IMG/VR virus record: IMGVR_UViG_3300021185_002756
Span: 1 to 64,000 of that record
From: a virus
Length of the DNA stretch: 64,000 bases
Reading direction: 5' to 3' (one strand)
The position numbers were made by a program, and so were the translations under genes. The notes below the pieces were generated by a model. The model did not search any database. It was not told the DNA's origin and worked only from the letters and a program-made list of their open reading frames with translations. Every line of letters starts with the position of its first letter. The stretch's first letter is position 1. Below are positions 1-64,000 of the stretch, piece after piece.

Positions 1-106
1 GCTTGTAGACTTCGACTTGTGTTACAATTTCTTTTTCAGGCTTCCAAGAGCAACTACTTAACAGTAGCAGACTCAATAGACTTGAAAAAACTATCAATTT
101 TTTCAT
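1..106 (-). CDS. o-spanin (Rz1-like) outer-membrane lipoprotein, 3' end outside window
   Basis: Not in ORF track. ATG at 106 reads MKKLIVFSSLLSLLLLSSC-SWKPEKEIVTQVEVYK: basic N-terminus, hydrophobic stretch, lipobox LSSC. Overlaps the 3' end of the i-spanin in another frame. Confidence 0.75.
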   Translation of the reverse strand, partial: MKKLIVFSSLLSLLLLSSCSWKPEKEIVTQVEVYK

Positions 107-431
107 TTATTCTCTTTTCAGATGCTAATGGATCTGCTAAACTGTTTTTAACTAGATCAGTTTTTGCCAACAGGTCCTTGATTACTGTGTTTGCTTCACG
201 TGCTTTTTTTAAGTTGTCTGTGAGTTCTTGAGATAACTTTGCTTGTTTCACTGCATTCTCATTCATTGCAGTGATCTTTGCTGATAAACTTTTATTACTA
301 GATTCTAAGTTAGCATTATTAGTTCGCAGTGTTGCTATACGTGCTTGCGTATCCTTATAATAAAGATACACTCCGTATCCGCAACCTGTAAGTATTGCAA
401 GTATTATTAATAATGCGTATATTCTAGCCAT
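54..431 (-). CDS. i-spanin (Rz-like): N-terminal TM plus coiled coil
   Basis: One N-terminal hydrophobic helix, then a long amphipathic helix; lies between lysozyme and a lipoprotein gene. Confidence 0.65.
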   Translation of the reverse strand: MARIYALLIILAILTGCGYGVYLYYKDTQARIATLRTNNANLESSNKSLSAKITAMNENAVKQAKLSQELTDNLKKAREANTVIKDLLAKTDLVKNSLADPLASEKRINEKIDSFFKSIESATVK

Positions 432-883
432 TAGTCGTCTATCTGTACTGCTCTCATACGTGCTACCAGTCTGTCTGCACGTTTTGTTACTTGTTTGTAC
501 CAGTTTGAATCAACCATTTCATCTGCAGCTGAGTTCCAATCTTTGGCATCTACTCCACGTTTCATTCCTTTAAACTTGCTTAGTCTCGGTCGGCCCATAT
601 TGAACATCATGTTAGCAATTATCAGTTGGACTTCTTCTGGGAGGTCATCAAAGTCAGGATATAGTCGCTCGCAGTCGGCAAGGACGGTTTGGACGTCACT
701 GTCAAAGGCTGAATTGCATCTATCTTCTGAGACAGGCGTTCCAACCGGTTGTCCATGTTCTGGATCACTATCAATAACCAAATGACCAATACCAAAAGTA
801 GGCAAGCCGAGATGGTCGAGGTATATTTCATTAACTGAGCCTTCGTCATATGCAATCTCTTCTCTAAGTTTATCAATGTCCAT
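431..883 (-). CDS. phage lysozyme (GH24, T4-lysozyme-like endolysin)
   Basis: DEG..IYLDHLGLPTFGIGHL (E-x8-D-x5-T catalytic triad), NMMFNMG, DSNWYKQV..RA. Confidence 0.9.
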   Translation of the reverse strand: MDIDKLREEIAYDEGSVNEIYLDHLGLPTFGIGHLVIDSDPEHGQPVGTPVSEDRCNSAFDSDVQTVLADCERLYPDFDDLPEEVQLIIANMMFNMGRPRLSKFKGMKRGVDAKDWNSAADEMVDSNWYKQVTKRADRLVARMRAVQIDD

Positions 884-1565
884 AGTTCTTTCCTTCTGTT
901 GTAACCATATTTATGTACTTTGCGGCCTCTGCATGTGCTTTTTCCAGTGGATGTCCTTGTGCTCCTATTTCATATTTTTTGTGTTTACTCCAACTGAGAA
1001 AGTCTAATTTTTCAAATGTAGTAATATGCGGACTTACTTGTTCATGTAACTTTCCTATTGCATCATTCCATTTGGAGTTAGCAAAATTTAACATTTTATC
1101 AACATTATTTGAATATTTTGAATCTAAACATGTCATTATGAAATCTATATTGTTTTGTTTCAGTAAGGAAATTGCACTGTGCATATGTTGTAAGTTACGA
1201 TAAGTGTTCCAAACTTCACTATCAATGTGTTTGAAAAAATAATGACTTAATTTATGATCGTGACGTGGATGAACTGTTTTCCATCTATCAGAATCAATAT
1301 CAACATAATCAAATCTTTCAAAGTATGTCCAGTTTACGATAAAAAGCGTTTCTGGACGTAACCTATTTGCTATTTGCCAGCCAATATATTGGTTACCCAC
1401 TCCTCCAAGTGCGAAGCAGTGATATTTGCAACCGACTGTGCGTGAAAGTATAGACGGCCATGTTTGTGTACTATGAGCAAAGTCATCAGTGTGGTCAGGA
1501 CAATCAGTCAGCTCGTCGCCTCTGGTGAAACTATCGCCAAAAGCGATAATATTTTTATAGGACAT
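873..1565 (-). CDS. SGNH/GDSL-hydrolase-like protein
   Basis: AFGDSFTRG block I, GVGN, C-terminal HPLEKAH; paralog of 24050..24733. Confidence 0.6.
   Translation of the reverse strand: MSYKNIIAFGDSFTRGDELTDCPDHTDDFAHSTQTWPSILSRTVGCKYHCFALGGVGNQYIGWQIANRLRPETLFIVNWTYFERFDYVDIDSDRWKTVHPRHDHKLSHYFFKHIDSEVWNTYRNLQHMHSAISLLKQNNIDFIMTCLDSKYSNNVDKMLNFANSKWNDAIGKLHEQVSPHITTFEKLDFLSWSKHKKYEIGAQGHPLEKAHAEAAKYINMVTTEGKNYGH
908..913 (-). promoter_or_regulatory. late-type promoter TAAATA (representative of a family)
   Basis: TAAATA lies 20-70 nt upstream of genes, mostly structural/lysis. Minus strand: 908, 2704, 4575, 13015, 15758, 21956, 22457, 51231, 63812. Plus strand: 2794, 51277, 53416, and 6110 and 49928 ahead of structured leaders. 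Resembles the T4 gp55 late consensus TATAAATA. Confidence 0.65.
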
Positions 1566-2114
1566 TTAGATTCCCGCGTTTAACAAAAACTTTTCTAAGG
1601 CTCTGTCTTTTTTGCCTTTGTTGTATATAGTCTTGTATGGAATCCCAGCGGCAGTTCTCATCTCGTTTAGTTCAAACTGTTCACGTTCTCTGTATGTCTT
1701 GGGTGAAGTAGGTACTATCATGTTGAACTGTTCCACAGTAAAAGGCATTTCTTTGCCTCTGTAGCCCATGGTCCAGCCGTCACCTTCGTACTCTGTTAGT
1801 GTGTTAAAATCATCTAGCAAGGTGGCTAAGTTGTCAGCAGTGTAGTTTCTACGTTTAAGTTCGATATATACCAGGAATCTATTTGGCTTTACTTCACCTG
1901 GGCTCATATCAGCATCTAGTACAAAGTCATAGCCTTTTTCGAACCAGTTGACCAAGTCTACTGCGGCTTGTCTGTCACGGACATAAAAACTTGCAACAAC
2001 TATCTCGTCGTCATCGCCCATCTTACTTGAAAAGTCATCAACATACATTGTGCTTTTCATCATACCTGCTAGGTCTTTGTAACCTAAACCTTCTGTTAAA
2101 TTAAACTTGGACAT
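1566..2114 (-). CDS. conserved jumbo-phage hypothetical protein
   Basis: Long ORF; likely start MSKFNLTEG, coupled to the upstream gene. Confidence 0.6.
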   Translation of the reverse strand: MSKFNLTEGLGYKDLAGMMKSTMYVDDFSSKMGDDDEIVVASFYVRDRQAAVDLVNWFEKGYDFVLDADMSPGEVKPNRFLVYIELKRRNYTADNLATLLDDFNTLTEYEGDGWTMGYRGKEMPFTVEQFNMIVPTSPKTYREREQFELNEMRTAAGIPYKTIYNKGKKDRALEKFLLNAGI

Positions 2115-2676
2115 CGATATTAGCATCCATTTCTTGTTGTGCGTCTGCATCCATAACCTGTTGCTGATCTAAGTCTGCATTGTATGCGTCATCAAGATCC
2201 TGCAGATCAACTGTTTCATCTTCAAGTTCGATTGCCCCAGTTCTTATGTCTTGCATAAGACTTTTTGGCATAATAATTTCTACCAACCAAATTGGCTTTT
2301 CAATCAGTCTAGCAACCTTTGTGCCTGCCTTAAAGTCGCTTGGTGATTTAACTTTCACTGGAACTTTCATTTTGGTTTTCTTCCATTTAACTTCACAATC
2401 AAATGGCAATAAACGCATTGCTCCTCTTGGGTCCGGCATAAGTTGTTCTGGCCATAGAAATGTACATGAAGTTTTGTATGGACCTTGTTCAGGACCAGCA
2501 ACAAGCTCTCCTAGTTCCCAATTGCGAAATGCAAATATATCCAGCTCGTTCATCACACGTTCAAAGTCTAATAGTATTTTCATACTACCATCACTCATGT
2601 AGATGCCCTTGATGTTATCTGCTACCATCCAATAGTCGGAACCGTCTTTGAAAAATTTATTATCGTCGAGTGACAT
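2101..2676 (-). CDS. conserved jumbo-phage hypothetical protein (acidic C-terminus)
   Basis: 191-aa ORF downstream of TAAATA at 2704. Confidence 0.6.
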   Translation of the reverse strand: MSLDDNKFFKDGSDYWMVADNIKGIYMSDGSMKILLDFERVMNELDIFAFRNWELGELVAGPEQGPYKTSCTFLWPEQLMPDPRGAMRLLPFDCEVKWKKTKMKVPVKVKSPSDFKAGTKVARLIEKPIWLVEIIMPKSLMQDIRTGAIELEDETVDLQDLDDAYNADLDQQQVMDADAQQEMDANIDVQV

Positions 2677-2840
2677 CTGTGGCCTTTTGTTTTACGTTAA
2701 CAGTATTTAGCCCAATTTGTCTTTGTGGCCACTAATATATTTAGCGGTGCATATCAAAACTTTACACATGTTATTTCTTATTTGTTTTTGTTTTAAATAT
2801 TATTGTGGGTAGCGAACAACACTTAACCTTAGGAGATACA

Positions 2841-3563
2841 ATGTCTCGAGCGAAACGCAAAGCAAAATATCAAAGACAACTACAACAAGACAACACAATA
2901 AATTTTAACCAAGCACTAAAACGCAAACACATTGAACTTCGTCCGAAGTCAATCAATCAAGAAAACCTTATAACCAGCCTACTAGATCCACAAACCAACA
3001 TCACTGTGGCGACTGGACCTGCGGGCACGGGTAAAACTTATCTTGCAATGTTAGCGGCTATAAAAGCATTTAGAGATGGTGCATGTGAACGTATTGTATT
3101 GACTCGCCCAGCAGTGGGTGTCGATGATGAAAAGCATGGCTTTCTGCCTGGTGACTTGAATAGTAAAATGGAGCCGTGGACCAGACCTTTGTTTGATGTA
3201 CTGCGAGAATTCTACACTAAAAAAGAAATAGCACGTATGTTAGATGAACAAACTATTGAAATATCACCATTGGCTTTCATGAGAGGAAGAACATTCAAGG
3301 ATGCCTGGATTATAGCAGATGAAATGCAAAATGCAACACCTAGTCAAATGAAAATGCTAATGACACGCATAGGCGAGAACAGCAAAATAGTAATCACAGG
3401 AGATGTTGAACAAACGGATAGAACCGTACATAACAACGGACTGATAGACTTATGTAAACGATTAGAAACACGTCGTGATGGACTAAGTGTATGCTATATG
3501 AACAATAGAGATATCCAAAGACATCCTATCATTGACACAGTATTGGAGATCTACGCAACTTAA
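2841..3563 (+). CDS. phoH: PhoH family ATPase
   Basis: GPAGTGKT Walker A, LTRPAV, GFLPG, LAFMRGRTF, DEMQN, GDVEQTD, RHP; RBS AGGAG at 2831 favours the ATG at 2841. Confidence 0.95.
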   Translation: MSRAKRKAKYQRQLQQDNTINFNQALKRKHIELRPKSINQENLITSLLDPQTNITVATGPAGTGKTYLAMLAAIKAFRDGACERIVLTRPAVGVDDEKHGFLPGDLNSKMEPWTRPLFDVLREFYTKKEIARMLDEQTIEISPLAFMRGRTFKDAWIIADEMQNATPSQMKMLMTRIGENSKIVITGDVEQTDRTVHNNGLIDLCKRLETRRDGLSVCYMNNRDIQRHPIIDTVLEIYAT

Positions 3564-3567
3564 AAAT

Positions 3568-3670
3568 TGGCTCTGGGGGTAGGAGTCGAACCTACAAGGT
3601 TAAATATATTGCAGTACATTCAACCACACGGTTAACAGCCGTGCGTGTTTACCAATTTCACCACCCCAGA
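3568..3670 (-). tRNA. tRNA-Asn(GUU) with unusually long (31-nt) class-II variable arm, CCA encoded
   Basis: Acceptor TCTGGGG/CCCCAGA, G73, CCA; D-arm GTG-AAATTGGTAAA-CAC; anticodon arm CACGG-CTGTTAA-CCGTG; variable region T-GGTTGAATGTA-CTGCAA-TATATTTAACC-TT; T-arm GTAGG-TTCGACT-CCTAC. Confidence 0.9.
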
Positions 3671-3676
3671 TTATTC

Positions 3677-4507
3677 TTATACCTTGTTGATTTTTTCTAG
3701 TGCAGGGATCATACGTGTAACACCTATGCCTCCGCCTACTCTTTGAAAGAAGTCAAACTCTAAAAACTTTTCTAGTTCTGCTTCAACTCTTTCCTTACCA
3801 AACAGTTTGAATAGTAACTCTGCATACTCTCCGCCTACAATACTATGGAATGTATCTCTCATCATATCAACATCACATGAACGTTCTGCTGATCCAATAG
3901 TTTCCATACCACCTAGTATAACATCCATCTTCTTTGCAGTATTGCCATCATCATTTCTAGCCATGTTCCAAAATGGGCTTGTTAGTTCGGGGAAGTTTGT
4001 AATAAGTGTTTGACCAAACTGTTCTTCCATCTTTAGTTCGTGTTCTGCTTCCATTTCTACGTCAGTACCGAGTCCAAAGTGTTGTTGCCATTCAGCATAG
4101 GTCTTTTCTGTAATGTTGCCAAAGCCTAAGTATTCACATAGTTCATACTCCATTGCTTTTAGATCATCTACATTACCTGGCATTTCAAATTCAAACATTG
4201 GAAATATTATATCGTGTCTACCTGGAATTGCATTTGGTTCCTGTCTGTAGGAAGTTGAGACACAAAAAAAGCCCTTTGCTGAGGGCTGACTTAGTAATTC
4301 ATGTTCTAACCACATCTGGCCTGTTTGTGGTAGTGGCCAAACATTGCCTGCATAGTTGTAAGTTGCTACATTGAATGGATCTTCGCATGCGGCTAGTATT
4401 GATAATCTGTTTTGTGTGTGTACTTCAAGAAATCCTTTTTCCAAAAAAAATGACCTTAAAAGGCCAACTGTCTCTGTGAATTTACTTGGGTCTATTAGTT
4501 GCGTCAT
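3677..4507 (-). CDS. class II aaRS catalytic core (AsnRS/AspRS paralog, archaeal AsnA-like) lacking the anticodon-binding domain
   Basis: Motif 1 RSFFLEKGFLEVHT starts at residue 18; LPQTGQMWLE; motif 2 SYRQE..RH..FPMFEFE; MDVILGGMETIGSAER; motif 3 GGGIGVTRM. Only 276 aa, no room for an OB-fold. Confidence 0.85.
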   Translation of the reverse strand: MTQLIDPSKFTETVGLLRSFFLEKGFLEVHTQNRLSILAACEDPFNVATYNYAGNVWPLPQTGQMWLEHELLSQPSAKGFFCVSTSYRQEPNAIPGRHDIIFPMFEFEMPGNVDDLKAMEYELCEYLGFGNITEKTYAEWQQHFGLGTDVEMEAEHELKMEEQFGQTLITNFPELTSPFWNMARNDDGNTAKKMDVILGGMETIGSAERSCDVDMMRDTFHSIVGGEYAELLFKLFGKERVEAELEKFLEFDFFQRVGGGIGVTRMIPALEKINKV

Positions 4508-4522
4508 TGCTTTTCCTTTTTT

Positions 4523-4552
4523 TGCCTAAAAAAAATTTGCCCAAAAAAAATT
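4523..4552. repeat. 15-nt tandem repeat in the 5' leader of the aaRS-like gene
   Basis: TGCCTAAAAAAAATT followed by TGCCCAAAAAAAATT. Confidence 0.8.
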
Positions 4553-4580
4553 GGACGTTACTTGTTCATCGAGTTATTTA

Positions 4581-4664
4581 TTATAGTTTGCCTTTTCCTG
4601 ACAAATACTGTACAGTTGGCTGTGGCTTGAACCATCTTTGTAATAGTTTCTCTAACCAATTCAT
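4581..4664 (-). CDS. 27-aa small protein
   Basis: MNWLEKLLQRWFKPQPTVQYLSGKGKL, preceded by RBS AGGAGAG. Confidence 0.5.
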   Translation of the reverse strand: MNWLEKLLQRWFKPQPTVQYLSGKGKL

Positions 4665-4675
4665 ATCTTACTCTC

Positions 4676-5143
4676 CTAAAACTTATTCAAAAATCTTGCT
4701 ATGTGGTGCACCCATGGCAACAACATTATAGCCATAAACATGTTGGCACCTGTGTGTGCTATTGCTATCCTAAGTGTATCGCCTTTGGGCATACCATCGC
4801 TCACAAAAAAACCGGCTAACCAAATGGTGCCGGTGGTTCCGATGTTTGCGCCTAACACTGCCGCTATGGCTGCGGGCAGAGGCAATGCCCCTGAGGCTAC
4901 CAGTGCAATTATTGCCGTTGTACTTAAACTTGAACTTTGCCAAAGCAGTGTCATTACAATACCACCAAGGAACATATAGATTGGATTGCCCAAAAAGAAG
5001 TTCAAATGTTCCAAGTTACCCATTGACTTCATGCCACCTGAGAACATCTTCAGCCCTATATAAAATACTACCAGTCCAACAAGAGCCGTCATTATGGGAT
5101 TGCCTAAGTCCATCCTACACACCTTTTTAATAAGTTTGTTCAT
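4676..5143 (-). CDS. Na+/phosphate cotransporter family protein (single repeat)
   Basis: GLKMFSGGMK, WQSSSLST and GANIGTTGT signatures of the NptA/SLC34 repeat. Confidence 0.85.
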   Translation of the reverse strand: MNKLIKKVCRMDLGNPIMTALVGLVVFYIGLKMFSGGMKSMGNLEHLNFFLGNPIYMFLGGIVMTLLWQSSSLSTTAIIALVASGALPLPAAIAAVLGANIGTTGTIWLAGFFVSDGMPKGDTLRIAIAHTGANMFMAIMLLPWVHHIARFLNKF

Positions 5144-5182
5144 TTATAGTTCCTTTTACAAACTTTATTTAAGCCTATAAAT

Positions 5183-5200
5183 GTTACAGTTTTATTACAT
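5183..5200 (-). promoter_or_regulatory. Pho box (PhoB-binding direct repeat)
   Basis: ATGTAAT-AAAA-CTGTAAC versus consensus CTGTCAT-A(A/T)A(T/A)-CTGTCA(C/T); about 40 nt upstream of the Na/Pi transporter, with TTAAAT 10 nt downstream. Confidence 0.65.
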
Positions 5201-5791
5201 TTGGGTAATTTGCTTATAAACTTCCAACCAATTTTTACATATTGGATAATCAACATCTGCATTCATGTTGTGTCCATGTTCAATCAGTATAGGCTTTAGA
5301 CCAAATCTCAAACCAGCAGTTGCATTTTCAACTTTGTCCTCTAACCAGTAACAGTTTGAACCTGCATACTTGCTCAGTGCTTCATCTTTGTCTGCACCTG
5401 TGTCTAAACATACCAGTTTAGTAAAAGCAGTTTTACCAAACATTTTTTGTAGATTCATTTCACGCAGTTTGTATGCATTTTCATCGAGACTTAAACTTGT
5501 TATGCATATAAATGTATAACCATGTTGTTCATGTAGTCTTTTGACCCAGTACATTGCATCTCTCAGTACTGGTAGAAATCCTATTGCGGCACTTTCATTA
5601 AAGGTCTTAACAAGTTTTTTTACTTGCTCTTTTGGAATACCATAACGTTCAGCCATATCATATTTGAACTGGTATCCTTCTGTAGTTTCAAATCCATGTT
5701 GTATCATCCAACAATTGAATGCCCACTCCCAATCTAGTAGTACACCATCGCAGTCTGTAAGTATTGTTTTTTCGTATTTGTTATATTTCAT
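5195..5791 (-). CDS. HAD-superfamily 5'(3')-nucleotidase-like protein
   Basis: TDCDGVLLDW motif I, ITS motif II, K, WLEDKVEN motif IV. Confidence 0.8.
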   Translation of the reverse strand: MKYNKYEKTILTDCDGVLLDWEWAFNCWMIQHGFETTEGYQFKYDMAERYGIPKEQVKKLVKTFNESAAIGFLPVLRDAMYWVKRLHEQHGYTFICITSLSLDENAYKLREMNLQKMFGKTAFTKLVCLDTGADKDEALSKYAGSNCYWLEDKVENATAGLRFGLKPILIEHGHNMNADVDYPICKNWLEVYKQITQM

Positions 5792-5809
5792 TTACATCTT
5801 TCTTTCTAT

Positions 5810-6022
5810 CTATATTGTCATCGGCAACTTTGGATACGGTGTTGCTATACCGTTTTGGTTGTCTAAGTACGTGCATATAAACTCTAGCATTACTGATTCA
5901 TGCATGGTCAAATAATAATCCAATGCTTCAAAACCAATTGCATCTTCGTAAACAAAATCATGTATGTAGTTTTTGCTAACGTAATCTTCTATTGCTAATC
6001 TTTCAGTTGCTATTGTAAACAT
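5810..6022 (-). CDS. hypothetical early protein
   Basis: MFTIATE start behind RBS AGGA and an early promoter. Confidence 0.5.
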   Translation of the reverse strand: MFTIATERLAIEDYVSKNYIHDFVYEDAIGFEALDYYLTMHESVMLEFICTYLDNQNGIATPYPKLPMTI

Positions 6023-6049
6023 GTGTTTCCTTTTTCTTATTATGCTGTT

Positions 6050-6084
6050 ATAATAACACACTTTAAGAATAAGTCAACCTTTTT
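6050..6084 (-). promoter_or_regulatory. early sigma70-type promoter
   Basis: AAAAAGG-TTGACT-N16-TATTAT. Confidence 0.75.
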
Positions 6085-6120
6085 CTACGATTTGGCATAA
6101 CTATCATGCTAAATAAACAT

Positions 6121-6166
6121 ACGTTCACCCGAGAGGGCGGAAGTAGGCAATCGCTGAAGGAACGCA
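6121..6166 (+). ncRNA. glutamine riboswitch (glnA RNA motif)
   Basis: CGTTC-A-CCC GAGA GGG-CGGAAGTA-GGC AATC GCT-GAAGGAACGC: P1 CGTTC/GAACG, GNRA-capped P2, CGGAAGTA..GAA E-loop and P3, as in the glnA consensus. Confidence 0.85.
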
Positions 6167-6196
6167 CCTAACCATTTACTTAGGGAGGGTGGCAAA

Positions 6197-6310
6197 ATGA
6201 CTTACAGACCATATCAATGGAAGAAGTTTGCTGACGCACGGAAACGTGCTCTAGTTCATAAAATACTGAACTATCGCAAATCGTCTTGCATATGCAAAAA
6301 AGCTAGTTAA
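6197..6310 (+). CDS. 37-aa basic peptide downstream of glutamine riboswitch
   Basis: Not in ORF track. RBS GGAGG at 6184; MTYRPYQWKKFADARKRALVHKILNYRKSSCICKKAS. Confidence 0.7.
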   Translation: MTYRPYQWKKFADARKRALVHKILNYRKSSCICKKAS

Positions 6311-6458
6311 CTTCGACGACCTTATGGAAGGGGAATACTCGAGGTTTGGTGTTTTTAATCATTTCCATGTATTCCTCTGCCTCTTTTCTAGTTTCTAATT
6401 TTGCAATTGTTACTGGATCTTCGACACGTGGTTCGTACACAATATTAAATGTCTTCAT
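6303..6458 (-). CDS. 51-aa hypothetical protein
   Basis: MKTFNIVYEPRVEDPVTIAKLETRKEAEEYMEMIKNTKPRVFPFHKVVEVN, coupled to 6445..6687. Confidence 0.55.
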   Translation of the reverse strand: MKTFNIVYEPRVEDPVTIAKLETRKEAEEYMEMIKNTKPRVFPFHKVVEVN

Positions 6459-6687
6459 TGTTCATTTCCCAAACATTATACACATCTGAGAATCCCATAT
6501 TCATTGGCGAATATTCACCAACATTTTCTTCTTGCCATGCATGTATATCAACCCATTGTTCTGCAGTCAGTTCGTCAATATCTTCAATTTCATAATGATT
6601 GCATATTGCAGTTTCAACACAACTATATGCTTCTCTTTCAATATGCTCTTCGTCTTTGTACATTCTTGCCCAGTCAAATTTAGTCAT
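6445..6687 (-). CDS. hypothetical acidic protein
   Basis: RBS AGGAGG; part of an operon. Confidence 0.6.
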   Translation of the reverse strand: MTKFDWARMYKDEEHIEREAYSCVETAICNHYEIEDIDELTAEQWVDIHAWQEENVGEYSPMNMGFSDVYNVWEMNNEDI

Positions 6688-6868
6688 TGTTAGCCTCCTT
6701 TAATATTTGTTTACGTCCTTCTACACCAATCTGTGAGTCCATCATTGTTTTAACATGTTGTAACATAGCACATGCCATCATCAGTATATCTTCTTTGCTA
6801 TCACACATTAGTATTTGTTGTTCTATAGGCCGGCACAGTTCCCTCATTCGCTCTTGAACTTCTGTCAT
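6680..6868 (-). CDS. hypothetical protein
   Basis: RBS GAGGAG; overlapping start/stop with neighbours. Confidence 0.55.
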   Translation of the reverse strand: MTEVQERMRELCRPIEQQILMCDSKEDILMMACAMLQHVKTMMDSQIGVEGRKQILKEANND

Positions 6869-7410
6869 TTTGTTATCTCCTCTTGAGTTATGTGTAATTC
6901 CTGTTTCATATCATCTGAGTTAAGATACGTTAAGTTAATAATACTCGCAAAACCAACTACCCTTGCTTCTGCTTGTTCTACTAAACGTTTTGTTGCTAAC
7001 ATACTTCCGCCAGTTGCAACTAAATCATCAACAATAAGAACTCTATTTGCATGTCCTAGTAAGCCTTCTTGTAGCACCAGTGTGTCTTCACTGTATTCTG
7101 TGCCATAACTTTCTTCTAACAAACTACCGGGATACTTTGAACCTTTTTTACGTACCATTATAAACGGCACACCAATAACACTTGCTAACACTGCACCAAC
7201 TGCAAAGCCTCTGCTTTCAATCCCAACAATGTGTGTTATCTCACTGTTTGTGTTGAACAGTCTTTGTATTTCTACTGCCAGTTCAGCGGCAACTTGATTC
7301 CACACAGGTTGTGCAAACAAACTGTTAACATCATAAAAGTTTACACCCTCAACCGGATAGTCCATCACAGTCCTCATGTAGTCTGTTGGCTTAGTTTTTT
7401 CTAAAGACAT
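6865..7410 (-). CDS. apt: adenine phosphoribosyltransferase
   Basis: DYPVEGVNFYD, GIESRGF, VRKKG, YGTEY, PRPP motif VLIVDDLVATGGS. Confidence 0.9.
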   Translation of the reverse strand: MSLEKTKPTDYMRTVMDYPVEGVNFYDVNSLFAQPVWNQVAAELAVEIQRLFNTNSEITHIVGIESRGFAVGAVLASVIGVPFIMVRKKGSKYPGSLLEESYGTEYSEDTLVLQEGLLGHANRVLIVDDLVATGGSMLATKRLVEQAEARVVGFASIINLTYLNSDDMKQELHITQEEITK

Positions 7411-8521
7411 ATACACCCTCCCACTTTTCTCTACCTTGTTTACGATCATTACCCACACCCGGACGTGTGTTCAACATCATTTTAATTATTCCATCATGTT
7501 TGAAGCCGACCTTCTCTGCGGTTTGGATCCACCTTTCCGTGACTTCGTAAGGCTCGGGTCGATCATAGCTCTTATAGTCTGCGATGTTGGTGGCGAATAC
7601 TCCGTCACTGTTGAGCCCTTTGCGAATGTTTTGCATAGTCGGAGCAACATAGCCTTCAAACCATTCATCTTCAGTTTTAAACTGTACCATGCATTGTGTT
7701 TCTTCATTTGAATACTTCTCCAAGTTAAAATAAGGAGGTGAACTGAATGCTAGGTCTATATCCTCAGGTTGATAATTTTCACTAACATCTTGTACGATAG
7801 TGCCTCTTACACCGGTTGCTTCGTCTATTACATCATTCAAATAATTCAAGTATGCAACTGTTTCAGTGTTGGGTTCAACTCCTATGTAATTGTACTTAAA
7901 GTTGCTTGAGCCTATGCCTAATAATCTACCACCATAGCCACAACTGTAATCATACACATTGCCCCAAAGCACAGGGCACAGATGTTCTACTATTGCTTTG
8001 GCATTTTGTGCTTTGAAGTTAGTAACGTTCTCACCTGTGACTAATTCAAGTGCAGTTCTTAACTGTGTTGGACGTAACAATCTATCACCTGTTCTAAACT
8101 CAAAACAAATTCTAATTGCACGTTTAAGTTTGCGTTCATCAAAGAATCGATCCTTTAAACTGTTTGATCCTCTGCCTTTAGGTTCAGCAGTCATCATATT
8201 AGGAAACAAAAATCTATTGATTGTTTGCCCTCTGTTGTTGCCCAGTCCAATTTTTCCGTTGTCTACATTGTTATAGGATAACTTGCTAAACTTACGTACT
8301 GCATCAACCAATCCTTGGTGGGTATAATACACAATAGGAACTAGATCAATACTACGATATATGTTGTATACCTTTTCTATTGTTCCTTGTGGGTCAGCAT
8401 CATACTGTGCTTTATCAAAGGCGTCTAATTGATCGTAGACACTTTCATAACCAGTGAACTCGCCATCGATTATGTGCATTGATGATATATTCCAGATATC
8501 ATGTAATTGATCAATTACCAC
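7391..8521 (-). CDS. SAM-dependent amino-methyltransferase (DNA N6A/N4C MTase-like)
   Basis: YDYSCGYGGRLLG SAM-binding motif and FSSPPYF catalytic motif. Confidence 0.75.
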   Translation of the reverse strand: MVIDQLHDIWNISSMHIIDGEFTGYESVYDQLDAFDKAQYDADPQGTIEKVYNIYRSIDLVPIVYYTHQGLVDAVRKFSKLSYNNVDNGKIGLGNNRGQTINRFLFPNMMTAEPKGRGSNSLKDRFFDERKLKRAIRICFEFRTGDRLLRPTQLRTALELVTGENVTNFKAQNAKAIVEHLCPVLWGNVYDYSCGYGGRLLGIGSSNFKYNYIGVEPNTETVAYLNYLNDVIDEATGVRGTIVQDVSENYQPEDIDLAFSSPPYFNLEKYSNEETQCMVQFKTEDEWFEGYVAPTMQNIRKGLNSDGVFATNIADYKSYDRPEPYEVTERWIQTAEKVGFKHDGIIKMMLNTRPGVGNDRKQGREKWEGVYVFRKN

Positions 8522-8931
8522 GTAAATTTTATCTCCGCATATGCTTCATCTTGTTTAACAGTAATAGAACCAATGTCTTTCCAACTGTATGATAAGCCAT
8601 CAAACGAAGATGGATTTACAATAAGTTTATGGTCTGCTTGAAACTTCCAATACATTTTATTCTTGCTCTTAAGAACTACCTTTTGCTTGAATGTTTTTGC
8701 ACGTTGCGGAAACTTACTATCATTGCTACTTTTTGTTTCACTAGGCCCAACAATACTAAAACCATATTTAATTTTGTTTAAGACATATCCGTTAATTGTA
8801 TCATCAACTTCATAGTGCTTGTACAATCTCTGTGATACTTCTTCAATTGCTTTACTTGGATTATTAGTTGTAAATTCCTGTCCAAATACCATTGTGGGTA
8901 GCAGAAATAATATTGCAATAATGTATTTCAT
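8515..8931 (-). CDS. secreted/outer-membrane hypothetical protein
   Basis: Signal peptide MKYIIAILFLLPTMVFG; C-terminal aromatic residue. Confidence 0.5.
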   Translation of the reverse strand: MKYIIAILFLLPTMVFGQEFTTNNPSKAIEEVSQRLYKHYEVDDTINGYVLNKIKYGFSIVGPSETKSSNDSKFPQRAKTFKQKVVLKSKNKMYWKFQADHKLIVNPSSFDGLSYSWKDIGSITVKQDEAYAEIKFTW

Positions 8932-9188
8932 TATGCAGATGCCAATTCTACGCCTGCATCAAACATGTTCCATGCATCGCCATTGTTCTTAAAACCATAT
9001 TCCTCTGCAAAATCCATTGAGCTACTATGCATCAATCTATCAGCAACACCTCTTGTTTGAAGAATGTATGCAACCATTTTTGGTGTCTTTGCAAAACCAA
9101 CTGTGTTAAGTTGTCCAAGTTCGTCATTTCTACCACCGTAAAACTTAATACCACCGTTATCAGCACTTATAAAATCTATCTTTGTCAT
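8931..9188 (-). CDS. hypothetical early protein
   Basis: Behind an early promoter with the conserved leader. Confidence 0.6.
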   Translation of the reverse strand: MTKIDFISADNGGIKFYGGRNDELGQLNTVGFAKTPKMVAYILQTRGVADRLMHSSSMDFAEEYGFKNNGDAWNMFDAGVELASA

Positions 9189-9194
9189 CTAGCT

Positions 9195-9253
9195 CTCCTT
9201 ATTTCTAACTATACATATATAATAACACAGTTATAGAATAAGTCAACCTTTTT
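9195..9253 (-). promoter_or_regulatory. early promoter plus conserved leader/RBS
   Basis: AAAAAGGTTGACT-N16-TATTAT-ATATGTATAGTTAGAAATAAGGAG. Confidence 0.85.
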
Positions 9254-9264
9254 CTGCATTTAGG

Positions 9265-9492
9265 TTAGTCTAAAAATTCTATTATTTCTATCATTTTACT
9301 AAGTTTTTCTTGTGCTAAACGTTTGTTTGATGCTGGTACCCATGCCTGTCCTAAGCCATGTTCTTCGTCTACTTTGTTTAGTTCTAGTGTGATACGTTCC
9401 TTGCCAGTCTTACGCATCTTTAGTGGTCGTGGAGCAGTAAATTTAAGTATGAATACTTGTTCACGTGGTTTAAATTCTAATACTTCACCCAT
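9265..9492 (-). CDS. hypothetical protein
   Basis: Coupled to the clamp loader gene. Confidence 0.5.
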   Translation of the reverse strand: MGEVLEFKPREQVFILKFTAPRPLKMRKTGKERITLELNKVDEEHGLGQAWVPASNKRLAQEKLSKMIEIIEFLD

Positions 9493-10408
9493 TGATCTGC
9501 GATAGCTCTACCATAGTTGCACTTAGATTAATTTCTGGATCTGCTACGAAACTGTGATTAACAAGTCCTGTACGTATTGCCATAATAGCACTGTCTTGTC
9601 CTTCTGGAGTAGTACTGAACAGTTCTAAGTTGTCATACATCCAACGAAATACATCTTCCATCTCTTCTGGACGTACAGTTGCACACATAAGTTTACGTGC
9701 TTCAATGATCTTGCCTGCTTTGAACAAGTTTACTGCATCAACCCGCCAGTCGCTTGTGTTGCCTTCATCGCCCTTTACGTTTGTAAGTTTGCCATCTGTG
9801 CTGTTCATCTGACACAGATTCAAACACTTACGTAGATCTGGATAGGTGCTACGTACATATGTGTCCAGTGTTTCGATATCAAGTTCAACATTCTCTGCAA
9901 CCAGCACAGTGGCAATACGTGCAGTAAACTCTGTCTTGTCTACTTTCTCAATATGAAAGCCTTGACATCTACTATGCAATGCAGGGATAACTCTGTTTGG
10001 ATAGTTACAAGTTAGTATGAACCTTGCACTAGCATGATAGGTTTCCATAACACCACGCAGTGCCGCTTGTCCATTTGGCGATATATAGTCAGCCTCATCT
10101 AACAGTACAACCTTGAAGTCACCAAATGGCATTGTTTGTACAAATCCTGTGATCTTATCACGTATTGTGTCAATTGAATTTTCTCTTGATGCGTTTATTT
10201 CTAGCACATCAAAGTCATCTATTTCAAGTTGTTTGATCAGTATCTTTGCCAGTGTTGTTTTACCTACACCAGGTGCACCTGAGAATAACAAGTGCGGAAT
10301 AGCACCTTCATCTATCCAAGTTTTTACTTGTGCTTTTTGTTCTGCATCACGGAACACATATCCGTCGATGTCATCGGGCCTATACTTTTCAGTCCACAGT
10401 TGCTTCAT
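9485..10408 (-). CDS. sliding-clamp loader subunit (RFC small / T4 gp44-like AAA+)
   Basis: LWTEKYRP, GAPGVGKTT, EINAS, LLDEAD, LHSRC. Confidence 0.92.
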   Translation of the reverse strand: MKQLWTEKYRPDDIDGYVFRDAEQKAQVKTWIDEGAIPHLLFSGAPGVGKTTLAKILIKQLEIDDFDVLEINASRENSIDTIRDKITGFVQTMPFGDFKVVLLDEADYISPNGQAALRGVMETYHASARFILTCNYPNRVIPALHSRCQGFHIEKVDKTEFTARIATVLVAENVELDIETLDTYVRSTYPDLRKCLNLCQMNSTDGKLTNVKGDEGNTSDWRVDAVNLFKAGKIIEARKLMCATVRPEEMEDVFRWMYDNLELFSTTPEGQDSAIMAIRTGLVNHSFVADPEINLSATMVELSQING

Positions 10409-10430
10409 ACAATACTCCTAATTTGTACAT

Positions 10431-10460
10431 AGTATACAGGTATTATTTAGGTAAGTCAAC
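10431..10460 (-). promoter_or_regulatory. sigma70-type promoter for the clamp loader
   Basis: TTGACT-N17-TATACT. Confidence 0.7.
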
Positions 10461-12074
10461 CAATTCTGGAAAACTATCTAATAGGTTTGCTTTATAGTAT
10501 TTGTCTAGAGGCAAGATATTTTGCCAAAAGTCTTTACTATCAAAAGCAATAGTTGTATCTAGTTGTGTAAGGATGCTTTCAAAGCCCTGAGTTGCTCTAC
10601 CTTCGTTATCAAGCGGACGTAACCATTCAAGATGATTATTAATTTTTTCTCTTATCTGCACACGTAAGGCGGGTGGAGCAGTTTCAACTCTCATCCATTC
10701 AGGCCAGTGTAGTGTCTGTATACGAAACTGTTCAGGTTTTATTAGACCTTTTTCTGTCCAACTGCGGTGAAAGTCTGGCACATGTAATACATTAATAAGA
10801 CTTGTTGTACTACTGATATAAAAATCTATATCAGGACGTTGATCCAGCATTTCACGCCTAAAGTCTAATACATCTTGCCATACTGTTCCAGTACGTAGAT
10901 ATGCTCCTCTTTCGCCCTCTGCGTCAAGACTTGCACCAATGGATATGTTTTTAAAATTTTTCCATGCATCAAAGATACTGTGTCCTTTTAGATGCGAACG
11001 TGTCATATTAGTATTATATATCAATTGGATGTCATGACGATGTCTTAGATTTAATTCAGCGAGTATCTTGTAGTTTTCTGGCATCATCAGTGGCTCGCCG
11101 CCGGCAAAGTATATCCTATCAATATTATCTAGTTGTTCAACTATTTGATCATACAAATCTGTGTTGTTTCTACCTGCTTTAAGGAATACTGGTGTAGACT
11201 TGTCAATTAAACCAACTGCAACTGCTGGAGCATGCCAACTACTTGACGATCCGTGAACACAACTACGACAACTCAAATTACAAAGATTATTAAATCTTGA
11301 ATCAATGAATTTTAAATTATACTCGGGCGTGATATTTTGTTCGACAAGGTCTACGTGCTTTGCAAACGTAGTATTCATTGATGTTCTAAAACTTTCTTTT
11401 CCAAGTTTTTCAGCTCGCATACATTGTTTACATCCGTCACTTGGCAGATCATTTAGCATTCGTTTTCTTAAATTTTGATATGGTTTATCGTTCCAAATGT
11501 CTTTAAGGCTGTCTTTACTGCAATCACCAATTGACTCTCCATTCCATGCACAACACGGTGCAACACCATTTTTGGTATGAATGTATAAACTTGTCCAAGG
11601 AATTATACAGAAATTTTTATTTTTAAATAGTAGATCTCTTTGTGCTTTTGTAAGTTTTGATATCTCTTCACTTCGATGATTGACACTATTTGTTTTTGTA
11701 TATGGTCTGATATCACCTGCTGGTAATCTTTCAAAATTGCCTGCAATAGATTGTATTTTAAATGTTGTAGGGTCAGTACTATATGTTTTATGCACATAGC
11801 GATATTCTTCATGAATTTTATTATTAGTTGTTACAAGACAGATAAAACAATTACTAATATCAATATGGTTAATAATAGTTTGTAAACTTTGTAATATTAA
11901 GCCATGTGAATCTTTGTAAAAATCATTGGTTAATTTTATTACAATTTTTTGATTTGATTCAAAGGCTGGTTGATGTAGTGCTTTCAGTGCAAGATATAGA
12001 TCAACAAAGTTATCTTTGTAATGATCGCAATCAATTGTTCCTACAATCTCATCGCTGGTAAATGTCAATTGCAT
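10443..12074 (-). CDS. radical SAM protein with twitch/SPASM-like Cys cluster
   Basis: CNLSCRSC (CxxxCxxC), FAGGEP, YNTN; upstream FCIIPW..PCC..CKQC. Confidence 0.85.
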   Translation of the reverse strand: MQLTFTSDEIVGTIDCDHYKDNFVDLYLALKALHQPAFESNQKIVIKLTNDFYKDSHGLILQSLQTIINHIDISNCFICLVTTNNKIHEEYRYVHKTYSTDPTTFKIQSIAGNFERLPAGDIRPYTKTNSVNHRSEEISKLTKAQRDLLFKNKNFCIIPWTSLYIHTKNGVAPCCAWNGESIGDCSKDSLKDIWNDKPYQNLRKRMLNDLPSDGCKQCMRAEKLGKESFRTSMNTTFAKHVDLVEQNITPEYNLKFIDSRFNNLCNLSCRSCVHGSSSSWHAPAVAVGLIDKSTPVFLKAGRNNTDLYDQIVEQLDNIDRIYFAGGEPLMMPENYKILAELNLRHRHDIQLIYNTNMTRSHLKGHSIFDAWKNFKNISIGASLDAEGERGAYLRTGTVWQDVLDFRREMLDQRPDIDFYISSTTSLINVLHVPDFHRSWTEKGLIKPEQFRIQTLHWPEWMRVETAPPALRVQIREKINNHLEWLRPLDNEGRATQGFESILTQLDTTIAFDSKDFWQNILPLDKYYKANLLDSFPELVDLPK

Positions 12075-12432
12075 CAGCCAATGTATCATCGTTGCCAGGA
12101 TCATCATCGCTAACAAGTAAAATGTCTGCATTGTCTACTTTACGAATCACAGTTTCTCCGTTTCCGTCTGCAATCTTCACACCTCTTGTCCAACGACCGT
12201 GTGCTACCATGATCCATTGCCCTGTAGAAACTTCTGTTTGCTCTGGACCAATAGCATATACCTTGCCCCAACGTGGACGTATGCCATGACCTTTGCCGTC
12301 ATCGTCTAATAATATGATTCCGCTTTGTAGTTTTCTTTCTTTAAATGCCATTTCTTCAACAATTACATCATCACGTAGTGCTCTAAACGTTTCTCTCGTA
12401 ACTTTGTATGCATCATAGTTCTGTGTAGCCAT
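12049..12432 (-). CDS. groES: co-chaperonin GroES-like
   Basis: ALRDDVIVE, SGIIL, GKVYAIGP, V..GQWIMV, DILLV. Confidence 0.8.
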   Translation of the reverse strand: MATQNYDAYKVTRETFRALRDDVIVEEMAFKERKLQSGIILLDDDGKGHGIRPRWGKVYAIGPEQTEVSTGQWIMVAHGRWTRGVKIADGNGETVIRKVDNADILLVSDDDPGNDDTLADAIDIYQR

Positions 12433-12986
12433 TATATTTTCTTTACTCCTGCTTGTTCTTGTGCTTGTTGTCTTGGTGTTTTTTGTGCTTCTTGTTTTAT
12501 AGTTTTTGCTCTTGCAATAGCTTCTGCTAATCCCCCTTTTTGAGCTGACGCCTTTTCGGGTTCAGGTGTAGGTTCAATATCTAATACTTTTTCATCTACT
12601 ACTGGAGTCTGTATTGATTCTACACTTTTAGTTTTAGCAACTTTTGGAGTCTTAGTGCTTCGTTTTTCTTTAAATGCTTTGTCCTCTTTGGCATTTGTTT
12701 CTTGCAATTTATACGGATTAGGTGCAGGAGGTGCTGGCGGAATAACACGTTCAATGGTTGCAGCAGATTCTTGCGGAATTTCATTTTGCGGTCCAATCTG
12801 TTTGTTATAAGCTCGTTGAGATTGCTTTACCTTAGAGTCAACTACTTTGTTAAAGGTATCAACTCTGTCGCCACGTGCATTTACGCCCATGTTGCCAACT
12901 GCACGAACCGTTTCATTTTGTAATAACAAGGCTCCAAGGTCAACTGATTTGCCTTGTGAACTTCTATAAACTTTTTTACTTGCCAT
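12432..12986 (-). CDS. hypothetical late protein (Pro/Lys-rich)
   Basis: RBS GGAG, TAAATA upstream. Confidence 0.6.
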   Translation of the reverse strand: MASKKVYRSSQGKSVDLGALLLQNETVRAVGNMGVNARGDRVDTFNKVVDSKVKQSQRAYNKQIGPQNEIPQESAATIERVIPPAPPAPNPYKLQETNAKEDKAFKEKRSTKTPKVAKTKSVESIQTPVVDEKVLDIEPTPEPEKASAQKGGLAEAIARAKTIKQEAQKTPRQQAQEQAGVKKI

Positions 12987-13017
12987 TTGGTACTCCTATT
13001 AACTGCGTAGTTAATAT

Positions 13018-13491
13018 TTATCTTAGAAACTCACCAGGGTCTAAATCATAGTACATGCTATCAATTCTGTGTACACCAAGCAAGTATAACACATAACTTG
13101 CAACACTTGATCCTCTGCCTACACCCCATATTATCTTATTATTTCGCATGGTATCCACAAGATACTTAAGATACTTTAGCAAGTTAAACAAGTTGCGTTC
13201 TTGAAACATCAACAGTTCTTCGCCAGCACGTTGTATCTCTGGTTGTGTTTTACAAAGATCAATCACATGCTGTGCAATATCCATTTGTTTGTACTCTTCA
13301 GGCATTAACCAGTTGCGTTGATTCATCATATCATACTCATCAACACTCAATGATATATCAGTTTCAGGTGACGTATCTTCAAGTTGCACAGTGCCATCCA
13401 CAGTAATATCAGCAGTTGTTTGTTGTTTCATAATCAAATCAACTACGTCTTCAATGTTGTATACTATTTCACCAAACTTATTTTTTATCAT
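13018..13491 (-). CDS. DNA polymerase III alpha (DnaE) fragment, GRGS region only
   Basis: WGVGRGSSVASYVLYLLGVHRID..YDL..EFLR. Confidence 0.85.
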   Translation of the reverse strand: MIKNKFGEIVYNIEDVVDLIMKQQTTADITVDGTVQLEDTSPETDISLSVDEYDMMNQRNWLMPEEYKQMDIAQHVIDLCKTQPEIQRAGEELLMFQERNLFNLLKYLKYLVDTMRNNKIIWGVGRGSSVASYVLYLLGVHRIDSMYYDLDPGEFLR

Positions 13492-14119
13492 TGGGTTTGA
13501 ATTCTACTACGTTTTCACTTGAGTGTACAATTTTTTCAGGTGTGTTTTCAAGTTTGATTTCAATTACTGTTTCTGGTTCTTCGCCATTGTCCCAATCCAA
13601 GTCTAAACTTTTCCAAGTTGGGTTATTAAGTGCTACAATTTTCTTACGTGTACTTGTAAGTGTACTACAATTTGGACCAGTATCGCTCCACCATCCTGGT
13701 TTTTCATAAGGCCCAGTTGTTTCCTCATCATGATGCAAATAACTTATTCCGCCGCCTATACTACTTCTTATGCTTATATCTAGTATATCTATCACATCTT
13801 CTGTAACTGCTTGTAGTTTACTATACAATGCTAAACCCGTCAATTGGTCAGCAGGTTCATTTGGCAAAATCACTGTGCGAAAACCAACGTCTTGGTATTT
13901 TTTAGCAACTTTTTTGTCGTCATCACCAATTATAATTGCATCACTGAATTGTTCATAGATAATATATTTGCATCTTTCCAGTGCTATGTTATGGTCGATA
14001 GTATTCATCGACTTTGTCATCATCTGTAGATCAATACTGTATGTATTCATAATTACCCCAGTATCAAAATGTATGCCAGCAGTAAATGTTGGACTGAAAC
14101 CTATTCTTACATTACTCAT
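13478..14119 (-). CDS. conserved hypothetical protein
   Basis: 213-aa ORF in operon. Confidence 0.6.
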   Translation of the reverse strand: MSNVRIGFSPTFTAGIHFDTGVIMNTYSIDLQMMTKSMNTIDHNIALERCKYIIYEQFSDAIIIGDDDKKVAKKYQDVGFRTVILPNEPADQLTGLALYSKLQAVTEDVIDILDISIRSSIGGGISYLHHDEETTGPYEKPGWWSDTGPNCSTLTSTRKKIVALNNPTWKSLDLDWDNGEEPETVIEIKLENTPEKIVHSSENVVEFKPNDKK

Positions 14120-14346
14120 GATATGTCTATTTTATCCTCAAACTTATCGTCTTTGTTACGACGTGCTTCGGCAGTGATTTCTGCCAATTTATTTTGATAT
14201 GTATTAAGCGCCATTTGTAATTGATTTATTAGACTTGAATTACCCATTCTCATAGCCATAGATAACTTTGAATTAATTTCTGTAATTTTATCCAGAATCT
14301 CGCCTTCATCAAGTTTACCAATGTCATTTATTAATGGGTGTTCCAT
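14116..14346 (-). CDS. hypothetical helical protein
   Basis: Coupled to neighbours. Confidence 0.55.
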   Translation of the reverse strand: MEHPLINDIGKLDEGEILDKITEINSKLSMAMRMGNSSLINQLQMALNTYQNKLAEITAEARRNKDDKFEDKIDIS

Positions 14347-14756
14347 TATATGTCGCCGTCTACTCTGTTTTCACTATAGTGTGCATCAAAGTCGCCACCT
14401 GGGTAACGTGCTTTGAGTTTATCAATGTTCATCTGTATAATAATATTTGGATCAACATTCAATGCACGACATGCATTTACCCAATACCACATGATATCAC
14501 CAAGTTCCCTTTTTGCATGATACTGAGTATCATCATCCAATGGTTTGCCTTGAAATATACATTTTTTAACAATTTCCATAAACTCACCACCCTCTGCACT
14601 GATACCTACTGCACCAGTTAGTAGTAAACTCATATTAACACCAGACTCACCTTCTAATTTATCTATTGTTTCACACATTGATGATGTGCTATTAGAATCT
14701 TCGCTTGTAACTGCTTTTACAAACTCTTTGTACTTGTTTAGATCTATTTGTTTCAT
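14346..14756 (-). CDS. MazG-like nucleoside triphosphate pyrophosphohydrolase
   Basis: AEGGEFMEIVKK..RELGDIMWY..NIDKLKARYP. Confidence 0.9.
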   Translation of the reverse strand: MKQIDLNKYKEFVKAVTSEDSNSTSSMCETIDKLEGESGVNMSLLLTGAVGISAEGGEFMEIVKKCIFQGKPLDDDTQYHAKRELGDIMWYWVNACRALNVDPNIIIQMNIDKLKARYPGGDFDAHYSENRVDGDI

Positions 14757-14778
14757 AAAAAAACTCCTTTACTCAATA

Positions 14779-14807
14779 ATTATACAGCAAAGGAGTTGGT
14801 ATGTCAA
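14779..14807 (-). promoter_or_regulatory. sigma70 consensus promoter for the MazG operon
   Basis: TTGACA-N17-TATAAT. Confidence 0.8.
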
Positions 14808-14822
14808 TTATTATTTTGCTCT

Positions 14823-15731
14823 TTATCCAAATGCGGCGCCGTTGTTTCCAATACAGTACCATTTGCTATTAATATACATCAGTGTGGCTGCTTCGCCAAT
14901 TGTATCAAATGTAATAGTACCTGTACCTGATGCTTTCCAACCTGCGTTGGTTACAGTAATAACCATATCACCACCGTCTGCTACAAAGGCAAATACTTTT
15001 ACTTGTCCTTCTACACCAGCGGCCAGTGTGGCTGTCTCTGCTCCACCAGTTGTAAAGAAACTTGCAGTCTTTGTTAGGCTAGCTGCACCTGATGCGGCCA
15101 AGTCTTCTGAACCTGTAAGTTTAATTGGATTTGTAAAACTATCTCTTGGACGAGTAAGTTCGCTTAGGAATATACTTGTTCCGCCATCGTCTGTATGGAA
15201 TTGAAATTCATATGTGCCAGTTTCTGCAAATGTTATTACGTTTGAAGCAATACCTTGTATACCCACAACTGATTTTGCACTTGCTCCGTTGCCTACTGCA
15301 CTTGGAAGTGTCATAGTATGTGCAACGTTTGCAACAGTGACTGTCACTGTAATATATGCTTGGTTACCTGCACTTGGAATGTTTGAAAATGCTAGTGTAA
15401 TTGAACCTGATGTTGTTACACTGTACCAGTTACCTGCACTGTAGTCAATTGCAGTCGACCCAGTTACTGATCCTAATGCTATTCTTGTGTCTCTGGTTGC
15501 TTGTAATTTAGCATTCTTAATAACTGCACCAGCCATGTCATTGTCCAGTGTTGTACCAGTTAATGCACTTTTAAAAATACCTTTTGCTTGCAAGTCATCA
15601 ATCTCAGTTTCTGCAAATTCAAAGTTTGATTTGATATTTGTGAAGTTGTCACGAAATCCTTGACTGTCATTATCCTGTCCAGCAACTGGATAGGTTGTGT
15701 CTATGTTGTTTGGATTGATACTGCTTGCCAT
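14823..15731 (-). CDS. virion structural protein (tail/baseplate-associated)
   Basis: N-terminal YPVAGQDNDSQGFRDNF motif typical of jumbo-phage virion proteins; beta-rich; late promoter. Confidence 0.7.
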   Translation of the reverse strand: MASSINPNNIDTTYPVAGQDNDSQGFRDNFTNIKSNFEFAETEIDDLQAKGIFKSALTGTTLDNDMAGAVIKNAKLQATRDTRIALGSVTGSTAIDYSAGNWYSVTTSGSITLAFSNIPSAGNQAYITVTVTVANVAHTMTLPSAVGNGASAKSVVGIQGIASNVITFAETGTYEFQFHTDDGGTSIFLSELTRPRDSFTNPIKLTGSEDLAASGAASLTKTASFFTTGGAETATLAAGVEGQVKVFAFVADGGDMVITVTNAGWKASGTGTITFDTIGEAATLMYINSKWYCIGNNGAAFG

Positions 15732-15783
15732 ATTTAATCTCTCTGTTTATGTCTTTATATTTATCATATTACGTCTAGTAGTA

Positions 15784-18700
15784 TTAATAACTGTAACTAC
15801 TACTTGAACTGCTACTACTTGAACTACTACTGGTGTAGCCACCGCCTCCACCTGATGATCCACCGCTGGTGCCGCCACCATAACTAGGTGTGCTTGGTAC
15901 ACTAGGGGTACTTGGGCTTGGAGTTATTGTAGGTGATGTAGTATCTTCTACAACTGTAGCCATTGGACCAAGATCTCCAGTGTACACATATTCTGGAAGA
16001 TCTGGTTGAATTGCAACTCCATGTGTTGTACTACTGTTTGGCATGTAAAATTTTATACCCGGAAAGTCTTCAAAGGTATGAACATGACTTTTTCCATTGC
16101 CCAAATTTAAATTACCAGTACCATCATCAGCCGCATCTGCTTCACTTTGTACAGTATATAACGGATAGTAATAGCCTTTCTTTCCTTCTGAGAAACCACT
16201 GTCACTGGTACCAAAAATATAATATGGGCCTTTGTAGTCTGAAAGCGTTTGATTAATAGTTACTGGTCCGCTATCTACATGTGTAATTGCAGTGGTAGCG
16301 TCAGCAGAGCCTAAAATTGTATTAGCAGGATATACTAGATACTTGTCGTACTTGTCAGTCTTGCCGTAGACATCTACAGGGCTGGTAAACTGTGTAGCAT
16401 TGGCATCAAAAATTGTTGGATTGCCACTACTGGTTGGATTAGTTGTTTGATTTACATTAAATGTCGTAGTTAATGGTGGACTTGGATTCCAATTTCCACC
16501 ATCTGTAGAATCTTCGTTTGCTACCCAGTTTGCAGTAAGCTGGTTATCTAAGATATACCTGTCACTAACAAAATTTACTCTGTTTAAAATTTCGCCAAAA
16601 TTTGTTCTTATTTTATAACTTGTGCGATCTGCTTCGCCTGGATTAACGTATGCAATAACCCATGCTTTAGTAAAGCCTAATACCCGACCGTCAGTCTGCT
16701 TTGACTTCATCCACAGTGGTAGCACTGTGTTTGTTTGCCCTACTACATCAACGACCCTATCTCTCATGTTTACAAGACTGTTTGGATACACAGTAGTCAC
16801 TGTCCTGGATACTGTGCTGTCTGCGTTATAATGAAGATAACCATAGTATTCTTGTAAACTAACAAGATGTTGTTCTATCGCAAAATAAAAAGGATCTTCT
16901 CCAACAGGAAATGTACATGTTCCTGCTTGGTTACTGTCATTAAACGGTCTGTCTGGATGTTGCAGTGCATAAGCATATGCACAACAAATTTGATGATTTT
17001 TTGCAATTCCTTCGGCTCCGTCACCAGTATAGTGTGCATCAAACAGCACTTCTTGTGCAACTGCCGTAAAGCCTCCCCATGTGCCCGGCACCATTGGCAC
17101 AATATCACTTTTGTTTGTAAGTCGATAGAAGTTATTGCCTAATGTATTTCCTGATCTATCAGAGAGAGCATTAAAATATTCTGCATATTTTTTATTGCCA
17201 ACTGTTGGACTTGCACTAACATAACCTTCTATCACATCAAATTTGTCTAAACTTTGTGCATAGTTGGTGATTAAAGTACTAATTGAACTTCCTAAACTGT
17301 GTCCGCCAATTTTTATTTTTGTTTTTGTAGTATTTGTAAGTGCGTCAAAAAGACTTGTACCAGGTACATCTGCAGGACGTTCTTCGCCTTTAGGGCCAAG
17401 TCCTTTATAAGCAATAGTAAAACCGTTGTGTGTTTTACCTTTGCCAAATCCAGCAATTGGATTTATAACCTGTCCAGCCATAACGTCTAACTTGCCATCG
17501 TATTCATTTTGTGTTCCACGCATGACAAGATATGCAGTGTCGCCGACTTCAATTAGAAATCCAAACGGAGCAATACTACGCACAACCTTAGGTGGAACCA
17601 GTTTGTTCCCATTAGGATCTTTGTCGATAGTGACTGTGTAGTCACAATATATAAGATCATCATTTGTAAGGGCTAGTAGTGCAGCCTTGAACTTGTCATA
17701 TCGCAATGGTTCATCTATGTTTACAGGACATTGATTAGTTGGCGACCAGTTAAACGTATCGTTTATTTTTGGATTTGGGTAGTACTTTGAATTTTTACTA
17801 TCAAAGCGTTCTGCAGGATCTCCAGGTTGTCCATCTACTATCCAGTCTCTTGCCATCTGACTTCCTATGTTAGCCAACATGTTTAGATCTCGCATTTCGT
17901 TTAGCCAGGCAAAATCTTTTTGATCAAGTGCAGTAACATTTTCAGCACCCAAGTCGCCATTACTGAAATTGGCATTGAAAAATTCTACAACATCTGTTGC
18001 TTGTTCATCGTAAACAGTTGCTGGATATGGAAGTGTCAGTTGTTGTGGTGGCGATTCACCTAGTTTGTTTACACCTGTGTCAACTACATTACTGTATACA
18101 ACTTCGTATTCAACAGTACCATCTGCATTTAATGCTTGTGCAGTTTCTATTTCGCCAAGTATAAGTTTCTTTCTAAAATGATTTTTCGAAAGAGCATTAA
18201 GATATTCATCTAAGGTAGCAGTGTCCAAACTGAAGGCATGTGTATAAGTCACGTCAGTGGCAACGCCAAAGTAAGGATCGTCAGCTCTGTATAATCTAGA
18301 CGGTTCAATTATATCTGTATCTTGTAACAAGCTGTTTAAAAAGTTTCTGTCTTCTTGATCAGGCATTGCCTTAATGTAGAGTCCTTGGTAAGGTGAATCA
18401 TATTCTCTGTCGATAGTGATACGAAAACGTCTGTTAATACTTACTAGTCCATCTGAACTATATGCAGTAACAGTGAAATCAAACGCTTTATCAAATGTTG
18501 TTTCGTCTGGATTTAACCTTGTACTAACATCTTTGTCAAAGGTTGTAGTACCTCCATCAAACGAAAATGTATTGAAACTTACTCGCCCGGCAATGTTACC
18601 GCTTTCAAGTAATTGTAATCCTTGCGGTAATTTATTGTCAAGATTATAAGGACCAAGTTTAAAAAGTAGTAGTCTACCACTAGGATTTATAGCTTCTATT

Positions 18701-19899
18701 GCTAAAGTGCTTATATCGCCATTATTAAGACTTCCAAGACTATAAATTGGATCATCTATTGGCCTGTCTGGTATTAGTGTCCCAGTCAACCACGTGACAC
18801 TATTTTCGATATTCCCTATTAGTGTAATATAATATGTATATGGTTCACTTACAACTTGATGGTTATTCTTTTTATAGATTGTGATATCAAATGTATATGT
18901 GGTTTCGGTAGCTCCTTGATCAGGGAAAAACCCTGTCAGCCATCCAGTAGTACGATCAAATGTTAAGCCAGGTGGAATATCAGCACTATCTCCCAAGGCT
19001 ATCTCAAATTCAAATGGGTCTCCATCGCAATCAAATCCTGTTATTTGATATGCAAAAAAGTTATCATGTCTGAATGTACCAATTGTGCCGGCGGCAACTG
19101 TTGGATTAGTTTCAGCTGGTGGATAGTTAGTAATATATGGTATACGCATCGGTGACAAGTCTGCAGTAAGCACTTCACTATCTGCAGTAAAGTCAGTGGT
19201 ATCAGCAGTTAAACTATCACGACTAATTACGAACATAGTAAAAGTACGCAAGTTTTGGTCTTTGCCATCGCTTATTCGTAAAGTAAATTCATAATTTTTG
19301 TTTATACTTCTTTGTGAAAAATCAAAAGGATATAAATCAAATGCACTTGCATCATAACCTGAAGTTGCATCGTCAGGCAAATTACTAATGGCACTTATGT
19401 GTCCACTTATTAAACCTGTAGTAGGATTAATTGTAAGTCCTGGTGGAAGTTCGCCGTTGTCTACGTCGATTATCACTATATCATTTGGGTCTGAGTCTGT
19501 AAATCCAATCTCAATATTAATATTATCACAATCATAGAAAGTACCAAGACTGCCTGCAGGTGTTGTAAATTCAGGTATGTCTTGTCCGGTAACTGTTAAA
19601 CTAAACGTTCTGTCGTTGATACTAAGTCCATCTGGGGAAGTTGCTCTGATTGCAAAAGTTGAAGTTACATTTTCACTTACTTCAGTTGGTGTGCCTTTTA
19701 CACTAACATATGCCTGTGGAACTCCTTCTACAGTGCCGGCACTGGTAACCTGTATACCTTCAGGTAATCTACCAGCAATTAATGTATAAGTTGGTGTTCC
19801 CCCATCTGGATCAGTGGCTACAACTGATACATTAAAAAATAAATTTTCAGCAATAGTGCCGAGATCACCTGCGGCTGTTACCCATACTGGTTGTGCCAT
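15784..19899 (-). CDS. large virion protein with putative Ig-like repeats and an internal class-3 lipase domain
   Basis: Repeated LPxGL..G.I.G Ig motifs; internal VMRGT, HNGF, GGHSLG (Ser868), DIVP, NH; Ser/Gly-rich tail. Confidence 0.8.
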   Translation of the reverse strand: MAQPVWVTAAGDLGTIAENLFFNVSVVATDPDGGTPTYTLIAGRLPEGIQVTSAGTVEGVPQAYVSVKGTPTEVSENVTSTFAIRATSPDGLSINDRTFSLTVTGQDIPEFTTPAGSLGTFYDCDNINIEIGFTDSDPNDIVIIDVDNGELPPGLTINPTTGLISGHISAISNLPDDATSGYDASAFDLYPFDFSQRSINKNYEFTLRISDGKDQNLRTFTMFVISRDSLTADTTDFTADSEVLTADLSPMRIPYITNYPPAETNPTVAAGTIGTFRHDNFFAYQITGFDCDGDPFEFEIALGDSADIPPGLTFDRTTGWLTGFFPDQGATETTYTFDITIYKKNNHQVVSEPYTYYITLIGNIENSVTWLTGTLIPDRPIDDPIYSLGSLNNGDISTLAIEAINPSGRLLLFKLGPYNLDNKLPQGLQLLESGNIAGRVSFNTFSFDGGTTTFDKDVSTRLNPDETTFDKAFDFTVTAYSSDGLVSINRRFRITIDREYDSPYQGLYIKAMPDQEDRNFLNSLLQDTDIIEPSRLYRADDPYFGVATDVTYTHAFSLDTATLDEYLNALSKNHFRKKLILGEIETAQALNADGTVEYEVVYSNVVDTGVNKLGESPPQQLTLPYPATVYDEQATDVVEFFNANFSNGDLGAENVTALDQKDFAWLNEMRDLNMLANIGSQMARDWIVDGQPGDPAERFDSKNSKYYPNPKINDTFNWSPTNQCPVNIDEPLRYDKFKAALLALTNDDLIYCDYTVTIDKDPNGNKLVPPKVVRSIAPFGFLIEVGDTAYLVMRGTQNEYDGKLDVMAGQVINPIAGFGKGKTHNGFTIAYKGLGPKGEERPADVPGTSLFDALTNTTKTKIKIGGHSLGSSISTLITNYAQSLDKFDVIEGYVSASPTVGNKKYAEYFNALSDRSGNTLGNNFYRLTNKSDIVPMVPGTWGGFTAVAQEVLFDAHYTGDGAEGIAKNHQICCAYAYALQHPDRPFNDSNQAGTCTFPVGEDPFYFAIEQHLVSLQEYYGYLHYNADSTVSRTVTTVYPNSLVNMRDRVVDVVGQTNTVLPLWMKSKQTDGRVLGFTKAWVIAYVNPGEADRTSYKIRTNFGEILNRVNFVSDRYILDNQLTANWVANEDSTDGGNWNPSPPLTTTFNVNQTTNPTSSGNPTIFDANATQFTSPVDVYGKTDKYDKYLVYPANTILGSADATTAITHVDSGPVTINQTLSDYKGPYYIFGTSDSGFSEGKKGYYYPLYTVQSEADAADDGTGNLNLGNGKSHVHTFEDFPGIKFYMPNSSTTHGVAIQPDLPEYVYTGDLGPMATVVEDTTSPTITPSPSTPSVPSTPSYGGGTSGGSSGGGGGYTSSSSSSSSSSSSYSY

Positions 19900-19903
19900 G
19901 TTA

Positions 19904-21928
19904 TTATACCTTCAGCATACATTCTATTAGTTTTAAGCCCTCATCTGTGCTTGATTCCAATGCAATACCTACACGATTTCCTTCTGAACTTCTACTTGCT
20001 CTTCCGTGTATGTCTGTATACACTACATCGCCTTTGTTGACAACACCAAATACACTTACAGGCACACGTCCTACTAATGCAATACCAAGTCCGCCTTCAA
20101 GATCCTTGTTCATTAAAAATGCTGGATCAGTAGTTACTACACCTGCTGGTACATCATCGGCACCACAGATTGTAACCTCTTGTGGTCCTCCAATGGATAC
20201 TACTGTTCCACTATCATATGAAGCATCTGCTAAATATTTCTCTGCGATATCAGCATATCTTGCTTGTGTAGCAGTTGCAGTTATAATACCTGCAGTAAAA
20301 TTTCCTGAGCCGTCTCGTGCTACTATAGTTGATGCAGTATTAGCACTTGTGGCGTTTGATGTTACAGTAAATGTACCACCTTCTGCACTAAGTGAACCAC
20401 TTAGTCCTGTTCCTGCTACGGCACCTTCGCCTACATAATTGCCTGTGGTGTCAGTTCCAAGGGCAACACTGTTTGCCTGAATTGTTGTTGCAATGCTTAT
20501 GCCTGCACTACCGTCAAAGTCTGCGGTTCCTACCACGTCTCCACTGAGTGCTATTGCCCTTGCAGTTGTGAGTGTAGCGGCACTTCCTGTTGTATTCTGA
20601 TTAAGTGTTGCTACTCTTGCCGCGGCTACTGTGCCTGATGCGATGTTTGTTCCATTTAATGCAGTAATAGCTGAACCGGCACCTGCTAGTGTTGCTCCAG
20701 TAACTGCACCTGTGGCTATCACTGCCCCACCTGTTTTTAAATTACCACCTGCTACATTACCTGTAGCAGTAATATTGCCTGTTGCAGTCATTACACCGTC
20801 TACGGCAGTGCCTGTCGCACTTACTGTGAGTCTTGTTGTACCAGCAACTCCAACTGTGGTAGCGGCACCACTTGCAACAGTTACATTTGATGTGCCGTTT
20901 GTTAAAGCAGTTGTTGCAATGCCTGTTAAGAAACTACCGTTGCCTAAGAAGTTTGTACCACTTACGTTTCCGCTTGATACTACATTACCTGTTGAAACAA
21001 CTCTACCTGTTGTAAGTAAATTACCGCCTGATATATTACCTGCGGCGTTAGTAGTAATATTGCCAGTCACTGTAAGTGGTTTGATTACATCAAAGTTTGT
21101 GCCGTTTGTTTGGGCGGTTAGTACACCACCTGATGTGATTTCTACATTACCACCTGCACCACTGATACCTACAACTGTTGTGCCGTTTGCAATTTGTGTT
21201 ACTGCTACGTTTGAAGCCGCCGTAACGTTGGATAAAAATCCACCATCACCTTTAAAAAATGCGCCGGCAATAATATTTCCAGTGCCAGTGGATACAATAT
21301 TAACTGCTGAAATATTAGCACTTGACACTACATTGCCAGTTGCAACAACTCTGCCACCTGTTAGTAGATTACCACCACTTATGTTTCCGGATGATGTTAC
21401 GTTTCCAGTTGTAACATGTTGTCCAGCAATTATAACATCTCGTGTAGCTATGATATTAGCACCAGAGATATTAGCAGTACTGGTTATATTTCCTGTTGCA
21501 TTCATCAGCACACTGTTCACTTGTGCAAATCTTAGTGTTGCATTACCGAGATATCTTGTGTTATTTGTGTCAGGAAGTACATTAGATCCAAATGATCCAG
21601 AAACAACTAGTTGATCTCCAATGGTTACATCTTGTGTTACTGTTAAACTATTTGCTATAGCAATATCTCTGGAAACTGAAATATTTCCAGTAAATTCTGT
21701 CACAGTACCCGCGAAGTTAACTACGTTAGCACTTCCGGCAATTGTTATTGTAACGTTTGCACTATCAGCAACACTTAAATTTGAAGTCCCGTTTGGTACA
21801 CTTGTTGGAGTAATGGTTGTATTATACAACTCTTGGAAGTTATCATTACATTTGATATAAGCAGTACGGATACCATCTCCAGTACCATCATTGGCAGTTG
21901 CGCCTACATTTATTGTTTGTTGTGCCAT
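19904..21928 (-). CDS. tail fiber-like protein with C-terminal chaperone/autoproteolytic-like domain
   Basis: N-terminal INVG..ANDGTGD..R.A..K.NDNF.ELY; GNI/SGGNL repeats; C-terminal ARYADIAEKY..GTVVSIGG..ALVGRVPV. Confidence 0.75.
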   Translation of the reverse strand: MAQQTINVGATANDGTGDGIRTAYIKCNDNFQELYNTTITPTSVPNGTSNLSVADSANVTITIAGSANVVNFAGTVTEFTGNISVSRDIAIANSLTVTQDVTIGDQLVVSGSFGSNVLPDTNNTRYLGNATLRFAQVNSVLMNATGNITSTANISGANIIATRDVIIAGQHVTTGNVTSSGNISGGNLLTGGRVVATGNVVSSANISAVNIVSTGTGNIIAGAFFKGDGGFLSNVTAASNVAVTQIANGTTVVGISGAGGNVEITSGGVLTAQTNGTNFDVIKPLTVTGNITTNAAGNISGGNLLTTGRVVSTGNVVSSGNVSGTNFLGNGSFLTGIATTALTNGTSNVTVASGAATTVGVAGTTRLTVSATGTAVDGVMTATGNITATGNVAGGNLKTGGAVIATGAVTGATLAGAGSAITALNGTNIASGTVAAARVATLNQNTTGSAATLTTARAIALSGDVVGTADFDGSAGISIATTIQANSVALGTDTTGNYVGEGAVAGTGLSGSLSAEGGTFTVTSNATSANTASTIVARDGSGNFTAGIITATATQARYADIAEKYLADASYDSGTVVSIGGPQEVTICGADDVPAGVVTTDPAFLMNKDLEGGLGIALVGRVPVSVFGVVNKGDVVYTDIHGRASRSSEGNRVGIALESSTDEGLKLIECMLKV

Positions 21929-21971
21929 GGGTTTCCTCTAACATACTGTTATGAGTATTTATGGCAAGAAG

Positions 21972-22433
21972 TTAGTTGAGATCGACCCAAGCAGATCCTG
22001 TGTAACCTTGGAACTTTGTACCGGTTGTATTGAAAATTAGCATGCCAGCAGCTGGTTGTGTAATGGTTGCATCTCTTGCAGTATTATCTGCAAACGTAGG
22101 AAGTGAAATTGGTCCTGAGCTTATTACACCAGCAGTTCCAATATAGGCTCCTAATGGACGTATGTTTGCATTGCCAATATATCTTGTGTTGTTTACATCT
22201 GGTATAAGATCTGATGCAGTACGTATTGTGCCTGTACCATCTGGACCAAGTACAATATCTTGATTGGTAACATAAGTTGAAACTGTGTTTCCGCTCATTG
22301 CAAGATTTGAACTTACTGAATTTGCTCCATAGAGTTCTGTAAAATTATCGTTAGTCTTGTCCATTGCTGAACGTAGATTATCACCAGTTCCATCATTTGC
22401 ACCGGTGCCAATGTTTATTGTTTGCTGTGCCAT
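21972..22433 (-). CDS. short tail/baseplate protein
   Basis: Same N-terminal ANDGTGD module; C-terminal GMLIFNTTGTKFQGY..W. Confidence 0.7.
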   Translation of the reverse strand: MAQQTINIGTGANDGTGDNLRSAMDKTNDNFTELYGANSVSSNLAMSGNTVSTYVTNQDIVLGPDGTGTIRTASDLIPDVNNTRYIGNANIRPLGAYIGTAGVISSGPISLPTFADNTARDATITQPAAGMLIFNTTGTKFQGYTGSAWVDLN

Positions 22434-22466
22434 CTACTAATCCTTTAATACTTGTGTATTTATGGA

Positions 22467-23114
22467 TTAATTTATTTTTGAATACCTAACTATATTATCA
22501 GTACCTGTTACTGATTTATATCTTTCAATACCAGGAGTGCTGAAGATTACATCTCCTGTTACAATTTGTCGATAATAGTTAAATTTTTTTTCCTCTAAAT
22601 TTAATCCAATATCTTGAGTAAATTTTTTAGTGTATTCCCAGTCGTTCATAATGTTATCAATATCAACCACAACGTCAGCCAAATCAAAATCGTGTTCTGC
22701 AGTTGCACTTTTTGGGTTGTTTCCACCTAGGTCAGAAATATTAAATTCTGTTAAATTTTTAATTAAAGCATTGTATAACCAATTATTAGATGTTACTAAT
22801 ATTTTTTTATTTTTATTGGCAGATATCTTGTTAGATACTAAGTTAGGATTAACATGAGAAGTAATAATAAGGTATTCAGTTTCACTATTGGCTATTTCAA
22901 GTTGGCGATCATCTAACAAGTCAATGGTATTGATTCTATGGATATTTTGTTTTCCTAGATTAGGAGCATAGAATTTAACTTTGTTGTCAACATATCTATG
23001 TACTCTCCAGTGTTTATTTCCGTCGATTGTACGAGCATTAGATGCGTGTTCTAGAAGATTAGCAACTCCATCTCCACCAGCACCAGCAGTGAACCATACC
23101 CAAATTATCATTAT
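22467..23114 (-). CDS. hypothetical protein with N-terminal Gly-rich loop (sulfotransferase-fold-like)
   Basis: WFTAGAGGDG; similar N-termini at 31467, 36127 and 38354. Confidence 0.45.
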   Translation of the reverse strand: MMIIWVWFTAGAGGDGVANLLEHASNARTIDGNKHWRVHRYVDNKVKFYAPNLGKQNIHRINTIDLLDDRQLEIANSETEYLIITSHVNPNLVSNKISANKNKKILVTSNNWLYNALIKNLTEFNISDLGGNNPKSATAEHDFDLADVVVDIDNIMNDWEYTKKFTQDIGLNLEEKKFNYYRQIVTGDVIFSTPGIERYKSVTGTDNIVRYSKIN

Positions 23115-23419
23115 ACTGCAAAACTTTCTCCACAACCACACGAAGCAGTTGCGTTTGGATTGATAATTTTTAGATAGTTACCACCTAGTTCGTTTATCCA
23201 GTCAACTGTACAACCAAGTACAAACATTTCTGCAACTGGATCTACAACTAAGATATCGTCAATTGGTTCGCTCCACTTTACATCTGGCCATTTTGATTTA
23301 TGATCCCAAACGTATGTGAAGCCTGAACAACCGCCTCCCTTCACGCCAAGAGTAACATAGTCACCCTCAGGTGTTACCGACTTTAGATATTCACTTGCTT
23401 TTTCTGTTAACTTTAACAT
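23111..23419 (-). CDS. iscA: A-type Fe-S carrier (IscA/HesB family)
   Basis: GVKGGGCSGFTY and NPNATASCGCGESF. Confidence 0.92.
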   Translation of the reverse strand: MLKLTEKASEYLKSVTPEGDYVTLGVKGGGCSGFTYVWDHKSKWPDVKWSEPIDDILVVDPVAEMFVLGCTVDWINELGGNYLKIINPNATASCGCGESFAV

Positions 23420-23425
23420 TATTGT

Positions 23426-23893
23426 CTATTTGCATCCAGGATAGTTGGGTTCTATAATTGTAATGCTAGGTTCGTTAACAGGTGTGATAAATGTATCTTG
23501 AATAACTGCATCAACACTGCCCATATTACTAGTTGACATAGGTGTGTTAGGTGGCATGTAATAACATGTTCCAGCAGGGAAATACATAGGCGGTTTGCCT
23601 TCTGCAAAATCAGTCATAGCGCCTTCAAGCACACAGGTCCATCCACCGTATTTGTGAACATGTATTCCAACTCTTGTCCCGGCTTTACGCACTGCTTTTT
23701 CAACTGTTAGTCGTTCGCCACTGGCAATTATAGTATCAATCATAATTTCGCTGTCAACCAACGTTGCCATTTTACCTGGCAAGCCCACGCCGTTTATTGT
23801 TGTAACATTGGCTTTAGGATCGCACTCAAGATATGCAAAAGCAGTTAAAGGTGCTAGTGCAATAGCAATACTCAATAATATAGTTCTAATCAT
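23426..23893 (-). CDS. secreted cupin-domain protein
   Basis: Signal peptide; IHVHKYGG..VLEG; AGTCYYMPPNTPM. Confidence 0.7.
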   Translation of the reverse strand: MIRTILLSIAIALAPLTAFAYLECDPKANVTTINGVGLPGKMATLVDSEIMIDTIIASGERLTVEKAVRKAGTRVGIHVHKYGGWTCVLEGAMTDFAEGKPPMYFPAGTCYYMPPNTPMSTSNMGSVDAVIQDTFITPVNEPSITIIEPNYPGCK

Positions 23894-24057
23894 TTTTCTT
23901 TTTTCCATATTGTCCATGCTCCATATGCAATCGCAGCATATGCCGCTAGTTTAGCAAAAGGTCCTGCAATAAGAATAAGCACGCCTAATACAATTAATAT
24001 CGCACCATCTAGTGATGTGCGTTCTTCTAGTCTGCTCGTGATGAATTTTTTAATCAT
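23890..24057 (-). CDS. 55-aa two-TM membrane protein
   Basis: Not in track: MIKKFITSRLEERTSLDGAILIVLGVLILIAGPFAKLAAYAAIAYGAWTIWKKEK. Confidence 0.65.
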   Translation of the reverse strand: MIKKFITSRLEERTSLDGAILIVLGVLILIAGPFAKLAAYAAIAYGAWTIWKKEK

Positions 24058-24733
24058 TGTTTAGTACTCCTTGATATGTATTTAACCATAATTCACTGGC
24101 TGCTTCATGTGCCTCTTCAAGTGGATGCAACCATTCTTCTGTAACTTCAAAGCCGTGATCATAACTCCAGTCTACAAAGTTTTTGCCTTCAAAGAGACGT
24201 AACTCTGATTTTGTCAAATCCTGCAGTGTTTTTATATAATCAGGACAATGCCATTCTGTGTCCCATAACATATAATCCATATAGGTTTGCACATTTTTTA
24301 TATTATGCAATCTTAAAAACTGTTGAGTAGTGTATATTGTTTGTAAACTACGCCATCTATCCCAAAGTATACTTTTACCTGCATAGGTATTGTAAAAATC
24401 CAAAACTTTTTCTGCTTGTTTAAATCCAATAAGAGGTTCTAGTTTACTTGGAACACACGTGAGTCCGAGTGTAGTCCATTTTTCTATTCCGCTGATAAAA
24501 AAATCATATCTCGCACCCCATGTCCAGTTTATTACTGCTAGTGTCTTTTCTTTTGTGTTTTTTGCAAAATAAGAAAGTATTTGCATTGATATGTTTTCAT
24601 TGCCACAACCTGGTACAGCAGTTGTTTCATATTCGTACCCAAGTTTTTCAGCACACTGACTTACCCAACTGTGAGCTTCTTGTTTAAGTTCAGTACCGTA
24701 AATAAAACTATCACCAAAACTTACAATTTTCAT
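24050..24733 (-). CDS. SGNH/GDSL-hydrolase-like protein
   Basis: SFGDSFIYG, GCGN, HPLEEAH. Confidence 0.6.
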   Translation of the reverse strand: MKIVSFGDSFIYGTELKQEAHSWVSQCAEKLGYEYETTAVPGCGNENISMQILSYFAKNTKEKTLAVINWTWGARYDFFISGIEKWTTLGLTCVPSKLEPLIGFKQAEKVLDFYNTYAGKSILWDRWRSLQTIYTTQQFLRLHNIKNVQTYMDYMLWDTEWHCPDYIKTLQDLTKSELRLFEGKNFVDWSYDHGFEVTEEWLHPLEEAHEAASELWLNTYQGVLNND

Positions 24734-24741
24734 AAAAACCC

Positions 24742-24957
24742 TTATAGTCGTTTTGTAATTCTGCCTTTGGTAAGATCATATGGAGAAACTTCTAACTTTA
24801 CTGCATCTCCCATTAGTACTTTGATTTTGTACATTCTCATCTTGCCATTTATCTGTGCAATTACTTCATGTTTAGATTCGTTGATTTCTACCCTAAACAT
24901 GCCGCCTCTTAGTAGTTCAGTAACTGTGCCTTCAAACTCTACTAGTTCTTCTTTCAA
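24742..24957 (-). CDS. infA: translation initiation factor IF-1
   Basis: [42 protein letters not shown]. Confidence 0.95.
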
Positions 24958-25214
24958 CTGGTCTCCTTAATTCCTTGTAACCGATCCCAACGAAAACTTC
25001 TCCAACCGTTAGCATCAGTGTCCCATACAACTTGTGTATCAGGATTGATCTTGCGTTCAGTGTTAGGCTCCACATGTGGAACCACACTTTCTTGCAAGGT
25101 TGCTTTCATCGTACGTTTTGAACCGTCTGCTTTGAGAAATTCTATTTCTATTACACCATCCACCAATGCACTTTTAACAAATGCTTGATTTTCTAGTTCT
25201 GTATATTTAACCAT
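24954..25214 (-). CDS. WYL_2/Sm-like SH3-fold protein
   Basis: [28 protein letters not shown]. Confidence 0.75.
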
Positions 25215-25542
25215 TTAGTGCCTCCAAGTTAACGTTGATTAGGTCGTCGTAGGTCCAGTTTACTGGTGCTGCTCCACCAAAACTGCCCATCTTTATTCCT
25301 TTACTAAAACTAACACCACGCCATTCTCTTTGTTCGTGACGCAGTTGCTTGTGCAAATATTCAGGTTTGACGCCATGTCTTTTGGTCATATCATACATGG
25401 CAATATGCTTGCCATATTTTAAAGCCAGCATGTTTGCTTCTTCATCGGTAAGTGGCACACAATCATTCTTACCACAAATAGTAACACTCCAAACTGATTT
25501 CATAATCTGCCTTTTATATCTTCCATACGTTTGTTCATCCAT
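25207..25542 (-). CDS. hypothetical protein
   Basis: ORF in operon. Confidence 0.45.
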   Translation of the reverse strand: MDEQTYGRYKRQIMKSVWSVTICGKNDCVPLTDEEANMLALKYGKHIAMYDMTKRHGVKPEYLHKQLRHEQREWRGVSFSKGIKMGSFGGAAPVNWTYDDLINVNLEALNG

Positions 25543-25675
25543 TTGATAATAATCAGACGTTCTTCATCTGTTATGTCCCAACGTTGTTCAAAGTCTGTTA
25601 CGTTTTTCAGTACTGCTTCTTCATAGCGAAGACATGCAAATAGTGCTAGGTCGCCACTGTCTGGTTTGTTTATCA

Positions 25676-26068
25676 CTAACCTCTCCTCATACGAGCAATT
25701 TCTTTTGCATCGTTTGAGTCTTTACGTACAGGTACCATGTTGCTTTTGTGCAACATACCTATGCCTGCTAGTTCATTGCCAGTATAGGTGTTCTCATGAC
25801 GTTTCGCAGTTGAACCAACTATGTTGTTACTGCAACCAATTGTGCCTTGATGTTGCTTGTAATCTGGAACAGAATAAATGCCTTTGCGTTCGCCTTTAGC
25901 ATTAGTTGGCAACTTTGCCTTCAGCTGATCAGGTGCGATACCTCTAGCACGTAACCATTTGTCATGTGCAACATCAGTTGCAATCTGCTTGGCACTTTTA
26001 TTCTTAGTTTTTTTCTTACGTGAATACTGTGTAGTAGTCATATATGGACCGACTAGATGCATAGACAT
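25676..26068 (-). CDS. conserved phage early protein
   Basis: C-terminal YTG..GIGMLHKSNMVPV; RBS AGGAG; early promoter at 26096-26123 (TTGACA-N16-TATAAT). Confidence 0.65.
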   Translation of the reverse strand: MSMHLVGPYMTTTQYSRKKKTKNKSAKQIATDVAHDKWLRARGIAPDQLKAKLPTNAKGERKGIYSVPDYKQHQGTIGCSNNIVGSTAKRHENTYTGNELAGIGMLHKSNMVPVRKDSNDAKEIARMRRG

Positions 26069-26119
26069 GGCGAGCTCCTGTGTTAATACTTGTTTATTAT
26101 AACACTTATACACAGTATG

Positions 26120-26461
26120 TCAACCTTTATCTAGTAGATCAATTTTGTTAGGAACATCTTTCCATTCAGCAGCATCAGCAGGTCGCTTGCTTTCGTCAAC
26201 TTCTACAATATTAACAAAACTATCTAGTTTTGCTAGTTCTGCATTCAGATTGGTCCATGGATCATCTGGTTTGTCTTCTAGGTCAGTATCAGGTACTATG
26301 GCATCTACAGGACATTCTGGCACACACACTGCACAGTCAATACACTCATCTGGATCTATTACCATAAAGTTTGGTCCAATGTAAAAGCAGTCCACAGGAC
26401 ATACTGTCACACAATCTTGATGCACACATTTTATGCAATTTTCAGTTACAACATAAGTCAT
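26120..26461 (-). CDS. fdxA: 7Fe/8Fe ferredoxin (FdxA type)
   Basis: [44 protein letters not shown]. Confidence 0.92.
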
Positions 26462-26859
26462 TAGTCGTCCTTGTTAAGTGTATCCCACATCTCTTTTTTC
26501 TCGAGTAGGTTGCGTTCGAGTTTGATGTATTGTTGTCTAATTTTACGTAGTTCTTTGAATTCTTTTTCTAGTTCTGGATTTGGCTGAAGTATAGCCATAC
26601 GTTGTTGTATATCTTCGAGGGTTTGTTTTAGACTGATACCGTTTATTTCGATGTCAGCATCATCTCCACTTATTCTCATCTTGCCATCTATATCGTGACT
26701 CATTGAGAATATATTGCTTGTTGCAATGTCTTCAGTTGCAGAAATCGACTGATAGGTCGGCGGACTAGTGTAGTCGTAATTTGCATCGACTACATAGTCG
26801 TCCGTATCAATGTGAGTGACTAAACCATCTTTTCCAATGGTTAGTCGTTCACCACTCAT
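26461..26859 (-). CDS. hypothetical protein
   Basis: ORF in operon; C-terminal coiled coil. Confidence 0.55.
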
Positions 26860-27035
26860 TATATTGCGTTCTTTTCTTCGATGATTTCTTTACGACGCTC
26901 TTTAACTGCTTTACCTATTTCTTGTAAGGCAGCTCTGGCTCTTGTTGCGGCTGCTTTGACTTTCTTTTCAGAAAACTTTTTGTTCTCTGCGATGTAGTTT
27001 TCCATCATTTCTACTAGTTGATCGTGTGCTGACAT
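26859..27035 (-). CDS. histone H1-like Hc1 family protein
   Basis: KF.EK.VKAAATRARAALQEI.K..KERRKEI. Confidence 0.7.
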   Translation of the reverse strand: MSAHDQLVEMMENYIAENKKFSEKKVKAAATRARAALQEIGKAVKERRKEIIEEKNAI

Positions 27036-27045
27036 TTTATATTCC

Positions 27046-27228
27046 TTATAATGTTGGCGGTGCAAGAGGCGGATTATTCCATTGTATGTCTTGCATCTTT
27101 ATTGAAGTTTCTTTATGTGCTAATTTAAAAAGACGAGGTGTTCTCTTTGTAGTGGTTGGACCATTAATACCACAAGACCTTCTGGACTGCGGAAGGGTAA
27201 CACCAATACTATTTGTAAGAGTGTACAT
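27046..27228 (-). CDS. small basic protein
   Basis: RBS AGGAG. Confidence 0.45.
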   Translation of the reverse strand: MYTLTNSIGVTLPQSRRSCGINGPTTTKRTPRLFKLAHKETSIKMQDIQWNNPPLAPPTL

Positions 27229-27236
27229 GTTTTCTC

Positions 27237-27518
27237 CTAATGAAGTGTTTTGTTATTTGGGATCTGCAATTGACTATCATCAATCTTTTCAAATCCCATT
27301 TCTTCAAGTTGCTCATAAAAATCATCAGATAATTCAAACGCCTTATCATCATGTTGCTCAGCTTTTTCTTTTGGAACGCCAAGTAGTCGCATGAGGCCGC
27401 CAATTGGAATAACCCTTACTCCATTGTCGTACATGGTGGCACAGATAGCAACTACTAAACCTGCAACTGTACTGTTTTCACCAAATAAATCGTCGATATC
27501 CTTTTTTCCTTTGAACAT
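27237..27518 (-). CDS. hypothetical protein
   Basis: Downstream of a TAAATA element. Confidence 0.55.
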   Translation of the reverse strand: MFKGKKDIDDLFGENSTVAGLVVAICATMYDNGVRVIPIGGLMRLLGVPKEKAEQHDDKAFELSDDFYEQLEEMGFEKIDDSQLQIPNNKTLH

Positions 27519-27533
27519 GTGTCTATTTATTAC

Positions 27534-27866
27534 TTACAATAATAAGCCAATAATAAATTCAAACATGAATATAAAAACATAAACTGGAATCATTATAACA
27601 TAAAGAACAGATTCCCAATAGCCCATATCAGACAGTGCCCAGGCTATTGCTCCAAACACCAGTGGAAATGCAATCAGTCCGCCAATCACGTCTTCAATAT
27701 TATCTCCGCCACCGCCGCCTGATGATACGCCAAAACTTTGCTTCTGTTCTAACTTTTCAAATTGTGCCTGTTGATTTTTCACCAACGTACAAGTTGGACA
27801 ATATAATGCACTATGTCCTTTTTCCATTCCACATTCTATGCAGGTGCTTGATATTGTTGGTGCCAT
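27534..27866 (-). CDS. membrane protein with N-terminal Zn-ribbon
   Basis: CIEC..CPTC followed by two TM segments; RBS AAGGAG. Confidence 0.55.
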   Translation of the reverse strand: MAPTISSTCIECGMEKGHSALYCPTCTLVKNQQAQFEKLEQKQSFGVSSGGGGGDNIEDVIGGLIAFPLVFGAIAWALSDMGYWESVLYVIMIPVYVFIFMFEFIIGLLL

Positions 27867-27876
27867 AATCTACTCC

Positions 27877-28263
27877 TTAGTCTAGTTCACTTGTATTTAA
27901 TTCAGTAAAACCTGTCTGCTCTAGTATAGCAGTTGGTGTAATACTTGTGTCTACCTTACGTGAACGTATTTCAGCAATTGAAATTGGCTTTTTGTACTCG
28001 CCTCTTTTTGCTTCTTTGTTCTTTTCATAAAGTTTTTCAGTGATAGCATAACCTGCATCAAAATCTTTGTCGCCCCAATTTAAACTTTCTAAATGCTTGA
28101 GAGCTTCTAGTTTGGTCATTGGCTCTGGCAACTCAATAAGATTGATGTTTTCGCAGTTGTTCTTTACTAGGATTTTAATCCTGCTAACAAGATCATTTGC
28201 AAACCTAACCTTTGTTACGCCATGTTGAGCAGCAGTTCCTGCTACTGTAAATTTCTGTTCCAT
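27877..28263 (-). CDS. conserved phage hypothetical protein
   Basis: KVRFAND..RIK.L..IELPEPMTK. Confidence 0.6.
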   Translation of the reverse strand: MEQKFTVAGTAAQHGVTKVRFANDLVSRIKILVKNNCENINLIELPEPMTKLEALKHLESLNWGDKDFDAGYAITEKLYEKNKEAKRGEYKKPISIAEIRSRKVDTSITPTAILEQTGFTELNTSELD

Positions 28264-28932
28264 TTATTTTAGTACCTTTACTCTATTGATTGTTGTTGTG
28301 TCCGCAGTGTGTGATTTTACAGTGCCACGGACTTTCACTGCTACCCCTATTTCTAGTTTTTCTTTGTAATAAAAACTTGTTTTGTAATTGTCTTCTGTAA
28401 TACTATTATAACGGAAGGTACCCCAGTCTGTCAACCAAAAACTTGAAGTTGGTATAACTTTTATGTCAAGCCTACTTCCAACCTTTCCATAGGTTCCGTA
28501 TACAAAATCCTTTAACAGTGCTTCTTCTTTTTTCATCTTTTCATAAGCAGTGATCTGACTGTTAACAATACCAATATACATTTTATCCTGTGGCACTATA
28601 AATTCTTCTAATGCTACTGCGTGAGATAGGCTCTCGTCAAAACTGCTTAGTTTCTTAGTAAGTGCTTTAAGCATAAGTTTACTGCTTATATACTTTCTCA
28701 CTTCTGTGCCTTTTACTCTGTCTGCAACAGTGATCAATCCTGGAGTTTCAGCAAGTACCTTACGTGCAACTGTTCTGTTTGCTAGTGTATGCGGCTCTTC
28801 TTCCACAAGATGTGTATCAGGATCAACACTCCAAAGATCTTCTTTGTTGTATCCTCCATTTATACGTTGGGCATACACTGCGGCGGCCCATATATCTGCG
28901 GAATCAAATGCTACTGTTTCTGCTTTTTTCAT
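28264..28932 (-). CDS. hypothetical protein with C-terminal OB-fold-like region
   Basis: GKVGSRL..VRGTVKSH..TTINRVK. Confidence 0.55.
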   Translation of the reverse strand: MKKAETVAFDSADIWAAAVYAQRINGGYNKEDLWSVDPDTHLVEEEPHTLANRTVARKVLAETPGLITVADRVKGTEVRKYISSKLMLKALTKKLSSFDESLSHAVALEEFIVPQDKMYIGIVNSQITAYEKMKKEEALLKDFVYGTYGKVGSRLDIKVIPTSSFWLTDWGTFRYNSITEDNYKTSFYYKEKLEIGVAVKVRGTVKSHTADTTTINRVKVLK

Positions 28933-28948
28933 TTTGCTTACCTTAAAA

Positions 28949-29146
28949 CTATACATCTTCTTCACCTAAAAACTTTGCTTCAACACCTTTGATATGCTTG
29001 CACTTTCTATAAGCAGGACATGAACATTCCCAACCCCAATGAACCATTTCTACTGTGTACTGATCTCCCTTGCTACCAGTTACTGGCCATTTAGTACCAA
29101 CTGCCCAATGATTCTTAGTGTTGATTTTTTCGCTTGCAAATGCCAT
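28949..29146 (-). CDS. SWIM zinc-finger protein
   Basis: GSKGDQYTV..WECSCPAYRKCKH. Confidence 0.75.
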   Translation of the reverse strand: MAFASEKINTKNHWAVGTKWPVTGSKGDQYTVEMVHWGWECSCPAYRKCKHIKGVEAKFLGEEDV

Positions 29147-29514
29147 TACACTGACTCCCAATTGATTGACAACTGATCTTCGTCTACTTCTTTCCATCCA
29201 ATGCTATCACAAAACCATGCACCATCTTTGGCAACCAGTATGTCACCAACACTTACAGTCATCATCTTAGGAGCGATCCTTTGAATACGATCACGTCTAC
29301 CAAGTCCACTTGCTTCAAATGCATGTTCTACATCATCAGCAATAATGTTACCAACATGTGAATAACAACCATTTGCAAGTCCAATACTCGGCCTACCATT
29401 TCGACTTTCAATGTAGGCTTTTGCCTTAACATGACAATCCCAACCTTCTTTGTTGACCAGCTCCGCTAAGTGATTGTCTATAATGATTTGAAAAACTTTA
29501 ATTGACTGTGACAT
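29146..29514 (-). CDS. hypothetical early protein
   Basis: VSVGDIL..CDSIGW motif; early promoter upstream. Confidence 0.55.
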   Translation of the reverse strand: MSQSIKVFQIIIDNHLAELVNKEGWDCHVKAKAYIESRNGRPSIGLANGCYSHVGNIIADDVEHAFEASGLGRRDRIQRIAPKMMTVSVGDILVAKDGAWFCDSIGWKEVDEDQLSINWESV

Positions 29515-29520
29515 AAGCAT

Positions 29521-29579
29521 CTCCTTGTTTCTAACTGTATATACAGCTTAACATAAGATACGTATATGTCAACCTTTTT
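29521..29579 (-). promoter_or_regulatory. early promoter plus conserved leader/RBS
   Basis: AAAAAGGTTGACA-N16-TAAGCT-GTATATACAGTTAGAAACAAGGAG. Confidence 0.8.
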
Positions 29580-31464
29580 CTAGAAAAAGAGTTGTTTTAT
29601 CTGTGGAATATTCTACACTGGCCTGCCATTTTTTATTTTTTCTAGTACTGTTGTACCACACAACCCAAGTTGGATCAGTGCCTTTTGGCGGATATGCTCT
29701 GTGTATTCGATAGTCTGTTGGTTGTATTTGTAGTTCTTCTTTGCCCAATGCATACTCAAATACGTTTGCACCTAGTGTTATTTCTGTTACAGGATCATGT
29801 GCAAATATAGTCTGCTGACGTTCCTGCATTATCATCACATCAACTAGCAGTGGATCATCTGGAGCAAAGTGTTGTGCAACAGTGAGTAAGTCTTGATATG
29901 TTTGTGTTCTATTTGTTACACCAAGATCTTCCAGCACTGGAGCATAGGTTAAACCTGCTAGAAACATGTTGAATTCTAGTTTCTCTCCGTAGCCTTGCCA
30001 TTGTTTAAGCCAACGGTGTGCCGCTGTATCTGGATTGTTTAGACCATAATCCAAGAGATACTCATAGAACTTTTCAAATGGTGTACCATGACGCTTGTTA
30101 AGATATCGTGTTACAACCTGTGTGAATCCATTTGCATCCATCATTGATGTATACCAAGTCCATAGCCATAGTTTTTTCATCTGTTCTTCTGGCAAGTCTT
30201 TTGTGCCTGTGAGTGTTTCTTGATATTCATCTATGATGTTTGAGAAGTAGCTCTTTAGTGTGGCTTGTGTAATTCCATGCTTCTTTTTGTACTCAGGTTC
30301 ATTCATTTCTGAATTCTGCAATATGGTCACAGGGTATGCTTCTACAATGATATCTCTGCTGAGCAAATCGCACAAGCCTGAGGTCCATGACTCCCAAGTC
30401 TCACCAGGCAATCCAATGATTAATTCTGTGTTTACACTCATGTTGTTTTTGAAAGCAGTTTCAGCAACCTTGGTCATTGCTTCTTCTTTTAGGTTAACAC
30501 GTTTAATATGCTTTAATACTTCTGGATTGGTGCTTTGCAGTGCCATTGTGAAACGTCGCATCATGTCAGATTCCATAAGTTTCACTGCCATGTCTACCAA
30601 TTGTATTGTTGCGTTTTTACTCCAGTTGGTGTCAAACAAAACTGGAAATCCATACTTCTCTTTTGTGCGGATCAGCATGTCTGTAATTTCCATGTCACGG
30701 TCTTTAAAGATGCCAAAGTTAGCATCAGTGTTTGTGACCATTTCAATCTTCTGCTGGCCCATCCATTCTAGTTCTTCTTCAATGCGTTCTAAGCCAAACT
30801 TTTTTACTTTTGAAAATGTGGTTCCGCCCCAATCACAGAATGTACACATAAACGGACATCCTCTGTTGGTTTCAATTACAGCATTCCAAATCTTTCCTGG
30901 ATACATCTCATCTAAATGATCAAACAATCCCATTGTGTACGGTGATGGTACTTCTGATAAATCCATTATACGTTGACTAGGGCCAGTCATCAGTGTTTTG
31001 CCGTTACGATTAATACTGATACCTGGCACATCCTCATCAGACTTCAGTCCAACAAAACTTTGTAATAAACCAGTGAAACTCATCTCTCCTTCTTGATGTA
31101 TGAGATAGTCAACATAGGGTTTGTCTGCAAAAAAGTTTTCACTTTTGTTTGGGGTTTCTGCACCGCCTATTATCATTTTGCAATCAGGGTATCGAGCTTT
31201 AATTGCTTTCGCAAGGGCTTGATTGTATGATACATTCCATACGTAACTGCTTAGTCCTACCACTGCAGGATCAACCATTCTATCCACAAGTTGTTCAATG
31301 GGTTCTTTGACACTGTACAGGCCACCTAGTTGATAGTTTTCAACTATGCCAGGTTGTGTTGTTGCATAAGCCCATACCACGCCTACACTGTAGGGATAGT
31401 AATAATAGTTGCTACCTGGCAGTTCTAGACTCATTTGTGCCATGTAAACATTCTTCATATGCAT
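29569..31464 (-). CDS. B12-binding radical SAM protein
   Basis: N-terminal cobalamin-binding domain (VGLSSYVWN, IIGG, EGE) followed by ETNRGCPFMCTFCDW; IIGLPGET. Confidence 0.88.
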   Translation of the reverse strand: MHMKNVYMAQMSLELPGSNYYYYPYSVGVVWAYATTQPGIVENYQLGGLYSVKEPIEQLVDRMVDPAVVGLSSYVWNVSYNQALAKAIKARYPDCKMIIGGAETPNKSENFFADKPYVDYLIHQEGEMSFTGLLQSFVGLKSDEDVPGISINRNGKTLMTGPSQRIMDLSEVPSPYTMGLFDHLDEMYPGKIWNAVIETNRGCPFMCTFCDWGGTTFSKVKKFGLERIEEELEWMGQQKIEMVTNTDANFGIFKDRDMEITDMLIRTKEKYGFPVLFDTNWSKNATIQLVDMAVKLMESDMMRRFTMALQSTNPEVLKHIKRVNLKEEAMTKVAETAFKNNMSVNTELIIGLPGETWESWTSGLCDLLSRDIIVEAYPVTILQNSEMNEPEYKKKHGITQATLKSYFSNIIDEYQETLTGTKDLPEEQMKKLWLWTWYTSMMDANGFTQVVTRYLNKRHGTPFEKFYEYLLDYGLNNPDTAAHRWLKQWQGYGEKLEFNMFLAGLTYAPVLEDLGVTNRTQTYQDLLTVAQHFAPDDPLLVDVMIMQERQQTIFAHDPVTEITLGANVFEYALGKEELQIQPTDYRIHRAYPPKGTDPTWVVWYNSTRKNKKWQASVEYSTDKTTLFLEKG

Positions 31465-31466
31465 AC

Positions 31467-32162
31467 TTATCTTGAAATTTGTTTATGCCAGTCTGAAAGA
31501 TAATCCTTGCACCACTGTCTATCTAATTCGCTATCAGCGGCTTGTTCAAGTGTGTCTAACACTGGATTCCATTTTTTGTTAATAATATCTTGAAGTTGTA
31601 TATGATGTGCCTGATCGTTTACAGGAATCATTTCGGCATGTGTTTGTAAAAAAGCAAGGTCGTCAATTTTTAAGTCGCTTACACAAAGGTCACAGTATTC
31701 TGGCTTTGTAGCATATCTTTTATCGTGCCTTACTTCAATTGTACCTTCATCACTTTCAACATAGAAAACTTTTTTCCTGCGTTCAATTAACCACGGCAAA
31801 CTAGCATCATCTACTACGATTTGAATTACAGTATCATTATACCATGCAGGTAAGTAGCCTTTGTTCCAAGTGACAATAAGTTTCCCATGTCCTATAAGAT
31901 CATCTTGTTTTAATAATTGTAAAACTTCATGACGCTTTAAATCGTCGCCTCTGGTTACATTTGGTGTTCTGGTCATCCATGGAAACTTGTAAGGAGTATC
32001 TGGTTCAGATCGTATATGGTTATGATCATTGGTGTGCATATCAACTAATTCATCTGTACTAGGCAACTGCCAACTCATTACTGACTTTGCAGTTTGTAAA
32101 CACACTCCGACTGCTTTGCCACCAGCACCTCCGGTGTATTGTATAAAAATAAATTCATTCAT
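31467..32162 (-). CDS. hypothetical protein with Gly-rich loop
   Basis: YTGGAGGK N-terminus. Confidence 0.5.
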   Translation of the reverse strand: MNEFIFIQYTGGAGGKAVGVCLQTAKSVMSWQLPSTDELVDMHTNDHNHIRSEPDTPYKFPWMTRTPNVTRGDDLKRHEVLQLLKQDDLIGHGKLIVTWNKGYLPAWYNDTVIQIVVDDASLPWLIERRKKVFYVESDEGTIEVRHDKRYATKPEYCDLCVSDLKIDDLAFLQTHAEMIPVNDQAHHIQLQDIINKKWNPVLDTLEQAADSELDRQWCKDYLSDWHKQISR

Positions 32163-32208
32163 TGGACATCTGCGACTATATCAAAAGGGTTCATGTGTTT
32201 ACTTAAAG

Positions 32209-32234
32209 AAAAAGCCACCCGAGGGTGGCTTTTT
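32209..32234. terminator. intrinsic terminator (bidirectional form)
   Basis: AAAAAGCCACC-CGAG-GGTGGCTTTTT. Confidence 0.85.
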
Positions 32235-32258
32235 CAGGGGATCTCTAAAGATCTAAAA

Positions 32259-32519
32259 TTAAGCAGTTCTTGTTGCTAAAGCTCTGTAACCAGCGGCAAT
32301 AACTTCTCTAGGTGCTTTTGTGCCCATAGTATAAACCTTTACTTTTGCACCTTTTTTACCTACAGTGTTTAAGAACACTGGGTAACCAGCAAATTTAATT
32401 GCTTGGATAGCTGCACCAGGATTTGATACGTCAAATTTTGACTTAATATCAGCTGATGTTAATCTTTCACCTGACTGTAGGGCTTCAAGGATTGCACCTT
32501 GTTTACTGTTAGTTCTCAT
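32259..32519 (-). CDS. winged helix-turn-helix DNA-binding protein
   Basis: ILEALQSGERLTSADIKSKFDVSNPGAAIQAIKFAGYPV; promoter at 32581-32608 (TTGACT-N16-TATACT). Confidence 0.7.
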   Translation of the reverse strand: MRTNSKQGAILEALQSGERLTSADIKSKFDVSNPGAAIQAIKFAGYPVFLNTVGKKGAKVKVYTMGTKAPREVIAAGYRALATRTA

Positions 32520-32608
32520 TTTAGATTTACTCCGTATATCTAAGGTTAAATGTTGTTAGCCTTTCTAACAACTTGTACACAGTATAGCACCTATTTAGAA
32601 GAAGTCAA

Positions 32609-33109
32609 CTATTTGTTAACCTTTTTAGGGCTTTTGGCACGATAAAACAAATGATCATCAATACGTGCAACATAATCAAAGTCATGTCTCCACTTAGGAC
32701 GTACATTTTGTGCATGATACCACATGCTACCTTCACTGATATCTGTACCTAGGTTCCACAGTGTATATGCATCCTTTGCAACTACAAGTGCATGTTTCCA
32801 TGTGGTAGGCTCTTTAGGCTCATCTGATAATCCATCACAGTACCAACTGAACTGACATTTGTTTTTAAGCATTACAGTTTTACCATGTTCTTTTTTCCAC
32901 CATCTTGAAGTTAGTCCTTGTTCAACAACTCCACAAATTGTGTTAGGATATCTTTTACTTTTTACCCTATTCATTACCACATGCGATACTGCAATCTGTC
33001 CTGCAGTGCTTTGGTTACGTGCTTCAAAATAGATGTTTTTAGCAAGACAACTCCATTCTGCTGGTGATGCAAATAAAAATTGTAATGTTAATAATGTTTC
33101 TTTAATCAT
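32609..33109 (-). CDS. SleB-like cell wall hydrolase (Hydrolase_2)
   Basis: CLAKNIYFEARNQ..AVSHVVMNRV..CQFSWYCDG..YHA..IDDHLFY. Confidence 0.92.
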   Translation of the reverse strand: MIKETLLTLQFLFASPAEWSCLAKNIYFEARNQSTAGQIAVSHVVMNRVKSKRYPNTICGVVEQGLTSRWWKKEHGKTVMLKNKCQFSWYCDGLSDEPKEPTTWKHALVVAKDAYTLWNLGTDISEGSMWYHAQNVRPKWRHDFDYVARIDDHLFYRAKSPKKVNK

Positions 33110-33134
33110 TTTCTGCTCCTGATTCTAAGTATAT

Positions 33135-33353
33135 TTACAACATACCGCCTGGTAGTTTATTACACTGATAACTCCTGCCTTTCCAAGCACGTTCACCTTT
33201 GTAAAACTGTAGATGTTTGAAAGCATCTTCATTCATTTCTAATGCACGTTCTACACATGCTTCATATGTCTGACTTGGACCCATCATATCTTGCCAAGTT
33301 TCGCATTTATCTGGTGATCCAATTGAACACACAACTAATACTGCTTTCCACAT
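33135..33353 (-). CDS. small Cys-containing protein
   Basis: Four Cys; ORF in operon. Confidence 0.5.
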   Translation of the reverse strand: MWKAVLVVCSIGSPDKCETWQDMMGPSQTYEACVERALEMNEDAFKHLQFYKGERAWKGRSYQCNKLPGGML

Positions 33354-33506
33354 ACTACTTCTCCAACCTTAACATAATAAAACCTAAAATAAAACCTACC
33401 ATAGCCAATGACATAATAGCAATCATTATTGGCATACTTAGACCAGGTACACCAGCCATCACAAACAGGCTGAGTACCATTAGAACACTACCGTAAATCT
33501 GTAACA

Positions 33507-33812
33507 TTATGCCGCGACCTTTCCAGTAATTAACGACTTGTCTAACTTAACCTGTGTCTTACCAATCGAAGCACCAGTGTTCTGATACACATAAACAGTT
33601 CTTGGATTGACTTTGTAAACTTTACCAAACTTCTTAATACCACCGTATGTCCACTCAATAGTATCACCTATAACAACTGAAAACTTCTTTGCCTTCATCT
33701 TACCTAAGAAAGTAATGTGTCTGTTATACTCACTTGCTAACACATGCATATCAGCAGTATCTGTAATTTTTCTCATTGCTTCTAAGGCTAATTCTAATTC
33801 TTTTGAGTACAT
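33507..33812 (-). CDS. early protein with SH3-like C-terminus
   Basis: Behind the early promoter at 33820-33879. Confidence 0.6.
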   Translation of the reverse strand: MYSKELELALEAMRKITDTADMHVLASEYNRHITFLGKMKAKKFSVVIGDTIEWTYGGIKKFGKVYKVNPRTVYVYQNTGASIGKTQVKLDKSLITGKVAA

Positions 33813-33819
33813 AAATTAT

Positions 33820-33879
33820 CTCCTTGTTTCTAACTATACATATATAATAACATACTATACGTCGTTGTCAACCTTTTTT
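33820..33879 (-). promoter_or_regulatory. early promoter plus conserved leader/RBS
   Basis: AAAAAGGTTGACA-N16-TATTAT-ATATGTATAGTTAGAAACAAGGAG. Confidence 0.85.
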
Positions 33880-33892
33880 TGTGTTTTGGTTA

Positions 33893-34429
33893 ATGAAATT
33901 TGAATTTTTTACAGGCGTTCCTGGCAGTAGATGGAGCGGAATCGCACGAGAGATCAAACTGGATCCTCTGTATGATACCAGCGACAGAGCTAAACACAGA
34001 GTATACCAACATCACGGATTCTCAGGACACAAAGAAGCATACTTTGGCACCGGCATGGAGTTCAACTGTGACTTAGCAGAAGAAAATCTATCGGCTCCAT
34101 TCGCAAAAAACACTACAAAATTAATAAAACTGTTACTCAGTCATGAATGGCCCTACTACTTTGATCAAATAGTAGAACAGTATCCTGACGCACCGATTAC
34201 ACTGGTATATCGTAATAACGAAGCCTCAATGGATTGGTGGTTAGAAGCCGGTGGCTTTAATATAACATATCCTAATTATGAATTCTACTGTGATACCACA
34301 GGCATGTGGGAGCAAATAGAAAAACAGAACAAATTGATACTTGACTTTGGCCAGAAACACATGTTACAATGGATACAACATCACACATATAGTGATATTT
34401 TTATTGCAACCTACAGGAAACAAATATGA
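33893..34429 (+). CDS. P-loop/sulfotransferase-fold-like protein
   Basis: FFTGVPGSRWS, LVYR; first gene of the plus-strand cluster. Confidence 0.45.
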   Translation: MKFEFFTGVPGSRWSGIAREIKLDPLYDTSDRAKHRVYQHHGFSGHKEAYFGTGMEFNCDLAEENLSAPFAKNTTKLIKLLLSHEWPYYFDQIVEQYPDAPITLVYRNNEASMDWWLEAGGFNITYPNYEFYCDTTGMWEQIEKQNKLILDFGQKHMLQWIQHHTYSDIFIATYRKQI

Positions 34430-35394
34430 AAATATTAATTACAGGTAGTGAAGGATCCTTGATGCAAACAGTGATTCCTAAGTTGTTAAAACAAGGGCAT
34501 TCATTGGTTGGTGTTGATAATTTATATAGACACGGAGAAGTTAGCAAACTCGCTAATAAAGATTATCCATTGCATAAAATTGATTTAACCGACCGAAGTA
34601 AAACTGAAGATCTCTGTAAAGGCTTTGATGTTGTTTTCCTTGCGGCAGCAAAAATTTACGGTGTTGGCGGATTCAATCATTATTGCGGTGATATTATTGC
34701 AGATGATATTGCTATACAAGGTAATATATTTCGAAGTTGTGCAAAACACAATGTAAAACATGTTGTCTATATTAGTTCTAGTATGGTCTACGAAACATGC
34801 GTGCAAGACGTAAATGTTCCTGTTACAGAAGATATGGTTGATGATTGTGAAATGCCAAAAACAGAATATGGTGTAAGTAAAATAATAGGCGAAAGAATGT
34901 GTGAAGCATTTCATAAACAGTATGGGATAGATTACACTATTTGGAGACCATTCAATATTATAACACCAAGTGAAACTGGCATGAATGAATTAGGCTTCAG
35001 CCATGTATTTGCAGATTATATCAAAAATATTTTAATTGAAAATATAAACCCATTGCCTATTATTGGCAACGGAGAGCAAATTAGGTGCTTTACTTGGATT
35101 GAAGATACTGCATCCATTATTGCTGATTATAGTTTTGATAAACGTGCTAAAGGACAAGCCTTTAATATATGTAATGTAGAACCTATTACAATGAAAACAT
35201 TAGCACACAAAATTTATTCCCATACTGATAGCAATACAGGATTACATTTTAAAACAACAAAGAACTTTAAGCATGATGTGCTAATTAGAATACCATCAGT
35301 GCAGAAGTTTACAGATACATTTGGAGAACATACATATCAACCAGTGGATAAAAGTATTGATATTTGTGTAAAACATACCATGGATAACTCATAG
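34426..35394 (+). CDS. NAD-dependent nucleotide-sugar epimerase/dehydratase
   Basis: ILITGSEG, GVDN, ISSSMVY, YGVSK (YxxxK), RPFN, GNGEQIRCFTWIED. Confidence 0.9.
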   Translation: MKILITGSEGSLMQTVIPKLLKQGHSLVGVDNLYRHGEVSKLANKDYPLHKIDLTDRSKTEDLCKGFDVVFLAAAKIYGVGGFNHYCGDIIADDIAIQGNIFRSCAKHNVKHVVYISSSMVYETCVQDVNVPVTEDMVDDCEMPKTEYGVSKIIGERMCEAFHKQYGIDYTIWRPFNIITPSETGMNELGFSHVFADYIKNILIENINPLPIIGNGEQIRCFTWIEDTASIIADYSFDKRAKGQAFNICNVEPITMKTLAHKIYSHTDSNTGLHFKTTKNFKHDVLIRIPSVQKFTDTFGEHTYQPVDKSIDICVKHTMDNS

Positions 35395-36134
35395 TGCAAT
35401 TTGGAATACTAGGATATGGCTATGTAGGTAAGGCTACACATAAGGGCATACTAAACGATACCGATGTTATCATTCATGACACTTTGCATAACACTGAAAG
35501 AACTATACTAAGAGATGCCGAAACAGTGTTTGTATGTTTACCCACAGAAACAGAAAAGCATATCAAGGTTGTTATTGCCGAACTACAACATTTACAGCAG
35601 CTTAACCCTAATGTACAGATTGTCATCCGTAGTACATTACCATTGGGCACTTGCGAACAGATACAAAAATTAGTTGGTGATATAATTTATATTCCTGAAT
35701 TCTTACGTGAAAGATATTGGGAAACAGATTGTACAAAAAGGCCATTGGTAGTAGGATGTGATGATATTTCTTTGCCGGAATGGTTACTTGCAGAACACAT
35801 ATACACTTGTACTACCAAAGAAGCAGAACTAGTTAAAATGTATCAAAATAATTTAAACGTAGTAAAAATTGCATTTGCAAATGTATTTTATGACCTAGCA
35901 GAAAGTGTAGACGCAGACTATGATAGAGTAAAAAATGCATTTTTAAAAGTACAACATGACCAAACATATTTAGATGTGCCTGGACATGATGGTACAAGAG
36001 GATTTGGCGGAAAGTGTTTGCCTAAAGATTTAGACTTTATTATTGCAACACTAGACACACACAATATTAATCAAAATTGGTTTAAGCACATAAGAGATTT
36101 AAACAAAGAATGGACACAAAAGCACCATGTATAA
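35394..36134 (+). CDS. UDP-glucose/GDP-mannose dehydrogenase family (short form)
   Basis: GYGYVG, VCLPT, IRST, PEFLRE, AELVK, GFGGKCLPKD; lacks the C-terminal UDP-binding domain. Confidence 0.85.
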   Translation: MQFGILGYGYVGKATHKGILNDTDVIIHDTLHNTERTILRDAETVFVCLPTETEKHIKVVIAELQHLQQLNPNVQIVIRSTLPLGTCEQIQKLVGDIIYIPEFLRERYWETDCTKRPLVVGCDDISLPEWLLAEHIYTCTTKEAELVKMYQNNLNVVKIAFANVFYDLAESVDADYDRVKNAFLKVQHDQTYLDVPGHDGTRGFGGKCLPKDLDFIIATLDTHNINQNWFKHIRDLNKEWTQKHHV

Positions 36135-36906
36135 GACTCATTTTAGTTACTTTGGTGGTAGTGGTGGTTTTTTTGCACTATGGCATATTCTATTAGCGAC
36201 TGAATACAATTGTGACTTTCGGACCGATGAAGAGTTTTATACACCAATTTACAATCTAAATGCCTATAACGACATAAGAGGCGACAGTTGGCCTGCACAT
36301 TATAGTTTGCCTACGTCAACTGAGGATTTAGATATTGAGATACAACAGGAACTTTTAGCAAATCCCAGCTGGCAAAATATAGTTGAACGTGTAATAGAAG
36401 ACAGAACCAGACCAGAAATCACCAAAGATAATGTATATAGAAGACAATGGGCAGTAAGTAAAGATCGCAAGAAATGGAAACGATCAGAAGTACCACCTAA
36501 TAATAACCTGACCAGCAAATCCGCTTATAGTCATAAACTGTTCTATCAATGGAATCCAACTGTACACCAATTACAGGAAGGAAATTATGATAAGAAAATT
36601 CTAATCTATACAGATTACGACACACATATGATGCTTGCTAAGAATAAAAACGCCTGGATATATGGTCCAGGAAAACTGCCCGTCAAACAATACAATGCAA
36701 AATATAATGGTGTCAACGTATTCCATGAAGTCCTTGAAATAGCTGAACATGCTACGCATACCGTACTATTACAAGATATTGTTAGAACCAAAGGACAAGC
36801 ACTACTAGACGCTTTTGATACTAATACTAATATTCTTAACTTAACACATAATGATATGTGGCTAAACTTACACACAAACGAAGAAAAACAAAGGTTATTA
36901 AAATGA
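36127..36906 (+). CDS. hypothetical protein with Gly-rich loop
   Basis: YFGGSGGF; Y.DIRGDSWP motif. Confidence 0.5.
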   Translation: MYKTHFSYFGGSGGFFALWHILLATEYNCDFRTDEEFYTPIYNLNAYNDIRGDSWPAHYSLPTSTEDLDIEIQQELLANPSWQNIVERVIEDRTRPEITKDNVYRRQWAVSKDRKKWKRSEVPPNNNLTSKSAYSHKLFYQWNPTVHQLQEGNYDKKILIYTDYDTHMMLAKNKNAWIYGPGKLPVKQYNAKYNGVNVFHEVLEIAEHATHTVLLQDIVRTKGQALLDAFDTNTNILNLTHNDMWLNLHTNEEKQRLLK

Positions 36907-37583
36907 ACCATAAAATACTACACAAACTGGAACAGATGATACACGTTTCACCACAATTGATACGCAATCCAGAAACAATGCGTCAAGCAATACGTGGTAC
37001 GTTTGCAGTAGATGTAGATGATGTGGAATTCAACACCATTGGCGAACTAGTAGAACGCATTGATGACAAGGTACTGGATGGTTACTTTAGGCATGTGTGG
37101 CAGAGTGAAATAAAGAAATACAAGTATAGTGGCCCTGCTATCATTGATGAAATAAACAAACTTAAACCACGTAAGGTATTGGACATTGGATGTGGGTACA
37201 ATGAATTCAAAGGCAAAATACCAAATCTAATAGGCATTGATCCATTCAATGATGCTGCAGATATTTGTGTAAAGATGCTTGACTATCATCCACAAGAACG
37301 TTTTGATGCAATGATTGCACTTGGTTCAATTAACTTCGGATCAACTTCAAAAATATTTGCAGAACTAGAACATGCAGTGAATTTATGCAATCCAGGTGCA
37401 GTGCTGTTCTTCCGTGCCAATCCAGGCTTACCGCACGTAAAAGATGAATCAAACTGGATACACTTTTACCCTTGGGACGCTAACTTTATTGTAAACTGTG
37501 CAGATCAACTCAACGTAGACATACTTGACCTACGTACTGATACACATAAAAATCGACTGTACTTTGTATGGCGTACTAAGTAA
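36903..37583 (+). CDS. class I SAM-dependent methyltransferase
   Basis: VLDIGCG, GIDP, ALGSINFG; paralog of 40574..41095. Confidence 0.8.
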   Translation: MNHKILHKLEQMIHVSPQLIRNPETMRQAIRGTFAVDVDDVEFNTIGELVERIDDKVLDGYFRHVWQSEIKKYKYSGPAIIDEINKLKPRKVLDIGCGYNEFKGKIPNLIGIDPFNDAADICVKMLDYHPQERFDAMIALGSINFGSTSKIFAELEHAVNLCNPGAVLFFRANPGLPHVKDESNWIHFYPWDANFIVNCADQLNVDILDLRTDTHKNRLYFVWRTK

Positions 37584-37692
37584 AAGCAACACACTTACAA
37601 GCAACGCCTGAATGTAAAAGAGTTCGCTTGTATTCCCCTAAAATTTAACTGCACAGTCTGTGTGACATTGTCGACCTATGAAAGGATCTTCC

Positions 37693-38361
37693 ATGAAAAA
37701 ACTTCTACTGATTACTGGCCCACAAGGAAGTGGCAATCACCTATTCAGTAAAGTATTGGCTGTACATCCTGAAGTGTATGGGTGGAAGGCACTGAACGAA
37801 ACATATTGGATTGTGCATGACCAAGAGCCATTCAACAAGTACTGGGTAGACCCTACTGAATGGGATAGAGCAGACTTTGGTGATTACCAGTATGCAGTGG
37901 TCAGTAACAGTGTGCCATATGTACAAAACGGTAACACACAGAATCCTCCCTTTGAAGAGTTTATTGCAGGCGCAGAACGTGCAGGATGGACAGTGCAAGT
38001 CGCAATCATTGGCAGAGATATCAATATATTAGAAGCACAACAAAAAAGACTGCGTAGAGCCGTGACATTGCCTCATATGATGGATGCAGTTGAGACACTG
38101 GAAAAGTATGATCCAGACTTTATCAGTCATGAGTTACTCTGTTTATACAAGCAGAAATACTTGAAGAAACTCAGTAAACAACTGGACTTTCCTATTGCAT
38201 ATGACGCTCCTATTATCGATGAAATACTCAAAGACAATGCCAATGCAAAGTATGTAAACGCAGTAACAGAAACTGATTTGGACAGAGAGATTACTAGACA
38301 ATTGGCTGCAACCAGTGTAGAAGGTACTGAATGGTACAACAGGATACACAACGATGGATAA
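37693..38361 (+). CDS. P-loop/sulfotransferase-fold-like protein
   Basis: LITGPQGSGNHLF, IIGRD. Confidence 0.55.
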   Translation: MKKLLLITGPQGSGNHLFSKVLAVHPEVYGWKALNETYWIVHDQEPFNKYWVDPTEWDRADFGDYQYAVVSNSVPYVQNGNTQNPPFEEFIAGAERAGWTVQVAIIGRDINILEAQQKRLRRAVTLPHMMDAVETLEKYDPDFISHELLCLYKQKYLKKLSKQLDFPIAYDAPIIDEILKDNANAKYVNAVTETDLDREITRQLAATSVEGTEWYNRIHNDG

Positions 38362-39082
38362 GAATATTGTAATATTCTATGTTCCCGGTGCTTACGGAAG
38401 TTACATCGCCTGGATAATTGAAAGATTCAATACACAACGTAAAAAGTTTTCGCCAGCAGTGGTTGACAATCCACTACAATCAGATGGCAGTGCTCATGCA
38501 CACGCCAGTTATTGCAAGGTTGAAAACATGGCATCAGTCACAGAGTTTTTATCCAACCAACAGTTTCCTGATTGGGGTTACAAAATATGGGCAGGCTGGC
38601 CTGTTGATAAACACAACACTATTGGTCAATGTATAGAACAAACACTAGACCAAATGAACAATGATGATAGGCTCATAGTGGTATCACGTGACACCATTAT
38701 GGACGCAGGCATCAGTTGGCTAAATGCCAGTACAAAATTAACAAAGCAACGTTGGTATTCGAGCTTGAATATTTCAAGCGATGACGAACTAGCAGATGCA
38801 TTTGTACAAGAATTAAATCAAAGACATTACTACTATGTCAATGATAGGAAATTTATCGATGTTTCGATAGATGAGTTGCTTTTTGCAAGACCTGAAAGTT
38901 TACTAATGCTAGTAAAACAATTGGGTTTTGACATCTGTGATAAACCTTTGTTTGCAAAGATATCTGCAGAACAACGAAAAGCACAAAGTAGCGTCACTGT
39001 TATGAAAGACATATTATCAGGAAAACATGATGATAGTGTTGATCCAGCAGTGGCATCAATAGTAAGTTACATTAAGGAGTAA
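38354..39082 (+). CDS. hypothetical protein with Gly-rich loop
   Basis: FYVPGAYGSY, DGSAH. Confidence 0.5.
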   Translation: MDKNIVIFYVPGAYGSYIAWIIERFNTQRKKFSPAVVDNPLQSDGSAHAHASYCKVENMASVTEFLSNQQFPDWGYKIWAGWPVDKHNTIGQCIEQTLDQMNNDDRLIVVSRDTIMDAGISWLNASTKLTKQRWYSSLNISSDDELADAFVQELNQRHYYYVNDRKFIDVSIDELLFARPESLLMLVKQLGFDICDKPLFAKISAEQRKAQSSVTVMKDILSGKHDDSVDPAVASIVSYIKE

Positions 39083-39085
39083 AAA

Positions 39086-40570
39086 ATGGACTTAACAACA
39101 CTTTTCCCACTGTTTGACCCGTCAGCAGGTTGGGGACTTTTGGCGCTATATGCGTCTGTTGTGTTTGCTCTTACTACATACTTTGTAAGAGGATACACAG
39201 CTGATAAAACTAGTTTCTTAGTCGCAAGGCGTGAAATTGGTGGATTCGCAGGAGCAAGTAGTGTCGGAGCCGCATGGGCTTGGGCACCATCAATGTTTAT
39301 CTCATCACAGATGGCATACCTAAATGGTGTTGCTGGATTGTTTTGGTTTTGTTTGGGCAACTTCCTAACACTGATTCTGTTTAGTTTCTTTGTTAAGAAA
39401 TTAAGGTCAATGAAGCCAGATGGATTCACGTTAGCAGGATACATTAGAGAAAAGTTTGGAAAAAGAGTGCAAAGTATCTTTTTAATTGAACTATGGATGT
39501 TAGCAACTTGTGCATTCGCACTAAACGCACTAGCAGGATCTAAAGCAGTTATGACATTAACTGGTATCAACTATCACTTTGTAACATTTGCACTAGCCGC
39601 AATAGCATTAACGTATGCATGGCGTGGTGGTTTAAAAGCAAGTGTTGTCACTGAAATCTTTAAGATTAGTGTACTATGGTTAGGAATTATTTTTGTTGTG
39701 CCGTGGGTATGGTCAGCAACAGGTGGAGTCACCGCTGGTGCAGTAGCAGAAGGACTTGGTGGTATAACAGGTATGGGCGATGGAATATTCCACAATGAAT
39801 TTGTTGTTGGTGTGTTTATGGCAGTTGGTATTAGTACAACACTAGGACACATGGGTGCTCCTTGGGGCGACAACGGCTTTTATCAAAGAGCTTTTGCTAT
39901 CAAACCAAACAGTATCATTCCAGCATTTATAGGCGGAGCATGTTTGTTTATTTTCGTTCCTATCATGATTGGTACATTAGGATTTGCAGCCGCAGGTAGT
40001 GGATTAGAAATACCAAAATCAATGGTTGGTATGACTACTATTATTTCAGTAGCAAGTGTGTTACCAAGTTGGACAGTGTTAATTCTTGTGTTTATGCTAT
40101 TAGCAGGACTTATTGCGGTGCTTGACTCTCACTTAAACAGTGCAAGTGCTTTGGTATCCAATGATGTACAAAGTAGAGTAAACGAAAAGACAACAAATGA
40201 ATCAGATATCAAATGGGGTCGTTGGGGTATGATTGCACTAGCAATTGGTGCTTTGGCAATCGCTAACTATCCTGGTATTACAATGTTAACTATCTTTTTG
40301 TTCTTTGGAGTTATGAGAGCAACTGTATGGTGGCCTGTAATGTTACATATCTGGAAGCCAAACCTTATAAATGAAAAAGGTATGTTCTGGGGTATTGTAG
40401 TTGCATTTGTAGTCGGCTTTCCAACTTTCTTTTATGGAAAAGTAATGGGCGGTGGTGCTGAATTGACCATGCTTGGTACATGTCTAACTATCTTTGGTAG
40501 TGCGGCATTATCAGTAATAATCAGTAAAGCAACCAAAGCAGATGACGCACAAGTAGTAGCGGCAGAATAA
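39086..40570 (+). CDS. sodium:solute symporter (SSS/SLC5; DUR3/PutP-like)
   Basis: About 13 TM segments; FLVARR, S..AAWAWA, TLAGYIREKFG, YAWRGGLKASVVTE, YQRAFA, AVLDSHLNS. Confidence 0.88.
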   Translation: MDLTTLFPLFDPSAGWGLLALYASVVFALTTYFVRGYTADKTSFLVARREIGGFAGASSVGAAWAWAPSMFISSQMAYLNGVAGLFWFCLGNFLTLILFSFFVKKLRSMKPDGFTLAGYIREKFGKRVQSIFLIELWMLATCAFALNALAGSKAVMTLTGINYHFVTFALAAIALTYAWRGGLKASVVTEIFKISVLWLGIIFVVPWVWSATGGVTAGAVAEGLGGITGMGDGIFHNEFVVGVFMAVGISTTLGHMGAPWGDNGFYQRAFAIKPNSIIPAFIGGACLFIFVPIMIGTLGFAAAGSGLEIPKSMVGMTTIISVASVLPSWTVLILVFMLLAGLIAVLDSHLNSASALVSNDVQSRVNEKTTNESDIKWGRWGMIALAIGALAIANYPGITMLTIFLFFGVMRATVWWPVMLHIWKPNLINEKGMFWGIVVAFVVGFPTFFYGKVMGGGAELTMLGTCLTIFGSAALSVIISKATKADDAQVVAAE

Positions 40571-40573
40571 AAA

Positions 40574-41095
40574 ATGAACACTAAAGCAATAGTAAAAGAA
40601 TATTTTGGCAAGCATTGGACAAGTAGAACCAGTACCTACAGATATTCCTCATGTGAGACTATTGCAAGTAAAATCGCAACCCACGAAACTGTTATTGACG
40701 TGGGTTGCGGTAACAACGAATTTAAACCACATATAAAGCATTTAACTGGTATTGATATAGTAAACCCAGCTGCTGATATATGTGTTGACCTTGATGAGTA
40801 TGAACCGGATCAACTGTTTGACGTAGCAATATGCCTTGGCGTAATACAGTACGGAGACGAAAACGACATCACAAGACAAATAGCCAAAGTTGGTAGTATT
40901 CTCAAACCAAGTGCAAGAATATACTGGAGATCCAATATGGCAGTTAGAGATCACAAACATGAAATGGTAAACCTAGTACCTTACTATCCTTGGAGTATTG
41001 ATGAGCATCATAGGTTTGCTAGGATGTTTGGATGGACTATAGATTTTATTGATGAAGACTTATACGGAAGACTTTACGCAGAGTGGCGAAGATAA
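40574..41095 (+). CDS. class I SAM-dependent methyltransferase
   Basis: VIDVGCG, GIDI, CLGVIQYG. Confidence 0.8.
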   Translation: MNTKAIVKEYFGKHWTSRTSTYRYSSCETIASKIATHETVIDVGCGNNEFKPHIKHLTGIDIVNPAADICVDLDEYEPDQLFDVAICLGVIQYGDENDITRQIAKVGSILKPSARIYWRSNMAVRDHKHEMVNLVPYYPWSIDEHHRFARMFGWTIDFIDEDLYGRLYAEWRR

Positions 41096-41101
41096 CACCT
41101 G

Positions 41102-41320
41102 ATGATATTCTACGTTAAATATGCGAGTGCAGTTATCATTCTTTGTGCAATGGTACTGCATGTCGCAGGCATAACTCCTTGGAATAGCATACTACAAATG
41201 ATAGGTGCATGTGGATGGTGTTATGTTGGATACAAATGGAATGAACGGGCAATAATTTTAAACTTCTTACCACAGTTTGCAATTATTATACCAATGTTAA
41301 TATGGATGTACTTACTATGA
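41102..41320 (+). CDS. small 3-TM membrane protein
   Basis: Hydrophobic; similar to 48095..48340. Confidence 0.6.
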   Translation: MIFYVKYASAVIILCAMVLHVAGITPWNSILQMIGACGWCYVGYKWNERAIILNFLPQFAIIIPMLIWMYLL

Positions 41321-42024
41321 CACAAGAATATAAGAGCAGTTGGGAATGGGCAGTTGCACACAGTAACTACCATTTTGATATAAACAAAGAAGAAAAAGTT
41401 GGTGACTGGTACAGTATATTGGGCAGATTCGCTGGTGCCGATTGGTCACATGAAACAGATAAATTAATACACACAACACACCCAATCAATTGGGGCACAC
41501 GTAAACATTTGAAAGGTGGAACATATAAATCACCTATGCTACCCGAAGAAAACTATGACATTGAACAAGGTGGCGGAAATGCAGAAGAATTAGAACTAAC
41601 TGATGTAAGCGACGAACTAGAGGAATACCCAACAATATCACGTATGATTGAGTACCTGGGCGTAATTCCTAATGGCAACAAAGATAAAAGATATGCTAGA
41701 GCACACGTACAAAAAACAGGACAAATGTTCAACAGGCATATTGATAAACTTTGGGAAAGACATCCTGAAGACCCAGAACAGATTGTAAGAATGACAATCA
41801 TGCTACGTGATTGGGAACCAGGGCAGTACTACAGTTATGGCAACTTGATTTATTCACATTGGCGTGCTGGAGAAGTGCATACTTTTGATTGGATGAATGT
41901 TCCACACAGTACTGCAAATACAAGCAACCATCCAAGACCAGCAGTACAAATCACCGGTTTGAAAAGTGAGCATACTAGAGAACTTTTAGCCAATGCAAAC
42001 AAGAACAACACGTTTACTTTATAA
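41317..42024 (+). CDS. 2OG-Fe(II)/cupin oxygenase-like (Asp/Asn beta-hydroxylase-like)
   Basis: HID, DWEPGQ, W.AG..FDW..PH..AN..R...QITG. Confidence 0.65.
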   Translation: MTQEYKSSWEWAVAHSNYHFDINKEEKVGDWYSILGRFAGADWSHETDKLIHTTHPINWGTRKHLKGGTYKSPMLPEENYDIEQGGGNAEELELTDVSDELEEYPTISRMIEYLGVIPNGNKDKRYARAHVQKTGQMFNRHIDKLWERHPEDPEQIVRMTIMLRDWEPGQYYSYGNLIYSHWRAGEVHTFDWMNVPHSTANTSNHPRPAVQITGLKSEHTRELLANANKNNTFTL

Positions 42025-42032
42025 GAGATAAT

Positions 42033-42461
42033 ATGAAAATACTAATATTTGGATTACCAGGCTCAGGCAAGAGCACACTGTCAGAACCTTTTGCTGAACT
42101 AATAAACGGCATTTGGATAAATGCAGACCAAGTTAGACAACACTACGATGATTGGGACTTTACACCTGAAGGACGTATGCGTCAGGCACTGCGTATGAAG
42201 TATCTCAGTGATGGTGTTGTAAGAGCAGGCAAAACTGCAATAGCTGATTTTGTATGTCCTACAGAGGCAGCACGTTTAGAATTTGACCCAGACTACACAG
42301 TGTGGATGGACACGATCGAAGAGGGCAGGTTTGAAGACACAAATAAGATGTTTGAAAAGCCAGCAAATTTTGACTATCATGTCAAAGAATGGTTTACCGA
42401 CACACCACATCAATTGATGGAAGTTGTCCAGAATTATATGGAAAGAAAGAAAAATGTTTGA
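42033..42461 (+). CDS. adenylylsulfate kinase-like (CysC)
   Basis: GLPGSGKST, ADQVR, DFTPEGR.RQ, ADFVCP, FEKP. Confidence 0.75.
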   Translation: MKILIFGLPGSGKSTLSEPFAELINGIWINADQVRQHYDDWDFTPEGRMRQALRMKYLSDGVVRAGKTAIADFVCPTEAARLEFDPDYTVWMDTIEEGRFEDTNKMFEKPANFDYHVKEWFTDTPHQLMEVVQNYMERKKNV

Positions 42462-42864
42462 CTCACAAAAACCAACTACACAAATGCTAGGCAGATGGCA
42501 ACCATGGCATGACGGACACACTGAATTGTTTCGTAGAGCACTTGCTGAAACTGGACAAGTATGCATTATGGTACGTGATGTAGGAGGCATTGTGGGCAGA
42601 GATGCAGGTGCAGGACGAACCAACGTACAACAGGACAATCCATTTAGCCAAAAAGAAGCAGAGTCACAAATTGAAATAGGTTTGGAACAAGCAGGATTCA
42701 AACGTGGTGTTGAATACATTATACAACCTGTTCCAAATATTGTAGATATAAGTTATGGTAGAGGTGTAGGTTATACCTTTACTGAGCACGACTTGGGCAA
42801 GAGTGTTGAATCAATCAGTGCTACAAAAATACGTGCAGAGATGAGAGCCAAAGGCACTTTATAA
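42454..42864 (+). CDS. HxGH nucleotidyltransferase (cytidylyltransferase-like)
   Basis: GRWQPWHDGH, DNPF, ISATKIR. Confidence 0.8.
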   Translation: MFDSQKPTTQMLGRWQPWHDGHTELFRRALAETGQVCIMVRDVGGIVGRDAGAGRTNVQQDNPFSQKEAESQIEIGLEQAGFKRGVEYIIQPVPNIVDISYGRGVGYTFTEHDLGKSVESISATKIRAEMRAKGTL

Positions 42865-43179
42865 AGAAGTTGCGGTTATTTGATTGTTGTAGGTGTTTTC
42901 AATTTCCCAATTGAGCCAGTCTATTATTTGACTGGTCTTTATTTCTTCGTTTATCCATTCGTACTTTCCACTTGTGGTGGCAAATAGATAATCATGAAAT
43001 TCACTTTTAATTCTATCTTCTAAGTCTTCAATATGATTTGCTGGTCCACTGTAGAGATGGTCAAAGCGGACTTCATGTCCGCAATGACCTTCATATTTTC
43101 TACGTCTGTTATCCACATTTGATGTAATTCCAAAACAGGTTTTACCTATGTGGTTTGACCATACGTACAAGTATCTCAT
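42859..43179 (-). CDS. GIY-YIG/T5orf172-like protein
   Basis: YLYV..FGITSN..RRRKY..LED..YEW. Confidence 0.55.
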   Translation of the reverse strand: MRYLYVWSNHIGKTCFGITSNVDNRRRKYEGHCGHEVRFDHLYSGPANHIEDLEDRIKSEFHDYLFATTSGKYEWINEEIKTSQIIDWLNWEIENTYNNQITATSL

Positions 43180-43180
43180 A

Positions 43181-44356
43181 TTATATACCTGCAAACCTAC
43201 TGGTTGTGTTTCCGCCTAGCGGTGGAAAGTTCTCATTGTTTTCTTCACACCAGGTATAGAAATCTAATATCAAAACACTTACCAAACAACTGTTGTTCCA
43301 GCCACCTGGTATATTGTTTGTCTTATTAAATTGATCTAGTCTACGTTTGCAATCTTTATGAAACTTAGTTGGTGATGCATACTTTTCTTTGAAGAACTTC
43401 ATAAGTGCATCCTGCCACTCTCTTGTAACGGTAATCTTATCCTTACGAGCATGAGCATGATATCTACCCATTGTAAGTATCCAACCACCATCTACGCCTT
43501 TTTCATTTGGAAAATGTCTATCGTGTAATGATAAAGCAAACTCTAAATCTTTAATGCTTTCATCAAAATCATCATTTTCCAAACCAGCAATAGTATTTAG
43601 ACCAGCAATGTGTGTTACCATTCCGGGCTTTGCTCCGCTACCTCTGGCTTCGATTGCAGGACGACAGTACATATTGTTGTTTTCTACTACGGACTGTATC
43701 TTTTCAGCATGTAGATCTTCAACTAAATTACTGCTGTAGTTTCTAACACCACTTACTCTGCTCTTATGCATGAAGTAAGGCTCAACTGCTTTTCTGCCTT
43801 TGTAGTTGATTATTCTAAATAACCAGTTACCAAATGCTTCGCCTTTGATATCACTGCCAGGCACTGTTACAAGAGCATCTACAACCTTACACATTACTCT
43901 ATAATCTGCAGGAATAAGTCCTTGTATCATTAGTATATACAGTGCAACCGCAGTATGCATACCTTCTGGTATACTGTATCTACCGTTAGGTAATTTAATT
44001 GTATTAACAACCTGAACTGCTCGAGGATCAAAAGTGGTAATAATATGTGCCACATGATCCCAGTCTACATCTCTTTGGTTATCAATATTGATATCCAACA
44101 GTGAGAATTCAACTAATTCTAGTCTACCAAAATCATCTGCAGTATAGGTGACATCACCTATTCTTGCTTTTAATGCATTAATGGCATTGTTAACTTTTTC
44201 TTTTTCGGGAGTTTTCTTGACTGGCTCGATTCGAGTATCAAGATCTTCATACAGTTTTTTTGCTTGAAATTTTTCAACTGCGTTTTCAAAGTTGCTAACC
44301 CTAAATGGATTCGCGTTTCGTGCGGCCAGATTTGGCCTTAGTTCTAGTTTGGACAT
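43181..44356 (-). CDS. ParB/Srx-like N-terminal domain protein
   Basis: NQR.VDW.H..I..FDP..YSIPEGMHT (variant of the DGQHR motif); promoter at 44426-44453 (TTGACA-N16-TATAAT). Confidence 0.5.
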   Translation of the reverse strand: MSKLELRPNLAARNANPFRVSNFENAVEKFQAKKLYEDLDTRIEPVKKTPEKEKVNNAINALKARIGDVTYTADDFGRLELVEFSLLDINIDNQRDVDWDHVAHIITTFDPRAVQVVNTIKLPNGRYSIPEGMHTAVALYILMIQGLIPADYRVMCKVVDALVTVPGSDIKGEAFGNWLFRIINYKGRKAVEPYFMHKSRVSGVRNYSSNLVEDLHAEKIQSVVENNNMYCRPAIEARGSGAKPGMVTHIAGLNTIAGLENDDFDESIKDLEFALSLHDRHFPNEKGVDGGWILTMGRYHAHARKDKITVTREWQDALMKFFKEKYASPTKFHKDCKRRLDQFNKTNNIPGGWNNSCLVSVLILDFYTWCEENNENFPPLGGNTTSRFAGI

Positions 44357-44687
44357 TTAAGTCTCCTATTGTTGTGTGAGAATTAACTCACTTTGGTTAA
44401 TGTAAACAGTTAAGTTTACCTCTTTATTATAACACCTTTAAGGTAGATGTCAACCTATTTTTTTTCACTTAATCTATTCCACAGTTTACGTACACCATAG
44501 TTCTGTTGTTTAACATACATCAACTGTGGTTTCAGTGTTTCGAGATACAGTGGACTTTTCTTTGTTAGTGTGTCTACTATGCTCTGCTGATGCTTTGGCG
44601 TTGGCATTCGTTAACCATCCTTTAGTTGGTTCAAAAGCAAAGCCATTATATTTTGTGCTCACTGGCACCCAAAGTTTTGAATCTGCT

Positions 44688-44888
44688 CTAAGCATATTTA
44701 CTCCAAAACTCATTCCAATATTCACACACTAGATCATCAATATCACTAGCACTATACTGTGGGACCATACTAGAATTTGACAATGCAATTTCTAGTGCCT
44801 CACTGACGTTTTCTGATTGTTTTACTGCGTCTGCAACTGTGTCTAAAAACTTATCTTCTAAGTCTAAAACATAACTTGACATTCCCAT
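44688..44888 (-). CDS. small early protein
   Basis: Behind the promoter/leader at 44895-44950 (TTGACA-N17-TATACT). Confidence 0.6.
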   Translation of the reverse strand: MGMSSYVLDLEDKFLDTVADAVKQSENVSEALEIALSNSSMVPQYSASDIDDLVCEYWNEFWSKYA

Positions 44889-44944
44889 ATACTTCTCCTA
44901 TTTTCTAACTGTTATACTCAGTATAGACTAGAAACTTGTACATG

Positions 44945-45184
44945 TCAACCATATTTTAATAAAAAAGCAAAAAAATCACAATCTTCTATGAAAAAGAAAG
45001 AATACACACCTGGCGTATCGGTACTGCTTGATGTGAGTATTTGCCACTTCCACCCTGGTGATAGTTCTTGCTTACACCAATCTACAACTGCATCAATTTC
45101 ACCAGTGGGTAAGTATAAGGTTTTTGCATACGGGTAACCTTCTTCAATCTTAATTACTCGTGTGTATTCTTCAACCAATTCCAT
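44945..45184 (-). CDS. hypothetical protein
   Basis: DWC..W.W..Y.F.F..D..F.L motif. Confidence 0.5.
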   Translation of the reverse strand: MELVEEYTRVIKIEEGYPYAKTLYLPTGEIDAVVDWCKQELSPGWKWQILTSSSTDTPGVYSFFFIEDCDFFAFLLKYG

Positions 45185-45614
45185 GATACAGTGCTTCGTC
45201 TAAATATTCGTTGTTAAGTTGCCAATCGTAGTAGCCCTCTTGTAGTTGATCTACATAACTTGGTGCTGGTGCTGAATAACTCAACGGTGGATTCATATCA
45301 TATGCCATAAATGAATCGCCATCTTGTTCTAGCCACATTTTAGTATAGTAATGCGGAAAGCCTTCAAATGCATCTAGGTTTTGTTCACATTCGTGTGTGA
45401 TATTCCACAAGCATCCTGGAACTACTGATCCTTTAGCTGGCTCTATTGTTGCGTGTTGACAAAATACCAAACGCCAATCTCGTAAGTATAAGGGTGCTAT
45501 TGGTACTGCCTGTGGACAACGCCACTTCATTGATTCAAGTGCCATGTTTGCCCCATAGGCAAAGTAAAGCCTAGTTGGTCTTTGTAATAGATTTGATTTC
45601 AATACCTTCACCAT
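45171..45614 (-). CDS. gamma-glutamylcyclotransferase family protein
   Basis: YFAYGANM, ATI, V.GCLW, LDAFEG. Confidence 0.85.
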   Translation of the reverse strand: MVKVLKSNLLQRPTRLYFAYGANMALESMKWRCPQAVPIAPLYLRDWRLVFCQHATIEPAKGSVVPGCLWNITHECEQNLDAFEGFPHYYTKMWLEQDGDSFMAYDMNPPLSYSAPAPSYVDQLQEGYYDWQLNNEYLDEALYHGIG

Positions 45615-45734
45615 GTAATTGTGCTACTGCCAATGGTTCATTTTCAGCAAGTATCACACGTTCGTTAACCTGCCTGTAACTGCTAGGCGGGCAACATTGA
45701 TCCTTACGTTCGCTGTATATTATTAGATAGGCGT

Positions 45735-46349
45735 TCATTGCAATTCACCTGTTACACTAAAAAAATTCCTATTGCGTATACCATAGTTTACTGCTAGATG
45801 CGGCACACCGTTTGGTATTTGATATGCATCTCCTGCACTCCAACCTGCCATGATTCTATTATCACATTGACAGAACTCTCCCCAATTCCAATCCTGTAGA
45901 TGCACTACCCATCTACCAATACGATCGGTTACACTTGCAATCTTATGATAACGATCTATGTGTAATGGCGACCCTGTGCCGGGAAGTCTAGATTTTATTG
46001 CTCCTACCACAGTGTCTAAACGAAATCCAAAAGTGTCCACTATGGTTGCTTCACCAAATATCTCTACAGTCTGTTCCAGTGTAGGATACCAAACACTGTT
46101 ATTCATTGCTTCACCTACAAAACCCACATCTGTATACACATTGGATCTCGTGGTATAGTCTACAGTGTCATACGTTTGGTTCTCAATGATATCTTCAACT
46201 ATTTCAATGTTAAACTTTACATTGGTATCACCGGTATCAAAAATTAGATCTTTATGCAAGTATTGATTCAATGGCTTGCCAAGACCCTGTTCTACAGGAT
46301 TAGGGTTTTTGTTTAAAAAATCTCTCATTAATACTTTTTCTTTCTTCAT
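45735..46349 (-). CDS. cupin/2OG oxygenase-like protein
   Basis: PLHID, DWNWG, W.AGD, PH.AVN. Confidence 0.6.
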   Translation of the reverse strand: MKKEKVLMRDFLNKNPNPVEQGLGKPLNQYLHKDLIFDTGDTNVKFNIEIVEDIIENQTYDTVDYTTRSNVYTDVGFVGEAMNNSVWYPTLEQTVEIFGEATIVDTFGFRLDTVVGAIKSRLPGTGSPLHIDRYHKIASVTDRIGRWVVHLQDWNWGEFCQCDNRIMAGWSAGDAYQIPNGVPHLAVNYGIRNRNFFSVTGELQ

Positions 46350-46458
46350 TTGTCATTGAGGTCCAGTTTGCAATTTCTTCCAATGTACGACCACAACCTA
46401 TACATATGTCATCCTCTACCTTGCATATGTTTACACAAGGTGATGCTAGTTCAATCAC
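46300..46458 (-). CDS. DUF1289 (putative Fe-S) protein
   Basis: Not in track (GTG start): SPCVNICKVEDDICIGCGRTLEEIANWTSMTNEER. Confidence 0.85.
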   Translation of the reverse strand: MIELASPCVNICKVEDDICIGCGRTLEEIANWTSMTNEERKSINERFFKQKP

Positions 46459-47357
46459 TGTTGTTTTCTTCTCCAACGGCCATACATATCAAATATACTC
46501 ATTGAAATCCATATGCCTAACAATGCATTCAGCATGAATGCTTGCCCACTTGCCAACAACTGTTTTACATGGATAAACATAAACATCGCAGTGATGAATA
46601 TCATTATTCGATCAGTCAGGTTTAACTTCACGTGTTCTTTCTGCAATTAAGGCTCCTTCGAGTTCATCTAATCTTTTTTCTAATGCTACAATCCTTTTGC
46701 TCGCTTCGAGAGGATTCATTAATACATCTTTTATCTTGCACTTTTCTGCCTCTTCTCTGAGACGTCTTTTCATATATTCCATATGTCTTTCCATCACTAC
46801 TGCTTTCTAACTAACGTTATAATTTTCTCTTACAACAAACACTTGCCACGTTGGATTTTCTGCTTCAAGTTTTTTTGCTTTGGCCTCTAGATAATCGCGA
46901 TCTTCGTTCACTTCAACAATTTGCAATCTTGTTTGATTGGTTTGCCTAACAATCAGTTTGTACTCTATAATAAAATCATTTGGTGAAGTCATCTTTTATC
47001 TTTCTACTTATAATGTCATGCTCATCTGGGTTGTTTCGTCTCCATTCTCTATCCTTGTACCAATCATATAAAAAAGAATACAGTACACCACAAAACAAAC
47101 ACAAGCCAATGCCACTTGCTATGTTAATCGCGATATCCATCAAGCAAATACATCCATGATAAACACATAAGCACCATAGGCATATAACATTACACATGGT
47201 GTGATAATAACATAGTTTGGATCGTGAAACTTCTTTATAAACTTCATCATAGGTTGTCTCCTGGTGTGTGTGATTGATAACCAATAAGGCAAGTTAAGTG
47301 TAATATAGAATGCTATCACTATTGATAGCAAACCTAAGCCTAATATTATACCTGTGC

Positions 47358-47480
47358 TCATTTTATTGTTTGTTTCTTTCTGTTATATGAACCTTTGCCC
47401 TTTTTACTCGCAACAACGGCGGGCTTGATTGTTCTAACCACTCGTGCTATTGGGTTCATTGGTTTCGTTTGCTTTTTCAT
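47358..47480 (-). CDS. ArfA-like ribosome rescue peptide
   Basis: Not in track: MKKQTKPMNPIARVVRTIKPAVVASKKGKGSYNRKKQTIK (alternative start 47459); KKGKGSY.RK is the ArfA signature. Confidence 0.65.
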   Translation of the reverse strand: MKKQTKPMNPIARVVRTIKPAVVASKKGKGSYNRKKQTIK

Positions 47481-47742
47481 CTGCTTTCTTCTTCAATGCT
47501 CTTGCCAGTGCAGGAGCCGGTATATCTTCTGTTAGTTGTATTAGCATTTTAGGATTTTGTTCCTGTAAATAATCAACCATGCTTTGGGCTTTTTCTTTTC
47601 TTGTGTACACATGAACCACACTATCTTCTAGGTCCCGCATTAGATAATAGTTCTTTTGCAAGACAGTTTCCATAAAGTAACCGTCTTTTGTTGCTAACCC
47701 TGATTTCTTTGGCCTACTTAGGTAGACTTTAATCGCATACAC
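47434..47742 (-). CDS. hypothetical protein
   Basis: ORF in early operon. Confidence 0.5.
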   Translation of the reverse strand: MYAIKVYLSRPKKSGLATKDGYFMETVLQKNYYLMRDLEDSVVHVYTRKEKAQSMVDYLQEQNPKMLIQLTEDIPAPALARALKKKADEKANETNEPNSTSG

Positions 47743-48038
47743 TCTATTTCTTTTAACTCTTCTTGTATTTCTCTGTGTCCATCCATGCTCAGGTAAAACC
47801 TATTGTCTTTTGGAAGATTGTTGTAAACTTCCTGTGCAGTTTTTCCTTGTGCTAAGAACTGCTTTGTAATTTCGTGATACAAGTAAAACTGACCGTCACG
47901 TTCTTCTACTATACAAATTACTATACGTTCCATAAAGTGAGACAAAGCTGCTTTTATTTTCATTTCTCTTTTGTATGCATAGTATTCATATACAAAATAG
48001 CCTACTATCACTGCTAAAAATATAATAAAAATTTCCAT
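47718..48038 (-). CDS. membrane-anchored hypothetical protein
   Basis: N-terminal TM; FLAQG motif. Confidence 0.55.
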   Translation of the reverse strand: MEIFIIFLAVIVGYFVYEYYAYKREMKIKAALSHFMERIVICIVEERDGQFYLYHEITKQFLAQGKTAQEVYNNLPKDNRFYLSMDGHREIQEELKEIECMRLKST

Positions 48039-48094
48039 TGTATACCTATTTATTTTCGTTTATTATACACTAAAATAAGATAACTTCAAACCGT

Positions 48095-48325
48095 TTAGGA
48101 CAAATAATAATAGGCAAGCCCAAGCAAGCCGACTGCACTCATTACACTGTTCGTAATGATTAGACTCCATTCTCGCCATAAACAACTTACTACTAACCAA
48201 ATTAAGCCGCCAACGGCAAGTATTATCGGACCAACAGGAAATAATTCAGGAAAGGCACTGTTAACAAATGAACCAACAATAAGTGTACCAGTTGCTATCC
48301 ATTTTAGATATACATCAATTTTCAT
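48095..48325 (-). CDS. small 3-TM membrane protein
   Basis: KWIAT..W..W.E.SLIITN; similar to 41102..41320. Confidence 0.6.
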   Translation of the reverse strand: MKIDVYLKWIATGTLIVGSFVNSAFPELFPVGPIILAVGGLIWLVVSCLWREWSLIITNSVMSAVGLLGLAYYYLS

Positions 48326-48805
48326 TGGCAGTTCTTTCAAATGCTTCTAGCTGTGATCTTTTACGTTCAATCATAACATCAATTGTTCTAATTGCTACAA
48401 AAGCTTCAGGAGCATCAACTAGTTTTAGTTTGTCAACAGCTTCTTCAAGCTCATTGATTTCCAACACAATTTCGTTCATCATATGATTACTGCTCCACTT
48501 GCATACACGGCAGCAACAACAGTTGCTCCAATTAAAATTACATATTCCATAGTATTCCCCTTTATGTAAAAATGTACGGCAATGCAATAACACTGTCGCT
48601 AGCTTTTATAGCAATTAAAAATAAAACTTCTGCTAAAGACATTATGCTGCCCCCTGGTTATAAACTTTGTATGCTTGTATTGTTCTGTCTGGAAAAGCAT
48701 ACGGATTACGTTGAATAAAGATCAACAATTCTTTCATTGTTAATCCTAGGAACACACGTTCTTTGTTGAGTACAGTGGTTGCACCTTTTAGTTTCATGTT
48801 ATACA

Positions 48806-49162
48806 TTATGCAGCCACCTGTACATACGGCTTGTTCCATTTACCAACATTGATATCTGTATAATGACTTACATGAAAATAATCGCTTTGGATATCAGACT
48901 TATCAAACCAATCTGGACCTTTCATAGCGGCTAGTAATTCTGTTAAGAATGCTTTAGCAACACCTGTGTAATGAGCATCAATATGGTAAACGTTAACACT
49001 GGTAAAATCATTATGATCAAAATCAATTGGACCACTTTGTAGATTAACTACTAAACTAAAGTGATGCTTTACTGCAATAGTGCCCTTCATCTTATACTTC
49101 TTAAGAATTGCTTTGATTGTTGGGCTTAACTTTGCTTTTGTTTCTTGACTTACATATGCCAT
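48806..49162 (-). CDS. conserved phage early protein
   Basis: DKSDIQSDYFHVSHY..INVGKWNKPY; has its own promoter. Confidence 0.65.
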   Translation of the reverse strand: MAYVSQETKAKLSPTIKAILKKYKMKGTIAVKHHFSLVVNLQSGPIDFDHNDFTSVNVYHIDAHYTGVAKAFLTELLAAMKGPDWFDKSDIQSDYFHVSHYTDINVGKWNKPYVQVAA

Positions 49163-49228
49163 TTACTTCTCCTATTTTCTAACTGTACATACAGTATAAC
49201 ACACTATTACTCTTTGTCAACCTTTTTA

Positions 49229-49393
49229 TTACTTTTGGTTATGAATGTTTTTTACAATTTTAATAATTTCTGGCACAGTAATCTCTTCACCATTGGCTGG
49301 TGTTTTTGCTAACATATAACCAATTTGAATATATGCTTTTTCAACTGACATTGTACAAAGGGCTTCTTCTACAATTTTTTCTCTAAGCGTCAT
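49229..49393 (-). CDS. 54-aa early protein
   Basis: Not in track: MTLREKIVEEALCTMSVEKAYIQIGYMLAK..; has its own promoter and RBS. Confidence 0.6.
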   Translation of the reverse strand: MTLREKIVEEALCTMSVEKAYIQIGYMLAKTPANGEEITVPEIIKIVKNIHNQK

Positions 49394-49481
49394 GTAATGT
49401 TCTCCTATTTTCTAACTGTACATACAGCATAACACAGTCTACGATATTGTCAACCTTTTTATTACTTTAGGTAAGAACTAG

Positions 49482-49712
49482 TTAAGCAACTAGTTCAAAG
49501 TTAGGTTTTGCATTATAAGGTACAGGTTGAAACCCAAATACTTTATTTGCATTGGCAATATTTGCTAACGGCTTGTTTAGCACATGCTCCTCAGCATATT
49601 TTGTTGCAGAATCTTTTGTGGCAAAAGACATTGGAACAGTACTGTTTGGATTACAAACAACGTCACGTACGACACAACTTTTAAGCGATACTAAACATTT
49701 TAACATATACAT
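49482..49712 (-). CDS. 76-aa early protein
   Basis: Has its own promoter and RBS. Confidence 0.6.
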   Translation of the reverse strand: MYMLKCLVSLKSCVVRDVVCNPNSTVPMSFATKDSATKYAEEHVLNKPLANIANANKVFGFQPVPYNAKPNFELVA

Positions 49713-49938
49713 AAGCAGTTCTCCTATTTTCTAACTGTATATACATATTAACACAGTCTACACTATTGTCAACCTTTTTATATAAAAAGAATAATAAAAT
49801 TGCATTCATGCTAGATATAGTGTAATAAAATTAAATCAAGTCGATTAGTGCTAAAAAAGCAAGACTGTTTTTACAAAAAACGGCTCTTAAATAGCCAAAA
49901 AACTTGGTTTTTGATTTTTGCCTTGTATAAATAAAAAT

Positions 49939-50040
49939 GTAGCAAGAAACTGTTACAAGGCACCTGGGAAAGACCAAGTGGCGGCGGGAACCAGACCGCG
50001 GTATTGCTCCCCTCAAGCATATAACATTAACTAGGAGAAA
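49939..50040 (+). ncRNA. candidate structured 5' leader (four hairpins)
   Basis: GC-rich island after TATAAATA: GTAGCA/TGTTAC, CACCTGG/CCAAGTG, GCGG/CCGC and TGCT-CCCCTCA-AGCA. Confidence 0.5.
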
Positions 50041-50043
50041 AAA

Positions 50044-50202
50044 ATGGCAAAAAAGCTATCTAAAAACCTTGTGGCAATGTTTCGTAAGATGTTTGACACA
50101 AGATCACCACAAGAGAAGTATCTGTCACAGAGTGCAGACTTATGTGATTTAGAGTATCGTATGAGACGATTACACACAACAATGGGAAAGTTAGGATTAT
50201 AA
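50044..50202 (+). CDS. DUF3563 family small protein
   Basis: Not in track: ..EKYLSQSADLCDLEYRMRRL..; RBS AGGAG. Confidence 0.75.
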   Translation: MAKKLSKNLVAMFRKMFDTRSPQEKYLSQSADLCDLEYRMRRLHTTMGKLGL

Positions 50203-50203
50203 A

Positions 50204-50404
50204 ATGACTGCGTTAGTAATGAATACAATGAGTTCAATGGAATCAGTACTTAGAACACTAATTACAGGTTATGCAATAGCAACTGGTAAGATTAAACAAC
50301 GTATGATCGAAAACAGAACTAGACAAGCACTTGCATATCTCAGTGATAGAGAACTTAAAGATATTGGATTAACACGAGATCAATTAGAAAGAGGTCAGTT
50401 CTAA
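50204..50404 (+). CDS. DUF1127 (YjiS-like) small protein
   Basis: RTRQALAYLSDRELKDIGLTR. Confidence 0.9.
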   Translation: MTALVMNTMSSMESVLRTLITGYAIATGKIKQRMIENRTRQALAYLSDRELKDIGLTRDQLERGQF

Positions 50405-50520
50405 TGAGTATACTTAGAGCAATAAGCAATTTTTGCATCCATATTGGACAAGCAAGAGCAGATAGAGAATTAGCAACCATGGAGTTGTATTATGAAACAA
50501 GGGAGGAAAATAAATGGTAA
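50404..50520 (+). CDS. 38-aa small protein
   Basis: MSILRAISNFCIHIGQARADRELATMELYYETREENKW; TAATG overlap with the upstream gene. Confidence 0.6.
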   Translation: MSILRAISNFCIHIGQARADRELATMELYYETREENKW

Positions 50521-50606
50521 ATTTTGTTAAAGGCGCAACTGGCGTAGCAACATTAATTTCAATACTAGGATTAGTATTCTTATCAAGTCTACCGGCTGCA
50601 ATATAA
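50514..50606 (+). CDS. 30-aa single-TM protein
   Basis: RBS GGAGG; MVNFVKGATGVATLISILGLVFLSSLPAAI. Confidence 0.6.
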   Translation: MVNFVKGATGVATLISILGLVFLSSLPAAI

Positions 50607-50655
50607 TGTGGCCCTACACTGATGAAGAAAATGACTTTTTAAGTTAAGTACAATT

Positions 50656-50886
50656 ATGAAAACGTTTTTAATAGTATTAGTAATGATGGCAACTGCCGAC
50701 CTTGGTGAAGACTTGTATATTATACAAGAGCCAAAGTTTATGCAACCCAACCAGTGTGTACAGTTTGTACGTGCTAATAATACCAGTTTGATTGCAAAAG
50801 CTCAGAGTGAATACCCTGGTAGAGCCGTTGCTGACATATACTGTGTGCCCGAAAAACGTTTAGGACTCTTTCTCAAACAAGCATAA
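50656..50886 (+). CDS. small protein with Cys pair
   Basis: Hydrophobic N-terminus, C..C. Confidence 0.55.
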   Translation: MKTFLIVLVMMATADLGEDLYIIQEPKFMQPNQCVQFVRANNTSLIAKAQSEYPGRAVADIYCVPEKRLGLFLKQA

Positions 50887-50930
50887 AAAAGGTGTAGAAA
50901 ACAATCGTCAGAAAAGTTTGTCTACACCTA
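50885..50930. terminator. hairpin between convergent genes
   Basis: AGGTGTAGA..TCTACACCT with an A6 tract on the left (U-tail on the minus strand). Confidence 0.55.
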
Positions 50931-50955
50931 ATGTGTGAGTAGCTATATTATATTG

Positions 50956-51189
50956 TTATTTTGATTTGTATATATGATATAGTACCCATATAGCAACAAG
51001 GCCTACTAGTCCTTGTGCTGAAAAGCCTGCTATAATGTTTTGTACATTTGCAATGATTGCAATATCAGGCCAGAATGGAACACCTTTTCCGTTCACAAGA
51101 ACTTCAAGTACAATGCCTAATGCGAGGAGCGAAACTGCTACCTCCGTTAGTGCATTTGCCCATCCTTTTATTTTTGCTAAGATATCCAT
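50956..51189 (-). CDS. two-TM late membrane protein
   Basis: RBS AGGAGG; TAAATA upstream. Confidence 0.65.
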   Translation of the reverse strand: MDILAKIKGWANALTEVAVSLLALGIVLEVLVNGKGVPFWPDIAIIANVQNIIAGFSAQGLVGLVAIWVLYHIYKSK

Positions 51190-51308
51190 GATACCTCCTT
51201 TTCTACTGACTGTTGTTTAAGCCAGTATAGTATTTAGGCACCGGTTCTATTATGTTATAATAGCTGTTATCTACAATAAATACAGTCATAAGAAACTAGG
51301 ACCATGAC

Positions 51309-52346
51309 ATGTTAATAAAAGAAATTTTACGTGAAGATGCTGACTTTGAAAGTATGAAATCTGTTATTGCGGCAAAGATAAAAGAACTTCCTGCAGATAA
51401 TGCAACACAGAAAGCCCTTGCTGAGATTGAGGATCTACTCAAGTATGTCAATGCAGGCGGACGTATCGGTATTATCAATGGTGAGCTTAAATCAATCAAT
51501 GATCCAACAGTAGATGCAGCACAAAAACAATTAGCACGATATTTAATGAGTATGGAAATGACACCAGCTCAAAGAGACGGATTATTTAATGCTTGGAGAG
51601 AAGATAAGATTGTAGATCGCGGTCGGTTACTTGACACCAGTAAACCTGCTACATTTGCTGATATTTTTAGAGGGTACAATACTAATCCTGCAATTAAAGA
51701 ACTAGTCGATGATGTTATGCGGATTGACGCATTAGGACAAGGTAAAGGCGAGTTTGGCCTAAGTGTGCTTAGTAAATCAATCAATAAGCAACAAGGCAAA
51801 GGGGACTTAGACATTGACGGAAGAGATATCGAAGTCAAAACAACCGACGGAGGTGCAGGTAGATTTACCGATCAAGATGTACGTCCAGGTCCTGGATTTG
51901 AAGCAGCCGCAAACGACCTAACACAGTACACCTTAGACTTAGGTTGGAAAATACCTCAGAGTGGTATAAACATAAACAGCTTAGTTAAGATATATAACGA
52001 AGCTGAAGATAAGCAAACTTTTATCAATAAAGTTGAAAAGGTGATTAGCTTAATCTTTAATGGATTAGATGTGAAACCAATAATCAGTGCCTTGGTAAGT
52101 GGTGACGTTGGCAAAGCAAAACAAGAATATTCTAAGGCAAGTTTTAATTACTATATGTCAAAGAAAAAAGATGAAGGTGTATTATATATTGATTTGCCAA
52201 AAAATAAAACGGTATATTTCAAGGATGCTGATGAACTCATTAAAACTGGTATGAGACTAGCCGCTGACACTGTTTATATAACTTCCGTAAAAGATATTCG
52301 ATTACCATATCCTCAAATATCAGTTGTGCCAACGACAAGAAGTTGA
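51309..52346 (+). CDS. late protein with PD-(D/E)xK nuclease-like motif
   Basis: GKGEF..KGDLDIDGRDIEVKT; N-terminal MLIKEILRE. Confidence 0.55.
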   Translation: MLIKEILREDADFESMKSVIAAKIKELPADNATQKALAEIEDLLKYVNAGGRIGIINGELKSINDPTVDAAQKQLARYLMSMEMTPAQRDGLFNAWREDKIVDRGRLLDTSKPATFADIFRGYNTNPAIKELVDDVMRIDALGQGKGEFGLSVLSKSINKQQGKGDLDIDGRDIEVKTTDGGAGRFTDQDVRPGPGFEAAANDLTQYTLDLGWKIPQSGININSLVKIYNEAEDKQTFINKVEKVISLIFNGLDVKPIISALVSGDVGKAKQEYSKASFNYYMSKKKDEGVLYIDLPKNKTVYFKDADELIKTGMRLAADTVYITSVKDIRLPYPQISVVPTTRS

Positions 52347-52396
52347 TAGCCGACCCTTCTATCATTTAAGTATGTAAGGGCCGACTCTAGGGGATT

Positions 52397-53161
52397 CTAT
52401 CTACACTGATTAATATTCACAACATGTATTCTAGCATTGTGTATATTATGTGCATCAGCTCTTGTAATTTCTAGTTCTATATGACTTTGTATCTCTAACC
52501 AGCCATTGATAATTGTGCCGTTGCCATTTGGTTGTACCATTTTATTTTTAGCCATTCTTGAACCCTGTGTAAGTCCGCTTAGTTCTGGCAAGTCAAAGCA
52601 ACCTAGGCTTCTATTTCCAACGACGACTTGCAGTTGTGGTCCTGCTCTGTACAAGCCTCTCATTAGTTTATTTGAACTGGTCATATCAAGTTGAACGTCG
52701 TAGCCAGGTGTGGTCCAATGTTTTGTGTTTATAAACTTTGCAAAGCCTTTACCACCTGGATTACTACTGGCAGCCACTGCATTGTATAGTTCGCTTATGT
52801 ACTGTTGGTTCCAACGTACCACAAACTGTATATTCATATACGTGCGTCTGTTTCTGTTTGGGAAAGTTGGTCTAGCAATAGTTACGTTAAATGCTCTATG
52901 CGGAAACCCATTGATTACATTATCAAGCCTGGCATCATTCTGTTTATGATCATAAAACTTTGGAGTCTTATTTACTGGAGCAACATATGGCTTTTCTTTT
53001 AAAAGGTTTAAAACACCCATTACAATGGTTGTTTCTGTGAAAATTTGATTATAGTCTATCTTTGGAGCCTGTGTAAAAATATCATTTGCTAAAGCTCTGT
53101 TGGTTGTACCACAACTTATTAAGGCAGTTGCTACGCCTAGAATGGCTAATTTTTTAAACAT
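52397..53161 (-). CDS. putative lipoprotein
   Basis: MFKKLAILGVATALISC lipobox-like sequence. Confidence 0.55.
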   Translation of the reverse strand: MFKKLAILGVATALISCGTTNRALANDIFTQAPKIDYNQIFTETTIVMGVLNLLKEKPYVAPVNKTPKFYDHKQNDARLDNVINGFPHRAFNVTIARPTFPNRNRRTYMNIQFVVRWNQQYISELYNAVAASSNPGGKGFAKFINTKHWTTPGYDVQLDMTSSNKLMRGLYRAGPQLQVVVGNRSLGCFDLPELSGLTQGSRMAKNKMVQPNGNGTIINGWLEIQSHIELEITRADAHNIHNARIHVVNINQCR

Positions 53162-53338
53162 AATTTGCACTCCAAGTCCAATCACTCATATAAACACCTA
53201 CTGCAATACATACAAATATCAATGCTATTACAATCACACTCAACTTAAATACTGCACTTAGTATTGCTGGAAAAAACTTTACCAACACATATGCTATTGC
53301 AATAAAACCAATTACCTGTAGTACGATATCCATTTATT

Positions 53339-53398
53339 ACCCCTTGTTTCTAACTATACATATATAATAACACAGAATAGTATTAAGTCAACCTTTTT
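53339..53398 (-). promoter_or_regulatory. early promoter plus conserved leader
   Basis: AAAAAGGTTGACT-N16-TATTAT-ATATGTATAGTTAGAAACAAGGG. Confidence 0.85.
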
Positions 53399-53445
53399 AT
53401 AAGTTTAGGAACAAATAAATACACTGTCAACACAAAGGAGCGAAA

Positions 53446-53958
53446 ATGGCACATTTTGAATCGTTAATGAAAGCACAGTTTAATCCACCGAGGAATTGGA
53501 CACTATTAGAAGATCTAAAGTTTCATAGTGATCTACTCACCGACGACCAAGCAGAAATGCTGAGACACTGTGGAGTAAAGGTACGAAATCATAACAAAAC
53601 TGATGCTTATGTTATTACTATACCAGTTGAGTATGTAACTGATATGGCTAGTGTTCCAAGAGCTATCTGGGCATTTATTGCACCTTTTGACGTTGCAAGA
53701 CCAGCAGTAGTACATGATATCATGTATGAAAAAATAAACACACAGTATAAGGCAGTAAATGAGTCAGCAGCCGCTGAAGAAGGACCTGCAACGAAAAAAG
53801 AAAGAGAAGCATATAGAAAGATTGCTGATGCAATCTTCTTAGAAGGCATGCATGTAACAGAACCAGCAGTTGCAGGATGGAAGAAGTATGCTTGTTATTA
53901 TGCAGTGAGAGTGTTTGGAAGATTTGCAATCAATTCCAGTGCTAAAAGAATCGTCTAA
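53446..53958 (+). CDS. DUF1353 family protein
   Basis: IP..YVTDMASVPR..AVVHD..ADAIF.E.M..Y.AVR.FG. Confidence 0.85.
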   Translation: MAHFESLMKAQFNPPRNWTLLEDLKFHSDLLTDDQAEMLRHCGVKVRNHNKTDAYVITIPVEYVTDMASVPRAIWAFIAPFDVARPAVVHDIMYEKINTQYKAVNESAAAEEGPATKKEREAYRKIADAIFLEGMHVTEPAVAGWKKYACYYAVRVFGRFAINSSAKRIV

Positions 53959-54704
53959 AACTGATTGGTGTGTATCACCATACTACGTTTGGTTTTAAGA
54001 TTACGTGCTAGGAAATTGTCTGCACAGTGCAGTTGATTGGCATCCCATATTACTGTACTACCCGGTTTCCATTTATAAATTTTATCAATCTCTAAACCTT
54101 CTATATTTTCATACGGTATATGGCTAAGATATTCACGCCATGTTTCTTTATCAATACTATATCCCTCAATGCATCCTTCTACGTTTGGATGATCAATTGG
54201 TCGTAACCACTTCTGCTTATGATTTCCTAGTTTACTTTTTTCTTGAAATTTTTTTCCAAATGATCGAAGATAGTTCCTTTGTTTAAACGTAAGACTATAA
54301 GTGGTAGCCCATTCGCCTGTTTCATCAATTACATCCAATGGTATCAGGATAACTTTATGTGGTATTTTATCTGCATACCATCTAAGATCAGCATGTATGT
54401 TCCAAGGAATGATTGCTTCTTGCCATGCAAAAAAGTCCAACTGATAATTTCCTATATAGTCTTGCAACTTTGTATGTAATAGTTCTTTTATTCGAGGACC
54501 ATGCGGTTCGTGTTCGTAGGCACTGCCAGAATACTTGCTAATTTTACCATGTTCAGGATATTCGATGGTGTCAATCATACTTCTAAGTTCAACAAGCTCA
54601 TCTTGAGAGATAAAATCTTCTACTACAATTGTTGGTGAATTTGTTGATTGCATTTTTGCAATTTGTTCAACAGTGTATGCATTTTTTTCGTAATAGTGTG
54701 ACAT
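53955..54704 (-). CDS. 2OG-Fe(II) oxygenase-like protein
   Basis: IHAD, LIPL, WKPG..IWD..LHC. Confidence 0.55.
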   Translation of the reverse strand: MSHYYEKNAYTVEQIAKMQSTNSPTIVVEDFISQDELVELRSMIDTIEYPEHGKISKYSGSAYEHEPHGPRIKELLHTKLQDYIGNYQLDFFAWQEAIIPWNIHADLRWYADKIPHKVILIPLDVIDETGEWATTYSLTFKQRNYLRSFGKKFQEKSKLGNHKQKWLRPIDHPNVEGCIEGYSIDKETWREYLSHIPYENIEGLEIDKIYKWKPGSTVIWDANQLHCADNFLARNLKTKRSMVIHTNQF

Positions 54705-55020
54705 TCTAGTTTTTAACTAAACCTGCCTTTAATGCTTTTTTAGCCATTCTATAACTAAGTCTAGCAGTGTTACGTCTTTCACTTCTATACTCTTGGCTTG
54801 GTCTTCCGCCGTTGATAGTCCCTTCAGGCTTGTACCTGTGCATGAAGTCGCTTACGCAGTTGAATCTTCCTTGCCAAATATGTCCGTTTCCTTGATACAT
54901 GTCGTCTCCTATTTAAAATAATATGCTAATGGTAGTGCTATTGCAAAAAATGCAAACAAGTGCCATAACTTTACAGTTGGATACACTACTTTGTCTTTTG
55001 GTGGTTCGTTAAAAAAATCT

Positions 55021-55212
55021 TTATCCATTGTTACAATTCCTACAATAGCATGGTTTAACTAATAGGTGGACCGCACCCATTGCTATCCACATGTAGGTCA
55101 TTTCGCTAAGTCCTAAAAACTTAGCACCGTGACTCATATCATGCATTAGATCATGTGCTAAAAAGAATGCACCTAATGCAAAAAATATAAAACTTCCTAT
55201 ATATCTACGCAT
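55021..55212 (-). CDS. small membrane protein
   Basis: Two TM segments, His/Met-rich loop. Confidence 0.5.
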   Translation of the reverse strand: MRRYIGSFIFFALGAFFLAHDLMHDMSHGAKFLGLSEMTYMWIAMGAVHLLVKPCYCRNCNNG

Positions 55213-55217
55213 GTTTC

Positions 55218-56357
55218 TTATCCTAATAAATTACATATTTTATGTGCTATTTTCTTAAAATCTTCTTCTACTAATCCACGTGTGGTTTCAGCGGCAGTTC
55301 CAATTCTAATACCACTTGTTTCTACAAAGTTTCTTGGGTCATTTGGCACTCCGTTTTTGTTTACAGTAATTTTATTTTCTTCTAATATGTCTGCAGCCTG
55401 CCTGCCACTGTATTTACTGGCACTCAGATCCATCAGTATAATATGACTGTCAGTGCCTCCGGTTTGTACAGGAAAGCCTTTTTGTTCAAATACTGAACAC
55501 ATTGCTTGAGCATTTTTTACAACTTGATCTGCATACTGTTCGAAACTAGGAAGTAGTGCTTCTGTATAACATTGTGCTTTTGCGGCAATGATATTCATCA
55601 ATGGACCACCTTGTGTACCAGGAAAAATACTGCTATTAATTTTACGTGTGTAATCTGGATTGTTCCACAGTATCATACCGCCTCTAGGACCTCGTAGTGT
55701 TTTGTGTGTTGTACTTGTCACTACATCTGCATAAGGCAAAGGTGAATCATATGCACAACCTGCTATCAATCCACTGTAGTGTGCCATATCTACTACAAGA
55801 AATGCTCCTACACTATCAGCAATTCGTCTAAATGCACTCCAGTCTATTTGTCTTGGATAGGCACTAGCACCAGCAACAATCACTTTGGGCCGGTTTAATT
55901 TTGCTAAACCTTCTATACGATTATAGTCTAACAGTCCACGTTCATCTACACCATATGTTACTGCGTTGTAAACTTTACCACTTAGTGTAGGAGGTGCTCC
56001 ATGTGATAAATGACCACCACTGGCTAGATCCATACCCATTAACACATCACCTGGTTTCATAAATGCTTGATAAACTGCCGTGTTTGCATTTACTCCTGAG
56101 TGGGGCTGGACGTTTGCAAAACCACAGTTGTACAACTCACATAGTTTGTCAATTGCCAGTTGCTCAATTAGATCCATGTTTTCACAACCGTTGTAGTAAC
56201 GTTTACCCGGATAGCCTTCTGCATACTTGTTGGTAAACACACTGCCACAAAGTTTCATAACTGCTTCACTTGCAAAGTTCTCACTGGCTATTAACTCTAC
56301 TGTATCTAACTGTCTACCGTGTTCTTTGGTTAAAATATATTGTATTTCTTCGTTCAT
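55218..56357 (-). CDS. glyA: serine hydroxymethyltransferase
   Basis: LIASENF, NKYAEGYPGKRYY, GGHLSHG, DMAH, STTHKTLRGPRGG, FPGTQGGP. Confidence 0.97.
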   Translation of the reverse strand: MNEEIQYILTKEHGRQLDTVELIASENFASEAVMKLCGSVFTNKYAEGYPGKRYYNGCENMDLIEQLAIDKLCELYNCGFANVQPHSGVNANTAVYQAFMKPGDVLMGMDLASGGHLSHGAPPTLSGKVYNAVTYGVDERGLLDYNRIEGLAKLNRPKVIVAGASAYPRQIDWSAFRRIADSVGAFLVVDMAHYSGLIAGCAYDSPLPYADVVTSTTHKTLRGPRGGMILWNNPDYTRKINSSIFPGTQGGPLMNIIAAKAQCYTEALLPSFEQYADQVVKNAQAMCSVFEQKGFPVQTGGTDSHIILMDLSASKYSGRQAADILEENKITVNKNGVPNDPRNFVETSGIRIGTAAETTRGLVEEDFKKIAHKICNLLG

Positions 56358-56359
56358 TT

Positions 56360-57376
56360 TTATTCCACATAGTTGTTGTAAAATTCATGACTGGCAAGAT
56401 TCTTGCACTTGCTCTCACATTGTATATCCCACTGTTCGCTGAATCTAGCGGCCCACTCGTTTACTGCATGGTTCCAGTAGAAGTCACTGTGAGCACGTAG
56501 TTTTTGTTTCTTGTAGCCTTGTTCAAGCAGTGAGTTCATATCAGGACGCACATGAGGGTCATGGTCTACTAGTATGTCTTCACGCGAAACTGAATAATGC
56601 AATGCAGGTCGAACACCACGCCACGAATCAATTATGCGAGAACATCTATCGTCGGTCGGTTCAATGTATTCACCTGAATTAACCCAGTGGTGGTGTATAT
56701 CGAGAACGAGTGCAACATCTTTGGCAAGTTCGAGGCTTGCGTCAAGACCCCATTTGTTCTCGTCGTTTTCAATTGTAATAGTATTTCTCGCCTCCGGAGA
56801 AAGTCTTCCGAGCACTGCTTTGATACCGGCAGGACCTTGTCTACCGGATATATGGACGTTGCACTTAAAGTCCTGGAATTGGCGGCCGAAGCCCATCCAT
56901 CGGATAATGTCAACATGATATTCAAACTCCTCTATACTACGTTCTACAATGTCTGGATTGTCACTGGCAAGGACTGTAAACTGTCCTGGATGAAAACTAA
57001 GACGTACACCTAGTTGCCTTGCCAGTTCACCTACCTTTGCATAACCTTGTGCTAGTTTTTCACGTATATCTGGTTGTTGCCAAAAGTAACGCCAATCAGG
57101 TTGTGTGTACATAGGCAATTGATTGCTGCCTAACCGACACATACGCAAGCCAGGCTTGAGGTTACCTACATATTCAACAAGATTGTATGCACTTTGCATG
57201 TTGTGTTGCATAATGTCATACAGTCTTTGTTCTGCTTCGTTAACAGTTTGTCTATTAAGCCATGCGACTGTTGTACACTTTTCTGTAAGCGGACGTTGTA
57301 TTTCTTCTAGTAGTTTAGGTTTTTGCGTTTGATCTGGATGTAGATACTTGCAACAAAAGCCGACACGTGCAGTCAT
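56360..57376 (-). CDS. uvsE: UV damage endonuclease
   Basis: GFCC, RLGS, RLSFHPGQF, IENDE, LDIHHHW, RAHSD, ESKCKNLA. Confidence 0.93.
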   Translation of the reverse strand: MTARVGFCCKYLHPDQTQKPKLLEEIQRPLTEKCTTVAWLNRQTVNEAEQRLYDIMQHNMQSAYNLVEYVGNLKPGLRMCRLGSNQLPMYTQPDWRYFWQQPDIREKLAQGYAKVGELARQLGVRLSFHPGQFTVLASDNPDIVERSIEEFEYHVDIIRWMGFGRQFQDFKCNVHISGRQGPAGIKAVLGRLSPEARNTITIENDENKWGLDASLELAKDVALVLDIHHHWVNSGEYIEPTDDRCSRIIDSWRGVRPALHYSVSREDILVDHDPHVRPDMNSLLEQGYKKQKLRAHSDFYWNHAVNEWAARFSEQWDIQCESKCKNLASHEFYNNYVE

Positions 57377-57389
57377 ATATATCTCCTAA

Positions 57390-57935
57390 TTACGTAAGTA
57401 ATTGTAACACATTTTCGTAACTATCGCAAGAGATATTTTCTAAATTTTCAAAACTTTTGTCTAATTCATTAGGATGATCAATAAAAACAAACTGTGTGTT
57501 TGGATTGTTTTTTACTACGCCACGTATGGCAGCAAGATAACTTTTTGCAAGAAACTTTGCTTTAGGTTCTGTTTCAGTTACTTCCTGTAAATCAAAACCC
57601 ATGCATAATACTAGTTCACTATGACTGCATAGATGCATACTAATAACGTCTTCTTGCTTAGAAAAATCATCTGGAAAGTCACCATCAAATACTTTAACAC
57701 CTGCCGGACGATTGAGAAGTGCATATGACTGTTGAGGGATATAAAAATTACACACACTGTGAAATGCACGTTTAATTAAATCCTGTGCTTTGACATTGTC
57801 AGCACACAGTACATTATCTGTACTCCAACTACGCCATGTCTTCCATGAACCCCAAGTTGTGCCTATGTCTTTGATTGTTTCTGACTTGACTATAGGATCA
57901 ACATAGTCTTCACTTAATACCCATGCTACTTCCAT
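57390..57935 (-). CDS. hypothetical protein
   Basis: ORF in operon; MGFD motif. Confidence 0.55.
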   Translation of the reverse strand: MEVAWVLSEDYVDPIVKSETIKDIGTTWGSWKTWRSWSTDNVLCADNVKAQDLIKRAFHSVCNFYIPQQSYALLNRPAGVKVFDGDFPDDFSKQEDVISMHLCSHSELVLCMGFDLQEVTETEPKAKFLAKSYLAAIRGVVKNNPNTQFVFIDHPNELDKSFENLENISCDSYENVLQLLT

Positions 57936-59167
57936 TATGCTGACTTTAGTTCTTGCCAACGATAATCACCCAGACATATCCATGCAAATGCTTCGCCTGG
58001 TTTAAAATTGTAGTTGAATACTACGTCGCCTTTTGCTCCGCTCCAACCTGGTGTGCCACTATGAGTGCTTATTCTATTTCTGCCAACACGTAATTTGCCT
58101 ACACTGACCAAACCGTCTTTATCTATTGTAAGTTGCTCTTGGTTGTTAGTTATAAAACTAAGATCATGTGCTTTACTAGTTCCAATTTGTGCAGTATTTT
58201 GACTTCGCCTTCCGATGTCAATTTCAATTTCACTATCCCAGATACTTAAAGCACTGCGAGGTGCAGTTGTGTTGATTCCTACACGTTTGTTATCAACTTT
58301 AAGTTCTGAGCCGACTGTAAGGCTCTTAAGTGTGCCTAGTTCTTGTATACCTGTTTTTGTAATTGCACTGCTTAGTTTATTGTCATCAACTAAACTTTCA
58401 CCACGTACCAATATATTTTTTACATTTAGTCCGTCTTGTATTTGTTCTCTAATTGTATTTGAAGTCTCATCTATAAATTCAGTTTTCAGTTTATCTATAG
58501 CATTCTTTTCAATAGTGTCACTTAGTTCCTTAAAACTAGGATTGCTTAAACTTATACGTCCTTTCACTGCAAGATCACCATCTATAACCAAGGCTCCTCC
58601 GACATTAACATCACCGTCGGTGCTTAGTGTTTCACTTGCTAAATGTTTCTTTACAACCACTATTCCTTTTTCAATCACTAGTTCTCTATTAAGATCTTCG
58701 TGTATGAGGCTGGTATTTTCAAGCACGACTTCACGCAGGATTCCACGTACATTTTCTTCTTTAAGTCCTTTACGTATTCTGTCGCCAGTCTCACGTGCAA
58801 TCTGTGTGTGAATTTTTTGTATCCAGTTTGGATCAAATACCAATTGGTCAACTGTTTTGTTTACAAGACGTTCAATTGCTTGGTCAACTGCTTGAACCAA
58901 AAGAGTGTTGTCTACCATATGTTCAATGTTTGGAACAAATCCATCCGCAAACATTTTTCCAACACTGGAACTGACTGTTTCAACTAGATCAGGAACAGTA
59001 CTAATATTGCTAAAACGTGCTACAATTCTATCTTGTACAAATTTAGTAATCTTATTTTCTAGTTCAATTACCCATTCAGGATCGTTGATTGCTTGATCTA
59101 CTTGTCTTTCAACTTGTAGTTTTACTTCTTTTTGTACTAATTTTTCAACTGCATCTTCTTTAAGCAT
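57935..59167 (-). CDS. coiled-coil/fiber-like virion protein
   Basis: LGTLKSLTV, RVGINTTAP, C-terminal GDVVFN..WICLG..W. Confidence 0.6.
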   Translation of the reverse strand: MLKEDAVEKLVQKEVKLQVERQVDQAINDPEWVIELENKITKFVQDRIVARFSNISTVPDLVETVSSSVGKMFADGFVPNIEHMVDNTLLVQAVDQAIERLVNKTVDQLVFDPNWIQKIHTQIARETGDRIRKGLKEENVRGILREVVLENTSLIHEDLNRELVIEKGIVVVKKHLASETLSTDGDVNVGGALVIDGDLAVKGRISLSNPSFKELSDTIEKNAIDKLKTEFIDETSNTIREQIQDGLNVKNILVRGESLVDDNKLSSAITKTGIQELGTLKSLTVGSELKVDNKRVGINTTAPRSALSIWDSEIEIDIGRRSQNTAQIGTSKAHDLSFITNNQEQLTIDKDGLVSVGKLRVGRNRISTHSGTPGWSGAKGDVVFNYNFKPGEAFAWICLGDYRWQELKSA

Positions 59168-60092
59168 GTGGCCTACTTTCTCTCCAGGTATCAAGTGTTA
59201 CGCAGTGATGTCCTCCACCAAGTGTACGTGAATGTCTTAGGGTGTGAGGTATAACTGTAAAACCTTTTTTCTCTAGTGTTTTACTTAGCTCTAATTGTGC
59301 CGTATCCATTATAACTGTGGTAGGATTAACAACCAGCATGTTAAGTCCAATCCATTTACTTGCATATGGATATTGGTAAAACACACTGGCAACACAATCG
59401 TCGACCCAAATAATTTCCCAGTCCTTCATGCATGGTGGCAAGTAACGTTTGCTTTTTACTCTTGGTTTATTGCATATTGCAAGTCCTGGTCTAAGAGGAA
59501 CTATTGTTGAATCAATGTGTACACCTGCGTAGAAGTTTACTTTTTCAATATTAATATTTGGATACTGCTCGCAAAGCCATTCATATGCCTGCTGATTTCC
59601 TGAATCTGATTCTAAATACACCCAGTCATTGCCCAGTCTACATATGTTAGCGGCGTCCAATACCATTCCTTGATGTAAAGGCATATCTTTTACAATATTG
59701 TCTTTGAGCATATCTCTGTAGCACAACTGTTCCATTTGCCTACATGGATACATCATTGCTGGGTTAAGTATTTCTCTACCTGCTATTAAAAATCTATCTC
59801 GAGGGCAATAGTTATACATGCCACCTAATCCTTGAAAGTTAAGTGCAGTACTTGGACGATTGACTTTGACATCTTGTTTTTCTAGTATTTCTGCTAATTT
59901 ATCAAGATCTTCGTTCGCCTCTTCTATAATCCAATCTGGCACAGGTCCGCTAGGCACTGGTGTTTCTTTCCACAGTGTCTTTTCACTCTCGTTAGCAAAC
60001 ACAGGGTCTTCACTGGGCCAGTTCGCATGATCAGCAACACCAACATAGCATTCTCGAAGTTGGTCCCACTCGTTGAAACTTCTTATTTTCAC
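59160..60092 (-). CDS. amidinotransferase (glycine/inosamine-phosphate amidinotransferase family)
   Basis: NEWDQLRE, YCPRD, DAAN, HIDST, GGGHHCVTLD catalytic Cys. Confidence 0.9.
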   Translation of the reverse strand: MKIRSFNEWDQLRECYVGVADHANWPSEDPVFANESEKTLWKETPVPSGPVPDWIIEEANEDLDKLAEILEKQDVKVNRPSTALNFQGLGGMYNYCPRDRFLIAGREILNPAMMYPCRQMEQLCYRDMLKDNIVKDMPLHQGMVLDAANICRLGNDWVYLESDSGNQQAYEWLCEQYPNINIEKVNFYAGVHIDSTIVPLRPGLAICNKPRVKSKRYLPPCMKDWEIIWVDDCVASVFYQYPYASKWIGLNMLVVNPTTVIMDTAQLELSKTLEKKGFTVIPHTLRHSRTLGGGHHCVTLDTWRESRPHA

Positions 60093-60604
60093 TCGATTAC
60101 TCCGGTTATTTGTAGGGTATACCTAGGTGTTTTACCAACGTTGGCAGCCAGATGTAGTGTATCATTTTTCCATACTATGTAATCACCAGCACGCCAGTTT
60201 GTGATCACAGTATTTTCACATTCACTTATGTGCCCGCTTTGCCAGTCTTCCATGTAGATGACTGCACGATGTATGTCACCATCCCATGAATACAACTCTC
60301 GAAATCTAGCATAGGTATCACCATGCATGGGCAATGTTGTCCCTGGATTCATACGATACACACTCCAACTAAAGAAACGCCAATCAAACACATTTCTTAT
60401 TAGGTGCATCCATTCAGGTTCCTCCTGTCGCATATCGTACATATCGCCAGTAAATTTAGTTTGAGTATATCCTAGGTCCCGCCATTCTTTTAAACTGACT
60501 TTGTCATTGAATGGTTCGTTGATATACATTAGGTCTTTGTATGCATCTGCCCATACTGGATACGTATGTCCAGAGTACCAGTTACTGTGTTCTTGTGTTT
60601 CCAT
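60089..60604 (-). CDS. cupin/2OG oxygenase-like protein
   Basis: PG..LPMHGD, EDWQSGH, W.AGD, H.AANVG..R..LQITG. Confidence 0.65.
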   Translation of the reverse strand: METQEHSNWYSGHTYPVWADAYKDLMYINEPFNDKVSLKEWRDLGYTQTKFTGDMYDMRQEEPEWMHLIRNVFDWRFFSWSVYRMNPGTTLPMHGDTYARFRELYSWDGDIHRAVIYMEDWQSGHISECENTVITNWRAGDYIVWKNDTLHLAANVGKTPRYTLQITGVIE

Positions 60605-61817
60605 AATGTATTACTTTGATGCCTTCCATGTCTTTTGGCAAGTTTCTCCATGGATCAACTATAGTTGAACCTTTTGGTATATCGCAATAAAAAGTATCAT
60701 CCTTGGTATACTGTCCAGTATACCCATATGTGATGTATCTGTTATGTGCATATAATATAATTGATGGTTCGTCTATTGTGGCAACTACGTCCTTTGGGTT
60801 GTCTGCAATTGGGTCAATGTATTTAACAGATAATCCTTGCTCTTCTATATAAAATCCAATCAGTGTACTATAACTTCCTATGCAAAAAGGCACATCAGGT
60901 TTGTATGCTTTACCGTGTATCACAATAGGTTTACCGTCTGCATTCTCAACTAAAAAGTCTGCTAGGTTCTTTGCTTGTACTTCTCTAGCACCCATAATAG
61001 TATCAAACATATCATAGCCAATGTCGTATTCTTTTGCTAACCAACGCAGTGCTATATTATCTCTTGGATGACATGCACCTGAGTCTCCCATGCCTGCAGT
61101 CATATACTTAGGACCCATAATACGCATTGTACTTTGTGCTAGAGCGTCTGTAACGACGTCAACGTTTATGTTACCTATCTTTAGTGCAAAGTCCTGTATC
61201 ATGTTAACAAGTCCTACTTTAGCACTGATAAACGTATTGTAAAATATTTTTATACTTTCACACTCGTCCCAGGTTCCAGTCACGTATCTTGGATTGTTAC
61301 GCATCAATGGACGGTACAACTCAATGAGGTCTTCCATCTCTGTCGGATCGCCTGTTTCAGTGCCGATCATTACCATTTCTGGATTGGCAAAGTCCCATTT
61401 CACACTGCCCATAGCAATCAAGTATGGGTTATATAAAAACTGGTGTTGGCTATCCAACATTGAATAAAAGTGTCTGCGTGTTGTACCAGGTAATACAGTT
61501 GATATTAACACTACTTTTTTTGGTTCAGTAGCATGTTCGTTAACCATTTTTATAGCATCTTTGACTGCGTCATGTCCAAAGTCTTTTGGTTCCATATGTG
61601 AACTTGGTATACTGCCATCATAGCCTTCTGCATGTGGTGTTTGCACTGCAACAAAAATCCAATCGCTGTTGTTAATCATTTCTTGTGGTGTTGCACAAAC
61701 TTTAACACTGTCCGATGTACGTGGGTAAATATCATAACCATGCACAGTATATTTTTCAGCCATTACTTCGGCACAGTCAAGTCCAAGTTTTCCAAGACCA
61801 ACAAATCCAATTCTCAT
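60582..61817 (-). CDS. UDP-glucose/GDP-mannose dehydrogenase family
   Basis: GLGKLG, AVQTP, ISTVLPG, G.GDSGACHPRD, GKAYKP. Confidence 0.88.
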   Translation of the reverse strand: MRIGFVGLGKLGLDCAEVMAEKYTVHGYDIYPRTSDSVKVCATPQEMINNSDWIFVAVQTPHAEGYDGSIPSSHMEPKDFGHDAVKDAIKMVNEHATEPKKVVLISTVLPGTTRRHFYSMLDSQHQFLYNPYLIAMGSVKWDFANPEMVMIGTETGDPTEMEDLIELYRPLMRNNPRYVTGTWDECESIKIFYNTFISAKVGLVNMIQDFALKIGNINVDVVTDALAQSTMRIMGPKYMTAGMGDSGACHPRDNIALRWLAKEYDIGYDMFDTIMGAREVQAKNLADFLVENADGKPIVIHGKAYKPDVPFCIGSYSTLIGFYIEEQGLSVKYIDPIADNPKDVVATIDEPSIILYAHNRYITYGYTGQYTKDDTFYCDIPKGSTIVDPWRNLPKDMEGIKVIHYGNTRTQ

Positions 61818-61835
61818 TTAAGGTAACCTTTCTGA

Positions 61836-62927
61836 ATGTCTATTCCTACTAATAATTTATACAATTTTGTGGCCCAGGCCTTAGAAAACAAGTATCTGGT
61901 GAAACACTTTCATCCTTGGGGACATAAAGCATTCTCAAATGTTATAAACCACATTGAAGACGATTCTCCCGATATAGACTACAAAGATGTACCAGTATTG
62001 TTATGTCATGACCAAGAGCCTTTAGATTATGACCTTTATAACGATACTAATCTTGTAGAACAGTTAGATACATTTTACCCTGTGCTACGTGATATAATAA
62101 AAGCACATCTCGATAAAGGTACCACGAACTTAAACCTACGTTGGCTACAACCTGCTATGCATCAAGACTATTGGACATTGCTACACAGTGAAGTAAACTC
62201 TCCTGAAGTACTAAAATATGAAAGAACTGGCTTATTTAAATGTGCTTATTGGTGGGCACATGCTCCTATTGCAGTTGACTGGTACAGATTTGCTCGTTAT
62301 GATACACGACTACAAAGGCAAAGTCAAGACATTGTGGCAAACTTTTTAGTATATGCAAGAGATACAACAGGCAAACGTGCCTACAGAAAGATATTCTTAG
62401 AACATCTTGCTCATATAGATAATGTACAATTAGGAAGTATAGATAGAAATATGATACCACCTATTGAAGGAGATGCTGATTACAATCCTTATCAGGAAGA
62501 CATAACAAGTTCTAGTAGTGCTACCTATAATTGGGAAGATTTTGCACGTACAAATTGTAGCATTGTTCTTGAAACTGTATATGATCAACGCATACATCTT
62601 ACAGAAAAAACACTGCGTCCATTAGCATGCGGACATCCGTTTATGGTATTAAGCGGCCCTGGTACACTAGAAAAAATACAAGAATATGGATTCAAAACAT
62701 TTCAGCCGTACATAAACGAAAGTTATGATAAGGAACTAGGCCCATTGAAACGCATGGATATGGTTCTAAAAGAAATGCGTAGAATAAACAATTCAAGTGC
62801 AAAATACCAAAAATGGATATGGGATGGTTGTCAGCAAATTGCTGACTACAACAAACGTTTATTCTTCGATGATAAGTTTATTTGGCGTGTTAAAACAGAA
62901 CTAAGAAAAACCGTGCGAACTGTATAA
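61836..62927 (+). CDS. glycosyltransferase-like protein (GT10-like C-terminal motif)
   Basis: SIVLET..LTEKT.RP..HPF..G.L..GFKTF..ESYD. Confidence 0.5.
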   Translation: MSIPTNNLYNFVAQALENKYLVKHFHPWGHKAFSNVINHIEDDSPDIDYKDVPVLLCHDQEPLDYDLYNDTNLVEQLDTFYPVLRDIIKAHLDKGTTNLNLRWLQPAMHQDYWTLLHSEVNSPEVLKYERTGLFKCAYWWAHAPIAVDWYRFARYDTRLQRQSQDIVANFLVYARDTTGKRAYRKIFLEHLAHIDNVQLGSIDRNMIPPIEGDADYNPYQEDITSSSSATYNWEDFARTNCSIVLETVYDQRIHLTEKTLRPLACGHPFMVLSGPGTLEKIQEYGFKTFQPYINESYDKELGPLKRMDMVLKEMRRINNSSAKYQKWIWDGCQQIADYNKRLFFDDKFIWRVKTELRKTVRTV

Positions 62928-63461
62928 TTCTATATCATCTGCTAACTTTGCTTCAAGTGCGGATTCGTTAGCACTAAACCATCTGTTGTAATCAACTGTA
63001 AAATCTTGTGTGTAGTTACTGCGATTCTCTTCTTGCCAGCCTACGTGACATCCGCTTATAGCACTTAGGTCACTGCGTAGCTCACGCATCATGCCAGTGT
63101 GATACCAATGGTCAACTGCACATGGTGCATTATTCACAAATGATTGTTGTGTACCAAAATGTACTAATAGGTCAGCCTGTTGGTGTGTTGGGTTCTTAGG
63201 CGGGTTACCCAAATACCAGTCACCGATCATATCAATAGTAAAATTATAACTGTATCTTGCGCCGCACCCATATGCAAACGTGCTTTTAAGTCTGCCCCAG
63301 GGCTCACGTAAGATACAAAACCTAAACGGTTCTTTTATGTCTGCATCCTTAGTTGTCATCTGTGCTGCCCATGCACGCACAGTTTGGCTTGCACATTTAG
63401 GTATGTTTACAAAGTATAAGTTGTCTACAACTGGTTCACTTGCATAGTATGTGTGGGTCAC
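62901..63461 (-). CDS. sulfotransferase family 2-like protein
   Basis: FVNIPKCASQT (5'-PSB loop), ILREPWGRLKS (3'-PB), HF..Q. Confidence 0.7.
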   Translation of the reverse strand: MTHTYYASEPVVDNLYFVNIPKCASQTVRAWAAQMTTKDADIKEPFRFCILREPWGRLKSTFAYGCGARYSYNFTIDMIGDWYLGNPPKNPTHQQADLLVHFGTQQSFVNNAPCAVDHWYHTGMMRELRSDLSAISGCHVGWQEENRSNYTQDFTVDYNRWFSANESALEAKLADDIELYSSHGFS

Positions 63462-63787
63462 TTTTTCTTGGTGTTCATTGCTTGTGTGCCAAAAAAGGCA
63501 GCCACAATAGCCGCAACTGATACAAAGTATACACTTGCCATGCTACCAAGTATCTTGCTTGCTTCTGTAAGTCCTATAAGCACTGCTAACACTACTGCAA
63601 ATGGATACAGTAACATTCCAAACAGTGCAAACCAAGCCATACTCCGTTGTGCATCACGCATAGCGTCTGCATCTTCTAGTTCTTTGCGTTTGAACTCTAA
63701 ATACATTGCTTGTTCTGCTTTAGTTACTTTTCCATCACCGTTTGTATCTGCTGGATGAAAACCTGCTTCTTTGATTTCTTCTGCCAT
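63458..63787 (-). CDS. membrane protein with EF-hand-like loop
   Basis: DTNGDGKVTKAE followed by two TM segments; late promoter. Confidence 0.65.
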   Translation of the reverse strand: MAEEIKEAGFHPADTNGDGKVTKAEQAMYLEFKRKELEDADAMRDAQRSMAWFALFGMLLYPFAVVLAVLIGLTEASKILGSMASVYFVSVAAIVAAFFGTQAMNTKKK

Positions 63788-64000
63788 TCTAGCTCTCCAT
63801 TTACTACATGATATTTATAATTTTATCATTGTCTTTACGTGTGTGTTCACATTGATGTTTACGCCAATGAAAGTATAGTTCTGCTGGACTGTTCCAGTCT
63901 GCAAACGCCTCACGATAAAAGTCTATGGTTCTACTTTCTGAATCACTATTAGTAACTTTCTTTGGCTTTTGTTTAAACGTAGGATCAAATTCACCAATAA

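What the first reader, a model, noticed from the sequence alone, without database searches (positions are those of the whole stretch)
3568..3670. tRNA-Asn with a class-II body and an 11-bp variable stem
Seen: a full cloverleaf with GUU anticodon, U1:A72, G73 and encoded CCA, which are the bacterial tRNA-Asn/GatCAB identity elements. It also has a Leu-type D-arm with a 3-bp stem and a 31-nt variable region folding into an 11-bp stem (with G-U pairs), for 103 nt in total. Established: long V-arms are normally limited to Leu, Ser, Tyr and Sec tRNAs, while Asn tRNAs are class I. Inference: an atypical tRNA architecture that needs a dedicated charging enzyme, evades host tRNA-cleaving defences, or could be charged with another amino acid.
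Basis: partly seen in the sequence, partly recalled or inferred. Interest (0 to 1): 0.8.

Follow-up and report, generated by a model that had tools for sequence, protein, structure and literature searches.

The report
Long-armed asparagine tRNA tied to enzyme
A marine cyanophage carries a real asparagine-type tRNA built on a leucine-tRNA-like body with a long extra arm; in hundreds of ocean phages it sits directly behind a cut-down asparagine-tRNA-synthetase look-alike, so it probably works with that enzyme and is not a routine spare tRNA.

Summary
A 103-nt tRNA lies on the minus strand (3670..3568). It has a GUU anticodon, U1:A72, G73, an encoded CCA, a 3-bp Leu-type D stem and a 31-nt variable region with an 11-bp stem.

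It is one of at least 108 distinct sequences of a phage tRNA family. GUU, U1:A72 and G73 never vary. The extra arm is always present (13-38 nt), is supported by compensatory changes, and switched length class at least 9-10 times.

The tRNA sits 0-20 nt behind a 276-aa AsnRS-like catalytic core that lacks an anticodon-binding domain. This held in 74 of 77 and 91 of 96 enzyme-selected loci, and in 66 of 67 tRNA-selected loci.

The enzyme does occur without the tRNA, in a few phages and in many bacteria and archaea. There it neighbours pyrD/pyrE, in genomes where pyrB and pyrC were not found.

The tRNA is therefore an accessory of the enzyme. Whether the enzyme charges it, or whether host enzymes load it with asparagine for the enzyme's pathway, is unresolved; I lean to the second.

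Most family members have U37 and some have C33, both odd for a decoding tRNA. The window's copy has a canonical loop.

I found no description in the searchable literature. Earlier notes of this scan report the same pair in at least eight other windows.

The parts
3568..3670 (-). Class-II-shaped tRNA(GUU), 103 nt including the encoded CCA
   Evidence: Rfam RF00005 56.2 bits; family model R1 105 bits; MFE fold is the cloverleaf plus extra arm
3634..3636 (-). Anticodon GUU, in the canonical loop CUGUUAA (U33, A37)
   Evidence: GUU in 108 of 108 distinct family sequences
3596..3626 (-). Variable region, 31 nt: 11-bp stem (3625-3615 with 3608-3598) and loop CUGCAA
   Evidence: 55 distinct variable regions all fold as hairpins; double changes at 4 stem pairs among the long arms
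3645..3661 (-). Leu-type D arm: 3-bp stem GUG/CAC, A13/A22 mismatch, loop with G18 G19
   Evidence: aligns with phage tRNA-Leu D arms and not with class I tRNA-Asn
3568..3578 (-). 3' acceptor strand CCCCAGA (A72 pairs U1), discriminator G73, encoded CCA
   Evidence: U1:A72 and G73 in every complete family sequence; CCA encoded in 45 of 105
3677..4507 (-). 276-aa AsnRS-like class IIb catalytic core without an anticodon-binding domain; its stop codon lies 6 nt before the tRNA
   Evidence: PF00152 9e-16; AF2 pLDDT 95.6; best folds are AsnRS of Thermus and Pyrococcus; profile matches AsnRS above AspRS, LysRS, EpmA and archaeal AsnA
4575..4582 (-). AATAAATA box, resembling a T4-type late promoter, about 70 nt upstream of the enzyme start; a possible promoter for enzyme plus tRNA (inferred only)
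   Evidence: Sequence read; no functional test
6865..7458 (-). Type I phosphoribosyltransferase gene 2.4 kb upstream on the same strand; a possible link to nucleotide synthesis (weak)
   Evidence: PF00156 9e-18; sub-threshold pyrE match of 28.8 bits

Best explanation
This is a functional, selected tRNA-like acceptor that belongs to a two-gene phage module: an AsnRS-like core, then the tRNA. It is not a general-purpose spare tRNA.

Most likely mechanism (inferred):
1. The tRNA is transcribed with the enzyme gene and processed out.
2. It is loaded with asparagine through its unchanged bacterial Asn identity set. The anticodon GUU and G73 serve AsnRS or non-discriminating AspRS, and U1:A72 serves GatCAB.
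3. It then acts as a dedicated carrier of asparagine for the AsnRS-derived enzyme. The enzyme could take Asn from the 3' end by reversing the transfer step, giving Asn-AMP, or use Asn released from the tRNA.
4. The enzyme's own chemistry most likely feeds late pyrimidine synthesis (dihydroorotate to orotate to OMP), as its cellular orthologues suggest.

The Leu-like D arm, the extra arm and, in most relatives, U37 or C33 would set this tRNA apart from the host's translating tRNA-Asn.

Shown: the structure, its conservation, the asymmetric linkage to the enzyme, and the enzyme's pyrimidine gene context.

Inferred: who loads the tRNA, which way the amino acid moves, and the enzyme's reaction.
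For: Structure and selection:
- All five helices are kept: 95.6% of cells are paired and 17 pairs show double changes, against 0 of 500 shuffles.
- There are 108 distinct sequences and 55 distinct extra arms, and all the arms fold.

Asymmetric linkage:
- The tRNA follows the enzyme in 74 of 77 and 91 of 96 enzyme-selected loci.
- In a tRNA-first pattern scan, 66 of 67 hits have the enzyme directly upstream.
- The enzyme occurs alone in L043, L080 and L081, in two huge phages and in about 68 cellular loci.

Invariants and anticodon loop:
- The invariant elements are exactly GUU, G73 and U1:A72. These are the elements read by enzymes that have anticodon-binding domains and by GatCAB (PMC9976931, PMC2330236). 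The acceptor pairs 2:71 and 3:70 vary.
- Position 37 is U in 98 of 108 sequences and position 33 is C in 10, which is unlike decoding tRNAs.
- In yeast, t6A37 of tRNA-Asn blocks AspRS (PMC9976931), so its absence would favour aspartylation.

Enzyme:
- It has AsnRS-type signatures (Q..Q..LE, SYR.E) and all class II motifs.
- Cellular orthologues of 44-61% identity have a dihydroorotate dehydrogenase gene within 2 kb in 11 of 76 loci from four phyla, including an enzyme-pyrD-pyrE operon in L162.
- In 28 genomes that carry the enzyme, PyrB and PyrC pass their cut-offs in 0 of 28, against 14 of 14 and 11 of 14 control genomes. PyrD is found in 18 of 28 and PyrE in 17 of 28.
- P-SSM2 and P-SSM7 carry pyrE.
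Against: - Nothing shows that the tRNA is charged, or by what.
- The enzyme is strongly acidic and shows no phage-specific RNA-binding residues. Direct hand-over from the tRNA is therefore not favoured by sequence.
- The carrier idea works best if the picocyanobacterial hosts make Asn only on tRNA (no AsnRS, AsnA or AsnB). I recall this but could not test it, because no host genome handle was obtainable.
- The Leu-type D loop carries an extra nucleotide at 20a, and an extra D-loop base is an antideterminant for GatCAB (PMC2330236).
- The window's own copy has a fully canonical anticodon loop (A37, U33) and could decode AAY codons normally.
- The enzyme's reaction is unknown. 14 of the 28 cellular genomes also have AsnB-family genes and 2 have AsnA.
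Confidence: 0.35

Rival explanations
1. Private aminoacylation pair for translation. The AsnRS-like core itself charges this tRNA with Asn (or Asp) through the acceptor end, and the tRNA then decodes AAC/AAU for the phage. This would give a direct Asn-tRNA route independent of the host.
For: - Tight gene pairing, with the tRNA almost never found without the enzyme.
- The enzyme keeps all class II motifs and AsnRS-type amino-acid-pocket signatures.
- The window's anticodon loop is canonical.
- One cellular locus (L168) has the enzyme followed by a normal tRNA-Asn.
Against: - The enzyme has no anticodon-binding or other RNA-binding domain, a net charge of about -19, and no phage-specific basic residues.
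- Orthologues of 44-61% identity work without such a tRNA, in pyrimidine gene contexts and mostly alongside a normal AsnRS.
- 91% of family members have U37 and 9% have C33.
- Acceptor pairs 2:71 and 3:70 are not conserved, so nothing in the acceptor stem marks this tRNA as private.
- Known AsnRS-like cores that lack the anticodon-binding domain (archaeal AsnA) do not charge tRNA (my knowledge of Roy et al. 2003).
Confidence: 0.27
2. An ordinary supplementary decoding tRNA-Asn, loaded by host enzymes, that travels with the enzyme gene as one mobile cassette. The extra arm would be tolerated baggage without a specific role.
For: - tRNA genes flank mobile cassettes in cyanomyophage genomes (PMC3037559).
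- In P-SSM7 three other tRNA genes lie next to the pair.
- Arm length is very labile, with at least 9-10 class switches.
- The full Asn identity set is kept.
Against: - The arm is never lost in 108 variants and keeps pairing through compensatory changes.
- The Leu-type D arm is also fixed.
- U37 dominates.
- 66 of 67 tRNA-first hits lie 0-20 nt behind the enzyme, and the copy was not found elsewhere in the phage records searched.
Confidence: 0.18
3. Counter-defence tRNA. The altered body and anticodon loop make it resistant to, or a decoy for, host anticodon nucleases that cut GUN/QUN tRNAs. This would keep Asn decoding alive during infection.
For: - Phage tRNAs are known to rescue translation from retron and PARIS tRNA nucleases (abstracts of PMC11555353 and PMC12409363).
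- The family has unusual loop positions 33, 37 and 38 beside an invariant GUU.
Against: - No defence or nuclease gene is associated with it.
- This reading does not explain the strict linkage to the AsnRS-like gene.
- The window's copy has an unaltered loop.
Confidence: 0.07
4. Recoding or mischarging tRNA. The long arm plus G73 lets host SerRS (or LeuRS) load it, so AAY codons would be read as Ser or Leu, as with allo-tRNAs or nematode nev-tRNAs.
For: - SerRS recognises a long variable arm and G73 and ignores the anticodon (PMC7609411).
- The D arm and the A15/U48 positions are Leu-like.
Against: - G73 is an antideterminant for LeuRS, and C2:G71 (present in the window) is one for E. coli SerRS (PMC9976931).
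- U1:A72 and GUU are strictly kept, which SerRS and LeuRS do not need.
- The neighbouring gene is Asn-type.
- Proteome-wide Asn to Ser replacement would be costly.
Confidence: 0.05

Closest known systems
Bacterial tRNA-Asn (class I), substrate of AsnRS or of non-discriminating AspRS plus GatCAB
   Same: GUU anticodon, G73 and U1:A72. The acceptor stem, anticodon loop and T arm resemble a cellular tRNA-Asn (L168).
   Different: The variable region is 13-38 nt with a stem, not 4-5 nt. The D arm is Leu-type with a 3-bp stem and a nucleotide at 20a. 91% of the family have U37 in place of A37.
Bacterial class II tRNAs, especially tRNA-Leu
   Same: Long stem-loop variable arm; D arm UGGYGRAAYUGGUARAC...; A15 and U48. 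The best non-family hits of the family model are tRNA-Leu at 51-68 bits.
   Different: G73 in place of the Leu determinant A73; U1:A72; an Asn anticodon; arms of up to 12 bp.
Class II tRNAs with class I anticodons: allo-tRNAs (Mukai 2017, reviewed in PMC7609411) and nematode nev-tRNAs (my knowledge)
   Same: A long-arm tRNA body carrying an anticodon outside Leu, Ser and Tyr.
   Different: Allo-tRNAs have 8/4 or 9/3 acceptor/T stems and Ser or Ala identity, whereas this tRNA is 7/5 with an Asn identity set. Neither group is tied to a synthetase-like gene or to phages.
Dedicated synthetase/tRNA pairs, such as selC* tRNA-Cys with its own CysRS and PylRS/tRNA-Pyl (PMC7609411)
   Same: An odd tRNA encoded next to a synthetase-family gene.
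   Different: Here the enzyme lacks any tRNA-body-binding domain, and its orthologues function without the tRNA.
AsnRS/AspRS-derived stand-alone cores: archaeal asparagine synthetase AS-AR (PDB 3P8T), AsnA, EpmA
   Same: A class IIb catalytic core of about 280-330 aa without an anticodon-binding domain.
   Different: The sequence relation is weak (3P8T E = 1.7e-4 against AsnRS 1e-13). None of them is paired with a tRNA gene, and none is linked to pyrD/pyrE.

Membership tests
tRNA (Rfam RF00005) | Covariance-model score above the gathering threshold, with a full-length match | tested here: met
   56.2 bits against 29, model positions 1-71
tRNA (Rfam RF00005) | Core tertiary nucleotides: U8, A14, G18 G19, T-loop UUCRANY, 7/5 acceptor/T stems | tested here: met
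   Read; U8 G9, G18 G19 and GGUUCGA invariant in the family
Bacterial tRNA-Asn | Identity set: anticodon GUU plus discriminator G73 (E. coli; PMC9976931) | tested here: met
   108 of 108 GUU; G73 in all complete sequences
Bacterial tRNA-Asn | U1:A72, the GatCAB determinant (PMC2330236, PMC9976931) | tested here: met
   105 of 105 complete sequences
Bacterial tRNA-Asn | Class I body: 4-5 nt variable loop, 4-bp D stem, no extra D-loop base | tested here: not met
   Variable region 31 nt (13-38 in the family); 3-bp D stem; 11-nt D loop
Bacterial tRNA-Asn | A37 (site of t6A) 3' of the anticodon | tested here: inconclusive
   A37 in the window and 8 other variants; U37 in 98 of 108 and C37 in 1
Bacterial tRNA-Asn | Is charged with Asn (directly or through Asp) and decodes AAY | not testable with these tools
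   Needs charging assays or tRNA-seq
Class II tRNA (Leu/Ser/Tyr type body) | Variable region longer than 10 nt that forms a stem-loop | tested here: met
tRNA-Leu | Discriminator A73 (major determinant; PMC9976931) | tested here: not met
   G73 is invariant
tRNA-Ser | Long arm plus G73, and no C2:G71 antideterminant | tested here: inconclusive
   The arm and G73 are present. C2:G71 is present in the window and in 48 variants; G2:C71 in 54
tRNA-Tyr (bacterial class II) | Anticodon GUA and A73 | tested here: not met
   GUU and G73
allo-tRNA | 8/4 or 9/3 acceptor/T-stem geometry | tested here: not met
   7-bp acceptor stem and 5-bp T stem
Orthogonal synthetase/tRNA pair | The adjacent enzyme aminoacylates this tRNA specifically | not testable with these tools
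   Only adjacency is shown. The enzyme lacks tRNA-body-binding domains

The most novel reading that the evidence does not exclude
A phage uses a purpose-built tRNA as an amino-acid carrier for primary metabolism, not for translation. Host enzymes load Asn onto this class-II-shaped tRNA(GUU), and the Asn is handed to an AsnRS-derived enzyme. That enzyme replaces the first steps of pyrimidine synthesis (no PyrB or PyrC) and supplies dihydroorotate or orotate for phage DNA synthesis.
Probability: 0.25. Interest if true: 0.92.

Novelty: new variant of a known kind. Interest (0 to 1): 0.78.

Why it matters
Long variable arms are textbook markers of Leu, Ser, Tyr and Sec tRNAs. Here a large natural family, found in at least several hundred ocean phage contigs and in the cultured Prochlorococcus phages P-SSM2, P-SSM5 and P-SSM7, puts an asparagine identity set on such a body. 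The family keeps that arrangement under selection.

Its near-obligate position behind an anticodon-blind AsnRS-like enzyme gives two testable possibilities:
- a natural minimal synthetase/tRNA pair, of interest for tRNA identity rules and for building orthogonal pairs
- a tRNA-dependent step in a still undescribed pyrimidine route that also exists in Bacteroidota, Chlamydiae, CPR bacteria and DPANN archaea

Cultured phage-host systems exist, so the question can be tested directly. There is also a practical point. ARAGORN misses or mis-calls these genes, and the P-SSM2 GenBank record places its tRNA feature about 2 kb away from the sequence.

Tried and rejected
Readings considered and rejected:
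- Chance hairpin or pseudo-tRNA: rejected by the CM scores, the shuffles and the covariation.
- Extra arm as an intron or spliced insert: no group I or bulge-helix-bulge features. The arm is a plain hairpin at the class II position, with 1 unpaired nt on its 5' side and 2 on its 3' side, in all 55 variants.
- tRNA-Leu, tRNA-Ser or tRNA-Tyr with a mutated anticodon: the discriminator and the 1:72 pair fit none of them.
- Conserved UAUUUA in long arms as a TAAATA late promoter on the opposite strand. This motif is expected often by chance in AT-rich DNA. The one-sided A/G changes opposite U are explained by wobble pairing. Long arms of the second clade lack the motif.
- Enzyme as a plain AsnA-type asparagine synthetase. 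This was not supported as the main reading, because some genomes carry AsnA and AsnB as well and the gene context is pyrimidine synthesis.

Searches that led nowhere:
- BLAST of the tRNA against E. coli genomes and phage records: no match.
- Distant enzyme relatives P0160 and P0229 in IMG/VR: none found.
- One viral scan was wasted on a pattern with a spacing error. Its single hit, L288, was a false positive.
- Host AsnRS status: no paper was found and no Prochlorococcus genome handle was obtainable.
- The two huge phages with the enzyme have only ordinary tRNAs.

Full report
**1. What is there**

The feature is a tRNA gene on the minus strand, 3670..3568. Rfam's tRNA model matches it end to end at 56.2 bits against a gathering score of 29. 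ARAGORN reports no tRNA in the whole window.

Read directly:
- acceptor stem UCUGGGG/CCCCAGA, giving U1:A72, then G73 and an encoded CCA
- U8 G9, and a 3-bp D stem GUG/CAC flanked by an A13/A22 mismatch, with loop AAAUUGGUAAA
- anticodon stem CACGG/CCGUG with the canonical loop CUGUUAA (GUU, A37)
- a 31-nt variable region: one unpaired U, an 11-bp stem (two G-U pairs) closed by CUGCAA, then UU
- T arm GUAGG-UUCGACU-CCUAC

The free MFE fold gives this five-arm shape (-36.9 kcal/mol, z = -2.9). Only the strand was left unstated. It is the sole tRNA in the 98-kb virus record that holds the window.

**2. Surroundings**

Six nucleotides upstream on the same strand ends a 276-aa ORF (3677-4507). This ORF is a class IIb aminoacyl-tRNA-synthetase catalytic core (PF00152, 9e-16) with no anticodon-binding domain. 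phoH converges from the other side (2805-3563, +). A glutamine riboswitch lies at 6120-6168, and a phosphoribosyltransferase gene at 6865-7458.

The window is a relative of the T4-like Prochlorococcus phages P-SSM2, P-SSM5 and P-SSM7. All three have the same gene pair, annotated 'tRNA ligase' and 'tRNA-Asn'. The only literature mention I found is one table row, 'T4-GC 194, tRNA ligase', in Sullivan et al. 2010 (PMC3037559). The tRNA's shape is not discussed there, nor in the other papers searched.

**3. The tRNA family**

I built a covariance model from eight copies and searched loci chosen by the enzyme.
- The tRNA lies 0-20 nt after the stop codon in 74 of 77 loci of the window's clade that have enough downstream DNA.
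- It does so in 91 of 96 loci of the P-SSM2, P-SSM7 and L101 clades; the other five are cut by contig ends.

Together these give 108 distinct sequences.
- Invariant: G34 U35 U36, U1:A72, G73 and U8 G9.
- Position 37 is U in 98 sequences, A in 9 (the window's type) and C in 1.
- Position 33 is C in 10 sequences.
- CCA is encoded in the window's clade but not in the P-SSM2 clade.
- The variable region is always 13-38 nt. Its 55 distinct versions all fold as hairpins of 2-12 bp with the same 1-nt and 2-nt flanks (median z = -2.7).

On 32 long-arm copies, 95.6% of cells are paired. Seventeen of 31 pairs show changes on both sides, and no shuffle reached this. Four of those pairs are in the extra arm.

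On a tree of 122 enzyme sequences there are two deep clades, and the arm-length class changes at least 9-10 times on well-supported branches. In the window's clade the long arm looks ancestral and was repeatedly cut back to a 3-4-bp stem with a tetraloop. It was never lost. Long arms in the other clade have unrelated sequences.

An 11-bp arm is therefore one state of a labile but obligatory arm.

**4. What kind of body**

Aligned with reference tRNAs from the fetched loci, the parts resemble different tRNA types.
- The acceptor stem, anticodon loop and T arm resemble a cellular class I tRNA-Asn.
- The D arm and the A15/U48 positions are those of tRNA-Leu.
- The best non-family hits of the family model in two huge phages and two marine MAGs are all tRNA-Leu (51-68 bits). 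Ordinary tRNA-Asn genes in the same records score 49.8 bits or do not reach the threshold.

It is not a Leu, Ser or Tyr tRNA, for three reasons drawn from PMC9976931:
- G73 is an antideterminant for LeuRS and TyrRS.
- The window's C2:G71 is one for E. coli SerRS.
- The anticodon is not GUA.

**5. Linkage is one-sided**

I also searched IMG/VR by a pattern of the tRNA alone. Of 67 hits with at least 850 nt upstream, 66 have the enzyme directly upstream. The exception, L319, is a different lineage of class-II-shaped tRNA(GUU).

The enzyme, however, occurs without the tRNA in several places:
- three cyanophage contigs
- one contig where only a 20-nt acceptor minihelix is left (L099)
- two huge phages
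- about 68 loci of bacterial and archaeal MAGs, including Bacteroidota, Chlamydiae, Alphaproteobacteria, CPR and DPANN, at 44-61% identity and some on megabase contigs

One of those cellular loci (L168) has a normal tRNA-Asn 247 nt downstream. The tRNA therefore depends on the enzyme, and the enzyme does not depend on the tRNA.

**6. The enzyme**

- The AlphaFold model is confident (pLDDT 95.6).
- The best structural matches are AsnRS of Thermus and Pyrococcus, closely followed by AspRS.
- A family profile matches AsnRS (1e-13) ahead of AspRS (9e-9), LysRS, EpmA and archaeal asparagine synthetase (1.7e-4).
- It shares the AsnRS strings Q..Q..LE, where AspRS has a Lys, and SYR.E. It keeps motif 2, the Mg-binding acids and motif 3.
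- The family has 450 clusters at 50% identity with E below 1e-10.

Earlier notes of this scan had reported the same pair in at least eight other windows and a link to pyrimidine synthesis. I had already seen dihydroorotate dehydrogenase beside two cellular copies, and I then tested the link myself.
- A DHODH gene lies within 2 kb in 11 of 76 loci from four phyla.
- L162 is an enzyme-pyrD-pyrE operon.
- In 28 enzyme-bearing genomes, PyrB and PyrC pass their cut-offs in none, against 14 of 14 and 11 of 14 controls. PyrD is found in 18 and PyrE in 17.
- Most of these genomes also have a normal AsnRS (17-19 of 28).
- P-SSM2 and P-SSM7 carry pyrE.

Phage and cellular enzymes share about 90 conserved positions. 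The phage enzymes are more acidic (median pI 4.7, net charge about -19) and have no phage-specific basic residues. The phage enzyme therefore most likely does the same chemistry as the cellular ones, and it shows no sequence sign of a new tRNA-binding surface.

**7. Reading**

It is shown that this is a real, selected tRNA-like acceptor with the full bacterial Asn identity set on a class II body. It is also shown that the tRNA is an accessory of the AsnRS-like gene.

The invariant elements are the ones read by enzymes that see the anticodon (AsnRS, non-discriminating AspRS) and by GatCAB (PMC9976931, PMC2330236). They are not elements that an anticodon-blind core could use to tell this tRNA from the host's tRNA-Asn.

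The frequent U37 and C33 are unlike working decoders. I therefore favour, at about 0.35, a carrier role. Host enzymes would load Asn on this tRNA, and the Asn would serve the enzyme's pathway, probably pyrimidine precursor synthesis.

This reading is strongest if the picocyanobacterial hosts make Asn only on tRNA. I recall that their AspRS is annotated as non-discriminating, but I could not verify it.

The rivals are:
- a private charging pair for translation (0.27)
- a hitch-hiking ordinary tRNA-Asn (0.18)
- a counter-defence tRNA (0.07)
- Ser or Leu mischarging (0.05)

The window's own copy, with A37 and U33, could decode normally whichever reading holds.

**8. Novelty**

Class II bodies with class I anticodons are known: allo-tRNAs and nematode nev-tRNAs. 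This is therefore a new variant of a known kind. It differs from both in four ways: it has a 7/5 geometry, it carries an Asn identity set, it is phage-borne, and it is bound to a synthetase-derived gene.

Cultured phage-host pairs make it testable at the bench.

Noticed in passing
L099:2866-2885: Behind a 64%-identical copy of the enzyme, the tRNA is reduced to a 20-nt hairpin, UCCGGGG-UC-CCCCGGA-G-CCA. This is just the acceptor stem, G73 and CCA. It may be a deletion remnant or a minimal acceptor minihelix.
   Followed up: partly
L319:4285-4370 (minus strand): A second lineage of class-II-shaped tRNA(GUU) with U1:A72, G73 and CCA. It lies behind an unrelated 171-aa ORF and not behind the enzyme. 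It is the only such case among 67 tRNA-first hits.
   Followed up: partly
L162 (Parachlamydiales MAG) 1986-4568; also L140, L119, L121, L131, L161: Cellular orthologues of the enzyme sit beside pyrD, and in L162 form an enzyme-pyrD-pyrE operon. All 28 enzyme-bearing genomes tested lack PyrB and PyrC above their cut-offs. This suggests an undescribed entry into pyrimidine synthesis.
   Followed up: partly
L168:2001-3093: In one bacterial MAG the enzyme (44% identity) is followed 247 nt later by a normal class I tRNA-Asn. This is a possible ancestral form of the phage gene pair.
   Followed up: no
window 6120-6168 (+): A glutamine riboswitch aptamer (RF01739, 53 bits) 1.6 kb from the pair. It is the only other Rfam hit in the window.
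   Followed up: no
window 6865-7458 (-): A type I phosphoribosyltransferase (PF00156, 9e-18) with a weak pyrE-like match, on the same strand 2.4 kb upstream of the enzyme.
   Followed up: partly
L001 (AY939844.2, P-SSM2): The GenBank record annotates its tRNA-Asn at 164094..164179, inside a CDS. The sequence that matches the tRNA model lies at about 162083..162168, directly after the 'tRNA ligase' gene.
   Followed up: yes
L098:2963-3062; window 3568-3670: ARAGORN misses the long-arm copies, or calls one of them tRNA-Asp(atc). These genes are therefore likely under-annotated in phage genomes.
   Followed up: yes
window 4539-4556 (-): A terminator-like hairpin with a T run lies in the leader between the late-promoter-like box and the enzyme start codon.
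   Followed up: no

Follow-up and report, generated by a model that had tools for sequence, protein, structure and literature searches.

The window, a stretch of 64,000 nt of viral DNA from IMG/VR record IMGVR_UViG_3300021185_002756, carries on its minus strand a gene for a 276-aa standalone catalytic core of class IIb, derived from AsnRS (3677..4507), and downstream of it a tRNA with the anticodon GUU (3568..3670). Analysis of the open reading frame with Pfam and of the tRNA with Rfam bears out the arrangement described in an earlier note on this DNA, namely a class IIb core devoid of an OB-fold that ends 6 nt before an atypical tRNA-Asn on the same strand. The ribosome-binding site AGGA lies 6 nt 5' of the ATG (4514..4517, minus strand), and the 6-nt spacer between the stop codon and the first base of the tRNA (3671..3676, minus strand) is free of any terminator. 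About 70 nt 5' of the ATG, the motif TATAATAAATA (4576..4586, minus strand) agrees at 7 of 8 positions with TATAAATA, the T4 late promoter consensus, and is a putative promoter judged from its sequence. Scans for sigma-70 promoters and terminators remained at chance level. The junction between the ORF and the tRNA is bridged by RNA-library contigs, which stem from three runs of a single study and give weak evidence for co-transcription; the gaps in cover and low depth upstream of position 4502 are no evidence for a transcript start. Spacers of 5-25 nt are the rule in related loci, three of which have about 230 nt instead. Gene and tRNA almost certainly form a conserved, co-oriented and co-transcribed unit; the earlier note had placed both behind one late promoter, and of this claim the joint transcription is supported, and the promoter itself is putative.

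The Pfam profile of the class II D/K/N core (PF00152) matches the protein with an E-value of 9.4e-16, residues 13-271 aligning to profile positions 28-293 of 308. This near-complete coverage indicates the catalytic domain alone and leaves no room for an N-terminal OB fold. Only about 12 residues precede the core, the protein aligns solely to the C-terminal catalytic part of AsnRS, and an OB-fold anticodon-binding domain is absent from its N-terminus. Motifs 1-3 of the class II core, as expected of an AsnRS relative, are present, and motifs 2 and 3 are intact. The AlphaFold2 model of the enzyme has a mean pLDDT of 96.1, and in Foldseek this predicted structure is best matched by AsnRS and AspRS catalytic domains (E-values of about 1e-18 to 1e-16, TM on the query of 0.71-0.79). 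In an alignment with AsnRS, the pocket reads LPQTGQMWLE for LTQSSQLYLE, SYRQE for SYRAE, and FEFE for VEAE, and the arginine of the GSAER segment is kept. The motifs of the full-length family are also found, namely AACEDP, WPLPQTGQMWLE, SYRxEPNPxxGRH, FPxxTxPFWNM, ETIGSAER, and GGGIGxTR.

The enzyme matches PHROG 29758 with an E-value of 1.5e-130, and a search of a protein atlas returned its own viral clusters only. Judged by sequence similarity, PHROG 29758 and its cellular relatives, to which the enzyme is 44-60% identical, make up one uncharacterised family. It comprises at least 8000 proteins in a word-index search and at least 596 rows in each of two IMG/VR scans, and ever since the earliest cyanophage genomes it has borne no annotation other than "tRNA ligase", without study (PMC3037559). 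Profiles of characterised families score far under their cut-offs, with 38.4 bits against 342.6 and 37.3 against 414 for canonical AsnRS (TIGR00457 and PRK03932, respectively), 19.1 against 389 for AS-AR (PRK06462), and 15.3 against 264 and 14.2 against 286.9 for the EpmA/GenX EF-P lysyl ligase. Among solved structures, 3P8T (AS-AR) is matched with an E-value of 4e-6, compared to 8e-14 for AsnRS, and 3A5Z (EpmA) at 3e-4. Bacterial AsnA (PF03590) does not appear, PF00152 being the only Pfam match of the enzyme. On these family scores, membership in canonical AsnRS, AS-AR, AsnA, and EpmA is rejected, the last being the type of protein modifier that the earlier note had entertained.

The tRNA comprises 100 nt plus an encoded CCA (3568-3570), with a class-II shape indicated by Rfam, by covariation, and by our own covariance model R1, built on tRNAs of this family. 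The RF00005 match at 3571..3670 on the minus strand reaches 56.2 bits (E-value of 2e-9) with a 29-nt insertion in the variable region. ARAGORN called no tRNA in the window, a false negative because of the long arm. According to the alignment and the consensus fold, the 28-nt variable arm (3598..3625, minus strand) has a stem of 8 bp, which can be lengthened to about 11 bp, and a loop containing GCAA. The anticodon occupies 3634..3636 on the minus strand, linear positions 35-37 of the tRNA in the cmscan alignment, within the loop CUGUUAA, and the D stem has 3 bp. Across 23 homologous tRNAs, 15 of the 28 predicted pairs display double, compensatory changes, which supports the cloverleaf as well as the basal part of the variable arm; within the arm itself such changes concern two basal pairs. 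The 3' strand of the arm, UAUUUA, is invariant among the long-arm copies.

Comparison of the homologues separates invariant from variable positions. GUU, U1-A72, and G73 are present in all 92 unique homologous tRNAs, as in the window copy, whereas U37 is found in 83 of them and C33 in 8. The window copy has a canonical anticodon loop with U33 and A37, and the other tRNAs of P-SSM7 have A37. Their variable region of 10-31 nt, part of which pairs as a stem, and their D stem of 3 bp set the homologues apart from the class I shape of bacterial tRNA-Asn (4-5 nt variable loop, 4-bp D stem), but they carry its identity set of GUU, G73, and U1-A72, the last being a determinant of GatCAB (PMC1635274). 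The long variable arm, the 3-bp D stem, and the Leu-type D arm correspond to tRNA-Leu, but all copies have G73 and GUU in place of A73 and a Leu anticodon. Apart from members of its own family, the tRNAs to which model R1 gives the highest scores are phage tRNA-Leu (57-61 bits); an ordinary tRNA-Asn reaches 43 bits. By these sequence features, the tRNA is a chimera of a tRNA-Leu-like class-II body and the full bacterial Asn identity set. A literature search on long-arm tRNA-Asn in phages found no paper.

Conservation of the unit among ocean phages

About 97% of the testable enzyme loci in ocean phages carry the tRNA. In the window's clade, 74 of 80 loci have it 5-25 nt downstream of the enzyme gene; of the other six, three are truncated by a contig end, and three loci of this clade have kept the enzyme without a tRNA. 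Among P-SSM7-like loci, the tRNA is found in 75 of 80, and the remaining five are all truncated by contig ends. Conversely, when contigs were scanned for the tRNA by itself, every testable locus (76 of 76) had the enzyme gene upstream. This two-way pairing is far beyond chance and agrees with the co-occurrence and synteny proposed as a check in the earlier note. That note had also made its case depend on homologues being usually linked to such tRNAs; this holds for the ocean-phage clade and fails for the bacterial, archaeal, and huge-phage relatives (44-60% identity), which are without such a tRNA.

In the tree of the family, a single clade with an SH-aLRT support of 97 holds all tRNA-linked enzymes, the linkage having arisen once, and the branch leading to this clade is short. 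The unit is carried by P-SSM2, P-SSM5, and P-SSM7 (Kyanoviridae) and by the window's large marine phage, which is of jumbo type and has a clamp loader most similar to that of PA5oct-like phages, thus by two unrelated lineages. It persists down to 67% protein identity, and its genome positions differ between the two lineages. Megablast of the region against cultured phages gave no match, and the homologues surfaced by protein-level search. That the module is a mobile two-gene phage cassette is suggested as part of the overall explanation favoured below, and shares its tentative standing.

Around 80 residues, including every active-site motif, are common to the tRNA-linked and tRNA-less members in the family alignment. 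Only three residues are specific to the tRNA-linked clade, none of them basic, and the mean net charge of this clade is about -19; from these two features, no new basic or RNA-binding surface was seen. On the side of the tRNA, the length of the variable arm varies freely inside enzyme subclades, which makes the distal arm unlikely as a specific recognition element and speaks against the giant arm that the earlier note had cast in this role. In one locus (L090), a hairpin made up of an acceptor stem alone, with G73-CCA, comes after the gene. A search across viral contigs for similar hairpins found none adjoining the enzyme, and this single case is treated as a deletion relic.

Cellular relatives and pyrimidine synthesis

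The cellular relatives are tied to pyrimidine synthesis by gene fusions, synteny, and phyletic pattern. One protein is a DHODH fused to the core (P0124) and another is the core fused to OMP decarboxylase (P0141); within 3 kb of the gene, DHODH is encoded in 12 and OMP decarboxylase in 6 of 76 genome loci. ATCase (aspartate carbamoyltransferase) is absent from six of six gene-bearing genomes and present in all 14 controls. An order-level sample around the genome of L117, a Moheibacter MAG, contains the gene in 1 of 121 genomes and was too sparse, so a family-level sample was used for this comparison: in the family of genome G004, the Weeksellaceae, ATCase is present in 63 of 81 sampled genomes. 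No DHOase over the cut-off was found in the five gene-bearing genomes searched, and CarB is absent in three of five. The late genes of the pathway are present, with DHODH in 5/5 and OMP decarboxylase in 5/6 gene-bearing genomes. As for asparagine, AsnB is present in three of five such genomes and absent in two, and AsnA is absent in all five.

In the window's 98-kb record, DHODH and OMP decarboxylase were not found, which says little, as the record is 28% complete; tblastn found no DHODH in P-SSM-type phages. Literature searches returned no paper on a synthetase-like route to dihydroorotate, and nothing usable on a lack of AsnRS or asparagine synthetase in marine picocyanobacteria. Since the relatives share the active-site motifs, are without the tRNA, and are tied to pyrimidines, the family does not appear to be primarily tRNA-charging, nor to supply asparagine in the manner of AsnA.

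Possible roles of the enzyme and the tRNA

As the bacterial relatives are pyrimidine-linked and lack such a tRNA, the unit probably comprises a novel enzyme of metabolism and a tRNA dedicated to it, rather than a simple private charging pair. The explanation to which we tentatively give preference is a pyrimidine-supply enzyme that works with a captive tRNA charged by the host, the reaction being proposed from genomic context and stoichiometry. In cells, the family would substitute for the missing first steps of pyrimidine synthesis. Because motif 2, motif 3, and the AsnRS-type pocket are kept, the enzyme is expected to consume ATP and form an adenylate with a substrate of the Asn or Asp type, with dihydroorotate or its immediate precursor as the presumed product; one balanced reaction would be Asn + CO2 + ATP -> dihydroorotate + AMP + PPi. 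In the phage, the gene would serve nucleotide supply. The tRNA would be loaded by the host, either by AsnRS or by ND-AspRS followed by GatCAB, and would partner the enzyme most likely as a carrier from which the Asn or Asp moiety is handed over, decoding not being its main role. The roughly 80 common residues and the short branch to the phage clade make it likely that the phage enzyme keeps the chemistry of its relatives, although a shift of function in the phages is conceivable, given that no pyrimidine genes lie near the gene in their clade. The strong acidity of the enzyme and its lack of a clade-specific RNA-binding surface argue against direct contact with the tRNA, and so also against the carrier model. 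Two further observations count against the preferred explanation: with its canonical loop (U33, A37), the window's tRNA could decode normally, and three loci kept the enzyme after losing the tRNA. A more specific version, in which the whole family converts Asn, CO2, and ATP to dihydroorotate and the ocean-phage enzyme takes Asn from the CCA end of the captive tRNA, strikes us as improbable. Host ND-AspRS and GatCAB (or AsnRS) would there build Asn on a decoding-impaired tRNA, and carbamoyl-phosphate synthetase, ATCase, and dihydroorotase would be bypassed; if true, pyrimidine nucleotides would be reached by a route that depends on a tRNA, of use where free asparagine is scarce in the host.

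The linkage itself can be read in other ways. The earlier note had proposed an orthogonal pair. In such a pair, a core blind to the anticodon would recognise its tRNA by the acceptor stem with U1-A72 and G73 and by the class-II shape, and would charge it with Asn for AAY codons. The near-obligate two-way linkage with its single origin, the AsnRS-like pocket with motifs 2 and 3 intact, and the encoded CCA all fit such a pair. Class II cores can charge acceptor minihelices, and the acceptor-stem-only hairpin with G73-CCA of L090 would match this ability, but it is a single case. We nevertheless regard the pair as rather unlikely and as not supported in the form given in the note, although direct charging by the phage enzyme is conceivable. 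Relatives with the same motifs do without the tRNA and are wired to pyrimidine genes, the tRNA-linked clade has no specific basic residues at a net charge of about -19, the arm changes length within enzyme subclades, and the score of 38 bits falls far under the AsnRS family cut-off of 342.6. Moreover, a blind enzyme would leave the invariance of GUU to decoding, yet U33/R37 is degenerate in most copies. With GUU, G73, and U1-A72 invariant and the decoding features at positions 37 and 33 variable, host enzymes that read the anticodon (AsnRS, or ND-AspRS with GatCAB) seem to fit the tRNA better.

Somewhat less doubtful is the possibility that the two genes are functionally uncoupled, the enzyme being metabolic and tRNA-independent and the tRNA an ordinary aid to the decoding of AAY codons or else a decoy for anticodon nucleases of the host, which travels with the gene because of a shared promoter and processing from the same transcript. 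Cellular and huge-phage relatives indeed need no special tRNA, the enzyme is unchanged on acquiring one, three lineages kept it after the loss of theirs, and the anticodon loop in the window is canonical. Phage tRNAs with altered anticodon loops can evade host nucleases. A mere helper, however, would be expected alone or in tRNA clusters, whereas the tRNA is never found without the enzyme (76/76 testable loci) and the unit persists to 67% protein identity, in two phage lineages and at different genome positions; U37 and C33 are poor for decoding, and the unusual class-II body would be left unexplained. An Asn-supply module, the other suggestion of the earlier note, appears very improbable. Here an archaeal-type, tRNA-independent asparagine synthetase (Asp + NH4+ + ATP -> Asn) would be combined with a tRNA that raises the capacity for Asn decoding, in line with the same AS-AR architecture of a core without an anticodon domain, weak AS-AR profile similarity (3P8T, 4e-6; NF005055, 5.5e-4), and the absence of AsnB from 2/5 and of AsnA from 5/5 gene-bearing genomes. 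Against this, the score of 19 bits is far under the AS-AR cut-off of 389 and the protein is closer to true AsnRS, AsnB is already present in 3/5 gene-bearing genomes, and the fusions to DHODH and OMP decarboxylase together with the absence of ATCase point to pyrimidines rather than to Asn.

The family is abundant yet unstudied behind its "tRNA ligase" label, and comparative genomics points to an undescribed, synthetase-derived entry into pyrimidine synthesis. Such an entry would exist in ATCase-lacking bacteria, candidate-phyla organisms, chlamydiae, and DPANN archaea and, if true, would change the prediction of auxotrophy for these groups. The two-way pairing with a chimeric tRNA would represent either an enzyme and a tRNA that are orthogonal by nature or a novel role of tRNA, that of a cofactor in metabolism.

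Comparison with known systems

Canonical AsnRS (PDB 2XTI/2XGT, 1X54, 9SH8, 8TC7) is the best profile and fold match of the phage enzyme and resembles it in the catalytic fold, in motifs 2 and 3, and in the pocket signature (Q..Q-x-x-L-E, SYRxE, ExE, GS.ER). The phage enzyme differs by the missing OB domain, by motifs of its own (AACEDP, FPERTSPFWNM), by an extra helical hairpin before motif 3, and by its pyrimidine-wired relatives. AS-AR (PDB 3P8T/1NNH; PRK06462) is likewise a standalone AsnRS-derived class IIb core, with a metabolic, tRNA-independent role, and thus offers a precedent for a cut-down AsnRS as a biosynthetic enzyme. However, the similarity is distant (4e-6), AS-AR has no dedicated tRNA, and the relatives of the phage enzyme occur with pyrD and pyrF and without ATCase.

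PylRS and tRNA-Pyl (pylS-pylT) form an adjacent dedicated pair in which the synthetase does not read the anticodon. As in the phage unit, a class II enzyme is encoded next to a tRNA of odd shape and the two are inherited together, but PylRS has a tRNA-binding domain and demonstrated charging, whereas in the phage unit the anticodon is invariant, relatives lack the tRNA, and charging is hypothetical. Class-II tRNAs with non-Leu anticodons exist in nematodes. Bacterial tRNA-Leu has the 3-bp D stem, Leu-like D arm, and long variable arm in common with the phage tRNA, which differs by G73 instead of A73, by U1-A72, and by GUU. In Asn transamidation by ND-AspRS and GatCAB, tRNA-Asn serves as a scaffold for making an amino acid (PMC1635274, PMC2330236). 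The determinants of that system, U1-A72 and, for the synthetase, GUU and G73, are exactly the invariant positions of the phage tRNA, although that system belongs to the host, its substrate is the usual tRNA-Asn of 76 nt, and neither a phage enzyme nor a link to pyrimidines is known for it.

Anatomy of the cassette and fold of its enzyme

The cassette lies on the minus strand and comprises a 276-aa core-enzyme ORF (3677..4507) and, after a spacer of exactly 6 nt, a 100-nt tRNA(GUU) (3571..3670) with an encoded CCA (3568-3570). The anatomy claimed in the earlier note, a core without OB fold separated by 6 nt from a same-strand long-arm tRNA-Asn, is thus confirmed in every particular. The tRNA has the anticodon GUU, U1-A72, G73, a D stem of 3 bp, and a variable-region hairpin of 28 nt; ARAGORN run on the window leaves it undetected, although the Rfam tRNA model scores it at 56.2 bits. 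A TATAATAAATA motif on the same strand, ~70 nt upstream of the enzyme ATG, is a putative late promoter, and RNA-library contigs bridging the ORF-tRNA junction in three libraries of one marine study fit cotranscription of the two genes.

A 27-codon ORF (4582-4665, minus strand) separates the cassette from the gene upstream and ends in a stop codon that overlaps the TATAATAAATA motif. At the other end, a convergent PhoH-like gene (2805-3563, plus strand) stops 4 nt from the CCA end of the tRNA (window 3561-3570), and the two units meet head-on with no terminator visible between them. The plus strand also carries, 1.6 kb away from the cassette, a glutamine riboswitch aptamer (RF01739; 6120-6168; 53 bits, E 8e-9). 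It is followed by short ORFs only and suggests nitrogen-status control of some phage gene.

In Pfam the enzyme matches PF00152, the class II D/K/N core, and nothing else (E 9.4e-16), with residues 13-271 aligned to positions 28-293 of the 308-position profile; the protein belongs to PHROGs family 29758 (function unknown; E 1.5e-130). Its AlphaFold2 model (pLDDT 96.1) superposes on AsnRS and AspRS catalytic domains with Foldseek E-values of ~1e-18 to 1e-16. Family membership was rejected for AsnRS (38 bits against a curated cut-off of 342.6), ND-AspRS (32 against 353), archaeal asparagine synthetase A, AS-AR (19 against 389), and EpmA (15 against 264); the AsnA-type and EpmA-type identities considered in the earlier note thus fall far below their cut-offs. 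When the family profile was compared with solved structures, AsnRS came out best (8e-14), then archaeal-type AspRS, with AS-AR (4e-6) and EpmA (3e-4) both at a distance.

Alignment with canonical AsnRS, AspRS, and LysRS drawn from the same genomes revealed intact motifs 2 and 3 and a pocket signature of the AsnRS type, at positions that we take to be the specificity determinants of class IIb enzymes. Past the QxxQ loop the family has L-E where AspRS has K-Q, and E-x-E where AspRS has D-x-E; it keeps SYRxE and the conserved arginine of GS.ER. Peculiar to the family are AACEDP, whose cysteine is nearly invariant, FPERTSPFWNM, and a helical hairpin that precedes motif 3. When 1.8 billion representatives were searched in full with HMMER, only 689 matched, nearly all core-only and 265-300 aa long, which sets the family apart from the housekeeping synthetases.

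Two-way linkage in phage lineages

The enzyme gene has 66-68% identical counterparts, annotated "tRNA ligase", in P-SSM7, P-SSM2, and P-SSM5, three cultured phages of Prochlorococcus; in each, a tRNA(GUU) of 85-86 nt comes within ~10 nt after it. This gene was listed as T4-GC 194 without further discussion (Sullivan et al. 2010; PMC3037559). In the P-SSM2 record (AY939844.2; our locus L002), the tRNA-Asn feature PSSM2_199 is annotated ~2 kb from the real gene, at locus positions 5825-5910, whereas Rfam and ARAGORN place the tRNA at 3813-3900, directly after the ligase gene; the annotated coordinates seem to stem from another genome version.

Scanning IMG/VR with R1, a covariance model trained on 23 homologous tRNAs, located the tRNA just downstream of the enzyme in 74/80 loci of the window's clade. 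Of the six loci without a match, three are cut by contig ends, and in L046, L083, and L084 the enzyme is present and the tRNA truly absent. The tRNA was likewise found at 75/80 P-SSM7-like loci, all five misses being contig ends. For the reverse test, the tRNA by itself was searched for by pattern, and 80 loci turned up, 76 of them with enough upstream DNA; in every one of the 76 the enzyme precedes the tRNA on the same strand, within 200 nt in 73 and at ~230 nt in three. The co-occurrence that the earlier note proposed to measure across phage genomes therefore holds in both directions. A maximum-likelihood tree built from 101 members of the family places every tRNA-linked enzyme in one clade (SH-aLRT 97), with the tRNA-less L046 and L083 nested inside it as losses.

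The clamp loader of the window phage (9485-10408, minus strand) has its closest match (56%) in PA5oct-like Pseudomonas jumbo phages, not in cyanophages, and the long-arm tRNA is the only tRNA in its 98-kb record, which is rated 28% complete. The phage is not a kyanovirus and is probably a marine jumbo phage. The cassette is also present in kyanoviruses, so at least two unrelated lineages of phages share the unit, and its position in the genome differs between them.

In a sister lineage devoid of the tRNA (L090:3866-3885, NZDU01000035.1), the element UCCGGGG-UC-CCCCGGA-G-CCA follows the enzyme gene by 8 nt. It retains both strands of the acceptor stem, the discriminator G, and CCA, the entire tRNA body being gone, and may be the scar of a deletion or else a minihelix. 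Viral contigs gave no second acceptor-stem-only hairpin adjoining the enzyme.

Relatives wired to pyrimidine synthesis

The genome collection contains 76 family loci. In the 61-80% identity range they are marine contigs, six with the tRNA, and these six are probably phage DNA binned into genomes. Loci with 44-60% identity are on long chromosomal contigs from bacteria and DPANN archaea (Weeksellaceae, Chitinophagales, Aureispira, Alphaproteobacteria, Myxococcota, Patescibacteria, chlamydiae, Dependentiae, DPANN archaea), and none has the long-arm tRNA; nor do two huge phages and their relatives, whose whole records were searched. The lack of linkage to such tRNAs that would speak against the pair of the earlier note thus applies to cellular and huge-phage relatives and not to the ocean-phage clade. 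One cellular homologue (L159, 44% identity) has an ordinary 72-nt tRNA-Asn(GUU) ~250 nt downstream on the same strand (4021-4092); as one of ~68 cellular loci, this is compatible with chance.

Two members are fusions, of dihydroorotate dehydrogenase (DHODH) with the core (P0124) and of the core with OMP decarboxylase (P0141), and DHODH and OMP decarboxylase lie within 3 kb of 12 and six of the 76 loci, respectively. Aspartate carbamoyltransferase (ATCase) is absent from 6/6 examined genomes having the gene and present in 14/14 control genomes. Among 81 sampled Weeksellaceae genomes, 63 have ATCase, and the only two with the core gene are among the 18 without it. Dihydroorotase was above cut-off in 0/5 gene-bearing genomes and CarB is missing in 3/5, with DHODH present in 5/5 and OMP decarboxylase in 5/6. 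AsnRS, AsnB, and AsnA have no clean presence pattern across the genomes checked. On a Chitinophagales chromosome (L131:3952-5655), DHODH flanks the enzyme gene on one side and the gene for a 567-aa Amidohydro_3 protein on the other; that protein could carry out another step in the same pathway. No Amidohydro_3 gene was seen in the neighborhoods of the other genome loci.

Fusions, neighbors, and gene absences together point to a family that acts in cells as the missing entry into the orotate pathway, and the DHODH fusion suggests dihydroorotate or its direct precursor as the product. From the adenylate-forming active site and the Asn-type pocket, we propose Asn + CO2 + ATP -> dihydroorotate + AMP + PPi as a candidate balanced reaction; aspartate-based routes are conceivable alternatives.

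Conservation of the tRNA and proposed role of the pair

The tRNA-linked clade adjoins, by a short branch of the tree, the clade with pyrimidine-linked and fused members, and ~80 residues, including every active-site and family motif, are conserved in both tRNA-linked and tRNA-less groups. Judged from these sequences, the phage enzyme likely has the same catalysis. Just three residues set the tRNA-linked clade apart (M119, W140, T219), none of them basic, and its mean net charge is -19 against -11 in cellular relatives; neither gives any sign of a new RNA-binding surface gained with the tRNA.

Among 92 unique tRNA sequences, 82-100 nt in total length, GUU, U1-A72, and G73 are invariant (92/92), with compensated variation at acceptor, anticodon, T, and basal V-stem pairs. 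Variable-arm size shifts inside enzyme subclades, which makes a specific recognition role for the distal arm unlikely, contrary to the role given to the giant V-arm in the earlier note. At position 37, 83 sequences have U, eight (window copy included) have A, and a single one has C; eight have C at position 33, and the other P-SSM7 tRNAs have A37. Decoding tRNAs almost universally have U33 and a purine at 37, and GUU with G73 is the AsnRS/ND-AspRS identity set. U1-A72 is the GatCAB determinant (PMC1635274). Sites used by the host's Asn-charging enzymes thus appear retained and those needed by the ribosome relaxed, which argues for charging by host enzymes.

We tentatively favor a pyrimidine-supply enzyme served by a captive tRNA, which host enzymes would load and which would probably bring an Asn or Asp moiety to the phage enzyme. 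A linkage this strict in both directions favors a functional tie over an uncoupled helper or decoy tRNA, a less probable reading consistent with relatives that need no tRNA and with three lineages that lost it and kept the enzyme. The same linkage upholds part of the minimal anticodon-blind orthogonal pair proposed earlier, in which the core itself would charge the tRNA, and class II cores can act on acceptor stems; pyrimidine-wired relatives and an unchanged, acidic protein without new basic surface speak against such a newly evolved synthetase, which we consider unlikely. An AsnA-type asparagine synthetase fits poorly and is highly improbable.

In the literature searched, the gene is a mere annotation, the odd tRNA build, the enzyme-tRNA pairing, and the pyrimidine link are all undescribed, and no paper reports such a synthetase-like dihydroorotate-forming enzyme. 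The cassette tRNA has a Leu-like body: apart from members of its own family, the tRNAs that R1 scores highest are phage tRNA-Leu (57-61 bits), against 43 bits for an ordinary tRNA-Asn.

Follow-up and report, generated by a model that had tools for sequence, protein, structure and literature searches.

A glutamine riboswitch and a conserved 37-codon gene in a relocating cassette of marine phages

Results

Layout of the locus

The DNA analysed here (the window) comprises the first 64,000 nucleotides of the 98-kb IMG/VR virus record IMGVR_UViG_3300021185_002756. From 3677 to ~26.9 kb the credible ORFs of the window lie on the minus strand, with the sole exception of a 37-codon ORF at 6197–6310 (plus strand), which a first-pass annotation had singled out as a lone plus-strand unit within a minus-strand block. 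Our survey agrees with that description; the other plus-strand ORF in this region (6890–7108) overlaps a minus-strand phosphoribosyltransferase gene. Reading through positions 5900–6600, we found all the elements that the annotation had listed around the ORF in their places. A T4-type late-promoter-like box, GCTAAATA, occupies 6108–6115 (TAAATA within it is 6110–6115) and is followed by a glutamine aptamer at 6120–6168 and by the ribosome-binding site GGAGG at 6184–6188. The ATG at 6197 is 8 nt from GGAGG and 28 nt from the aptamer. Comparison by blastn with loci of sister phages (see below) delimits the promoter box, the riboswitch and the micro-ORF as a self-contained plus-strand cassette at 6046–6309, with a core at 6075–6309. 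No terminator was found in the window 3' of the 37-codon ORF.

On the minus strand, a sigma-70-like promoter at 6050–6077 (TTGACT, 16 nt, TATTAT, with an upstream TG; 10/12 matches) overlaps the left edge of the cassette and faces left, toward an 83/70-aa ORF at 5810–6061. Read on the plus strand, these bases give TGTTATAAT, an extended -10 motif.

The aptamer

A cmscan search of the whole 64-kb window against the 4227 families of Rfam 15 gave two matches that exceed the curated cut-offs. One of them is RF01739, placed at 6120–6168 of the plus strand with a score of 53 bits (gathering score, 35) and covering model positions 1–53 of 53; its E-value is 8e-9 in the whole-window search and 1e-10 in a local scan. 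The alignment contains a core of three helices, P1 (6122–6126 paired with 6160–6164), P2 and P3, joined by the conserved junction strands CGGAAGUA and GAAGGAACG. The conserved junction bases are all intact, and C6165, directly 3' of P1, is available for a long-range G–C pair. By its predicted fold, 6120–6168 is a genuine type-1 glutamine riboswitch, as the first-pass annotation had supposed in naming a glnA-type aptamer. It is the only RF01739 match in the 98-kb record, and a permissive scan of 5800–6600 returned no second aptamer at E ≤ 1. Two Rfam models had been put forward for this leader. The glnA model matched; the glutamine-II (Downstream-peptide) model, RF01704, did not, giving nothing at its gathering score in the window and nothing at E ≤ 1 in 5800–6600.

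The novelty that had been implied for such an RNA in a phage was overstated. Glutamine riboswitches are known in the cyanophage S-CREM1 and others (PMC9964418), and RF01739 has been reported in the OM43 phage Melnitz, the Pelagibacter phage Mosig and pelagimyophage contigs and MAVGs (PMC9004378); where these two papers take up the riboswitch, they credit it to general nitrogen genes or to a tmRNA/lysis function. RF01739 is also present in SAR86 and Pelagibacter MAGs (PMC12379486). The aptamer class, its occurrence in phages and the logic of its expression platform are already known. In the literature we found no paper describing the peptide family or the mobility of the cassette.

RF01739 was found in 2 of 151 sampled gammaproteobacterial species. 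One of the two belongs to a gammaproteobacterial order with streamlined genomes (~1 Mb), in which 64 of the 151 genomes sampled carry it above the cut-off, often in tandem. The aptamer in that order mostly precedes genes for type-I glutamine synthetase (GS; Pfam-confirmed), for a 323–336-aa protein that is probably a type-II GS and for a secreted protein resembling a porin; a single instance has tandem aptamers of the CATCT/AGATG design before a gene for a 43-aa basic peptide. The association of this riboswitch with GS reaches beyond cyanobacteria and is general for this RNA. In the GS leaders of the order, a GTTAAAC...GTTTAAC hairpin replaces the anti-ribosome-site helix described below, which suggests a different expression platform.

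The peptide gene

Searching viral contigs with the back-translated N-terminal codons of the peptide alone, we retrieved 40 loci, and an aptamer lies directly upstream of the ORF in every one (40/40). The ORF is complete and 31–37 aa long in 39 of them and ends at the contig edge in the remaining one. The family, which we refer to as MTYRP, comprises 31 distinct peptides with 12 invariant columns (alignment A1). With the nine codons dictated by the search pattern set aside, the in-frame pN/pS is 0.36, compared with 1.10 and 2.76 in the shifted frames (codons 10–27), and every one of the 32 distinct sequences has both other frames closed. Judged by its codon substitutions, 6197–6310 is a real gene under purifying selection. 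The first-pass annotation had described an unannotated ORF behind the aptamer and had suggested looking for homologs behind other glnA matches. The exact sequence is indeed absent from 15 billion predicted proteins, and all loci of the 31 distinct peptides carry the aptamer.

A degenerate aptamer pattern retrieved at least 120 stretches of viral contigs, which yielded at least 123 aptamer matches. Among the matches listed, 114 of 123 aptamers have behind them a micro-ORF preceded by a GGAG-type site, usually after a gap of 20–30 nt and within about 35 nt. The peptides encoded by these micro-ORFs cluster into about ten families, and that of the window falls in one with clear homologs.

Tblastn found no match to the peptide at E ≤ 1 in 50,697 records of isolated phages. 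A profile search of 1.84 billion cluster representatives returned seven small relatives, all unnamed or labelled 'hypothetical'. The family profile, for which the record itself served as the positive control (77.7 bits), gave nothing credible in 266 genomes of the riboswitch-rich gammaproteobacterial order, where the matches reached 17–21 bits, some with internal stops, and were about as numerous as expected by chance; the family was likewise not found in 401 evenly sampled genomes of the same phylum. Two N-terminal matches to the strict pattern in GTDB species genomes were rejected as chance, the ORFs being 14 and 17 aa long and lacking an aptamer. To date, the MTYRP family is known from uncultured marine phages only.

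Two members of the family have unusual settings. In locus L088 (680–930), a 37-aa peptide 86% identical to that of the window stands behind two tandem glutamine aptamers. For a 33-aa member (P0001), the one contig listed is an ENA entry of 140 Mb, a length far exceeding that of a phage or a bacterium, so that it may represent phage DNA within a eukaryote-scale assembly.

Properties of the peptide and its relation to other families

The window peptide contains eleven Lys/Arg residues and one Asp, for a net charge of about +10. Supplied with the family alignment, AlphaFold2 predicts a single helix spanning residues 5–36 (mean pLDDT, 81). None of the 31 family members matches any Pfam model even at E ≤ 10, and no usable relative was found among PDB sequences or in the ESM Atlas. 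The first-pass annotation had connected the peptide with DUF4278 through a TYRG-like start, a connection that failed: none of the 31 members matches PF14105 at E ≤ 10. This negative result is meaningful because the same model recognises the YRG peptides behind other phage aptamers, with 26.5–36.9 bits against a cut-off of 25.3. YRG repeats do not occur in the window peptide, which has a single YRP at residues 3–5, and hhalign aligned the family with seven phage YRG peptides over 6 columns only (probability, 0.4%). Against an unnamed set of basic micro-peptides with a W..C motif, which are encoded behind other phage glutamine riboswitches (alignment A3), hhalign produced a collinear match of 26 columns with P = 0.002 and a probability of only 13%; single linkage of blastp-short matches groups the MTYRP peptides with this set.

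At least nine further peptide families occur behind phage glutamine riboswitches (loci L002–L121), most of them with no Pfam match. One consists of peptides of 63–65 aa with the conserved core NG.GTSGY..K.G.N.GKVL.H, another of 49–51-aa peptides ending in ..NI(L/T)S.D.RLQ.I, and a third of 46–53-aa peptides that start with MTKYQ and end with NP(F/Y/W)Y. KQQ-rich peptides of 26–32 aa and true DUF4278 YRG peptides are found in the same position.

Expression platform

In the minimum free energy (MFE) fold calculated by RNAfold, the strand CACCU at 6165–6169, whose first base is the 'linchpin' C6165 immediately 3' of P1, pairs with GGGUG at 6187–6191; this partner strand and GGAGG together occupy 6184–6191. 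RNAfold alone misses the aptamer fold, and the energy of the leader is unremarkable (z = -0.78). The helix covaries. Among 97 distinct phage leaders, 76 have a helix of at least five contiguous pairs starting from the linchpin C, and the mean run from this base is 4.64 pairs, compared with 3.56 ± 0.16 after tails and ribosome-site regions were re-paired between leaders with different tails (0 of 200 permutations reach the observed value). The covarying pair sets include CACCT/GGGTG, CACTT/GAGTG and CACTTT/GAAGTG, as well as CATCTTT/GGAGATG, CAATCTT/GAGATTG and CATTATC/GGTAATG. The partner of the linchpin C lies 1–5 nt ahead of the start codon in most leaders. A 5-bp helix in this register is lacking in 21 of the 97 leaders, so other platforms exist.

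The first-pass annotation had placed an expression platform over the ribosome-binding site, in agreement with this covariation. It had proposed a pairing of GCACC (6164–6168) with GGTGGC (6188–6193), which is the correct region, whereas the register that covaries is CACCU 6165–6169 with GGGUG 6187–6191. It had also noted a CCTAA/TTAGG hairpin overlapping GGAGG, and such a hairpin can indeed be drawn at 6167–6184, between CCUAA (6167–6171) and UUAGG (6180–6184), the last base of which is the first of GGAGG. The hairpin and the anti-ribosome-site helix are mutually exclusive and, when stacked on the aptamer, have energies of -3.9 and -4.5 kcal/mol, respectively. Of the 17 family leaders, 14 can form an alternative hairpin of at least 4 bp; across the whole set of leaders its mean length is 4.11 versus 3.44 ± 0.09 in shuffled controls, and there is little true covariation. 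The CCUAA/UUAGG hairpin is a possible ON-state fold.

The 28 nt between the aptamer and the ATG contain no terminator, which points to control at initiation. A model for this control has been proposed for the gifB leader of Synechocystis: with glutamine bound, the C located 3' of P1 is engaged in the long-range linchpin pair, whereas in the free RNA this C and the following bases pair with the ribosome site, in a helix that glutamine would melt (PMC6212724). By analogy, in the absence of glutamine C6165 and the next four bases of the phage leader would pair with GGGUG; the ribosome site would then be hidden in its 3' half, along with some of the spacer, leaving the peptide untranslated. Once L-glutamine is bound, C6165 would be taken into the long-range G–C pair of the aptamer and the short helix would melt; the CCUAA/UUAGG hairpin may then form, and the ribosome site would be freed for synthesis of the peptide. 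If glutamine binding frees the ribosome site in this way, the unit would be a glutamine-ON translational switch, a direction for which gifB is the precedent: reporter fusions of gifB and of Prochlorococcus rise with nitrogen (for gifB, ammonium; PMC6212724). A real aptamer, a platform at the ribosome site and a conserved micro-ORF, taken together, indicate that the phage very probably couples synthesis of the peptide to host glutamine.

A putative late promoter

Most members of the family have the box TATAAATA 6–13 nt upstream of the aptamer; in the window and in three related loci (L130, L131 and L149) the equivalent place is taken by GCTAAATA. The 98-kb record contains ten copies of GCTAAATA. 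Five of the ten are strictly intergenic (P = 0.001, given that 9.3% of the DNA is non-coding), and for another three the next start on the same strand is no more than about 50 nt away. Genes with such GCTAAATA-proximal starts include a tail-spike-like gene and others of the structural region, and a further copy at 95626 is located inside the probably over-extended ORF start of a virion-structural gene. CTAAATA, starting at -12, is a documented late promoter of the T4-like phage Aeh1 (PMC1524935). With C6109 set at -12, the predicted start of transcription falls at about A6121, one base before P1; the transcript therefore probably starts near this position, and GCTAAATA would serve as a late promoter. 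Elsewhere in the window, at 49926–50520 (plus strand), a series of micro-ORFs, DUF3563 and DUF1127 among them, comes after a TATAAATA box.

Relocation of the cassette among sister phages

Four of the retrieved loci, L129, L130, L131 and L149, come from sister phages, whose proteins are 80–98% identical to those of the record within blocks that run collinear with its segment 69–92 kb. Blastn aligned L149, the closest relative, with 6046–6309 of the record (98% identity over 264 bp), L129 and L131 with 6075–6309, and L130 with 6073–6278; the length of the cassette is 235–264 bp. All four sisters carry it at the equivalent of record position 76497/76498, a junction that is uninterrupted in the genome of the window, where the cassette lies 70 kb away. 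The sister-phage cassette is flanked on one side by a bidirectional terminator hairpin and on the other by the stop of a ClpX-like gene that converges on it; the stop codons of the peptide and the ClpX-like gene overlap. The corresponding stretch of the record, 76440–76560 (L122:12440–12560, beyond the window), is an empty site in which the terminator hairpin directly precedes the ClpX-like stop. The cassette of L149 is 98% identical to that of the window, compared with 80–88% for the flanks, and the ClpX-side site of L149 holds 29 bp of window-type upstream flank (6046–6074). The left boundary of the cassette falls within the right arm of the terminator hairpin. The unit is thus a relocating cassette, which explains the presence of a lone plus-strand gene in a minus-strand block.

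Beyond the closest relatives, no synteny is conserved across the family. The genes neighbouring the cassette are typical of marine T4-like myophages and encode UvsX/RecA, ThyX, cell-wall hydrolase and ClpX-like proteins; the immediate neighbours in seven subgroups mostly have no Pfam match and are of unknown function.

The phage genome

CheckV estimates the 98-kb record (GC content, 37.8%) to be 28% complete, so the full genome would be roughly 350 kb. Megablast of window positions 4000–12000, L129 and L139 against 50,697 isolated phages returned no match. A search of the record for a T4 gp23-type capsid protein gave no match, and neither did its control. Other features of the window include a stretch at 3571–3670 (minus strand) that scores 56 bits with the Rfam tRNA model and has a 29-nt insertion at the position of the variable arm, with ARAGORN reporting no tRNA in the window; a 40-aa ArfA-like ORF at 47358–47480 (minus strand; 24.8 bits); and a 155-aa ORF at 4676–5143 (minus strand) that matches the first two-thirds of one Na+/Pi-cotransporter repeat (PF02690, 60.7 bits) and is, going by this match, a much-shortened transporter-like membrane protein.

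Discussion

The ~250-bp cassette brings together a T4-type late-promoter box, the type-1 glutamine riboswitch and the 37-codon gene, and is in our judgement probably a glutamine-ON translational switch for a micro-protein. The basic single-helix peptide might be a small regulator, acting late in infection, when nitrogen is plentiful, by binding to some host macromolecule.

Among the readings that compete with this one, we regard as highly improbable a switch that works in the glutamine-OFF direction, or an aptamer that is a relic, with constitutive synthesis of the peptide from the late promoter. The two alternative helices differ little in energy, and structural work on the glutamine-II class is said to have been read as sequestration of the ribosome site upon ligand binding. 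However, all conserved positions of the aptamer are intact and its score is well over the cut-off, the blocking helix at the ribosome site depends on the same C as the ligand-bound fold and covaries, and the gifB and Prochlorococcus reporters respond to nitrogen in the opposite sense. A different question is whether the phage infects a marine picocyanobacterium, so that the cassette would simply be a cyanophage's copy of a nitrogen module of its host. The GC content is compatible with such a host, an AsnRS-like neighbour gene is 67% identical to those of the Prochlorococcus phages P-SSM7, P-SSM2 and P-SSM5, and a tail-fibre segment matches Synechococcus phages at 67–74% identity. Yet NrdA is closest to that of roughly 350-kb jumbo phages of Gammaproteobacteria (57–61%), with cyanophages ranking lower. 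Three families that are mainly proteobacterial are encoded in the record: DUF1127 (43 bits), DUF3563 (28.8 bits) and the ArfA-like peptide, whose 24.8 bits compare with a cut-off of 25.5. In addition, psbA was not found in the 98 kb that represent 28% of the genome, photosynthesis families are absent from the 25 commonest Pfam families near the cassette (40 loci), and none of the isolated phages, cyanophages included, encodes the peptide. On balance a cyanobacterial host appears somewhat unlikely, and we lean toward a marine proteobacterium. The first-pass annotation had likewise favoured a non-cyanobacterial host, which remains plausible, but the gene affinities are mixed. Given the occurrence of RF01739 outside cyanobacteria, such a host would be unremarkable for this RNA.

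The target of the peptide admits more than one reading as well. It could be a functional analogue of the inactivating factors IF7 and IF17, restoring feedback inhibition of GS at high glutamine after host shut-off. IF7 is small and very basic, as is the MTYRP peptide; true DUF4278 peptides are driven by other phage glutamine riboswitches; and in the streamlined gammaproteobacterial order RF01739 stands mostly before GS. In Synechocystis, IF17 itself is regulated by this riboswitch class, and in Prochlorococcus DUF4278 peptides resembling IF17 are under glutamine riboswitch control (PMC6212724). Nevertheless, sequence comparison links the MTYRP peptide neither to DUF4278 nor to any PDB chain, and no GS gene is found near the cassette in any locus examined, so that we consider this role unlikely. 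Complex prediction for the peptide and two subunits of a stand-in marine gammaproteobacterial GS gave a score of 0.00 in a run without controls, which counts neither for nor against binding. Only slightly less doubtful is a target outside nitrogen assimilation, with the peptide serving as an arginine-rich, RNA- or ribosome-binding helix, or in the timing of lysis, and glutamine as a read-out of the late state of the cell. The late-promoter-like box ahead of the cassette and the single, highly basic predicted helix would fit this reading, and among genes near the cassette the family seen most often is a cell-wall hydrolase (Pfam Hydrolase_2; 7/123 neighbours); the authors of the Melnitz paper speculate on a link between the riboswitch and lysis (PMC9004378). 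Against it, the Hydrolase_2 gene is not an immediate neighbour in the subgroups checked. A holin, at any rate, is ruled out, the peptide having no hydrophobic segment in its sequence.

Under the preferred reading, a glutamine-ON switch for a late micro-protein, one might go further and view MTYRP and perhaps half a dozen other unnamed families as phage effectors of nitrogen status that have spread as a plug-in cassette of promoter, sensor and effector. We give this broader proposal little credence at present. If it were true, such effectors would be made only in glutamine-rich hosts, would bind and reprogramme a central host enzyme or regulator (GS, PII or similar) and would act in non-cyanobacterial ocean bacteria, with families behind riboswitches in more than 100 marine viral contigs.

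Genes under riboswitch control show which host signals a virus heeds. In this case, the sensor was known and the output, as far as we could find, had not been described: a conserved protein of 31–37 residues that gene callers nearly always miss. With the regulated gene identified, the behaviour of marine phages in nitrogen-replete hosts becomes directly testable. The cassette is also a compact natural part, with promoter, ligand sensor and effector in 250 bp, and its relocation between sister genomes illustrates how phages shuffle regulatory modules.

Comparison with known systems

Mobile regulatory cassettes consisting of a promoter and a stem-loop (PeSL) were reportedly described in T4-type phages by Arbiol and colleagues in 2010. 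Like these, the cassette of the window is a short module, running from a promoter to a terminator-like hairpin, that is found at differing sites in otherwise syntenic genomes; unlike them, it adds a late-type box, a riboswitch and a gene of its own. The two kinds of module may share a recombination mechanism.

The closest functional parallel is the gifB (IF17) unit of Synechocystis (Klaehn et al. 2018, PMC6212724), which has the same RF01739 aptamer and linchpin-C platform. Both outputs are small proteins, that of gifB being regulatory and its published behaviour glutamine-ON. The window unit differs in being phage-borne and preceded by a T4-type late-promoter box, whereas gifB belongs to NtcA-regulated host transcription; in encoding a 37-aa product, predicted to form a single helix, with no DUF4278 domain, compared with the 149 aa of IF17; and in behaving as a mobile cassette. 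The riboswitches of Melnitz, Mosig and S-CREM1 (PMC9964418, PMC9004378) resemble it in belonging to RF01739 and in residing in marine myophages, some with non-cyanobacterial hosts; the accounts of those riboswitches in the two papers describe no downstream micro-ORF, whereas here a conserved regulated gene is identified. Finally, in the Yfr6/Downstream-peptide (RF01704) unit of Prochlorococcus, a glutamine-sensing leader also stands directly before an ORF of ~30 codons, in that instance a 33-codon IF17-like ORF long considered to be a non-coding RNA (PMC6212724). The two units share this arrangement and differ in their parts: the Prochlorococcus unit combines an aptamer of the RF01704 class with a YRG/DUF4278 peptide, and that of the window an RF01739 aptamer with a peptide of the MTYRP family.
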